This document shows, piece after piece, positions 1 to 18,073 of a stretch of 18,073 bases of DNA. The notes below the pieces were generated by a model. That model was given only the letters and a program-made list of their open reading frames with translations, ran no database searches and was not told the origin of the DNA. Both the position numbers and the translations under genes were made by a program. The DNA is from a virus (lineage: Duplodnaviria > Heunggongvirae > Uroviricota > Caudoviricetes), in the IMG/VR virus record IMGVR_UViG_2690316325_000011, positions 1 to 18,073 of that record. One strand, written 5' to 3'. Every line of letters begins with the position of its first letter. Positions within the stretch are counted from its first letter, which is position 1.

Positions 1-11652: not shown

Positions 11653-12264
11653 TTAATTTCCTGCTTTCAGTTGCTTAAGACGGCGTTTGAGTTCGCCATT
11701 TCGGGCCTTTTCGTTATTGAGTCGGCCTGTCTCCTTATCCAGCTTCGCCCGCAAATCAGTGATCTGCTGTTGATTGAAAGACACCGAGTTCTGCGCTGAT
11801 TTATAAGCGGCAACCACCTGAGCATTCCGCTGTTTTGCCTCTTGCAGGCGCTGAAAGTTGGATTTTACTGCCGGTTTCTTGTCTACCGGATTGGCAACAC
11901 GTTTCGCTTTGGCGATCAGTGATTTCTGGAATTTTGCGGAGTTTTTGCGGGCCGCTTGCCCCATGACGGTACCAAGCGTCTTGATATCCGGCGATTGAGC
12001 GTTAGGAATAGCTTTTCCATTCAGCCTCACAGACGATATATCGCCAGTATCGTTTACCTGTATGGCAAGAATTTGTCCGTCGTTAAGAACCAGCTTTGCG
12101 GTTTTAACTTTAACGCCATCTTTCGTTGTTGCGCGGTTGCTGGAGTCAACCTCAATTACCGTAACACCGGTTTTATTGATCGCCGCGATAAGGGATTTCA
12201 GCCCCTTTTCATTAACCTGGTCAAAATCGACCGTTGCATACTTATTTTTCGTCATCTGACACAT
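11653..12264 (-). CDS. hdf: Hdf-like protein (homolog of a DarA fragment)
   Basis: 203 aa with motif DGQILAIQV...GQAARKNSAKFQKSLIAKAK, shared with the DarA-like protein (KNSAKFQ core). Its stop abuts the DarA-like start (TAACATGG). Confidence 0.55.
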   Translation of the reverse strand: MCQMTKNKYATVDFDQVNEKGLKSLIAAINKTGVTVIEVDSSNRATTKDGVKVKTAKLVLNDGQILAIQVNDTGDISSVRLNGKAIPNAQSPDIKTLGTVMGQAARKNSAKFQKSLIAKAKRVANPVDKKPAVKSNFQRLQEAKQRNAQVVAAYKSAQNSVSFNQQQITDLRAKLDKETGRLNNEKARNGELKRRLKQLKAGN

Positions 12265-12685
12265 CCTGTGCGAGATTTATTACGTAACTTCTGCGGATTT
12301 GCTGAGTAACAGGGAAAATCCGATACAACGGGTTAATGAACGAGTCGCCATGCGTAACCATGACGTTGAAATGCCACAGTCGCTCTCCTTTACCCATATA
12401 TTCAGTGGGTATGTACAACCATTCACTGTTTTCGCCCTGTTCAGCCGACGTCAAACAACGTTGTTCGCCTTCAATCACTGTCGTCGGCTTCTGAACATCG
12501 CGGATCCAATATCTGACCGTTGCGCCGCGCAAAAACGGGAATTTAGACCGGTATTTGAACGGCACCCGGATGAAACCCGGTTTAATTTCCACATCACCAA
12601 GTTCTAAATGCGTGATGTCCTTGCGTTTTAGCAAATAGCGATCGGCTAAGGCTAACGCAAGAACGCATACACCCCAGCCAATCAT
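12242..12685 (-). CDS. lydB: LydB-like putative antiholin / lysis regulator
   Basis: 147 aa with one N-terminal hydrophobic segment (MIGWGVCVLALALA). Start overlaps the holin-like gene stop (ATGA). Position matches lydA-lydB order in P1. Confidence 0.45.
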   Translation of the reverse strand: MIGWGVCVLALALADRYLLKRKDITHLELGDVEIKPGFIRVPFKYRSKFPFLRGATVRYWIRDVQKPTTVIEGEQRCLTSAEQGENSEWLYIPTEYMGKGERLWHFNVMVTHGDSFINPLYRIFPVTQQIRRSYVINLAQDVSDDEK

Positions 12686-13011
12686 TTCCCGCCTCCCTTT
12701 TTCACCAAACTTGTAAGAACATTCAGAATGCTATCGATATTCACTCGTTTCATCCCTGAAATCACCTCATGACCGTTATTGCTGGCTATCGTTACCATTA
12801 AGTACGTAATTGATAACTCCCAGCCCTCGTGTTGCCCCAATAGGTACGCCACCGCGCCAGCTGTCACTGCAACAAAGATCTCCGTAACCAATCCCAACAA
12901 ATTGCCAGACTGGCGACCGTCTCGGACATCCATCAGGAACGTGCCTATCCCACCAATTACTGAAAGCAGGAGCGCAATAGCAACTGGAGCTAATTCCTGT
13001 GTGTCAAGCAC
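12682..13011 (-). CDS. lydA: LydA-like holin
   Basis: 109 aa; GTG start with AGGAGGG SD. Two to three predicted transmembrane segments (LAPVAIALLLSVIGGIGTFLM, IFVAVTAGAVAYLLG) and charged C-terminus (KKGGGK). Confidence 0.5.
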   Translation of the reverse strand: MLDTQELAPVAIALLLSVIGGIGTFLMDVRDGRQSGNLLGLVTEIFVAVTAGAVAYLLGQHEGWELSITYLMVTIASNNGHEVISGMKRVNIDSILNVLTSLVKKGGGK

Positions 13012-13085
13012 AAGTTCCCTCCTACGTTGTCAGGAGGTAATGGTATGCAAAGTAACTTCTCAACCGGTTATGTTGCATAAGAGAC

Positions 13086-13349
13086 TTACCTATTCAACCG
13101 ACTTTTGGAACCTTCAATAATAAGCCTGCTATTGGCGCTGAAAATAAGAACCATGCAGCTCTGAAGGCTTTCATTCATATCCTTATATTCCGCGAGATAC
13201 ATGCCAATAAAGCCAGCAAGTACGGCGGAAATACATTCGGCCAGCAATTTCTTGCATGAAGACTCGTAACGGTTTTCACATAGCCCACTCAAATACGAAT
13301 ACACCCCACCAAGAAGGGATAACATCACGATATGTACATAAAATGTCAT
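13086..13349 (-). CDS. Small two-segment membrane protein (holin-like), first gene of the minus-strand operon
   Basis: 87 aa; ATG at 13349 with AGGT SD. Hydrophobic segments HIVMLSLLGGVYSYL and AVLAGFIGMYL. Confidence 0.45.
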   Translation of the reverse strand: MTFYVHIVMLSLLGGVYSYLSGLCENRYESSCKKLLAECISAVLAGFIGMYLAEYKDMNESLQSCMVLIFSANSRLIIEGSKSRLNR

Positions 13350-13476
13350 TTTTTACCTATACAACAGTAAGTTGAACAACATCTGAGAACGGTATGCACT
13401 TTGTGATTTCCACACACACTGGTTTTGTTAATTAAAACCTGTAGCTTGCAATAAATAACGATAGTGGGCAGAAAAT

Positions 13477-13662
13477 ATGCTAATAGGCTATGTACGCATA
13501 TAGACAAATGAACAAAACACAGCTATGCAGTGAAAAGCACTTGAAAGCGCAGGATGTGAGCTAATTTTTGCGAATAAGGCGAGCAGCAAAAAGGCTGGGC
13601 ACCTTGGGTTAAAAAAGGTTCTGCGTATGCTTTCCAGAGGTGATACCCTAGTCTCGGGCTAG
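13477..13662 (+). pseudogene. Decayed 5' fragment of a Cin-like DNA invertase gene, convergent with the intact invertase
   Basis: Reads MLIGYVRI*TNEQNTAMQ*KALESAGCELIFANKASSKKAGHLGLKKVLRMLSRGDTLV with in-frame stops at 13501 and about 13531, then loses frame after about 13656. It matches the Gin/Cin N-terminus and differs from the neighbouring intact invertase (NEQNTA versus NDQNTD). Right boundary approximate. Confidence 0.6.
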
Positions 13663-13784
13663 GGACAACATTTCGAGGACAGTTTTCATTAGCGGTCAGC
13701 AGGCGCTAGATACATCGAATTGATGTGCCGCGCGATAAATGTACCTATTCTATCAAGATAAATTACACCGACGCGGCATTAGAA

Positions 13785-14357
13785 TTACAGCTCAGATTGA
13801 GTTTGGCGCTTCTCTACAGGATGATAACGATAAATCGTCGATACACCGATATCGTAAATAATTGCCAACTGTTTCCTGCTGTAGCCATTTTCGATCAACC
13901 TCGCTATTTGCTCATGTTGTTCTTTTGTCAACTTCGGGCGACGTCCGCCAATGCGTCCCTGTTCGCGTGCAGCTGCCAGTCCGGCCAGTGTTCTCTCAAC
14001 AATTAATTCACGTTCCATTTCTGCTAAAGCCCCCATGACGTGAAAAAAGAAACGCCCCATGGGTGTTGATGTGTCAATACTGTCTGTCAGACTACGGAAA
14101 TTAACACCTTTTTCCCGCAACTCCTCTATAAGCGTGATAAGGTGTTTCATACTTCTGCCAAGCCTATCCAGCTTCCAGACAACCAGCGTATCTCCTTCTG
14201 ATAACGTTCTGAGCAGCTTTTTCAAGCCTGGTCTGGCTGACTTTGTTCCGCTTATTTTATCTTCAAAAATCAGTTCACATCCTGCGCAGTTCAGTGCATT
14301 TCTTTGTAAATCTGTGTTTTGGTCATTTGTTGACACACGAATGTAGCCAATTTGCAT
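13785..14357 (-). CDS. Site-specific DNA invertase (Hin/Gin/Cin/Pin/Min family serine recombinase)
   Basis: 190 aa from ATG at 14357 (AAGAGG about 9 nt upstream; the track's 14366 start is a TTG). Catalytic N-terminus MQIGYIRVSTNDQNTDLQRNAL, core motifs GDTLVVWKLDRLGRS and SPMGRFFFHVMGALAEMERELIVERT, C-terminal HTH (GVSTIYRY). Adjacent to crossover sites. Confidence 0.93.
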   Translation of the reverse strand: MQIGYIRVSTNDQNTDLQRNALNCAGCELIFEDKISGTKSARPGLKKLLRTLSEGDTLVVWKLDRLGRSMKHLITLIEELREKGVNFRSLTDSIDTSTPMGRFFFHVMGALAEMERELIVERTLAGLAAAREQGRIGGRRPKLTKEQHEQIARLIENGYSRKQLAIIYDIGVSTIYRYHPVEKRQTQSEL

Positions 14358-14411
14358 GAAAAACAACCTCTTTGTTTAGTTAAAAATACATCGTTGGTAT
14401 AGGTAGGGATT

Positions 14412-14437
14412 AAGACTAAAACGTTGGTTTGGGGGAA
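14412..14437 (+). other. Crossover site 1 (26-bp Gin/Cin-type inversion site), in the invertase promoter region
   Basis: AAGACTAAAACG-TT-GGTTTGGGGGAA. The right half and TT core are conserved with the other sites; the left half is divergent. Lies 55 to 80 bp upstream of the invertase ATG. Confidence 0.7.
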
Positions 14438-14890
14438 GGCTCTGCACTGCCTGTTGGTGTGCCCGTTCCGTGGCCCTTAGAAACACCGCCAACGGGGTGG
14501 CTGAAATGTAACGGAGCAGCATTTTCTTCTGAAAAGTACCCAAATCTGGCAAAGGCTTACCCTACTAATAAATTGCCTGATTTACGCGGTGAATTTATTC
14601 GTGGCTGGGATGACGGACGTGGTGTGGATGCCGGGCGACAATTATTATCTTCACAGGGGGATGCAATAAGAAATATTGAGGGATTCGCAGATGGCGGGAT
14701 CGGTATGTCTTTTGATGCAATCAGAGGGGCTTTTTACGATGCAGGAACACGATCAGCGAGAATGCCGAATAACACAACTACTATAGACAAAACCGATGAC
14801 CTTGGATTCGACGCCTCTCGTGTCGTGCCAACAGCTAATGAAAACCGTCCTCGTAATATTGCCTTTAATTATATCGTAAGGGCGGCATAA
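14426..14890 (+). CDS. Promoterless tail-fibre C-terminal (receptor-binding tip) cassette A
   Basis: Coding frame begins at the first base right of the site-1 core, with no ATG or SD (track start is TTG). Conserved 5' module GEGSALPVGVPVPWP..TPPTGWLKCNGAAFSSEKYPNLAK.YPT.KLPDLRGEFIRGWDDGRG (tail-collar-like), variable middle, conserved end RPRNIAFNYIVRAA, stop TAA inside the left half of site 2. Confidence 0.8.
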   Translation, partial: GLGEGSALPVGVPVPWPLETPPTGWLKCNGAAFSSEKYPNLAKAYPTNKLPDLRGEFIRGWDDGRGVDAGRQLLSSQGDAIRNIEGFADGGIGMSFDAIRGAFYDAGTRSARMPNNTTTIDKTDDLGFDASRVVPTANENRPRNIAFNYIVRAA

Positions 14891-14909
14891 AAACGTTGGT
14901 TTGGGGGAA
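14884..14909 (+). other. Crossover site 2
   Basis: GGCATAAAAACG-TT-GGTTTGGGGGAA. The left half contains the cassette A stop codon. Confidence 0.75.
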
Positions 14910-15466
14910 GGCTCATCAGCTCAGTAGTGCCACTAACAGCACGTCTGAAGTGCTGGCCGCCACACCGAAAGCTGTCAAGGCTGCATATGACCTGGCTAAC
15001 GGGAAGTATACAGCCCAGGATGCAACCACGACACAAAAAGGGATAGTTCAGCTCAGTAGCGACACCAACAGCACTTCTGAAACATTAGCTGCAACGCCAA
15101 AAGCGGTTAAAGCTGCATACGATCTAGCAGCCGGAAAGGCACCATCCAGTCATACACATCCCTGGAATCAGATCACTGGTGTGCCAACAGCTTCATTGAC
15201 AGCGAAAGGCATCACTCAGCTCAGTAGTGCCACTAACAGCACGTCTGAAGTGCTGGCCGCTACACCGAAAGCTGTCAAGGCTGCATATGATTTGGCTAAT
15301 GGAAAGCAAGCGGCAGACGCTACGCTCACTGCTCTAGCGGCACTAGCTACCGCAGCAGATAAACTCCCTTATTTCACAGGGGTTGATCGTGCCGCGTTAA
15401 CTGCACTGACAAGTGTTGGACGTGCAATTCTTAGTAAGCCCAGTATTCAGAGCGTTCTTAATTACC
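14898..15466 (+). other. Captured fragment of a tail-fibre constant region carrying three tail-fibre repeat units
   Basis: Open frame encoding three copies of QLSS(A/D)TNSTSE(V/T)LAATPKAVKAAYDLA; nucleotide copies at 14917..14990 and 15217..15290 are identical except for one base. It ends ...LNYL at site 3. From site 2 in the cassette frame the reading is GLGEGSSAQ then stop (TAG 14925..14927), so it is not a functional cassette. Confidence 0.6.
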
Positions 15467-15480
15467 TTGGTTTAGGGGAA
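15455..15480 (+). other. Crossover site 3 (constant/variable junction type; most symmetric site)
   Basis: TTCTTAATTACC-TT-GGTTTAGGGGAA. Left half resembles Gin/Cin-family half-sites (TTC.T..A..ACC) and is coding (LNYL) with no stop, unlike sites 2, 4, 5 and 6. Confidence 0.7.
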
Positions 15481-15975
15481 GGCTCGGCGCTGCCCGTTGG
15501 TGTACCTGTTCCATGGCCCTCAGCCACACCACCAACGGGGTGGCTGAAATGTAACGGAGCAGCATTTTCTTCTGAAAAGTACCCAAATCTGGCAAAGGTT
15601 TACCCAACGTTAAAATTACCTGATTTACGCGGTGAGTTTATCCGTGGTTGGGATGATTCGAGAGGGATTGATACAGGGCGTTCATTGCTAAGTGGTCAGA
15701 CTGCAACATTTATTCGTACAGCTTTGCAGGATTATTACGGTGTCGATCTGACTACTAATGTCAAAGTAGGTATCGCTTATGCTACTGCTGATTCTGTTAT
15801 AACTGTTGGAAACCCTGCTAATCCTAAAGCAGGAGATAATAGCGATTATGTTCCAGCATCATCAGATAACTCCATAACAGGCACTCAAAGGACGGCAGAG
15901 GATAATTTTACCGGGGCATGGATATCAATGCGCCCCCGCAACGTTGCTTTTAATTACATCGTAAGGGCAGCATGA
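15469..15975 (+). CDS. Promoterless tail-fibre C-terminal cassette C (3' part of track ORF 14896..15975)
   Basis: Same conserved 5' module and RPRNVAFNYIVRAA end as the other cassettes; distinct variable middle; stop TGA inside the left half of site 4. Confidence 0.8.
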   Translation, partial: GLGEGSALPVGVPVPWPSATPPTGWLKCNGAAFSSEKYPNLAKVYPTLKLPDLRGEFIRGWDDSRGIDTGRSLLSGQTATFIRTALQDYYGVDLTTNVKVGIAYATADSVITVGNPANPKAGDNSDYVPASSDNSITGTQRTAEDNFTGAWISMRPRNVAFNYIVRAA

Positions 15976-15994
15976 AAACGTTGGTTTGGGGGAA
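15969..15994 (+). other. Crossover site 4
   Basis: AGCATGAAAACG-TT-GGTTTGGGGGAA. Confidence 0.75.
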
Positions 15995-16453
15995 GGCTCA
16001 GCATTGCCCGTTGGCGTGCCCGTTCCGTGGCCATCAGCCACACCTCCAACGGGGTGGCTGAAATGCAATGGTGCAGCATTTTCTTCTGAAAAGTACCCAA
16101 ATCTGGCAAAGGTTTACCCCACTAATAAATTGCCGGATCTACGGGGCGAATTTATTCGCGGCTGGGATGACGGGCGGGGGATTGACTCTGGCCGTAATTT
16201 ATTATCTGCACAGAATGATGCAATTCAGAATATTGTTGGTTCTTTCGGGCGTACTCAGCTTTTTAGAGATGTACTTAGTTCAGGGCCATTTAGTCAACAT
16301 GGTCAAGTATTATCTACAGGCCTAAAGGAAACGGAAATTATTGAGGGTTATGGCTCTTATAACTGGACATTCGACGCCTCTCGCTCAGTTCGTACAGCAT
16401 CTGAAACCCGCCCCCGTAATATTGCGTTTAATTATATCGTAAGGGCGGCATAA
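15983..16453 (+). CDS. Promoterless tail-fibre C-terminal cassette D
   Basis: Conserved 5' module, distinct variable middle, conserved RPRNIAFNYIVRAA end, stop TAA inside site 5. Confidence 0.8.
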   Translation, partial: GLGEGSALPVGVPVPWPSATPPTGWLKCNGAAFSSEKYPNLAKVYPTNKLPDLRGEFIRGWDDGRGIDSGRNLLSAQNDAIQNIVGSFGRTQLFRDVLSSGPFSQHGQVLSTGLKETEIIEGYGSYNWTFDASRSVRTASETRPRNIAFNYIVRAA

Positions 16454-16472
16454 AAACGTTGGTTTGGGAGAA
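16447..16472 (+). other. Crossover site 5
   Basis: GGCATAAAAACG-TT-GGTTTGGGAGAA. Confidence 0.75.
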
Positions 16473-16961
16473 GGCTCTGCATTACCTGTTGGTGTCCCTG
16501 TTCCGTGGCCTTCAGCCACTCCGCCAACAGGCTGGCTGAAATGCAACGGTGCAGCATTTTCTTCTGAAAAGTACCCAAATCTGGCAAAGGTTTACCCCAC
16601 TAATAAATTGCCGGATCTACGGGGCGAATTTATTCGCGGCTGGGATGACGGGCGGGGGATTGATCCAGGTCGCTCTATTTTAAGCGAGCAAGGATATGCA
16701 ACGGAGGATCATGCTCACGGATTACCGTCAAAATCAACCGTAGCAACTGACAGCTCAATTAATTTCTACTTTGACGAGGCATGGGCTACTAGTGGTAATA
16801 CGGGAGTTATCAGATGGGGGAACACAAGCGATGCAGGATTGCCAGCCCCTAATTATGGAACTTTTAAAACATATAAACAGTCCGTAGCTAATTTAGGTAC
16901 TGCTGGCTTAGAAACCCGCCCTCGTAATATTGCATTTAATTATATTGTGAGGGCGGATTAA
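16461..16961 (+). CDS. Promoterless tail-fibre C-terminal cassette E
   Basis: Conserved 5' module (near-identical to cassette D over roughly 120 bp), distinct variable middle containing EDHAHG, end RPRNIAFNYIVRAD. Stop lies 5 bp from the convergent tail-fibre assembly gene stop. Confidence 0.8.
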   Translation, partial: GLGEGSALPVGVPVPWPSATPPTGWLKCNGAAFSSEKYPNLAKVYPTNKLPDLRGEFIRGWDDGRGIDPGRSILSEQGYATEDHAHGLPSKSTVATDSSINFYFDEAWATSGNTGVIRWGNTSDAGLPAPNYGTFKTYKQSVANLGTAGLETRPRNIAFNYIVRAD

Positions 16962-16966
16962 TTATA

Positions 16967-17578
16967 TCAACTGGCTGTAGAAAGTTGTTTTTCAGGCCAG
17001 TTGAGATCTGGTGCCGTGGTTAAATCCATCGCGTTCAGCTCGTCTATATAATCTAGCACGGAGTTAAGCTGCGTGGTTTCTGCCTGCGTCAACTTCCGTC
17101 CAGCCCGTAATTTCAACTGAATCAGACTAATGGAATCCATCGCAGTATCAATCAATGACTGACGTTTTGTTTCTGCTGCCTCTACAGCTGCACTATGTTG
17201 AGCCTCAGTATCAACCACCCATTTCTCTCCATCCCATTTGTCGTATGGTGTTAGCGGGGCGATAGTGGTTGTATTTTCCGGATAGTCACCCAACACCGTG
17301 ATTTCTTCGGGATTCCCTGTGTCAATGCTATAGACAGTTTCGCCACGATGATCTGGCACATACTCCCATGAACTTAAATCCTCTGAACGGAGAATCGCAT
17401 AACCTGCTTTATGTGAGCCTGGAGCATCCAAACAAGAATGTGCCGGAATACCAACGCCAACAGCAAGATATTCAGTTGATGCAGAAATATATTCCCGATT
17501 ACCACCATCATAGTTATAAACGATAATGTTTCCTGCCTGTATGGCTATAAGTTCGCTATTTAATATCGCATTATCCAT
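16967..17578 (-). CDS. Tail-fibre assembly protein (Tfa/U-like chaperone)
   Basis: 203 aa; ATG overlaps the cassette F stop (TAATG), so it is translationally coupled. C-terminal region ...LDYIDELNAMDLTTAPDLNWPEKQ is typical of caudoviral tail-fibre assembly proteins as I recall. It is the only such gene in the window. Confidence 0.8.
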   Translation of the reverse strand: MDNAILNSELIAIQAGNIIVYNYDGGNREYISASTEYLAVGVGIPAHSCLDAPGSHKAGYAILRSEDLSSWEYVPDHRGETVYSIDTGNPEEITVLGDYPENTTTIAPLTPYDKWDGEKWVVDTEAQHSAAVEAAETKRQSLIDTAMDSISLIQLKLRAGRKLTQAETTQLNSVLDYIDELNAMDLTTAPDLNWPEKQLSTAS

Positions 17579-18039
17579 TATGCTGCTCTCACAATATAAT
17601 TGAAGGCAATGTTACGTGGGCGGGTTTCATTCCCCCCAGATAACTCCGTTCTGTATTGACTGGTAAATTTACCATTAATCGCTCCTTCTTGGACGGCGTT
17701 ATCTGTCGACAACAGGCTATCCCCCCCTCTGTCATTTGGCACCAATACCGTGTTATCCCACGCGTCCCATGACCGAATATTATGATAATGACTTCCTGTT
17801 AACCACCCCTGTATGCTTAAGATGACCCTTCCCGCATCCACACCTCGCCCATCATCCCAACCACGGATAAACTCACCGCGTAAATCAGGTAATTTTAACG
17901 TTGGGTAAACCTTTGCCAGATTTGGGTACTTTTCAGAAGAAAATGCTGCGCCATTGCATTTCAGCCACCCCGTTGGCGGTGTTTCTAAGGGCCACGGAAC
18001 GGGCACGCCAACGGGCAGTGCAGAGCCTTCCCCCAAACC
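17578..18039 (-). CDS. Tail-fibre C-terminal cassette F (minus-strand array, followed by the assembly gene)
   Basis: Begins at the core of the inverted site 6; conserved 5' module, distinct variable middle, conserved RPRNIAFNYIVRAA end. Its 5' module is a patchwork of A-like and C-like sequence. Confidence 0.8.
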   Translation of the reverse strand, partial: GLGEGSALPVGVPVPWPLETPPTGWLKCNGAAFSSEKYPNLAKVYPTLKLPDLRGEFIRGWDDGRGVDAGRVILSIQGWLTGSHYHNIRSWDAWDNTVLVPNDRGGDSLLSTDNAVQEGAINGKFTSQYRTELSGGNETRPRNIAFNYIVRAA

Positions 18040-18053
18040 AACGTTTTTATGCC
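18028..18053 (-). other. Crossover site 6, inverted relative to sites 1-5
   Basis: Reverse complement reads GGCATAAAAACG-TT-GGTTTGGGGGAA. Its left half contains the stop codon of a further minus-strand cassette. Confidence 0.75.

Positions 18054-18073: not shown

What the first reader, a model, noticed from the sequence alone, without database searches (positions are those of the whole stretch)
13477..13720. Decayed cin-like invertase fragment convergent with the intact invertase
A recognisable Gin/Cin-type N-terminus (MLIGYVRI*TNEQNTAMQ*KALESAGCELIF...GLKKVLRMLSRGDTLV) with stops and frame loss lies about 120 bp from the 3' end of the intact invertase, on the opposite strand. It is more Cin-like than the resident enzyme, which suggests recombinase replacement or an ancient inversion through the invertase gene. 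Din-family enhancers lie in the 5' coding region of the invertase gene, so the relic could still carry Fis sites.
Basis: partly seen in the sequence, partly recalled or inferred. Interest (0 to 1): 0.6.

Follow-up and report, generated by a model that had tools for sequence, protein, structure and literature searches.

The report
Dead cin stub beside Min invertase
This is the dead, truncated front end of the phage P1 cin invertase gene, left behind when a P1-type plasmid-prophage swapped its tail-fibre switching module for the Min type; the same segment was already mapped in plasmid p15B, so it is real but ordinary.

Summary
Window 13477..13653 (+) is the first 59 codons of P1 cin (tblastn E=1e-26, 81% aa). 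It has TAG at the catalytic-serine codon 9 and TGA at codon 19. Nucleotide homology to P1 (89.5%) runs 13388..13653, and the whole P1 backbone match (94..13653, 97%) stops at that base. The gene then ends abruptly, without a frameshift, 131 bp from the stop codon of the convergent intact invertase (14357..13785). That invertase is a Min/Pin-type enzyme with Min-type crossover sites. The window is collinear with the sequenced p15B inversion region: the P1 GenBank record already maps this same P1 segment onto p15B. From memory, Sandmeier et al. 1991 named it psi-cin. Both stops are present in 21 of 21 independent IMG/VR copies, and the region occurs in 160 of 5,426 complete E. coli genomes. Changes specific to the relic are 12 non-synonymous to 4 synonymous, the neutral ratio. 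No 3' cin piece exists anywhere in a complete plasmid of this type, so module replacement is supported and inversion through cin is not. The relic enhancer keeps its second Fis core but has three hits at invariant positions of the first. Verdict: already known, low interest.

The parts
13388..13476 (+). Relic of the cin upstream region, covering the P1 'P1cin' predicted promoter area and the ribosome-binding site. The predicted -10 TAAAAT of P1 is TAAAAC here, and the spacer is 1 nt shorter.
   Evidence: Alignment with P1, P1 annotation. No sigma-70-like site found in 13300..14500.
13477..13653 (+). psi-cin: codons 1-59 of a P1-type cin gene. TAG replaces the catalytic Ser codon 9 (13501..13503) and TGA replaces Arg codon 19 (13531..13533).
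   Evidence: tblastn E=1.3e-26. Pfam Resolvase 32.3 bits. Relic-specific changes are 12 non-synonymous to 4 synonymous.
13495..13566 (+). Stretch homologous to the annotated P1 cin recombinational enhancer (cin nt 19-90). It carries 10 substitutions relative to the consensus of intact alleles.
   Evidence: P1 annotation of the enhancer at 31678..31749, column comparison.
13498..13512 (+). Position of the first 15-bp Fis core (cin nt 22-36). It reads ATATAGACAAATGAA against GTATCAACAAATGAA in P1, with three changes including the terminal G.
   Evidence: Core placement is inferred by homology with the hin enhancer (own knowledge, partly PMC3798978).
13547..13561 (+). Position of the second Fis core (cin nt 71-85), GCGCAGGATGTGAGC, identical to P1, P7 and D6.
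13654..13665 (.). 12 nt at the junction (TCGGGCTAGGGA) whose origin could not be assigned.
   Evidence: Alignments.
13666..13722 (-). Relic of the last ~20 codons of a tail-fibre variable cassette (..TANENCPRNV), cut short at the junction. It belongs to the incoming Min module.
   Evidence: Inverted repeat I8 with 14826..14861, translation, alignment.
13723..13784 (-). 3' flank of min, with a weak terminator-like hairpin at 13779..13765. It is shared at ~74% with the 3' flank of Pin-type invertases in chromosomal prophages.
13785..14357 (-). Intact resident invertase (190 aa, Min/Pin type). Its own enhancer-homologous stretch lies at 14339..14268.
   Evidence: Pfam Resolvase plus HTH_7. Exact match to the cluster named for UniProt Q05517_ECOLX 'DNA-invertase'. 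Enhancer cores GTGTCAACAAATGAC and GCGCAGGATGTGAAC.
14423..14448 (+). First Min crossover site, AAGACTAAAACG TT GGTTTGGGGGAA. This is the boundary of the invertible tail-fibre region and lies 65 bp upstream of the min ATG.
   Evidence: Its reverse complement is 26/26 identical to p15B mixMI''L' in Table 3 of PMC3241671.

Best explanation
The fragment is a non-functional pseudogene stub, the psi-cin of p15B-type P1-family plasmid-prophages. An ancestral P1-like genome carried cin followed by the Cin-invertible C segment. That tail-fibre switching module was replaced by a Min/Pin-type multiple-inversion module. The left junction of the substitution fell inside cin, so only the promoter region and the first 59 codons stayed attached to the conserved lydC-lydA-dar backbone.

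In Min/Pin-type modules the invertase gene sits with its 5' end against the invertible DNA and reads outwards. P1 cin instead reads into the invertible DNA. The new min gene therefore points back at the cin stub, which gives the convergent arrangement without any inversion through the gene.

The stub has since drifted neutrally. It has lost its catalytic serine codon to a stop, gained a second stop, and lost one of the two Fis cores of its internal enhancer.

Shown: homology, boundaries, stops, distribution, neutral substitution pattern, and absence of the 3' half.
Inferred: the order of events, the illegitimate (microhomology) nature of the junction, and the lack of residual function.
For: Homology and boundaries:
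- Cin residues 1-59 at 13477..13653, E=1e-26, with two stops.
- The P1 backbone match covers 94..13653 at 97% and ends exactly at the stub's end. Gene order ddrB-ddrA-darA-hdf-lydB-lydA-lydC to the left is as in P1.

Collinearity with p15B:
- The P1 GenBank record states that P1 31570..31832 is 89% identical with 1 gap to p15B X62121 nt 7147..7408. That is the same P1 segment, identity and gap count as the window match, P1 31570..31836.
- The spacing to the p15B lydA and min-enhancer segments fits the window to the base.
- The crossover site next to min is 26/26 identical to the published p15B mix site.
- The invertase is an exact member of the UniProt Q05517_ECOLX cluster.

Pseudogene status:
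- 21 of 21 IMG/VR loci of this type carry both stops and have Min at a fixed distance.
- 160 of 5,426 E. coli genomes carry the region.
- Of the 16 relic-specific nucleotide changes, 12 are non-synonymous and 4 synonymous. The site ratio is 136:41, so omega is about 0.9, against pN/pS of 0.03-0.13 between intact alleles.

Replacement rather than inversion:
- No 3' cin fragment in the window or in the complete plasmid pEC2_5.
- Independent analogous stubs exist in SJ46 (74-aa ORF plus a different Pin-type invertase), in a D6-like plasmid (stub to codon ~102 with frameshift), and next to a non-invertible tail fibre. Junctions inside cin are therefore a recurrent outcome of tail-fibre module exchange.
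Against: - I could not align the window directly with X62121 or read the 1991-92 p15B papers. The name psi-cin and the published substitution model rest on my memory plus the cross-references in the P1 record.
- The 31-nt block cin nt 64-94, which includes the second Fis core, is unchanged in the stub. About 2.8 changes are expected at the stub's overall rate, so P is about 0.06. This is a weak hint of residual constraint and is not significant.
- The p15B-type copies are all very similar to each other (4 variable sites in 177 nt), so they cannot show ongoing decay.
- Absence of function is inferred, not measured.
Confidence: 0.9

Rival explanations
1. An ancient site-specific or other inversion ran through cin, splitting it so that the 5' part stayed in place and the 3' part was carried elsewhere.
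For: The stub is convergent with another invertase. In the D6-like plasmid, the junction lies exactly where a mix site would normally follow a tail-fibre cassette stop codon.
Against: No 3' cin fragment exists in the window or anywhere in the complete 98-kb plasmid pEC2_5 (tblastn and blastn). No mix/cix-like site lies at or near the junction (regex scan). The junction in the D6-like plasmid lacks the left half-site and looks like a microhomology join (GCGnnCAT). The convergent orientation is explained by module polarity alone.
Confidence: 0.03
2. The stub persists because its internal recombinational enhancer still binds Fis and acts in cis as a second enhancer for Min-mediated inversion.
For: The enhancer-homologous stretch is present with unchanged length. 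The second Fis core (13547..13561) and the surrounding 31 nt are unchanged. Din enhancers act at a distance and in either orientation (established knowledge; PMC3798978).
Against: The first Fis core has three substitutions, all at positions invariant in 22 intact alleles, including the terminal G. 10 of the 20 changes from the intact-allele consensus in the 177-nt stub fall in the 72-bp enhancer, so there is no sign of protection. Both Fis sites are needed for enhancer activity (established knowledge of Hin and Gin). In the D6-like stub a 2-nt deletion alters the spacing between the cores. min carries its own complete enhancer.
Confidence: 0.04
3. The retained cin promoter drives a transcript that runs into the 3' end of min and regulates it by antisense pairing or transcriptional interference.
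For: The 89 bp upstream of the ATG are retained at about 90% identity to P1. The two genes are convergent and 131 bp apart.
Against: The -10 hexamer of the predicted P1cin promoter is TAAAAC here, having lost its last T, and the spacer is shortened. The P2cin region is not conserved. The consensus scan finds no promoter-like site on either strand in 13300..14500. No Rfam family matches.
Confidence: 0.02
4. The stops are sequencing errors and the locus encodes a second full-length invertase.
For: None beyond the good conservation of the first 59 codons.
Against: Both stops are present in 21 of 21 independent IMG/VR loci and in many complete genomes. Homology to any invertase ends at codon 59, and the next 131 bp are a tail-fibre relic and the min 3' flank.
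Confidence: 0.005

Closest known systems
psi-cin of plasmid p15B (E. coli 15T-), next to min. Sandmeier et al. 1991, Nucleic Acids Res 19:5831 (GenBank X62121). The substitution model is in Sandmeier, Iida and Arber 1992, J Bacteriol 174:3936. Paper content is cited from memory; the existence of the 1991 reference is confirmed.
   Same: Same P1 segment (P1 31570 to about 31832), same 89% identity with one gap, and same position between lydC/lydA and a convergent min. The spacing to the min enhancer and to lydA is identical. The adjoining mix site is identical.
   Different: Nothing detectable. Direct alignment with X62121 was not possible with the collections at hand. The set of tail-fibre cassettes to the right varies between plasmids of this type.
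cin of bacteriophage P1 (and P7, D6), with its internal recombinational enhancer
   Same: Homologous promoter region and codons 1-59. The enhancer lies at cin nt 19-90, with the same length and spacing.
   Different: Truncated after codon 59. The catalytic Ser9 codon is a stop, and there is a second stop at codon 19. No HTH domain and no adjoining cix site. The first Fis core is mutated. The substitution pattern is neutral.
cin 5' fragments in other P1-family elements: Salmonella phage SJ46 (74-aa ORF annotated 'DNA invertase'), D6-like plasmid pEc-050-T0_3 (PGAP pseudogene), pSvP1 and pTZ20_1P (PMC6906374)
   Same: A 5' stub of cin attached to the lysis/dar backbone. In SJ46 and pEc-050 it is convergent with an intact Pin/Min-type invertase.
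   Different: The break points differ: codon ~69-74 in SJ46, ~102 in pEc-050, and ~44-51 in the class next to a non-invertible tail fibre. The lesions differ too: SJ46 is still open, and pEc-050 has a 2-nt deletion. SJ46 has a different resident invertase (60% to Cin).

Membership tests
Functional Din-family DNA invertase gene (Cin/Gin/Hin/Pin/Min) | Uninterrupted ORF of about 185-195 codons with Resolvase and HTH_7 domains | tested here: not met
   Only codons 1-59 are present, with stops at codons 9 and 19. Pfam matches profile positions 2-68 of 145 only, and there is no HTH.
Functional Din-family DNA invertase gene (Cin/Gin/Hin/Pin/Min) | Catalytic serine near residue 9-10 | tested here: not met
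   The codon is TAG at 13501..13503, where intact alleles have TCA.
Functional Din-family DNA invertase gene (Cin/Gin/Hin/Pin/Min) | Purifying selection on the coding sequence | tested here: not met
   Relic-specific changes are 12 non-synonymous to 4 synonymous (omega about 0.9), against pN/pS of 0.03-0.13 among intact alleles.
Fis-dependent recombinational enhancer of Din systems | Located in the 5' coding region of the invertase gene, homologous to the mapped cin enhancer | tested here: met
   13495..13566 aligns without gaps to the annotated P1 enhancer at 31678..31749.
Fis-dependent recombinational enhancer of Din systems | Two Fis cores at fixed spacing, both intact | tested here: inconclusive
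   Spacing is kept and the second core is identical. The first core has 3 changes at positions invariant in intact alleles, including the terminal G.
Fis-dependent recombinational enhancer of Din systems | Stimulates inversion in cis | not testable with these tools
   Needs an inversion assay.
psi-cin of p15B-type plasmids | Same segment of P1 (promoter plus about 59 codons) at about 89% identity | tested here: met
   Window to P1 31570..31836 is 89.5% with 1 gap. The P1 record gives p15B 7147..7408 to P1 31570..31832 as 89% with 1 gap.
psi-cin of p15B-type plasmids | Lies between lydC/lydA and a convergent min gene that adjoins Min crossover sites | tested here: met
   Gene order. The mix site is 26/26 identical to the published p15B site. 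The spacing matches X62121 coordinates quoted in the P1 record.
psi-cin of p15B-type plasmids | Base-by-base identity with GenBank X62121 | not testable with these tools
   X62121 is not in the searchable collections, and the papers are not held.

The most novel reading that the evidence does not exclude
The half-decayed enhancer in the stub (intact second Fis core, unchanged 31-nt block at 13539..13569) may still bind Fis and modulate Min-mediated multiple inversions, for example by biasing which of the mix sites are paired. If so, the stub would be a retained cis-regulatory element rather than pure debris.
Probability: 0.04. Interest if true: 0.35.

Novelty: already known. Interest (0 to 1): 0.1.

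Why it matters
It matters little for new biology. The stub is a textbook molecular fossil of modular tail-fibre and host-range exchange among P1-family plasmid-prophages, and it marks the left edge of the substituted module to the base.

Its practical value is for annotation. The stub is unannotated in some RefSeq records, called a pseudogene in others, and called 'DNA invertase' or 'Hin' in phage records. It should not be counted as a second recombinase.

The comparison made here shows at least three or four different break points inside cin in different lineages. Cin is therefore a recurrent junction for module swaps, which is a modest extension of the published picture.

Tried and rejected
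- Literature retrieval. I tried to read the p15B and P1 genome papers (PubMed 1945872, PMC329034, PMC523184), but they are not held. A full-text search for 'psi cin' found nothing. The published name therefore rests on memory plus the P1 GenBank cross-references.
- Search for the 3' half of cin. I looked in the window and in a complete plasmid of the same type and found none, so the inversion model was rejected.
- Search for a mix/cix-like site at the junction. None was found.
- Origin of 13654..13665. I tried to derive these 12 nt from cin codons 60-70 or from a deletion of the longer D6-type stub. The similarities were too weak to claim.
- Polymorphism test for neutrality among p15B-type copies. 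It was uninformative because the copies are nearly identical and min variation is dominated by mosaic recombination. I used lineage-specific substitutions against intact alleles instead.
- Crude Fis-site scoring by consensus rules. It was not discriminating on its own and was replaced by a comparison with positions invariant among intact alleles. The invariance of nt 64-86 in that set follows from the search pattern and was not used as evidence.
- Rfam scan and promoter scan of 13300..14500. Nothing was found.

Full report
**Observation.** tblastn of P1 Cin (taken from the P1 record) against the window gives two significant hits. One is the resident invertase at 14357..13800 (-), 74% identical over 186 residues, E=1e-94. 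The other is residues 1-59 at 13477..13653 (+), 81% identical, E=1.3e-26. Nothing else scores below E=6. With the stops masked, the 59 residues pass Pfam's Resolvase cut-off. At the nucleotide level the match to P1 is 89.5% with one gap over 13388..13653, so it includes 89 bp upstream of the ATG. The Cin-derived part therefore ends at 13653, not 13720. There is no frameshift within it. It lies 131 bp from the stop codon of the resident gene at 13785.

**What the window is.** The window matches phage P1 from 94 to 13653 at 97%, and the match ends at the last base of the stub. The genes to the left are ddrB, ddrA, darA, hdf, lydB, lydA and lydC, in P1 order and with P1 lengths. To the right of the stub lies a 190-aa Resolvase+HTH_7 invertase. 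Its exact sequence belongs to the cluster named for UniProt Q05517_ECOLX 'DNA-invertase'. Beyond it lies a tail-fibre region with at least five crossover sites of the form AAAACG TT GGTTTGGGGGAA, at 14423, 14895, 15980 and 16458 on + and about 18046 on -. The site next to the invertase is 26/26 identical to the p15B site mixMI''L' tabulated in PMC3241671.

**Link to p15B.** The P1 GenBank record states that P1 31570..31832 is 89% identical with one gap to p15B X62121 nt 7147..7408. That is the same P1 segment, identity and gap count as the window's match (P1 31570..31836). The record also places the cin enhancer at 83% to p15B 6463..6533, and P1 30674..31240, which contains lydA, at p15B 7728..8294. 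Converting those p15B coordinates to window coordinates puts the min enhancer 24 nt into min and the end of the lydA segment 57 nt beyond the lydA start, exactly as observed. The window is therefore collinear with the sequenced p15B Min region. From memory, Sandmeier et al. (1991, NAR 19:5831; the reference is confirmed to exist) described 'a truncated 5' region of a DNA invertase gene termed psi-cin' next to min. Also from memory, Sandmeier, Iida and Arber (1992, J Bacteriol 174:3936) interpreted Min as a substitution of a Cin-like system. I could not retrieve either paper.

**It is a real pseudogene, not an error.** The 441-bp region occurs at 95% identity or more in 160 of 5,426 complete E. 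coli genomes, almost always on plasmids of about 95-100 kb. It also occurs in Salmonella and Klebsiella plasmids. I scanned IMG/VR with a 23-mer from cin, which returned 84 loci (83 scored copies):
- 47 have an intact cin.
- 21 have this stub. All 21 carry TAG at codon 9 and TGA at codon 19, and all have the Min-type invertase at the same distance on the opposite strand.

Comparing codons 1-59 with P1, P7, D6 and the SJ46 fragment, 16 nucleotide positions are changed only in the stub. Twelve are non-synonymous, including the three that make the stops, and four are synonymous. The ratio of non-synonymous to synonymous sites is 136:41, so this is the neutral expectation. Intact alleles differ from one another with pN/pS of 0.03-0.13.

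**Replacement, not inversion.** If an inversion had split cin, the 3' part should sit elsewhere. It is absent from the window. It is also absent from the whole of pEc2_5, a complete 98,151-bp plasmid whose relic region is 100% identical. No crossover-site-like sequence lies near the junction. The convergent arrangement needs no special event. In P1, cin reads into the C segment and cixL overlaps its stop codon. Here min reads away from the invertible DNA, with the first mix site 65 bp upstream of its ATG. A Min-type module placed in the orientation required by the constant part of the tail-fibre gene must therefore point min at what is left of cin.

**The junction.** After 13653 come 12 nt that I could not assign. 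Next comes 13666..13722, which on the - strand encodes ..TANENCPRNV. This is the end of a tail-fibre variable cassette (compare ..TANENRPRNIAFNYIVRAA* at 14429..14890), cut about ten codons short. Then come 62 nt of min 3' flank that are also found, at about 74%, behind Pin-type invertases of chromosomal prophages.

**Related stubs in other lineages.**
- *D6-like plasmid pEc-050-T0_3.* It has the same Min module at 96% identity from the point equivalent to 13666 onwards, on a backbone too diverged for the lydA/lydC region to give any blastn match. Its own stub is D6-like and runs to cin codon ~102, with a 2-nt deletion, a 9-nt deletion and stops. The tail-fibre relic there is complete to its last codon, and the two are joined at a short microhomology.
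- *Salmonella phage SJ46.* It has a still-open 74-codon cin fragment convergent with a different invertase.
- *Eight IMG/VR loci.* They have stubs cut near codon 44-51. In the one inspected (L051), the stub lies next to a 1,463-aa tail fibre with no invertase.

Junctions inside cin are therefore a recurrent by-product of tail-fibre module exchange. I could not resolve whether the p15B-type and D6-type junctions are one event plus a deletion or two separate events. They share one derived change, G22A.

**The enhancer question.** P1's annotated enhancer is cin nt 19-90, which corresponds to 13495..13566. By homology with hin (own knowledge; PMC3798978 confirms two 15-bp Fis cores separated by a spacer with A/T-rich segments), the cores fall at nt 22-36 and nt 71-85. 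The resident min has GTGTCAACAAATGAC and GCGCAGGATGTGAAC at those positions.

In the stub the second core is identical to P1. The first core reads ATATAGACAAATGAA against GTATCAACAAATGAA. Its three changes all fall at positions invariant in 22 distinct intact alleles, and they include the terminal G. Ten of the stub's 20 changes from the intact-allele consensus over the 177 nt lie in the 72-bp enhancer, so it has not been protected. The unchanged 31-nt block at nt 64-94 is not significant, with P about 0.06. Its invariance in the IMG/VR set is partly forced by my search pattern.

The predicted P1cin -10 hexamer TAAAAT is TAAAAC here. No promoter-like site and no Rfam family is found. I conclude that the relic most likely has no function. 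Residual enhancer activity is the only non-trivial possibility, and I rate it at about 4%.

**Verdict.** The 'replacement' reading is right and the 'inversion' reading is not supported. The feature is the already described cin pseudogene of p15B-type P1 relatives. Novelty: already known. Interest: low.

Noticed in passing
window 13666..13722 (-): A relic of the C-terminal ~20 codons of a tail-fibre variable cassette lies just beyond the 3' flank of min, in the same orientation as min. In the D6-like plasmid L003 it is complete to its last codon and abuts cin codon ~102. Its presence at the outer edge of the Min module is unexplained.
   Followed up: partly
window 14423..18073: A Min-type multiple-inversion region. 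It has five crossover sites (14423, 14895, 15980, 16458 on +, about 18046 on -) and at least five alternative tail-fibre C-terminal cassettes, all ending in ..RPRNIAFNYIVRAA*. The cassette content differs from pEC2_5, so the array is variable between otherwise near-identical plasmids.
   Followed up: partly
L051 3084..8200, also L015, L021, L038, L055, L071, L082, L084: A further class of P1-like contigs keeps only about 44-51 codons of cin. In the one inspected (L051) the stub is followed by a tail-fibre assembly gene and a 1,463-aa tail fibre with no invertase, which looks like a non-switching replacement of the C segment.
   Followed up: partly
window 4045..6040 (+): Two overlapping ORFs (302 and 364 aa) have no Pfam, PADLOC or NCBIfam match. 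They sit between ssb and the ddrB side, in a stretch (3966..6074) that finds no counterpart in pEC2_5, which carries an anti-phage dGTPase next to ssb. They are possibly an uncharacterised accessory or defence cargo.
   Followed up: partly
window 14916..15306: Three copies of a 91-nt repeat (75-95% identical) lie inside the 359-aa tail-fibre cassette. The same unit is amplified many-fold in the S gene of pEC2_5, recalling the repeated elements annotated in P1 S.
   Followed up: no
L002 2773..3981 (pEC2_5) against window 9357..9370: pEC2_5 and several relatives carry an IS200/IS605-type TnpB (InsQ) gene inserted between ddrB and ddrA. The window lacks this insertion.
   Followed up: no
L019 (IMG/VR contig of 5,293 bp): The cin 23-mer occurs at both ends of this short contig in inverted orientation (13-35 + and 5259-5281 -). 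This may be an assembly artefact of an invertible region or a duplicated invertase end.
   Followed up: no

What the first reader, a model, noticed from the sequence alone, without database searches (positions are those of the whole stretch)
14358..14437. Crossover site 1 lies in the invertase promoter region
Site 1 sits 55 to 80 bp upstream of the invertase ATG, and its left half is the only one with non-cassette, non-constant sequence. Recombinase binding there could autoregulate invertase expression, and inversions through site 1 would change what lies upstream of the invertase gene.
Basis: inference. Interest (0 to 1): 0.35.

Follow-up and report, generated by a model that had tools for sequence, protein, structure and literature searches.

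The report
Boundary crossover site upstream of invertase
This is the ordinary boundary recombination site of a known tail-fibre shuffling system (the p15B "Min" type) on a P1-like phage-plasmid, placed just upstream of the invertase gene as in phage Mu; self-regulation of the invertase through it is plausible but untested.

Summary
A 26-bp crossover site (14412-14437, central TT at 14424-25) lies 55-80 bp upstream of the ATG (14357, minus strand) of a Gin-like serine invertase. It is one of six such sites in the window. Only its invertase-side half is unique non-coding DNA.

It is the invertase-proximal boundary site of a p15B Min-type multiple-inversion tail-fibre region on a P1-like E. coli phage-plasmid. 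It corresponds to the G-segment boundary next to gin in Mu, which has the same 66-67 bp spacing.

Related plasmids with an identical invertase-side flank carry at least four different cassettes beyond the central TT. The site is therefore used in nature.

The position is family-wide. Across 25 unalignable spacer lineages, the site-to-gene distance falls in classes about 10.5 bp apart (55, 66, 76.5, 87). This fits helical phasing with the Fis enhancer inside the invertase 5' coding region.

Only a weak promoter is predictable (-10 TATTTT 14388-14383). Its -35 abuts the site, so autoregulation is plausible but unproven.

Inversion barely changes the upstream sequence, because cassette heads are conserved.

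Verdict: a known architecture, of low novelty.

The parts
14412..14437 (.). Crossover site 1: 26 bp, AAGACTAAAACG-TT-GGTTTGGGGGAA. This is the invertase-proximal boundary site of the invertible region. The strand-exchange dinucleotide TT is at 14424-14425.
   Evidence: Natural isomers have a breakpoint here.
13785..14357 (-). DNA invertase gene (190 aa, Gin/Min-type serine recombinase), transcribed away from the invertible region.
   Evidence: translation. (Resolvase 2e-51, HTH_7 3e-15). (Gin structures 3UJ3/4M6F, E~1e-92). (72% identity to Mu Gin, 74% to P1 Cin).
14408..14413 (-). Candidate -35 hexamer TTAATC. It is weak, has a 19-bp spacer to TATTTT (or 17 bp to TGTATT), and overlaps the outer 2 bp of site 1.
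   Evidence: PWM scan (4.3 bits); coordinates. Inference only.
14383..14388 (-). Candidate -10 hexamer TATTTT. It occupies the same position as the extended -10 TGGCATCAT/TGGCATGAT of Pin-like and Mu gin loci. The predicted TSS is near 14376 (inferred from the -10 position, not computed).
   Evidence: Invariant in the 9 length-matched of the 11 unique sequences of this lineage. Inference only.
14367..14372 (-). Shine-Dalgarno AAGAGG, 9 nt before the ATG.
14268..14339 (-). Homologue of the recombinational (Fis) enhancer annotated at +19..+90 of P1 cin. Fis-type 15-mers lie at 14336-14322 and 14287-14273. The centre of the proximal one is about 95.5 bp from the centre of site 1.
   Evidence: P1 annotation; alignment and coordinates; conservation.
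14884..14909 (+). Crossover site 2. The left half is the cassette-1 3' end with its stop codon.
15455..15480 (+). Internal variant site TTCTTAATTACC-TT-GGTTTAGGGGAA. It lies inside the 359-aa ORF, and its left half is tail-fibre coding sequence.
15969..15994 (+). Crossover site 3.
16447..16472 (+). Crossover site 4 (right half GGTTTGGGAGAA; the core is identical to the e14 P-segment repeat).
   Evidence: PMC12529663.
18028..18053 (-). Crossover site 5. It is the only site in the window inverted relative to site 1, and so is a possible inversion partner. More sites must lie beyond the window end.
   Evidence: (I5).
14426..16961 (+). Four silent tail-fibre C-terminal cassettes (ORFs 14429-14890, 14896-15975, 15986-16453, 16464-16961). 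Each has a Collar domain. The second also carries three Phage_fiber_2 repeats.
16967..18036 (-). A cassette in the opposite orientation (17578-18036) followed by a tail-fibre assembly gene (16967-17578).
13390..13655 (+). Pseudo-cin: the P1 cin promoter region plus the first ~178 bp of cin (start at 13477), with in-frame stops and truncated. It shows that the Min-type module replaced a P1-type cin.

Best explanation
Site 1 is the invertase-proximal boundary crossover site of a Min-type (plasmid p15B) multiple-inversion system. The system shuffles tail-fibre C-terminal cassettes on a P1-like E. coli phage-plasmid.

A dimer of the Gin-like serine invertase binds the 26-bp site. With a partner site in inverted orientation and the Fis-bound enhancer inside the invertase 5' coding region, it exchanges strands at the central TT. 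The invertase-side half-site, the promoter and the gene always stay put. Everything distal to 14424/25 is exchangeable.

The position of the site, 66 bp before the start codon, is the family-wide layout (as in Mu, G boundary to gin). I infer it is fixed mainly by two constraints. First, the site must lie a whole number of helical turns (about 9, ~95 bp) from the proximal Fis site. Second, the invertase promoter must stay on the non-invertible side. The promoter is therefore squeezed into the 54-bp spacer.

The only predictable promoter is weak (-10 TATTTT 14388-14383), and its -35 abuts or overlaps the outer edge of the site. Invertase bound at site 1 would then cover about -36 to -61 relative to the predicted start. 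It most likely dampens its own transcription.

Shown: site identity, layout, natural use as a crossover point, and the conserved quantised spacing. Inferred: promoter position, the phasing rationale, and autorepression.
For: Site and repeats. Invertase family.

Context is P1-like (darA operon, lydAB, tail-fibre operon). The window is collinear with p15B: it has a pseudo-cin next to an invertase of reversed orientation, the P1 record cross-references p15B X62121, and PMC6906374 describes a plasmid invertase 98.5% identical to p15B Min (X62121) that lies in reverse orientation to P1 cin.

Same layout in Mu: G boundary 35025, gin start 35092.

Family-wide spacing: 82 of 85 loci have 65-67 bp. Among 162 unique sequences in 25 spacer clusters below 65% identity, distances were 64-67 (7 clusters), 75-77 (13), 86-87, 55, 94, 118 and 140, with none at 68-74 or 78-85. 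The best period is 10.5 bp, R=0.88. The enhancer homologue is conserved at a fixed coding position.

Natural crossover use: loci with an identical 40-nt invertase-side flank carry the window's internal cassette (99%), c5 (97%), c3 (96-98%), c1 (99%) or unknown cassettes. The breakpoint lies within TT plus 6 nt. Several contigs break 74-88 bp upstream of the invertase gene.

Promoter. There is no better candidate in the 100 bp distal to the site.

Precedents, from established knowledge rather than tested here: Tn3/gamma-delta resolvase represses tnpA/tnpR by binding res, and Hin invertasome assembly depends on helical phasing at short hix-enhancer distances (Haykinson & Johnson 1993; title seen).
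Against: There are no transcript-start or expression data.

Promoter scores are low (about 4-6 bits), and the simple consensus scan found nothing on this strand.

The invertase-side half-site (AAGACTAAAACG) is a poor match in its outer 4-5 bases to the TTxTC..AAACC-type half-sites of sister lineages. Occupancy next to the promoter may therefore be weak.

P1 cin has its cix site at the 3' end of the gene and none in its promoter, so site-mediated autoregulation is not essential to the family.

The spacing classes are phylogenetically non-independent. Collapsed to 7 distance classes, the phasing signal is only p~0.013, and one lineage (94 bp) is out of phase.

Homologous recombination between the ~200-bp conserved cassette heads could mimic some site-1 exchanges. 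Mosaic heads are seen.
Confidence: 0.7

Rival explanations
1. The site sits in the promoter primarily as an operator, and inversions through it rewire invertase expression, because each inversion brings different upstream DNA to the promoter.
For: The site abuts the predicted -35. Distal DNA does change between isomers. One cassette (c2, 14896+) diverges completely after 17 bp, so it could provide a different UP-element context.
Against: The first 17 bp distal to the crossover are 88-100% identical between all six cassettes, and the next 83 bp are 82-94% identical in five of the six. The -35/UP context is therefore nearly constant. P1 cin lacks a promoter-linked site. The ~10.5-bp quantised spacing to the coding region is not predicted by an operator-only role.
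Confidence: 0.15
2. There is no functional promoter in the spacer. The invertase is made by read-through of the tail-fibre operon transcript, which runs on the same strand through the antisense of the silent cassettes. On this view site 1 lies in an intercistronic leader and has only a recombination role.
For: The tail-fibre assembly gene and the invertase are on the same strand. No terminator-like site is predicted on the minus strand between 16967 and 14357. Promoter candidates are weak.
Against: Different isomers are found in plasmid prophages, which implies invertase expression in the lysogen, when late genes are presumably off (general P1 biology, not tested here). A -10-like element is kept at a fixed offset from the site in many otherwise unalignable lineages. 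Read-through and a weak own promoter are not mutually exclusive.
Confidence: 0.12
3. Site 1 is an inert relic or a chance copy of the cassette-head repeat, and is not used for recombination.
For: Its invertase-side half-site is degenerate in the outer bases.
Against: Identical invertase-side flanks are joined to at least four different known cassettes, with breakpoints at the central TT. A site is conserved at this position in 82 of 85 related loci. Assemblies break there.
Confidence: 0.03

Closest known systems
Min multiple DNA inversion system of E. coli 15T- plasmid p15B (Sandmeier, Iida, Arber and colleagues, 1990-92; sequence X62121)
   Same: Both sit on a P1-related plasmid prophage. Both have more than two crossover sites giving overlapping invertible segments, with alternative tail-fibre 3' ends. 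In both, the invertase is reversed relative to P1 cin and sits beside a truncated cin. The window is collinear with the p15B segments cross-referenced in the P1 record. PMC6906374 describes an invertase in a related P1-like plasmid that is 98.5% identical to p15B Min and lies in reverse orientation to P1 cin.
   Different: The p15B sequence itself could not be retrieved, so identity was not measured. Cassette content and order differ among present-day plasmids. The window holds six sites and is cut before the expressed end.
Phage Mu Gin, with the G-segment right boundary (gix) next to gin
   Same: The crossover point is 66-67 bp upstream of the invertase start. The invertase is transcribed away from the invertible segment. 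The enhancer lies in the 5' coding region. The invertase is 72% identical.
   Different: Mu has two sites and one segment. Its core is CCGAGG rather than CCAACG. The spacer sequence is unalignable with the window, and its -10 is an extended TGGCATGAT type.
e14 Pin and P2-like prophage invertases
   Same: The site core is the same (TTGGTTTGGGAGAAGG, as in site 4 of the window). The spacing to the start is 66-67 bp. The cassettes are Collar-domain tail-fibre ends.
   Different: These systems have a single invertible segment and a different spacer lineage. Their invertase-side half-site (TTTTCTTAAACG) is a much better match to the consensus.
Phage P1 Cin/cix
   Same: Same genomic neighbourhood (lydABC, darA operon, S/R tail-fibre operon). 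Homologous enhancer and invertase (74% identity).
   Different: cin points toward the C segment, cixL overlaps its 3' end, and the annotated cin promoters are not near any cix site.
Tn3/gamma-delta resolvase at res (autoregulation); Salmonella Hin at hixL
   Same: A serine recombinase binds its own recombination site next to its own promoter. In Hin, the recombination site lies just upstream of the gene, with the enhancer in the 5' coding region (from established knowledge; Hin autoregulation is recalled from memory only).
   Different: Repression has been shown experimentally for resolvase. Nothing is shown for this element. res has three subsites and no Fis enhancer, and hin lies inside its invertible segment.

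Membership tests
Gin/Hin/Cin/Pin-type DNA inversion system (serine invertase) | Small serine recombinase with an N-terminal resolvase catalytic domain and a C-terminal HTH | tested here: met
   Pfam Resolvase 2e-51 and HTH_7 3e-15. Gin crystal-structure sequences at E~1e-92.
Gin/Hin/Cin/Pin-type DNA inversion system (serine invertase) | 26-bp crossover sites: two imperfect 12-bp half-sites around a 2-bp core that is identical in partner sites | tested here: met
   Six sites, all with core TT. The right halves are GGTTT(G/A)GG(G/A)GAA. This matches the published consensus quoted in PMC4134206.
Gin/Hin/Cin/Pin-type DNA inversion system (serine invertase) | Partner sites in inverted orientation flanking the invertible DNA | tested here: met
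   Site 5 (18028-18053) is inverted relative to sites 1-4. The expressed end lies outside the window.
Gin/Hin/Cin/Pin-type DNA inversion system (serine invertase) | Fis-dependent recombinational enhancer in cis | tested here: inconclusive
   There is a sequence homologue of the enhancer annotated in P1 cin at the same coding position. Fis binding and function cannot be tested with these tools.
Min-type multiple inversion system (p15B) | More than two crossover sites creating overlapping invertible segments with several alternative tail-fibre 3' ends | tested here: met
   Six sites and five Collar-domain cassettes in the window. Different cassette orders occur in related plasmids.
Min-type multiple inversion system (p15B) | Invertase reversed relative to P1 cin, adjacent to a cin remnant | tested here: met
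   Pseudo-cin at 13390-13655 (+) and the invertase at 13785-14357 (-). P1 record cross-references to p15B. PMC6906374.
Min-type multiple inversion system (p15B) | Near-identity of the invertase to Min of p15B (X62121) | not testable with these tools
   The p15B record and the Sandmeier papers were not available.
Autoregulated recombinase promoter (res/tnpR-like operator) | Recombinase binding site overlaps the core promoter of its own gene | tested here: inconclusive
   The predicted -35 (14413-14408) overlaps the site by 2 bp. The prediction is weak, although the position recurs across lineages. No TSS data.
Autoregulated recombinase promoter (res/tnpR-like operator) | Recombinase-dependent change in transcription | not testable with these tools
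   This needs reporter or RNA experiments.

The most novel reading that the evidence does not exclude
Across the Gin/Pin/Min family, the boundary crossover site, the invertase promoter and the Fis enhancer may form one phase-locked module. The site-to-enhancer distance is quantised in whole helical turns (about 84.5, 95.5, 106 and 116.5 bp), and the -35 always abuts the site. Invertase occupancy of this one site would then set the enzyme's own synthesis. Conversely, RNA polymerase at the promoter would gate use of the boundary site relative to the internal sites of a multi-site system. This would bias which tail-fibre isomers arise.
Probability: 0.25. Interest if true: 0.45.

Novelty: already known. 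Interest (0 to 1): 0.2.

Why it matters
The practical value is mainly for annotation. It identifies the fixed boundary of the invertible tail-fibre region in a very common family of E. coli phage-plasmids. It explains why assemblies break or differ there. It also shows that the invertase gene and its control region are never inverted.

If autorepression holds, it would help explain why invertase levels and switching rates stay low in lysogens.

The comparative by-product is modest but testable: the ~10.5-bp quantised site-to-enhancer spacing, with a -10 element at a fixed offset from the site. It is a natural-variation counterpart to the phasing experiments done on Hin.

Tried and rejected

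2. Primary literature on Min, Gin, Cin and Hin promoters or autoregulation: the papers are not held. Full-text searches gave nothing relevant. Statements about Hin autoregulation therefore rest on memory and are marked as such.

3. The idea that the invertase-side flank is a decayed cassette 3' end, suggested by repeat family D1 and the MAFFT alignment. Rejected: local alignment scores are no better than shuffles.

4. A second, tandem pseudo-site (core CGTTGGT at 14392-14398, 30 bp from the core of site 1). Rejected as functional: the core is not kept in sister lineages (AGTTGG or GCTGG).

5. A structured RNA or known RNA family in the leader. None found (z = +1.5).

6. A consensus sigma-70 promoter on the invertase strand, either in 14358-14520 or in the cassette head. 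None found. Only weak PWM candidates appear.

Full report
**1. What is at the coordinates**

The window's only recombinase gene runs on the minus strand from ATG 14357 to the stop at 13785. An AAGAGG ribosome-binding site lies 9 nt before the ATG. The 190-aa product has the Resolvase and HTH_7 domains. It matches the crystallised Mu Gin sequences at E~1e-92, and is 72% identical to Mu Gin and 74% to P1 Cin.

A 26-bp crossover-type site, AAGACTAAAACG-TT-GGTTTGGGGGAA, lies at 14412-14437. The 24-nt core repeat occurs five times with at most one mismatch, against zero in 200 shuffles.

With a variant copy, the window holds six sites, all with central TT:
- Plus strand: 14412-14437, 14884-14909, 15455-15480 (variant), 15969-15994 and 16447-16472.
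- Minus strand: 18028-18053.

Sites 2-5 have a cassette 3' end, including the stop codon, as their left half. The internal variant has tail-fibre coding sequence. Only site 1 has unique non-coding DNA on its left. That DNA is not a decayed cassette end.

**2. What the locus is**

To the left of the invertase lie the P1 darA operon and the lydA/B/C holin genes. To the right are Collar-domain tail-fibre C-terminal cassettes and a tail-fibre assembly gene. The closest database relatives are about 90-100 kb non-mobilizable E. coli plasmids, that is, P1-like phage-plasmids.

Between lydC and the invertase lies a truncated pseudo-cin (13390-13655). It consists of the P1 cin promoter plus about 178 bp of cin with stop codons, and it points the opposite way to the active invertase.

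The annotated P1 record cross-references the same pieces to plasmid p15B (X62121) in the same order. PMC6906374 describes a Min-like invertase in a P1-like plasmid as 'complement', meaning reversed relative to P1 cin.

Multiple sites, several alternative 3' ends and a reversed invertase beside a cin remnant together define the Min multiple-inversion system of p15B. I could not retrieve p15B itself to measure identity.

**3. Site 1 is a real, used crossover site**

Among IMG/VR, GTDB and RefSeq loci that share an identical 40-nt invertase-side flank, the DNA beyond the central dinucleotide varies:
- the window's internal cassette (99% identity; L001, L004, L085);
- the cassette that sits at 18041 in the window (97%; L003);
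- cassette 3 (96-98%; L005, L185);
- cassette 1 (99%; L084);
- cassettes absent from the window (L006-L008, L184).

In L001 the switch from invertase-side sequence to the internal cassette's own sequence happens between G14423 and the A/G polymorphism 6 nt beyond the TT. That is as precise as the sequences allow, and it is what strand exchange at the central TT predicts.

Some heads are mosaics (L004, L084). Gene conversion or homologous exchange within the conserved ~200-bp cassette heads therefore also occurs. Several draft contigs end 74-88 bp upstream of a related invertase gene, which is the expected assembly break at such a site.

**4. The position is the family's standard layout**

In 82 of 85 loci encoding invertases 84-100% identical to this one, a crossover core lies 65-67 bp before the start codon. 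The exceptions are P1 cin, a truncated contig and one rearranged locus. The Mu record gives G-segment boundary 35025 and gin start 35092.

I then added more distant invertases. I measured from the crossover centre to the codon aligned with residue 1, which is an anchor fixed relative to the coding sequence. This gave 162 unique sequences in 25 spacer clusters that are less than 65% identical to each other.

The distances were 64-67 (7 clusters), 75-77 (13), 86-87 (1), 55 (1), 94, 118 and 140 (1 each). None fell at 68-74 or 78-85. A periodicity scan peaks at 10.5 bp (R=0.88). With the most conservative collapse to seven distance classes, R=0.79 and p~0.013.

The P1 record annotates the recombinational enhancer at +19..+90 of cin. 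The window's invertase has the homologous stretch at 14339-14268, with Fis-type 15-mers centred near 14329 and 14280. The centre of site 1 is thus about 95.5 bp from the proximal Fis site. The other classes give about 84.5, 106 and 116.5 bp.

The simplest reading is inference, supported by the known phasing dependence of Hin invertasome assembly at short distances. I saw the Haykinson & Johnson 1993 title; the content is from my own knowledge. On this reading the site must face the enhancer, so spacer length is conserved or changes by whole turns while the spacer sequence drifts.

**5. Is it in the promoter?**

Everything beyond 14424/25 is invertible DNA whose adjacent cassette is read away from the invertase. 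A constant promoter must therefore lie in the 54-nt spacer. The simple consensus scan finds none on this strand.

A position-weight scan gives only weak candidates. The best is -10 TATTTT (14388-14383) with -35 TTAATC (14413-14408), or TGTATT with a 17-bp spacer. It scores about 4 bits.

The support is positional recurrence. Pin-like and Mu gin spacers carry an extended -10 (TGGCATCAT, TGGCATGAT) at the same place. In 13 of 25 spacer clusters the best -10-like hexamer starts 21-26 nt from the outer edge of the site. This holds in both the 66-bp and the 77-bp classes, where the extra turn is added downstream of the -10.

That places the -35 directly against the site, or 1-2 bp into it. An invertase dimer on site 1 would cover roughly -36 to -61 relative to a start near 14376.

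So 'the site lies in the invertase promoter region' is a reasonable inference, and steric interference with sigma region 4 or the alpha-CTD is plausible. Repression is the likelier sign, by analogy with resolvase at res (established) and, from memory only, Hin at hixL. None of this is demonstrated here.

Points against a strong effect:
- The invertase-side half-site of this lineage (AAGACTAAAACG) is degenerate in its outer bases compared with sister lineages (TTTTCTTAAACG).
- P1 cin manages without any promoter-linked site.

**6. Does inversion change invertase expression?**

Probably not much. The first 17 bp beyond the crossover are 88-100% identical between all six cassettes. The next 83 bp are 82-94% identical in five of them. 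Only the long cassette (14896+) diverges.

Read-through from the tail-fibre operon is a possible extra source of invertase mRNA. That operon is on the same strand, and no terminator is predicted between 16967 and 14357. It cannot easily explain switching in lysogens.

**7. Comparison and verdict**

The element works like, and by every testable criterion belongs to, the Gin/Pin/Min class of Fis-enhancer-dependent serine-invertase systems. Its organisation is that of p15B Min, and site 1 is the counterpart of the gin-proximal G boundary of Mu. Novelty is low.

The one thing that may be worth a specialist's attention is the comparative pattern: the quantised site-to-enhancer spacing and a -10 element locked to the site edge. 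I could not find this stated in the literature available to me, and it is directly testable with spacing mutants.

**8. What led nowhere**

- Read data were unavailable.
- The old primary papers are not held.
- No Rfam hit or stable RNA fold was found in the leader.
- The pseudo-core at 14392-14398 is not conserved.

Noticed in passing
window 13390-13655 (+): Pseudo-cin: the P1 cin promoter region and the first ~178 bp of cin (start 13477), with in-frame stops, truncated near 13655. It keeps a near-intact copy of the P1cin promoter region and at least the distal Fis-type 15-mer of a second enhancer copy (13547). If that promoter is active, transcription would run convergently, antisense, into the 3' end of the active invertase gene.
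   Followed up: partly
window 13666-13701: An inverted fragment resembling a cassette 3' end (83% complementary to 14826-14861) sits between pseudo-cin and the invertase stop codon. It looks like a scar of the event that replaced the P1-type cin/C-segment boundary with the Min-type module.
   Followed up: no
window 14896-15975 with internal site 15455-15480: Cassette 2 is composite. After site 2 come three Phage_fiber_2 repeats (direct repeats at 14916, 15048 and 15216). Next is a second, variant crossover site whose left half is coding sequence (…LNYL), like the constant part of the tail-fibre gene. A normal Collar cassette follows. This amounts to a nested module that could lengthen the fibre shaft when selected.
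   Followed up: partly
L004, L084 versus window 14426-14460 and 15469-15500: Cassette heads are mosaics between isolates. For example, the first ~30 nt are of window cassette-1 type, joined to a body 99% identical to the internal cassette, and the reverse also occurs. This suggests localized conversion or homologous exchange next to the crossover sites.
   Followed up: partly
Loci L085-L314: The distance from the crossover centre to the invertase coding anchor falls in classes about 10.5 bp apart (55, 64-67, 75-77, 86-87; none at 68-74 or 78-85) across 25 unalignable spacer lineages. One lineage, at 94 bp, is out of phase.
   Followed up: yes
window 16447-16472 (site 4) and the other sites: The core of site 4, TTGGTTTGGGAGAAGG, is identical to the inverted repeat of the e14 P segment, which PinE, PinQ and PinR invert in E. 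coli K-12 (PMC12529663). Chromosomal Pin invertases of the host could therefore act on this plasmid's sites in trans, and the plasmid's invertase could act on e14.
   Followed up: no
window 14392-14398: A second copy of the 7-bp core CGTTGGT lies 30 bp from the core of site 1, inside the spacer (ACATCGTTGGTATAGG). It is not conserved in sister lineages, so it is probably chance.
   Followed up: yes
window 18048-18073 (window end): The window ends inside the 3' end of yet another minus-strand cassette (51 nt, 100% complementary to 14864-14914). The invertible region therefore continues, and the expressed tail-fibre junction is outside the window.
   Followed up: no

What the first reader, a model, noticed from the sequence alone, without database searches (positions are those of the whole stretch)
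14426..18039. Cassette 5' modules are a patchwork of shared blocks
The roughly 210-bp conserved 5' module differs between cassettes in blocks rather than randomly. D and E are near-identical over roughly 120 bp. F follows A for its first 75 bp or so, then D over AAATGCAATGG, then matches C over GGTTTACCCAACGTTAAAATTACCTGATTTACGCGGTGAGTTTATCCGTGGTTGGGATGA. This points to gene conversion between cassettes that keeps an invariant collar-like module and diversifies the tips. The long repeats also make the locus prone to deletion and assembly error.
Basis: seen in the sequence. Interest (0 to 1): 0.5.

Follow-up and report, generated by a model that had tools for sequence, protein, structure and literature searches.

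The report
Mosaic tail-fibre cassettes, P1-like invertible locus
This is the well-known kind of invertase-driven tail-fibre switching locus of a P1-like phage-plasmid. The block-wise patchwork in the conserved start of each cassette is real and is the footprint of ordinary homologous recombination between cassettes, not a new mechanism.

Summary
Five cassettes (A, C, D, E, F) begin with a ~211-nt conserved module. Their differences fall in blocks: D=E for 116 nt exactly, C=F for 99 nt, A=F for 50 nt; permutation test p~0.001.

The locus is a multiple-inversion tail-fibre switch of the p15B Min kind, on a P1-like phage-plasmid. A Gin-like serine invertase (13785-14357, -) sits beside six 26-nt crossover sites, L12-TT-GGTTTGGGGGAA. 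Module and tip lie on the same side of the crossover, so the invertase cannot make the mosaic.

In 59 cassettes from 11 related plasmids, the same tip (0.3-2% divergent) carries module 5' parts that differ by 8-10%. Linkage to the tip decays from 1.0 to ~0.16 towards the site.

Two window events are patches bounded on both sides, with unchanged candidate donors in the same locus. E carries a D-type tract of 103-116 nt. F carries a 13-50-nt tract shared with A. This fits gene conversion.

The idea that conversion keeps the module invariant fails. Synonymous divergence between modules is 0.27-0.59 against 0.00-0.07 non-synonymous. Modules within one plasmid are no more alike than modules from different plasmids. 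Tips are not diversified.

Verdict: a real feature, an ordinary member of a known kind, of low to moderate interest.

The parts
13785..14357 (-). Serine DNA invertase gene of the Din family (Gin/Cin/Pin/Min type), 190 aa
   Evidence: Pfam Resolvase 2e-51 plus HTH_7. E = 4e-92 to the solved structures of 'DNA-invertase' 4m6f and 3uj3, aligned over residues 1-185. The exact sequence is on >=1000 contigs and is the UniRef representative Q05517_ECOLX 'DNA-invertase'.
14412..14437 (+). Crossover site 1 (AAGACTAAAACG-TT-GGTTTGGGGGAA), at the start of cassette A
   Evidence: Pattern search: 5 matches, 0 expected by chance. Site table. The 12-2-12 layout is read by analogy with hix/gix/cix sites, from memory.
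14426..14890 (+). Cassette A (silent): 5' module to ~14628, then the tip, ending in the conserved ...RPRNIAFNYIVRAA stop
   Evidence: ORF 14429-14890. Collar domain 4e-15. Tip type 3 is present in 6 of the 11 relatives.
14884..14909 (+). Crossover site 2 (GGCATAAAAACG-TT-GGTTTGGGGGAA). Its left half contains the stop codon of cassette A.
14910..15454 (+). Segment B: a copy of the last ~575 nt of the constant part of the tail-fibre gene S (three Phage_fiber_2 repeats), joined out of frame to site 2
   Evidence: 99.5% identity to the 3' end of the constant part of S in relatives. Phage_fiber_2 3e-54. The junction is absent from PLSDB, complete E. coli genomes, IMG/VR and JGI metagenomes.
15455..15480 (+). 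Crossover site 3, of the S-junction type (TTCTTAATTACC-TT-GGTTTAGGGGAA; reads ...NYL|GLGEGS)
   Evidence: The same 'YLGLGEGS' junction ends the constant part of S in every relative.
15469..15975 (+). Cassette C: module to ~15671, then the tip
   Evidence: tip type 4
15969..15994 (+). Crossover site 4 (AGCATGAAAACG-TT-GGTTTGGGGGAA)
15983..16453 (+). Cassette D: module to ~16185, then the tip. Candidate donor of the tract 16070-16185.
16447..16472 (+). Crossover site 5 (GGCATAAAAACG-TT-GGTTTGGGAGAA)
16461..16961 (+). Cassette E: module to ~16663, then the tip. 16548-16663 is identical to D and is the converted tract. No site follows its stop codon.
   Evidence: This module and tip combination is unique in PLSDB, where the best match is 94.9%.
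16967..17578 (-). Tail-fibre assembly (chaperone) gene, downstream of cassette F
   Evidence: Caudo_TAP 3e-30. Annotated as tail fiber assembly protein in relatives.
17578..18039 (-). Cassette F: module 18039 down to ~17837, then the tip. It carries a 13-nt patch identical to A (module columns 59-71), inside the 50-nt exact run shared with A (module columns 42-91, 18006-17957).
   Evidence: The identical mosaic is found at 100% in CP090076.1.
18028..18053 (-). Crossover site 6 (GGCATAAAAACG-TT-GGTTTGGGGGAA on the - strand). Bases 18047-18073 are the 3' end of a further cassette on the - strand, cut by the window end.
   Evidence: Inverted repeat I5 is 51 nt and 100% complementary.
13477..13653 (+). 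Pseudogene fragment of a second invertase (codons 1-59, two in-frame stops)
   Evidence: tblastn: 61% identity, E = 1e-21. Translation.

Best explanation
The region is the multiple-inversion tail-fibre switch of a P1-like phage-plasmid, of the same kind as Min of plasmid p15B.

A Gin-like serine invertase recombines 26-nt sites (12-nt half-site, TT core, GGTTTGGGGGAA). One of several promoterless 3' cassettes is thereby fused in frame at ...NYL|GLGEGS... to the constant part of tail-fibre gene S. Each cassette has three parts. It starts with a ~211-nt module encoding about 70 residues of a collar domain that is nearly invariant at protein level. A receptor-binding tip of ~210-290 nt follows. 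It ends with a ~50-nt conserved block (RPRNIAFNYIVRAA).

The patchwork inside the module is not made by the invertase, because module and tip lie on the same side of the crossover. It is the footprint of general homologous recombination between the ~85% identical modules of different cassettes. This includes short non-reciprocal patches (heteroduplex or mismatch-repair type gene conversion, 13 to ~116 nt here) and crossovers. The exchanges occur within a locus or between co-resident related elements.

The protein sequence is conserved by purifying selection, so most exchanged variants are synonymous and the mosaic is largely neutral.

Shown: the locus anatomy, the mosaic, its statistical support, the decoupling of module from tip across plasmids, and the two-sided bounded tracts. 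Inferred: the enzymology (RecA or a phage recombination function), where the donor sat, and that the site core is the TT.
For: Identity of the locus:
- The invertase has Resolvase and HTH_7 domains and matches the solved 'DNA-invertase' structures 4m6f and 3uj3 at E = 4e-92.
- The surrounding genes are P1-type: DarA equivalog at 1091 bits, holins, and the R/16/baseplate genes in relatives.
- 314 PLSDB records cover >=80% of window 1-14400, many at 99.2-99.5% identity. Those listed are 90-100-kb, mostly non-mobilizable IncY-type plasmids.
- Six sites match the site pattern, against 0 expected by chance.
- Near-identical plasmids carry the same cassettes in different orders, orientations and expressed positions.

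The mosaic is real:
- PHI-type p~0.001, with 149 of 406 site pairs incompatible.
- Exact shared runs of 116, 99, 67 and 50 nt.

Recombination rather than mutation:
- The same tip type differs by 0.3-2% between plasmids, while the module 5' block attached to it differs by 8-10%.
- The association of module columns with tip identity falls monotonically from 1.0 to ~0.16 with distance from the tip.
- Linkage between module columns decays from 0.41 at <=10 nt to 0.10 at >90 nt.

Patch events:
- E against L003-E: 20 differences, all within 103 of 509 nt (P~7e-14), where E equals D.
- F against L010-F: 5 differences, all within 13 of 470 nt (P~6e-7), where F equals A.
- D and A are unchanged relative to their own relatives, with 2 module differences each.

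Not an assembly artefact in general: identical mosaics recur in independent assemblies, and F's mosaic occurs at 100% in CP090076.1.

Purifying selection: mean pN/pS ~0.1, and 52 of 71 variable sites are at codon position 3.
Against: - No experiment was done. The crossover core and the activity of the invertase are inferred from similarity and from isomeric arrangements in relatives.
- Intralocus conversion predicts that modules within one plasmid should resemble each other more than modules from different plasmids. They do not (11.03 against a permuted 10.44 differences). Many exchanges may therefore be reciprocal or between elements.
- E's particular mosaic is unique among 72,556 plasmids, so it has no independent confirmation.
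- Consensus polishing of repeats in database assemblies could add some false mosaics to the population data.
Confidence: 0.8

Rival explanations
1. Concerted evolution. Frequent intralocus gene conversion homogenises the 5' modules and thereby keeps the collar module invariant while the tips diverge.
For: Two non-reciprocal, two-sided tracts have candidate donors in the same locus: D to E and A to F. Long exact runs are shared between cassettes of the window.
Against: Synonymous divergence between modules of the same locus is 0.27-0.59, against 0.00-0.07 non-synonymous. Different-tip modules within a plasmid are, if anything, slightly more different than between plasmids (p for 'more similar' = 0.98-0.99). 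There are 42 distinct block-I haplotypes among 59 cassettes. Tips of one type are nearly identical between plasmids, so they are not being diversified.
Confidence: 0.1
2. The mosaic comes mainly from reciprocal crossovers. These could occur between inverted modules in one locus, which would be RecA-mediated inversions that mimic invertase switching but with a displaced junction. They could also occur between arrays of different co-infecting P1-like elements. Gene conversion would play only a minor part.
For: There is no within-plasmid homogenisation, and divergence within a plasmid is slightly in excess, as expected if variants are re-dealt without replacement. Decoupling from the tip grows smoothly with distance, as uniform crossovers would give. 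The short 3' block decays at a similar rate per nucleotide. Cassette content differs greatly between backbones that are 99.2-99.5% identical, which implies exchange or turnover between elements.
Against: The two events that can be resolved in this window are internal patches with both flanks unchanged and with the candidate donor cassette unchanged. A single reciprocal crossover cannot give that. Linkage decays within tens of nucleotides, which would need very many crossovers.
Confidence: 0.35
3. Assembly or polishing artefact. Chimeric modules are produced when reads from a population of inversion isomers and from ~85% identical repeats are assembled or polished.
For: The locus is repetitive (211-nt modules, 300-nt shaft repeats) and heterogeneous in vivo. 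Some database arrays show obvious homopolymer frameshifts, for example L005. E's mosaic and the B junction are unique to this window.
Against: Invertase switching never separates a module from its tip, so isomer mixtures do not create ambiguity there. Identical mosaics recur in independent assemblies from different countries and hosts, including F's exact mosaic. The D-type tract in E is a duplicated sequence rather than a collapse, which assemblers do not normally create. No shared k-mer exists at the B junction.
Confidence: 0.08
4. No recombination. Shared blocks arise from parallel mutation at a limited number of synonymous sites under codon constraint.
For: Most variable sites are third-codon positions with few allowed states.
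Against: Compatible sites are spatially clustered (PHI-type p~0.001). Cassettes with 0 tip differences differ at 20 sites confined to 103 nt (P~7e-14). Exact runs of 99-116 nt occur in a background of ~85% identity.
Confidence: 0.01

Closest known systems
Min multiple DNA inversion system of plasmid p15B of E. coli 15T- (Sandmeier, Iida, Arber and co-workers 1990-1992; cited in PMC5903667 and PMC11850598, details from memory of the abstracts)
   Same: It sits on a P1-related plasmid prophage. A Din-family serine invertase gene lies next to a cluster of overlapping invertible segments. There are about six crossover sites. Alternative 3' parts are fused to one constant, repeat-rich 5' part of a tail-fibre gene. 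A truncated second invertase gene lies beside the active one, seen here at 13477-13653. PMC6906374 reports a related P1-like plasmid whose invertase is 98.5% identical to Min of p15B.
   Different: I could not retrieve the p15B sequence (X62121), so identity to Min, the mix sites and the p15B cassettes was not measured here. This window also has an extra out-of-frame copy of the S 3' end (B-C) inside the array. Arrays in relatives hold up to 8 cassettes rather than 6.
Cin/C-segment of phage P1, Gin/G-segment of Mu, Pin/P-segment of e14
   Same: They share the invertase family (E = 4e-92 to solved 'DNA-invertase' structures), the 12-2-12 site layout, and the logic of swapping the tail-fibre C-terminus together with a tail-fibre assembly gene. 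The S junction ...NYLGLGE... is also the one used by a P1/P7-type relative (L009).
   Different: Those systems have two sites and two alternative tips. This one has six or more sites and at least six cassettes, and only one assembly gene within the array.
Mosaic evolution of phage tail-fibre genes by recombination at conserved sequence blocks (Haggard-Ljungquist 1992 and Sandmeier 1992/1994, from memory; relaxed homologous recombination between phages, PMC3945230)
   Same: Conserved segments that flank variable receptor-binding parts serve as homology for exchange. This produces mosaics in which the conserved part and the tip have different histories.
   Different: Here the exchange partners are paralogous silent cassettes of one switching locus and their alleles in sister plasmids. 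The mosaic is resolved down to tracts of 13-116 nt.
R64-type shufflon (Rci tyrosine recombinase, sfx sites, PilV tips)
   Same: It is a multiple-inversion cluster that selects one of several C-terminal segments for a constant N-terminal part of an adhesin.
   Different: The recombinase here is a serine invertase and the sites are symmetric 12-2-12. The target is a phage tail fibre, not a conjugative pilus adhesin.
Silent-cassette gene conversion systems (for example Neisseria pilE/pilS, Borrelia vlsE)
   Same: Silent promoterless cassettes share conserved blocks, and short non-reciprocal tracts are transferred between copies.
   Different: In those systems conversion into the expression site is the switching mechanism and it diversifies the variable part. 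Here switching is by site-specific inversion, and the observed tracts lie in the conserved module and are mostly synonymous.

Membership tests
Din-family serine DNA invertase system (Hin/Gin/Cin/Pin/Min) | A small serine recombinase of ~190 aa, with an N-terminal catalytic domain and a C-terminal helix-turn-helix | tested here: met
   Resolvase 2e-51 plus HTH_7 3.5e-15. Aligned over residues 1-185 to solved 'DNA-invertase' chains 4m6f and 3uj3 at E = 4e-92.
Din-family serine DNA invertase system (Hin/Gin/Cin/Pin/Min) | 26-nt crossover sites made of two 12-nt half-sites around a 2-nt core, present in both orientations around the invertible DNA | tested here: met
   There are six sites, L12-TT-GGTTTGGGGGAA, five on the + strand and one on the - strand, against 0 expected by chance. 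The match to the hix/gix/cix consensus (..AAACC-NN-GGTTT..) is judged from memory. The cleavage position was not determined.
Din-family serine DNA invertase system (Hin/Gin/Cin/Pin/Min) | A Fis-dependent recombinational enhancer in cis, usually inside the 5' part of the invertase gene | not tested
   No reference enhancer sequence or Fis-site model was available in the tools.
Din-family serine DNA invertase system (Hin/Gin/Cin/Pin/Min) | The DNA between sites is actually found in alternative orientations | tested here: met
   Plasmids whose backbone is 99.2-99.5% identical show the E-tfa-F unit in both orientations. Five different cassettes (F, A, C, t6, t8) are found fused to S. No read-level evidence exists for this particular plasmid.
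p15B Min-type multiple inversion locus | More than two crossover sites that define overlapping invertible segments, with several alternative 3' gene parts for one constant 5' part of a tail-fibre gene | tested here: met
   The window has six sites and five full cassettes plus one cut cassette. The constant part of S with the ...NYLGLGEGS junction is seen in relatives. The constant part itself lies beyond the window end.
p15B Min-type multiple inversion locus | Sequence identity to min, the mix sites and the p15B cassettes (EMBL X62121) | not testable with these tools
   The p15B record is not in the searchable collections and the original papers are not held. The only indirect evidence is PMC6906374, which reports 98.5% identity to Min for a related plasmid, and the psi-invertase fragment found here.
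P1-like phage-plasmid | P1 backbone genes in P1 order around the invertase locus | tested here: met
   DarA equivalog at 1091 bits. Holins, lysozyme, ssb and head-processing genes lie under the 99% matches. R, gp16 and baseplate genes lie beyond S in relatives.
Phage tail collar domain (Pfam PF07484) | The module protein passes the Pfam gathering score | tested here: met
   All five cassettes score 53-56 bits against a cut-off of 24.
R64-type shufflon | A tyrosine recombinase (Rci) and asymmetric sfx sites | tested here: not met
   The only recombinase present is of the serine type.
Cassette systems kept uniform by concerted evolution (intralocus gene conversion) | Paralogous repeats within one locus are more alike than repeats from different loci, with low synonymous divergence | tested here: not met
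   Within-plasmid pairs differ at 11.03 sites, against 10.44 after permutation. pS is 0.27-0.59 within the window.

The most novel reading that the evidence does not exclude
The synonymous divergence between modules of one locus may be selected, not merely tolerated. pS reaches 0.59 on a nearly invariant protein, and modules within a plasmid are slightly more different than random draws. Arrays whose modules are too alike would be lost through RecA-mediated deletion between direct repeats. Surviving loci would then keep a 'codon-scrambled' set of modules, while rare short-patch exchanges continually re-deal the variants. Alternatively, or in addition, the 5' module and the 3' block could act as homology arms for capturing new tips from other phages, making the locus a recombination-based cassette-acquisition platform on top of the inversion switch.
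Probability: 0.12. Interest if true: 0.5.

Novelty: new member of a known kind. Interest (0 to 1): 0.25.

Why it matters
It matters little for new biology. The switching system (Min, Cin and Gin type) and the mosaic evolution of tail-fibre genes have been known since about 1990.

It has practical uses:
- It shows that in P1-like phage-plasmids, which are common carriers of resistance genes, the receptor-binding tips are stable units. Their conserved 5' module is freely reshuffled.
- Tips, not whole cassettes, should therefore be used for typing host-range determinants.
- Module sequence cannot be used to infer cassette ancestry.
- These loci need single-molecule reads to be assembled reliably.
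- The clean decay of linkage over ~200 nt gives a natural measure of homologous exchange between ~85% identical repeats.

Tried and rejected
- The invertase as the cause of the mosaic. Rejected because module and tip lie on the same side of the TT core, and because exchange points are spread along the module with no single hot spot.
- Conversion started by breaks at the crossover site and spreading both ways. Not supported. The last nucleotides of the 3' block, just left of the site, stay 0.7-0.9 linked to their own tip. The first module columns, just right of the site, are only 0.1-0.3 linked. Distance from the tip explains the gradient, not distance from the site.
- F returning to an A-like sequence at alignment columns 219-222, read as a second breakpoint. 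Rejected because those variants are fixed in all copies of both tip types.
- Chi sites as recombination hot spots. There are none in 13.6-18.07 kb.
- B as a P1-type long variable segment. Rejected because the P1/P7-type relative uses the same NYLGLGE junction.
- Finding the source record or the B junction elsewhere. There is no contiguous match in PLSDB, complete E. coli genomes, IMG/VR or JGI metagenomes. The exact-protein look-up found only an ordinary S gene on a gapped metagenome scaffold.
- The original p15B papers could not be read.

Full report
**1. What is at the coordinates**

Positions 13785-14357 (- strand) encode a 190-aa serine recombinase. It has Pfam Resolvase and HTH_7 domains. 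It aligns over residues 1-185 to the solved 'DNA-invertase' structures 4m6f and 3uj3 at E = 4e-92.

To its right lie ORFs that each begin ...GLGEGSALPVGVPVPWP... and end ...RPRNIAFNYIVRAA:
- A: 14429-14890 (+)
- B-C: 14896-15975 (+)
- D: 15986-16453 (+)
- E: 16464-16961 (+)
- F: 17578-18036 (-)

A tail-fibre assembly gene, 16967-17578 (-), follows F (Caudo_TAP). Every cassette start hits the Pfam phage tail Collar domain.

Each cassette is preceded by the same 26-nt sequence, L12-TT-GGTTTGGGGGAA. Five copies are on the + strand and one on the - strand, against none expected by chance. From memory, this has the 12-2-12 layout of hix, gix and cix sites. The stop codon of the preceding cassette lies in the left half-site.

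The last 27 bases of the window are the 3' end of a further cassette on the - strand (inverted repeat I5).

**2. Where the window comes from**

Bases 94-14400 match 314 plasmid records over >=80% of their length, many at 99.2-99.5% identity. Those listed are 90-100-kb, mostly non-mobilizable E. coli, Klebsiella and Salmonella plasmids typed IncY or 'IncHI1B'. The genes include the DarA antirestriction head protein, holins, lysozyme and head-processing genes.

In relatives, beyond the cassette array, come a long tail-fibre gene and then homologues of P1 R, gp16 and baseplate genes.

So this is a P1-like phage-plasmid, and the array is the variable 3' end of its S tail-fibre gene. The constant part of S lies beyond the right end of the window.

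**3. Evidence that the array inverts**

I fetched the locus from eleven relatives. From these and the window I extracted 67 module hits, 59 intact cassettes and 12 tip types.

With the invertase gene as the fixed point, the arrays are different isomers. For example:
- L011: C> A> E> F< D< t8< t5< t6*<
- L008: t9> C> F> E< A< t5< t6< t8*<

The E-tfa-F unit occurs in both orientations. Five different cassettes (F, A, C, t6, t8) are found fused to S at ...NYL|GLGEGS.... Arrays hold from 1 to 8 cassettes.

This is the behaviour described for Min of p15B: a cluster of overlapping invertible segments that assembles a variable tail-fibre gene. That description is from my memory of the Sandmeier 1990-1992 abstracts. 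The papers are cited in PMC5903667 and PMC11850598 but could not be read. PMC6906374 reports a P1-like plasmid whose invertase is 98.5% identical to Min.

**4. The observation**

The alignment of the five full modules confirms each statement of the finding. Exact shared runs are:
- D=E: 116 nt (16070-16185 = 16548-16663)
- C=F: 99 nt (15559-15657 = rc 17949-17851)
- A=C: 67 nt
- A=F: 50 nt (14459-14508 = rc 18006-17957)

All five modules share a 40-nt invariant core (module columns 99-138).

Of 29 informative sites, 149 of 406 pairs are incompatible. Compatible sites cluster along the sequence (PHI-type permutation p = 0.0006-0.006). Triplet runs tests reach p = 0.0004.

One correction is needed: 'B' has no module, only the half-site plus GGCTC.

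**5. What makes the mosaic**

The crossover dinucleotide lies 5' of the module. Invertase switching therefore moves module and tip together and cannot create chimeric modules.

The population data show that the two parts nevertheless have different histories:
- Copies of one tip type differ by 0.3-2% between plasmids. The module 5' block (columns 10-111) attached to them differs by 8-10%.
- The table of variable sites shows one tip carrying several unrelated block types.
- The chance-corrected share of a column's variation explained by tip identity falls smoothly. It goes from 1.0 beyond column 225, through 0.72 (176-200), 0.44 (126-150) and 0.27 (76-100), to 0.16 next to the site.
- Linkage between module columns decays from 0.41 at <=10 nt to 0.10 at >90 nt.
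- The short conserved 3' block stays 0.7-1.0 linked to its own tip. This fits a roughly uniform exchange rate per nucleotide of homology. It argues against exchange that starts at the crossover site.
- There is no Chi site in the region.

**6. Two resolvable events in this window**

Event in E:
- E is identical to the E of L003 and L008 over all 509 nt, with 0 tip differences, except for 19-20 differences.
- All of these lie between module columns 101 and 203 (P~7e-14 under uniform scatter).
- In that tract E is identical to the window's own D.
- D itself is like the D of L006 (2 module differences), so the candidate donor is unchanged.

Event in F:
- F is identical to the F of L010 over 470 nt, with 0 tip differences, except for 5 differences in a 13-nt patch (P~6e-7).
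- This patch changes WPSATPP to WPLETPP and is identical to the window's A.
- The flanking A/F differences limit the tract to <=50 nt.

Both events are internal tracts with both flanks unchanged. That is, they are non-reciprocal patches or double exchanges, and so they resemble gene conversion.

F's exact mosaic recurs at 100% in an unrelated assembly, CP090076.1. E's mosaic is unique in PLSDB, where the best match is 94.9%.

**7. What the recombination does not do**

Between modules of this one locus, pS is 0.27-0.59 and pN is 0.00-0.07. Over all 59 cassettes pN/pS is ~0.1, and 52 of 71 variable sites are at third codon positions. The module is therefore conserved as a protein by purifying selection, not by homogenisation of the DNA.

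Different-tip modules in the same plasmid are not more alike than modules from different plasmids. They differ at 11.03 sites, against a permuted mean of 10.44 (sd 0.29). The share of near-identical pairs is 0.021 within plasmids and 0.022 between them.

So concerted evolution is not supported. Much of the reshuffling may be reciprocal or may occur between elements. The tips are not being diversified by this process.

**8. The anomalous B-C unit**

Positions 14908-15480 are 99.5% identical to the last ~575 nt of the constant part of S in relatives, including the normal S junction site. That part of S consists of 300-nt tandem repeats whose copy number varies between plasmids.

In the window this piece sits inside the array on the + strand, behind a canonical site. 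It is joined 17 nt to the right of the core (...GGGGGAAGGCTC|ATCAGCTCAG...). It is in a frame that would terminate a fusion after LGLGEGSSAQ.

The junction cannot be an invertase product. It is absent from PLSDB, complete E. coli genomes, IMG/VR and JGI metagenomes. An exact-protein look-up found only an ordinary S gene on a gapped scaffold.

My guess is an illegitimate unequal exchange that duplicated the 3' end of S behind a downstream site. An assembly chimera is not excluded, although no shared k-mer exists at the junction.

**9. Comparison and verdict**

The system works like Min of p15B, and by every feature I could test it belongs to that kind and to the wider Din invertase family. Identity to the p15B sequence itself, and the Fis enhancer, could not be tested.

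The mosaic is an instance of the long-known recombination of tail-fibre genes at conserved blocks, here resolved to short tracts between paralogous silent cassettes.

The finding is real. Its proposed role is wrong: it neither maintains the collar nor diversifies the tips.

Novelty: a new member of a known kind. Interest: 0.25.

Noticed in passing
window 13477-13653 (+): A fragment of a second invertase gene. It covers codons 1-59, is 61% identical to the active invertase, and has two in-frame stops. It is convergent with the active gene. It recalls the truncated psi-win gene described next to min in p15B (from memory).
   Followed up: partly
window 13666-13701 (-): A relic of a cassette 3' end ('TANENCPRNV', 83% complementary to 14826-14861). 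It lies just past the invertase pseudogene fragment, outside the present array. It looks like a fossil of an older arrangement.
   Followed up: no
window 14884-15975 (+): The B-C unit is an out-of-frame copy of the last ~575 nt of the constant part of S plus cassette C, placed inside the array behind a canonical site. Its junction was not found in any searched collection. Its origin is unexplained.
   Followed up: yes
window 14916-15306; L001-L011 S genes: The constant part of S is built of 300-nt tandem repeats (Phage_fiber_2 motifs). Their copy number differs between otherwise 99% identical plasmids, with annotated S genes of 1857-3222 nt. Fibre length therefore varies by repeat gain and loss.
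   Followed up: partly
L002 (CP083412.1, Salmonella Typhi plasmid ph681355) 2631-5403: ISEcp1 with blaCTX-M-15 is inserted inside the tail-fibre cassette array of this P1-like plasmid, between two silent cassettes.
   Followed up: no
window 16461-18053: There is only one tail-fibre assembly gene in the array. In every relative that carries both cassettes it lies between E and F (E> <tfa <F). E has no crossover site after its stop codon and ends in ...VRAD. How the other tips obtain a chaperone is unclear.
   Followed up: no
window 1-93: The first 93 bases are not covered by the 99%-identical relatives, whose matches all start at base 94.
   Followed up: no
L005 (NZ_CP142951.1) and L004 (CP090076.1) arrays: Several cassettes in these records are frameshifted or fused. 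Examples are GGGGG read as GGGG at the site, and a cassette read through into tfa. These are probably homopolymer errors of long-read assemblies, and a warning for population analyses.
   Followed up: no

What the first reader, a model, noticed from the sequence alone, without database searches (positions are those of the whole stretch)
14884..15480. Fragment of a fibre constant region trapped in the cassette array, entered through a dead-end site
Between sites 2 and 3 the sequence encodes three tail-fibre repeat units and ends in ...SVLNYL at site 3, which looks like the 3' end of a constant region rather than a tip cassette. Site 2 joins into the middle of a repeat unit (GGCTCATCAGCTCAGTAG versus GGCATCACTCAGCTCAGTAG at 15208). 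In the cassette frame it hits TAG at 14925..14927, so a fusion at site 2 would give a fibre truncated about 9 residues past the junction. This could be a relic of a past rearrangement or a tipless OFF state.
Basis: partly seen in the sequence, partly recalled or inferred. Interest (0 to 1): 0.6.

Follow-up and report, generated by a model that had tools for sequence, protein, structure and literature searches.

The report
Fibre-gene fragment inside invertible tip array
A 0.57-kb copy of the end of a phage tail-fibre gene sits, back to front, among the swappable fibre-tip cassettes of a P1/p15B-like phage-plasmid; it is most likely a recent leftover of a duplication that adds one non-functional, tipless setting to a well-known host-range switch.

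Summary
The window holds a p15B Min-type multiple-inversion system: a Gin-like serine invertase (13785-14357, minus strand), six 26-bp crossover sites, five intact tip cassettes and one tfa gene. Bases 14916-15466 are not a tip cassette. They are 97-99% identical to the last ~560 bp of the tail-fibre (S) constant region of more than 100 related plasmids, and they end in the S-type half-site that reads in frame into cassette 2.

In 13 of 13 related loci holding one S-type and one invertase-proximal site, the two are inverted. Here they are direct, and the S-type site lies inside the array.

Site 2 (14884-14909) is an intact crossover site. The join to fibre sequence lies 18 nt past its crossover TT, so the invertase did not make it. 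The join is out of frame: a fusion there would read ...NYLGLGEGSSAQ and stop at TAG 14925-14927.

The junction was absent from every collection searched, and the fragment shows no decay, so this is a recent one-off event. The likeliest origin is a ~0.57-kb tandem duplication across the constant/variable boundary, followed by an ordinary inversion. Whether the main S gene is intact lies outside the window.

Modest interest: a rearrangement relic in a known system.

The parts
13785..14357 (-). Serine DNA invertase (Min/Pin/Gin type), 190 aa from its ATG
   Evidence: Pfam Resolvase plus HTH_7. Full-length match to Mu Gin structures 4m6f and 3uj3, E 4e-92. Annotated as a recombinase in relatives.
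14412..14437 (+). Invertase-proximal boundary site (T type, left half AAGACTAAAACG)
   Evidence: The same left half marks the array boundary next to the invertase in relatives.
14438..14890 (+). Tip cassette 1 (intact, Collar domain). Its stop codon lies in the left half of site 2.
   Evidence: 98.9% identical to L002 9001-10215 across the invertase, site and cassette.
14884..14909 (+). Site 2: complete 26-bp crossover site with a cassette-end left half; crossover TT at 14896-14897
   Evidence: Identical 26-mer to site 6 and to internal sites in L002-L004.
14910..14927 (+). Illegitimate junction: cassette-type GGCTCA (14910-14915) joined to fibre-shaft TCAGCTCAGTAG. TAG 14925-14927 falls in the cassette frame.
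   Evidence: GGCTCA is the start of the GGCTCAGCATTGCCC cassette type. The junction is absent from all collections searched.
14916..15466 (+). Copy of the last ~0.55 kb of the S (tail-fibre) constant region: three Phage_fiber_2 repeats plus a unique tail ending SVLNYL
15455..15480 (+). Site 3: S-type crossover site (left half TTCTTAATTACC comes from the constant region). It is direct relative to the T site and lies inside the array.
   Evidence: In 13 of 13 related loci with one S and one T site the two are inverted.
15481..15975 (+). Tip cassette 2, in frame with the fragment
   Evidence: The same fragment-plus-cassette protein is the expressed S C-terminus in L064, and the equivalent stretch is contiguous in the L001 S gene.
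15969..15994 (+). Site 4
15995..16453 (+). Tip cassette 3 (intact)
16447..16472 (+). Site 5
16473..16961 (+). Tip cassette 4 (intact)
16967..17578 (-). Tail-fibre assembly protein (tfa)
   Evidence: Pfam Caudo_TAP, E 3e-30. Annotated as such in relatives.
17578..18027 (-). Tip cassette 5 (intact), upstream of tfa
18028..18053 (-). Site 6, the only inverted site in the window
18054..18073 (-). Last 20 nt of a further minus-strand cassette; the array continues beyond the window
   Evidence: The reverse complement of the window end is identical over 51 nt to 14864-14914.

Best explanation
The locus is a p15B Min-type multiple-inversion switch. A Gin-like serine invertase recombines inverted 26-bp sites. 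This fuses the constant part of the tail-fibre gene S to one of several tip cassettes. In all relatives S lies beyond the right end of the window, on the minus strand.

Bases 14916-15466 are a real, recent, undecayed copy of the last ~0.55 kb of S that has become an internal pseudo-cassette. Its entry (site 2) is an intact crossover site, so the invertase should be able to select it. The join to fibre sequence is an illegitimate one, 18 nt past the crossover point and out of frame. Selecting it would therefore give a fibre that ends ...NYLGLGEGSSAQ, without a Collar or receptor-binding tip. Its exit (site 3) is a second S-type site that reads in frame into cassette 2.

The route I think most likely has two steps:
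1. Unequal exchange or slippage between GGCTCAGC, just past the S junction site, and CACTCAGC at the start of a 300-bp shaft repeat. This tandemly duplicated about 0.57 kb (S 3' end plus site plus 6 nt) and made S terminate early.
2. An ordinary inversion at the first copy of the site restored a functional S and carried the second copy, inverted, to the invertase end of the array.

Shown: the anatomy, the identity of the fragment, the frame, the non-canonical orientation and the uniqueness. Inferred: the duplication route, an intact S outside the window, and the tipless phenotype.
For: - The system is identified by the invertase, six sites, Collar cassettes and tfa and by synteny with about 95-kb P1-like plasmids.
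- The fragment equals the S 3' end of relatives at 97-99% identity. Window 14908-16179 is colinear with the expressed S 3' end plus cassette of L001.
- The 341-aa fragment-plus-cassette product is identical to the S C-terminus in L064.
- S-type and T-type sites are inverted in 13 of 13 relatives but direct here.
- The whole 26-bp site plus cassette-type GGCTCA precedes the fibre sequence, so the join is not at the crossover TT.
- The stop comes after 9 residues.
- The shaft is a 300-bp tandem repeat, 6.3 copies at 99% in L003 and 2-6 copies among relatives. This region therefore changes copy number readily.
- The fragment has no stops, and its unique tail is 100% identical to at least 58 plasmids, so the event is recent.
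- The junction was not found in 72,556 plasmids, 5,426 E. coli genomes, GTDB species representatives, IMG/VR or JGI metagenomes, nor among the best 120 listed hits of the protein-collection search.
- The window sequence is of high quality. Its 639-aa and 995-aa proteins are exact matches to proteins indexed in 528 and 187 blocks of the collection, and all five cassettes are intact.
Against: - The main S gene is outside the window, so the second copy that the duplication route requires was not seen.
- If the assembly is from short reads, two identical 0.57-kb copies would usually break a contig. This one runs straight through, which fits a single copy better.
- The junction has an extra TCA compared with a clean CTCAGC microhomology join.
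- No reads were available, so neither inversion activity nor the site-2 isomer has been observed.
Confidence: 0.65

Rival explanations
1. A single reciprocal illegitimate inversion took place between a point 6 nt into a plus-strand cassette (just past site 2) and a repeat boundary inside S. The S gene has lost its last ~0.57 kb and its crossover site and is fused to the antisense of a cassette. No isomer can then make a complete fibre, and the prophage is adsorption-defective.
For: One event turns a canonical isomer directly into the arrangement seen in the window; this is my reconstruction from the site map. It predicts a single copy of the S 3' end, which fits a contig that runs unbroken through the fragment. 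Defective P1-like plasmids with damaged fibre regions are common (PMC6906374).
Against: It needs two simultaneous non-homologous joins, which from general knowledge is a rarer event class than a tandem duplication. It leaves a dead phage, yet the fragment and all five cassettes are undecayed. The reciprocal junction could not be looked for because it would lie outside the window.
Confidence: 0.15
2. An assembly or base-calling artefact. Either the contig is a chimeric path through a population of array isomers, or two 1-nt deletions were miscalled at 14910-14922.
For: Arrays of this kind are often misassembled. L052 and L053 carry duplicated S regions, L054 and L109 have indel-ridden S genes, and L097 is a palindromic path. 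The junction is a singleton. Against the shaft repeat it differs by exactly two 1-nt gaps.
Against: No isomer produced by legitimate inversion places S sequence after a cassette-end site. The parents share at most 6 nt (CTCAGC) at the join, far too short to mislead an assembler, so reads must carry it (my reasoning). GGCTCA is exactly a cassette-type start, so no sequencing error is needed. The rest of the window shows no indel noise.
Confidence: 0.12
3. A functional module. Either it is a programmed tipless OFF setting of the host-range switch, or, if the true sequence is in frame, it is a shaft-extension cassette that adds about 190 residues between the constant region and the tip.
For: Site 2 is intact. 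The fragment is an open frame that exits in frame into a tip. Restoring the two bases would read LGLGEG-ITQLSS in frame. Natural shafts tolerate 2-6 repeat copies.
Against: It is out of frame as sequenced. No second example was found in any collection, in frame or not. No promoter-like signal exceeds chance. I saw no plausible +1 frameshift signal on reading the sequence. Relatives show no conserved OFF state.
Confidence: 0.05

Closest known systems
Min multiple-inversion system of plasmid p15B (Sandmeier, Iida, Arber and colleagues, 1990-1992; recalled from my own knowledge, papers not held in the library)
   Same: P1-related plasmid backbone. A Pin/Gin-like serine invertase lies next to an array of 26-bp sites. 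A constant 5' fibre gene rich in repeats is fused to alternative 3' tip cassettes, with one tfa inside the array. PMC6906374 reports an invertase about 98.5% identical to p15B Min in another P1-like plasmid.
   Different: As I recall it, the p15B description has a single constant region outside the invertible DNA, and every site leads to a usable 3' part. Here a copy of the constant 3' end with a second S-type site is inside the array, and one site leads to a stop codon.
Two-site tail-fibre switches: P1 Cin/C segment, Mu Gin/G segment, e14 Pin, and E. coli EC958 prophages (PMC4134206)
   Same: The same 26-bp site layout (12 + 2 + 12, central TT). The same S-type junction ...AATTACC TT GGTTTAGGAGAA and distal ...TAAACG TT GGTTTGGGGGAA forms as EC958 Phi2. 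The same Phage_fiber_2 shaft plus Collar tip.
   Different: Those systems have two sites and two tips. This window has at least seven sites and an internal shaft fragment.
Cin recombination at quasi-cix sites (Iida and Hiestand-Nauer 1986 and 1987; cited in PMC4134206)
   Same: It is a known way for a Din invertase to create non-canonical rearrangements that reach into flanking DNA.
   Different: A quasi-site product would carry the target's own sequence immediately after the crossover dinucleotide. Here a perfect right half-site plus 6 cassette nt precede the fibre sequence. The candidate shaft 26-mer CCAACAGCTTCA TT GACAGCGAAAGG matches the right half-site at only about 2-3 of 12 positions (my reading).
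R64/IncI shufflon (Rci tyrosine recombinase, pilV)
   Same: One constant 5' gene and many invertible 3' segments.
   Different: A different recombinase family, different sites and a different target gene. It is an analogy only.

Membership tests
Din-family (Min/Pin/Gin/Cin/Hin) tail-fibre inversion system | Small serine recombinase with a Resolvase catalytic domain and a C-terminal HTH, adjacent to the invertible DNA | tested here: met
   Pfam Resolvase 2e-51 plus HTH_7 4e-15. Full-length match to Gin structures, 4e-92. The gene ends 55 nt from the first site.
Din-family (Min/Pin/Gin/Cin/Hin) tail-fibre inversion system | 26-bp crossover sites: two imperfect 12-bp inverted half-sites around a 2-bp crossover dinucleotide | tested here: met
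   Six sites of the form N12-TT-GGTTTNGGNGAA. The layout and sequences agree with Table 3 of PMC4134206.
Din-family (Min/Pin/Gin/Cin/Hin) tail-fibre inversion system | Sites lie at the constant/variable junction, so inversion makes in-frame fusions | tested here: met
   Five of the six sites in the window and 158 of the 162 readable sites in 61 related loci read GLGEGSALPVGVP... into cassettes of 119-179 codons. Site 2 is the exception.
Din-family (Min/Pin/Gin/Cin/Hin) tail-fibre inversion system | Fis-dependent recombinational enhancer inside the 5' part of the invertase gene | not tested
   No scan for Fis sites or an enhancer was made.
Din-family (Min/Pin/Gin/Cin/Hin) tail-fibre inversion system | Inversion actually occurs (isomers coexist) | not testable with these tools
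   No reads. Indirect support: relatives carry the same cassettes in different orders and orientations.
p15B Min-type multiple inversion array | More than two sites, in both orientations, bounding several tip cassettes | tested here: met
   Five plus-strand sites and one minus-strand site in the window, and the array continues past 18073.
p15B Min-type multiple inversion array | A single constant region outside the array; S-type and invertase-proximal sites inverted to each other | tested here: not met
   13 of 13 relatives meet it. In the window the S-type site (15455) is direct to the T site (14412) and internal.
Tip cassette (variable 3' part of S) | Opens in the cassette frame after the site, carries a Collar domain, and ends with a stop codon | tested here: not met
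   For 14910-15466 the cassette frame stops at 14925-14927. The content is Phage_fiber_2 repeats with no Collar domain. It ends in an S-type half-site with no stop.
Product of invertase action at a quasi-site | Novel joint exactly at the crossover dinucleotide, with the target's own sequence as one half-site | tested here: not met
   The joint lies 18 nt 3' of the TT, and the right half-site is canonical.

The most novel reading that the evidence does not exclude
The internal shaft fragment is a working part of the switch. It would either provide a deliberately tipless (non-adsorbing) setting, or, if two bases were lost in sequencing, act as an extension cassette. In the second case the fibre would be assembled in two tiers (constant region + optional ~190-residue shaft module + tip), varying fibre length as well as tip.
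Probability: 0.05. Interest if true: 0.6.

Novelty: new variant of a known kind. Interest (0 to 1): 0.3.

Why it matters
Multi-cassette fibre switches must have grown from two-site systems by duplicating a site together with flanking DNA. Intermediates of that process are rarely seen. This window appears to catch one: a duplication that crossed the constant/variable boundary, created an extra usable crossover site, and was then carried into the array by the invertase itself.

It also shows that such arrays can hold null settings, which matters when predicting host range from sequence. For annotation, the 359-codon ORF at 14896-15975 should not be called a tail-fibre gene or a tip cassette. Beyond that, this is a one-off rearrangement in a well-understood system.

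Tried and rejected
Attempts to find the source molecule or a second example of the junction:
- BLAST of the junction against plasmids and complete E. coli genomes gave no colinear hit.
- Exact and relaxed pattern scans of GTDB genomes, IMG/VR and JGI metagenomes gave only chance matches in unrelated organisms, none next to a crossover site.
- Exact-protein look-ups of the 359-aa ORF (with L or M start) found nothing. The 341-aa form found only L064, an ordinary S gene with an N gap and 15 synonymous differences, so a different strain.
- DarA (639 aa) and DdrB (995 aa) look-ups returned many other plasmids but not this contig.
- The large protein search gave no hit among the best 120 listed that covers the junction-derived N-terminus. 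P0012 (459 aa) turned out to be an in-place S gene split by frameshifts.

Records with two copies of the S 3' end (NZ_CP027133, NZ_CP102949) look like assembly duplications of the whole R-S region. NZ_CP021203 is an IS26 interruption.

Ideas rejected:
- Origin by invertase action at a quasi-site, because the joint is not at the crossover.
- Capture from a phage that naturally has a site followed by a shaft repeat, because none was found.
- Independent expression, because promoter-like matches do not exceed shuffles and no start codon follows the SD-like GGGGGAAGG (reading).
- Programmed +1 frameshifting at CAG-TAG, because no re-pairing is possible (my reasoning).

The classical p15B papers are not in the library.

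Full report
**What the window is**

ORF listing and direct reading show:
- a 190-aa serine recombinase on the minus strand (13785-14357);
- a run of short plus-strand ORFs that all begin GLGEGSALPVGVPVPWP...;
- a minus-strand tfa gene (16967-17578);
- one minus-strand ORF of the same kind (17578-18036).

Pfam gives Resolvase plus HTH_7 for the recombinase, Collar for every short ORF and Caudo_TAP for tfa. The recombinase matches the Mu Gin structures over its full length (E 4e-92).

The region is 93-97% identical, in pieces, to about 95-kb non-mobilisable E. coli plasmids of the P1 type. The rest of the window is P1 backbone: holins, LydB, DarA and DdrB. This is the architecture I recall for the p15B Min system. 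The original papers are not in the library. PMC6906374 mentions Min-like invertases in P1-like plasmids.

**The sites**

A pattern scan finds six 26-bp sites of the form N12-TT-GGTTTNGGNGAA:

| Site | Coordinates | Strand | Left-half type |
|---|---|---|---|
| 1 | 14412-14437 | + | T (invertase-proximal) |
| 2 | 14884-14909 | + | cassette end |
| 3 | 15455-15480 | + | S (from the constant region) |
| 4 | 15969-15994 | + | cassette end |
| 5 | 16447-16472 | + | cassette end |
| 6 | 18028-18053 | - | cassette end |

The layout and the sequences agree with the crossover sites tabulated for E. coli prophage fibre switches in PMC4134206, including the central TT. Left halves fall into three types:
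- AAGACTAAAACG next to the invertase (T type);
- GGCATAAAAACG or a close variant, which contains a cassette stop codon (internal type);
- TTCTTAATTACC, which is the end of the fibre constant region (S type).

**Checking the observation**

- Frame 14896-15975 is open for 359 codons. It has three Phage_fiber_2 repeats, then ...SIQSVLNYL, then GLGEGSALP... and a Collar domain.
- At site 2 the cassette frame reads GLGEGSSAQ and stops at TAG 14925-14927.
- GGCTCATCAGCTCAGTAG (14910) is 2 nt shorter than GGCATCACTCAGCTCAGTAG (15208).

**What the fragment is**

BLAST of 14780-15600 hits 212 plasmids. In most of them the match starts at window base 14908, runs through site 3 into the cassette, is 97-99% identical, and lies under an annotated tail-fibre protein.

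In L003 and L004 the matching stretch is the last ~560 bp of a 950-1060-aa S gene. It is followed by the identical S-type site and a tip cassette. Window 14908-16179 is colinear with the expressed S 3' end, cassette and next site of L001 (96%). The 341-residue product of fragment plus cassette 2 is identical to the S C-terminus on a metagenome scaffold (L064), which differs at 15 synonymous positions and is therefore another strain. The non-repetitive tail (15296-15470) is 100% identical in at least 58 plasmids.

The fragment is therefore a pristine copy of the constant-region 3' end.

**Why its position is abnormal**

In every relative, S lies on the far side of the array from the invertase and reads towards it. 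In window orientation that places S beyond 18073 on the minus strand.

Legitimate inversions never move the outer half of the S-type site or of the T-type site, so the two must stay inverted relative to each other. That holds in 13 of 13 related loci that contain one of each. In the window the S-type site is direct relative to the T site and lies inside the array, with the fragment on the plus strand. No series of legitimate inversions gives this arrangement.

**The junction**

Site 2 is complete, and its 26 bases are identical to those of site 6 and of internal sites in relatives. After it come GGCTCA and then TCAGCTCAGTAG... GGCTCA is the start of the GGCTCAGCATTGCCC cassette type (site 4 in the window; also in L003, L004, L056 and L059).

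The join therefore lies 18 nt 3' of the crossover TT. A serine invertase cuts only at the central dinucleotide (established knowledge of the family), so Min did not make this joint. The shaft 26-mer in the same register is also a poor site.

The cassette start and the shaft repeat share CTCAGC. The observed joint is that microhomology product plus an extra TCA, or equivalently a blunt GGCTCA|TCAGC join. Alternatively it can be written as an AAGGC-microhomology join with two 1-nt deletions. Only this last reading would once have been in frame (LGLGEG-ITQLSS).

The shaft is a 300-bp tandem repeat (6.3 copies at 99% in L003; 2-6 copies among relatives), so this region changes copy number readily.

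**Uniqueness**

The junction has no colinear match in 72,556 plasmids or 5,426 complete E. coli genomes. It has no exact or relaxed match next to a site in GTDB representatives, IMG/VR or JGI metagenomes. None of the best 120 listed hits of the protein-collection search covers its N-terminus.

Across 61 related loci with 177 sites:
- 158 lead into full cassettes;
- 15 run off the locus;
- 4 lead into frameshifted but otherwise ordinary cassettes;
- none leads into shaft sequence.

Other records with two S 3' ends look like assembly duplications or IS26 events.

**How it most likely arose and works**

*Shown.* The fragment has a competent entry site and an S-type exit site. Entry is out of frame and exit is in frame.

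*Inferred.* If the invertase pairs the real S junction with site 2, S would end nine residues later and lack the Collar and receptor-binding tip. By analogy with P1, Mu and P2 fibres, whose C-terminal part carries specificity and needs Tfa, such particles should not adsorb. Pairing with site 3 or any other plus-strand site would give a normal fibre. The fragment is thus a passenger that adds one null setting.

For the origin I favour two steps.
1. A ~0.57-kb tandem duplication spanned the S 3' end, the junction site and 6 nt of the then-expressed cassette. This would have truncated S.
2. An ordinary inversion at the first site copy restored S and carried the second copy, inverted, next to cassette 1.

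This needs one illegitimate join of a common class and leaves a viable phage.

The main rival is a single reciprocal illegitimate inversion that broke S. It gives the same window and predicts one copy of the fragment. The two differ only outside the window.

An artefact is unlikely. The parents share at most 6 nt (CTCAGC) at the join, far too short to mislead an assembler. No sequencing error is needed to explain GGCTCA. The rest of the window is error-free by the exact-protein criterion. It cannot be excluded without reads, however.

A selected function (an OFF state or an extension module) has no support from conservation, from promoter signals or from any frameshift signal.

**Verdict**

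The system is the known Min/Din kind. The internalised constant-region fragment with a dead-end entry site is an undescribed structural variant, as far as these searches reach. It is most likely a recent, non-adaptive relic. Interest is modest (0.3), mainly as a snapshot of how such arrays gain sites, and as an annotation caveat.

Noticed in passing
L099 (IMGVR_UViG_2654587728_000014) 100-3824: A P2-like prophage carries two complete, convergent tail-fibre genes: 484 aa at 100..1554 (+) and 549 aa at 3824..2175 (-), the latter followed by tfa. Each has an S-type crossover site, at 1076 (+) and 2679 (-). An inversion between the two sites would swap tips between two different shafts.
   Followed up: partly
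window 14382-14411: Just left of the boundary site lies AAAAATACATCG TT GGTATAGGTAGG, which looks like a degenerate extra crossover site between the invertase start and the array. It falls within 13700-14613, a stretch about 98% identical to L001.
   Followed up: no
L003 5511-7401; window 14916-15306: The fibre constant region is built from a 300-bp tandem repeat, 6.3 copies at 99% identity in L003. Copy number varies from about 2 to 6 among close relatives, giving S proteins of 703-1060 aa.
   Followed up: partly
L052 (NZ_CP027133), L053 (NZ_CP102949), L054 3960-4320, L097, L109: Public assemblies of these arrays are often wrong. Examples are inverted or direct duplications of the whole R-S region, indel-ridden S/cassette junctions, S genes split into three ORFs, and a contig that starts 43 nt before one S-type site and ends in a second, inverted one.
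   Followed up: partly
L053 9341, L063 9174, L101 3293, L109 13035: Four of the 162 readable sites in relatives lead into tip cassettes cut short by frameshifts (26-49 codons). Null settings of a more ordinary kind therefore exist elsewhere, unless these are sequencing errors.
   Followed up: no
window 18023-18073 versus 14864-14914: The last 51 nt of the window are an exact inverted copy of the cassette-1 end plus site 2. The window stops 20 nt past site 6, which may mean the source contig broke at this repeat.
   Followed up: partly
L063 (NZ_CP021203.1) 6638-8110: In a 183-kb IncF/P1-like cointegrate, IS26 cuts the S gene just upstream of its last repeats. This leaves a 247-aa remnant of shaft end plus tip next to a resistance region.
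   Followed up: no

What the first reader, a model, noticed from the sequence alone, without database searches (positions are those of the whole stretch)
16961..17578. One tail-fibre assembly gene for at least six tips, convergent with cassette E and no terminator
In Mu each alternative tip has its own chaperone (U and U'). Here only cassette F is followed by an assembly gene, and all cassettes share the C-terminus RPRNIAFNYIVRAA. One chaperone may therefore serve every tip through that conserved tail, or other chaperones lie outside the window. Cassette E and the assembly gene converge with only 5 bp between their stops.
Basis: inference. Interest (0 to 1): 0.45.

Follow-up and report, generated by a model that had tools for sequence, protein, structure and literature searches.

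The report
One chaperone gene, many fibre tips
A P1-like phage-plasmid carries a shuffling array of at least six alternative tail-fibre tips but only one fibre-assembly chaperone gene; comparison with hundreds of relatives suggests that this chaperone recognises the constant scaffold shared by all tips, so the layout is a known, fairly ordinary design.

Summary
Bases 16967-17578 (- strand) encode a 203-aa lambda-Tfa/Mu-U family assembly protein (Pfam Caudo_TAP, 3e-30). Its start overlaps the stop of tip F (TAATG). Its stop lies 5 bp from the stop of convergent tip E, with no terminator between them.

The locus is a p15B Min-type multiple-inversion region: a serine invertase, six cix-like crossover sites, five complete tips and one cut tip.

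All tips share the T4 gp37/gp12 "collar" scaffold: about 75 constant N-terminal residues, a variable head, and the tail RPRN(I/V)AFNYIVRA(A/D).

Sampled complete relatives (92-99 kb) show one Tfa match per record, so no hidden chaperone was found.

In other prophages, Tfa proteins 79-80% identical to this one directly follow tips of 16 unrelated head classes. Tfa stays up to 98% identical where heads are about 20% identical. A second chaperone type there follows non-collar tips.

One generalist chaperone for the constant scaffold is therefore the best-supported reading, but it is inferred, not shown.

One point is unexplained. The F-tfa-E unit flips, and in 9 of 26 related arrays tfa is antisense to the fibre operon. 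No P1-type late promoter was found in the inversion region.

This is a new member of a known kind, of modest interest.

The parts
13385..13655 (+). psi-cin: remnant of a P1-type cin promoter region and 5' coding end, convergent with the active invertase gene. A stop codon at codon 8 disrupts it.
   Evidence: It is 89% identical to the P1 cin upstream region and 5' end. tblastn matches invertase residues 4-62 at 61%. A match to the P1 enhancer lies at 13504-13566.
13785..14366 (-). Min/Cin/Pin-type serine DNA invertase. The likely start is the ATG at 14357. It has the same orientation as the constant fibre gene, unlike P1 cin.
   Evidence: Pfam Resolvase 2.2e-51 and HTH_7 3.5e-15. Bases 14299-14333 are 88.6% identical to the P1 cin enhancer. 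P1 orientation.
14419..14430 (+). Crossover (mix) site core 1, at the 5' edge of tip A.
   Evidence: cix-like core AAACGTTGGTTT.
14429..14890 (+). Tip cassette A: collar scaffold with a DAIRNI-type head.
   Evidence: Pfam Collar 4.2e-15; alignment.
14891..14902 (+). Crossover site core 2.
14896..15471 (+). Copy of the last ~190 codons of the constant fibre shaft (three Phage_fiber_2 repeats). It is joined to a mix site one base out of the tip reading frame, so it is probably a dead remnant.
   Evidence: Pfam Phage_fiber_2 3.1e-54. Frame analysis and comparison with the L001 fibre gene.
15464..15474 (+). Crossover site core 3. The left half-site is like the constant fibre gene (...NYLGLGEGS).
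   Evidence: An 11-12 nt perfect match to the P1 cixL/cixR core.
15472..15975 (+). Tip cassette B.
   Evidence: Pfam Collar. It is 99% identical to the tip fused to the constant fibre gene in L001.
15976..15987 (+). Crossover site core 4.
15986..16453 (+). Tip cassette C.
   Evidence: Pfam Collar 8.7e-15.
16454..16465 (+). Crossover site core 5. It forms one end of the indivisible E-tfa-F unit.
16464..16961 (+). Tip cassette E. It carries an HAH motif, ends ...NYIVRAD, and is convergent with tfa.
   Evidence: Pfam Collar 1.2e-14.
16962..16966 (.). 5-bp spacer (TTATA) between the stops of E and tfa. It holds no hairpin and no crossover site.
16967..17578 (-). tfa, the only tail-fibre assembly (chaperone) gene, 203 aa. 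N-terminal module about residues 1-120, helical C-terminal module about residues 121-197.
   Evidence: Pfam Caudo_TAP 3.2e-30. PHROG N- and C-modules. AlphaFold2 helices at 125-183 with pLDDT about 90.
17578..18036 (-). Tip cassette F. It carries an HYH motif. Its stop overlaps the tfa start (TAATG).
   Evidence: Pfam Collar 6.8e-15 and a weak S_tail_recep_bd match. PDB sequence matches to T4 gp37 (2XGF) and gp12.
18035..18046 (-). Crossover site core 6, inverted relative to sites 1-5. It forms the other end of the E-tfa-F unit.
   Evidence: (I3-I5)
18047..18073 (-). 3' end (FNYIVRAA plus stop) of a further tip on the tfa strand, cut by the window edge. It is probably the tip currently fused to the constant fibre gene.
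   Evidence: Repeats I5 and I8. By analogy with L001, L081 and L086.

Best explanation
The gene at 16967-17578 is the single Tfa-family chaperone of a p15B Min-type multiple-inversion tail-fibre locus on a P1-like phage-plasmid.

A serine invertase recombines cix-like sites that sit at the 5' edge of every tip cassette. Any tip can thereby be fused to the constant fibre gene, which lies beyond the right end of the window and reads leftwards.

Every tip is built on the same T4 gp37/gp12-like collar scaffold: about 75 constant N-terminal residues, a variable receptor-binding head, and a constant C-terminal strand RPRNIAFNYIVRA.

Inferred: Tfa binds this constant scaffold through its N-terminal module and brings three chains together through its helical C-terminal module. 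One chaperone then suffices for all heads.

Inferred: tfa has no P1-type late promoter of its own. It is made by read-through of the late fibre operon whenever the indivisible unit [site-F-tfa | E-site] points the same way as the fibre gene. Translation would start at a purine-rich Shine-Dalgarno-like stretch inside the conserved 3' end of the preceding tip.

Shown here: gene identities, sites, unit structure, single copy in the sampled relatives, natural isomers, and the lack of co-variation between Tfa and heads.

Not shown: binding, chaperone requirement and expression.
For: Identity:
- Caudo_TAP 3.2e-30 and PHROG 105 at 1.4e-92.
- 2491 homologues, and those that carry a source name are called tail fiber assembly protein.

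Inversion system:
- Resolvase plus HTH_7 invertase.
- Six cix-like cores, five in one orientation and one inverted.
- The same F-tfa-E unit occurs in both orientations in relatives.

Single copy:
- One tblastn match per record in all ten sampled records with Tfa 98-100% identical to this one, eight of them complete 92-99 kb P1-like plasmids.
- One tfa per array in L001-L021 and L081-L091, except the mirror duplicate in L014.

Constant scaffold:
- 65 invariant positions in the N-terminal part and 12 in the tail across the five tips.
- T4 gp37 (2XGF) matches both the collar part and the tail NIAFNYIVRLA.

Generalist chaperone:
- In 70 loci, Tfa directly follows tips of 16 head clusters (below 60% identity). 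In nearly all the tail is RPRNIAFN[YF]IVRAA or a one- or two-residue variant, and all have the TAATG overlap.
- Tfa is 98% identical between L055 and L058, whose heads are 20% identical.
- Tips 84-93% identical to B, C and E, and 68% identical to A, are each followed by this Tfa type.
- In the same prophages a second chaperone shares only the C-terminal module. It follows non-collar tips ending ...WWAVGE...LAIGY or ...IAFGD. The N-module therefore tracks scaffold class, not head.

Modular Tfa design:
- A variable N-domain binds the fibre and a conserved C-domain trimerises, as reported for Mu Tfa and Pam3 gp25 (PMC9608196).
- PHROG modules and the AlphaFold2 helices at 125-183 agree with this.

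Precedents:
- P1 U scored as essential in a CRISPRi knock-down screen (PMC10695390, Table 2).
- From memory, not checked here: lambda Tfa can replace T4 gp38 in gp37 assembly (Montag and Henning 1987; Hashemolhosseini et al. 1996).
Against: - There is no physical or structural evidence for the contact. The AlphaFold2 model of a tip failed (pLDDT 34.6). The Tfa N-module is poorly modelled. No PDB relative was found by sequence or by fold.
- In the multi-tip arrays tfa nearly always follows an F-type tip (L009 is the exception). This would also fit an F-specific helper.
- In 9 of 26 arrays tfa is antisense to the fibre operon, including an intact fibre-E fusion in L006. No AAGTTACTT-N4-TANNNT late promoter lies in the inversion region. 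Either Tfa is dispensable in those states or its supply is unexplained.
- Conservation of the tip 3' end in arrays could partly reflect overlap with the left half of the next crossover site and gene conversion between cassettes.
Confidence: 0.68

Rival explanations
1. Tfa serves only tip F, its translationally coupled neighbour. The other tips trimerise on their own or with a different constant factor, such as the gpR homologue encoded upstream of the fibre gene, or a host chaperone.
For: In the multi-tip arrays tfa is almost always directly downstream of an F-type tip. A 144-aa gpR homologue, annotated in P1 as tail-fibre structure or assembly, is constant in the relatives examined. Arrays with tfa antisense exist.
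Against: Tips 84-93% identical to B, C and E, and 68% identical to A, are each immediately followed by this same Tfa type in other prophages, with the same TAATG coupling. L009 has a different head in front of a Tfa that is 93% identical overall, and 96% in the N-module, to the one in L008.
Confidence: 0.12
2. The other tips have their own chaperone genes, which lie outside the 18-kb window.
For: The window ends 37 bp beyond tip F. The constant fibre gene and its upstream genes are not in it.
Against: All ten sampled records with Tfa 98-100% identical, eight of them complete 92-99 kb plasmids, showed a single tblastn match to Tfa at E<=1e-3. Maps of L001, L081, L082 and L086-L091 show nothing but tips between the invertase and the fibre gene. 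A chaperone with no sequence similarity to Tfa would have been missed.
Confidence: 0.05
3. The array is partly decayed. A second tfa, once convergent with the present one as in the Mu G and P1 C segments, was deleted. Tip E and perhaps other cassettes are then non-functional relics carried along by the inversion system.
For: Two-state relatives have tip-tfa | tfa'-tip'. The window holds one clearly dead piece, the out-of-frame shaft copy at 14896-15471. Sequence differences between close relatives lie only in the shared 5' collar part, so there is no in-situ evidence of selection on the heads.
Against: All five tips are intact ORFs in frame with their crossover sites. The same [F-tfa | convergent tip] unit is kept in two lineages with 83% identical Tfa: P1-like plasmids and prophages whose fibre gene has a P2 H-like N-terminus. 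E compared with E-like tips in other prophages gives dN/dS of 0.11-0.15.
Confidence: 0.1

Closest known systems
Min multiple DNA inversion region of plasmid p15B (E. coli 15T-; Sandmeier, Iida, Arber et al. 1990-1992; GenBank X62121)
   Same: It is a P1-related plasmid with a Din-family serine invertase and six or more crossover sites at the 5' ends of alternative 3' parts of one tail-fibre gene, generating many isomers. pMCR_SCKP-LL83, whose region is reported as 99% identical to p15B min, likewise lists one tfaE among many small cassettes (PMC5786510). P1 annotation notes place a cin-like remnant next to min in p15B, matching psi-cin here.
   Different: The set and order of cassettes differ. 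The best database matches cover 80% or less of the region at 95-97% identity. The primary p15B papers and the X62121 record could not be read here, so whether they discuss the single tfa is unknown to me.
P1 C segment and Mu G segment (Sv-U | U'-Sv')
   Same: Both use an invertase-driven switch of the 3' part of the tail-fibre gene. In both, a Caudo_TAP chaperone follows the tip and the arrangement inside the invertible DNA is convergent.
   Different: - P1 has two sites and two tips, each tip with its own chaperone.
- P1 has a hairpin terminator (AAGGCCCG-ATAG-CGGGCCTT followed by a T-run) in the 28-bp U'/U spacer.
- P1 cin points into the segment.
- P1 tips are not collar-type: they match Gp34_trimer and gp37_C.
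- P1 U and U' show no significant BLASTP similarity to this Tfa.
- Here there are at least six sites, one chaperone and no terminator, and the invertase is co-oriented with the fibre operon.
T4 gp37 tip with gp38, and lambda Stf with Tfa
   Same: Tip F matches the gp37 collar part and its C-terminal NIAFNYIVRLA (PDB 2XGF), and also gp12. gp37 needs a dedicated chaperone, thought to bring the C-terminal ends together (PMC3004832). From memory: lambda Tfa can substitute for gp38, which is a precedent for one chaperone acting on different tips that share this scaffold.
   Different: The heads here are short, about 65-90 residues, and lack the long iron-binding needle. Only E and F have a single HxH motif. 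The chaperone here is a Caudo_TAP protein, not a gp38 homologue.
Mu Tfa and Pam3 gp25 modular chaperones (North et al. 2019; PMC9608196)
   Same: All have two modules: a variable N-terminal fibre-binding domain and a conserved helical C-terminal trimerisation domain. Here the C-module alone is shared with the second chaperone type in the related prophages.
   Different: No detectable sequence or fold match to the solved Mu Tfa structure. The contact site on a collar-type tip is unknown.
R64 shufflon (Rci, pilV C-terminal segments)
   Same: It is a clustered multiple-inversion system that swaps the C-terminal end of one adhesin gene among several alternatives. This comparison rests on my own knowledge.
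   Different: It uses a tyrosine recombinase and a pilus adhesin, and no dedicated assembly chaperone is involved.

Membership tests
Tail-fibre assembly proteins (lambda Tfa / Mu U / P1 U; Pfam PF02413 Caudo_TAP) | Profile match above the curated threshold. | tested here: met
   105.4 bits against a cut-off of 22.1, E=3.2e-30, residues 78-197. PHROG 105 at 1.4e-92.
Tail-fibre assembly proteins (lambda Tfa / Mu U / P1 U; Pfam PF02413 Caudo_TAP) | Encoded immediately 3' of a fibre tip, co-oriented and coupled to it. | tested here: met
   TAATG overlap with tip F. The same overlap is found in all 70 related loci analysed.
Tail-fibre assembly proteins (lambda Tfa / Mu U / P1 U; Pfam PF02413 Caudo_TAP) | Two modules: a variable N-terminal domain and a conserved helical C-terminal domain. 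| tested here: met
   PHROG N-modules cover residues 1-108 and 1-137; C-modules cover 121-197. The second chaperone type shares only residues ~120-195. AlphaFold2 helices at 125-183 have pLDDT about 90, but the N part is poorly modelled.
Tail-fibre assembly proteins (lambda Tfa / Mu U / P1 U; Pfam PF02413 Caudo_TAP) | Binds the fibre C-terminal region and is needed for trimerisation. | not testable with these tools
   No multimer modelling or experiment was available. The tip model failed.
Din-family invertase systems, p15B Min multiple-inversion type | Serine invertase with a resolvase catalytic domain and a C-terminal HTH. | tested here: met
   Resolvase 2.2e-51 and HTH_7 3.5e-15.
Din-family invertase systems, p15B Min multiple-inversion type | More than two cix/gix-like crossover sites, in both orientations, at the 5' ends of alternative 3' gene parts. 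| tested here: met
   Six cores matching the P1 cix core: five in + orientation and one in - orientation. Inverted repeats I1-I5.
Din-family invertase systems, p15B Min multiple-inversion type | Recombinational enhancer within the 5' part of the invertase gene. | tested here: inconclusive
   35 nt at 14299-14333 are 88.6% identical to part of the annotated P1 cin enhancer. Fis binding was not tested.
Din-family invertase systems, p15B Min multiple-inversion type | Isomeric arrangements of the same segments in nature. | tested here: met
   The F-tfa-E unit is co-oriented with the fibre gene or invertase in 17 arrays and inverted in 9. Cassette order varies.
Collar-type fibre tips (T4 gp37/gp12-like; Pfam PF07484 Collar) | Collar profile match in the N-terminal part of the tip. 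| tested here: met
   E-values from 4e-15 to 3e-14 for all five tips.
Collar-type fibre tips (T4 gp37/gp12-like; Pfam PF07484 Collar) | C-terminal strand ...NIAFNYI(V/I)(R/K) following the head, as in gp37 and gp12. | tested here: met
   phmmer aligns the tail to gp37 residues 221-242 of 2XGF (NIAFNYIVRLA) and to gp12 (NISLNYIIK).
Collar-type fibre tips (T4 gp37/gp12-like; Pfam PF07484 Collar) | Three-dimensional collar fold, with the tail packed against the N-terminal part. | tested here: inconclusive
   The AlphaFold2 monomer model has pLDDT 34.6 and is unusable.
Two-state invertible fibre segments (Mu G, P1 C) | Exactly two inverted sites flanking two tip-chaperone pairs. | tested here: not met
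   At least six sites, at least six tips and one chaperone. P1 layout.
Two-state invertible fibre segments (Mu G, P1 C) | Terminator between the convergent gene sets, as in P1. | tested here: not met
   P1 has a hairpin plus T-run in the 28-bp U'/U spacer. Here the spacer is 5 bp with no hairpin.

The most novel reading that the evidence does not exclude
Chaperone supply is gated by orientation. Because tfa is locked convergent to tip E, every genome that expresses E transcribes tfa antisense, as did about a third of the related arrays surveyed. The region has no terminator and no late promoter of its own.

The invertase gene sits downstream of the fibre operon, co-oriented with it and with nothing to stop read-through, unlike P1. 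Late transcription could therefore boost inversion among the replicating copies in an induced cell. Tfa made from some copies would then act in trans on fibres from all isomers, and one burst would release particles with mixed tips.

Alternatively, E-class tips assemble without Tfa.
Probability: 0.15. Interest if true: 0.6.

Novelty: new member of a known kind. Interest (0 to 1): 0.3.

Why it matters
If one chaperone recognises the constant collar scaffold, receptor-binding heads can be added, swapped or shuffled without carrying a matching chaperone each time. That would explain how arrays of 3 to 11 tips can grow around a single tfa. It would also give a practical rule for engineering host range: exchange only the head between the conserved N-terminal collar part and the RPRNIAFNYIVRA tail, and keep the resident Tfa. 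The antisense state raises a small, testable question about how expression of accessory genes is kept up in shuffling loci.

Tried and rejected
1. The primary p15B papers (PMID 1534556, PMC206102, PMC329034, PMC53420) and the P1 genome paper (PMC523184) are not held. What I say about them is from memory or from citing papers.
2. An AlphaFold2 model of a tip from the five window tips gave pLDDT 34.6 and is unusable.
3. An AlphaFold2 model of Tfa gave mean pLDDT 64, with only the C-terminal helices confident. Foldseek against the PDB gave no match at E<=0.001. phmmer of Tfa against PDB sequences gave nothing.
4. A search for a P1-type late promoter (AAGTTACTT-N4-TANNNT, derived from P1 LPs and LPdar) found only LPdar at 13040-13058 plus a 2-mismatch hit at 3392-3410 that is likely chance. 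Nothing lay in the inversion region.
5. The sigma-70 scan gave fewer hits than shuffled sequence, so there is no evidence for a tfa promoter.
6. I first read dN/dS of 0.03-0.05 for tip E among close relatives as purifying selection in place. All the differences lie in the first ~200 nt shared by every cassette, while the heads are identical. This is gene conversion, so the inference was withdrawn.
7. The phage records vB_EcoM-673R5 and vB_EcoM-813R1 were examined for the state present in virion-derived genomes. Genes there are fragmented and the region is not interpretable.
8. I considered the psi-cin promoter as a source of tfa transcripts in the antisense state. No psi-cin fragment was detected in most arrays of the second lineage, which keeps the same single-tfa design. 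It cannot be a general answer.
Full report
**What is at the coordinates**

The window is part of a P1-like phage-plasmid. It carries ssb, a ddrB-like gene, ORFs collinear with P1 ddrA, darA, hdf and lydB, LydA-type holins, and a perfect copy of the P1 late promoter LPdar at 13040-13058.

The ORF at 16967-17578 on the - strand encodes 203 aa. It is a tail-fibre assembly protein: Pfam Caudo_TAP at E=3.2e-30 and PHROG 105 at 1.4e-92. It has 2491 homologues at E<=1e-5, and those that carry a source name are called tail fiber assembly protein.

Its ATG overlaps the stop of tip F (17578-18036) as TAATG. Its stop lies 5 bp (TTATA, 16962-16966) from the stop of the convergent tip E (16464-16961). No terminator-like hairpin lies there.

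**The surrounding system**

To the left lies a serine invertase at 13785-14366 on the - strand (Resolvase 2.2e-51, HTH_7 3.5e-15).

Six sequences resembling the P1 cix core (AAACGTTGGTTT or AAACCTTGGTTT) sit exactly at the 5' edge of each cassette. Five are in one orientation, at 14419, 14891, 15464, 15976 and 16454. One is inverted, at 18035-18046. There is no site between E and tfa, or between F and tfa. The stretch [site-E> <tfa <F-site] is therefore one indivisible invertible unit.

In complete relatives the constant fibre gene lies beyond tip F and reads towards the invertase. A tip is fused to it in frame at ...DYLGLGEGSALPVG.

This is the architecture described for the Min region of plasmid p15B. 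A plasmid whose region is reported as 99% identical to p15B min also lists a single tfaE among many small cassettes (PMC5786510). The original p15B papers could not be read here.

**What the tips are**

All five complete tips match Pfam Collar. Aligned, they share 65 invariant positions within the first 76 residues. A head of about 65-90 residues with almost no conservation follows. All end in the tail RPRN(I/V)AFNYIVRA(A/D).

Tip F matches the solved T4 long-fibre tip gp37 (2XGF) in two places: the collar part, and the extreme C-terminus (NIAFNYIVRLA). It also matches the short fibre gp12. E and F carry one HxH motif each; A, B and C do not.

I recall that the gp37 needle is a six-stranded antiparallel structure built from three chains. 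If so, each chain runs out and back, and the tail would return to the collar. That is my knowledge of the published structure and was not tested here, because the AlphaFold2 tip model failed.

**Is there another chaperone?**

All ten sampled plasmid records whose Tfa is 98-100% identical to this one gave one tblastn match per record at E<=1e-3. Eight of them are complete 92-99 kb P1-like plasmids; 82 records in all fall in the >=99% band.

In the mapped arrays of this type there are 3 to 11 tips and a single tfa. The one exception is L014, where a second copy is a mirror-image duplicate that may be an assembly artefact.

A 144-aa homologue of P1 gpR lies upstream of the fibre gene in the relatives examined, and in them it is the same protein. 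P1 annotates gpR as tail-fibre structure or assembly. A chaperone unrelated in sequence to Tfa would not have been detected.

**Does one chaperone fit all tips?**

The IMG/VR scan returned 597 loci that encode a relative of this Tfa, and 80 were examined.

In ordinary 20-58 kb prophage contigs, a 200-aa Tfa 77-82% identical to this one directly follows a collar-type tip, always with the TAATG overlap.

The tips in front of tfa fall into 16 head clusters at a 60% identity threshold. Between clusters, heads are typically 17-30% identical. In nearly all of them the tail is RPRNIAFN[YF]IVRAA or a one- or two-residue variant.

Tfa does not follow the head:
- L055 and L058 have Tfa 98% identical and heads 20% identical.
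- L025 and L043 have Tfa 97% identical and heads 25% identical.

Tips 84-91% identical to B, 93% to C, 84-85% to E and 68% to A are each found immediately in front of this Tfa type.

Many of the same prophages carry a second, convergent chaperone that shares only residues ~120-195 with this Tfa (32-40% identical). In the eight loci examined, that second chaperone follows non-collar tips with quite different ends...SMNYSWWAVGE...AMFLAIGY and ...FAYWIAFGD.

So the N-terminal module of the chaperone tracks the scaffold class of the tip, not its receptor-binding head. This fits the modular picture reported for Mu Tfa and Pam3 gp25, in which a variable N-domain binds the fibre and a conserved helical C-domain trimerises (PMC9608196). 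It also fits the module boundaries seen here.

P1 itself is a poor comparator. Its Sv and Sv' tips are not collar-type, and U and U' are not significantly similar to this Tfa by BLASTP.

**How it most likely works**

- Shown: the invertase, the sites and the natural isomers.
- Inferred: the late fibre promoter lies upstream of R and S, as LPs does in P1. Transcripts run through the fused tip and on through any silent cassettes, which are only 5-16 bp apart and have no terminators.
- Inferred: when the F-tfa-E unit points the same way as the fibre gene, tfa is on that transcript. It would be translated from a purine-rich stretch in the conserved tip 3' end (GAGAGCAGCATAATG).
- Inferred: Tfa then binds the constant collar or tail of whichever tip is fused, and nucleates the trimer.

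In this window tfa has that sense orientation. Another cassette end lies just upstream of F, so F itself is probably silent here.

**What remains unexplained**

Among 26 single-tfa arrays, tfa is co-oriented with the fibre gene or invertase in 17 and inverted in 9. L006 has an intact fibre-E fusion ORF with tfa antisense immediately behind it. L011 and L018 show the same state with other tips.

E can never be expressed with tfa in sense. Yet E-like tips elsewhere have their own tfa directly downstream.

No P1-type late promoter lies in the inversion region, and sigma-70-like matches are no more frequent than in shuffled sequence.

P1 differs on two points that bear on this. It has a hairpin terminator between U' and U, and its cin points into the segment. 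Here the invertase is downstream of the fibre operon and co-oriented with it. Late read-through into the invertase gene is therefore possible, but this is speculative.

**Comparison and novelty**

The locus is a further member of the p15B Min type of multiple-inversion fibre locus. The same single-tfa design also occurs in prophages whose fibre gene has a P2 H-like N-terminus (Tfa 83% identical).

The idea that one chaperone serves many tips agrees with known chaperone modularity. It also agrees with the old finding, recalled from memory, that lambda Tfa can replace T4 gp38. A specialist would not be surprised.

The comparative evidence that Tfa is indifferent to the head, and the antisense-state puzzle, are the parts worth a modest follow-up.

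Noticed in passing
window 13385-13655 (+): psi-cin: a remnant 89% identical to the P1 cin promoter region, Shine-Dalgarno and first codons, with a stop at codon 8. It also holds a copy of the cin enhancer at 13504-13566. It points at the 3' end of the active invertase gene, so transcripts from it would be antisense to that gene.
   Followed up: partly
window 14896-15471 (+): A copy of the last ~190 codons of the constant fibre shaft (three Phage_fiber_2 repeats) is joined to a crossover site one base out of the tip frame. A fibre gene fused there would read ...LGLGEGSSAQ and then stop. It looks like the product of an aberrant recombination. Tip B behind it has its own normal site.
   Followed up: partly
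window tips E and F compared with L001-L007, L081 and L082: Among close relatives tfa is almost identical (dS about 0.007), while E and F show dS of 0.02-0.29. All the differences sit in the first ~200 nt, the collar part shared by every cassette. The heads are identical. This is the signature of gene conversion between cassettes.
   Followed up: yes
L001, L081, L086-L089 and L091 (constant fibre gene): The fibre gene varies from 559 to 974 codons between near-identical plasmids. L001, the only one translated here, has a tandem repeat unit of exactly 100 aa, present in about five copies. Shaft length therefore appears to be polymorphic.
   Followed up: no
L014 5640-9709: Two copies of F-tfa are arranged as a mirror image around about position 7570, with both F copies truncated at the crossover site. 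This is either a palindromic duplication made by the invertase or an assembly artefact from mixed isomers.
   Followed up: no
L083 (phage P1) 5819-5848: P1 has a GC-rich hairpin followed by a T-run (AAGGCCCG-ATAG-CGGGCCTT-AATTTTTATT) in the 28-bp spacer between the convergent U' and U genes. The window has nothing comparable between E and tfa.
   Followed up: yes
L008-L021, e.g. L011 9623-11278 and L018 8622-10247: A second lineage of single-tfa multi-tip arrays (Tfa 83% identical) is attached to a fibre gene with a P2 H-like N-terminus (MTVKYYAILTNQGAARLANA...), mostly on contigs of 20-38 kb. The invertase, tip array and tfa module has therefore moved between phage types.
   Followed up: partly
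window 13765-13779 (-): A terminator-like hairpin lies directly after the invertase stop codon. It is the first such feature downstream of the fibre operon on that strand, apart from a likely chance hit inside tfa at 17442-17455.
   Followed up: no
L084 and L085 (phages vB_EcoM-673R5 and vB_EcoM-813R1): In these deposited phage genomes the invertase and fibre genes are split into fragments (Hin1/Hin2, several 'tail protein (Fragment)' entries). This suggests sequencing errors or mixed isomers in the assemblies.
   Followed up: no
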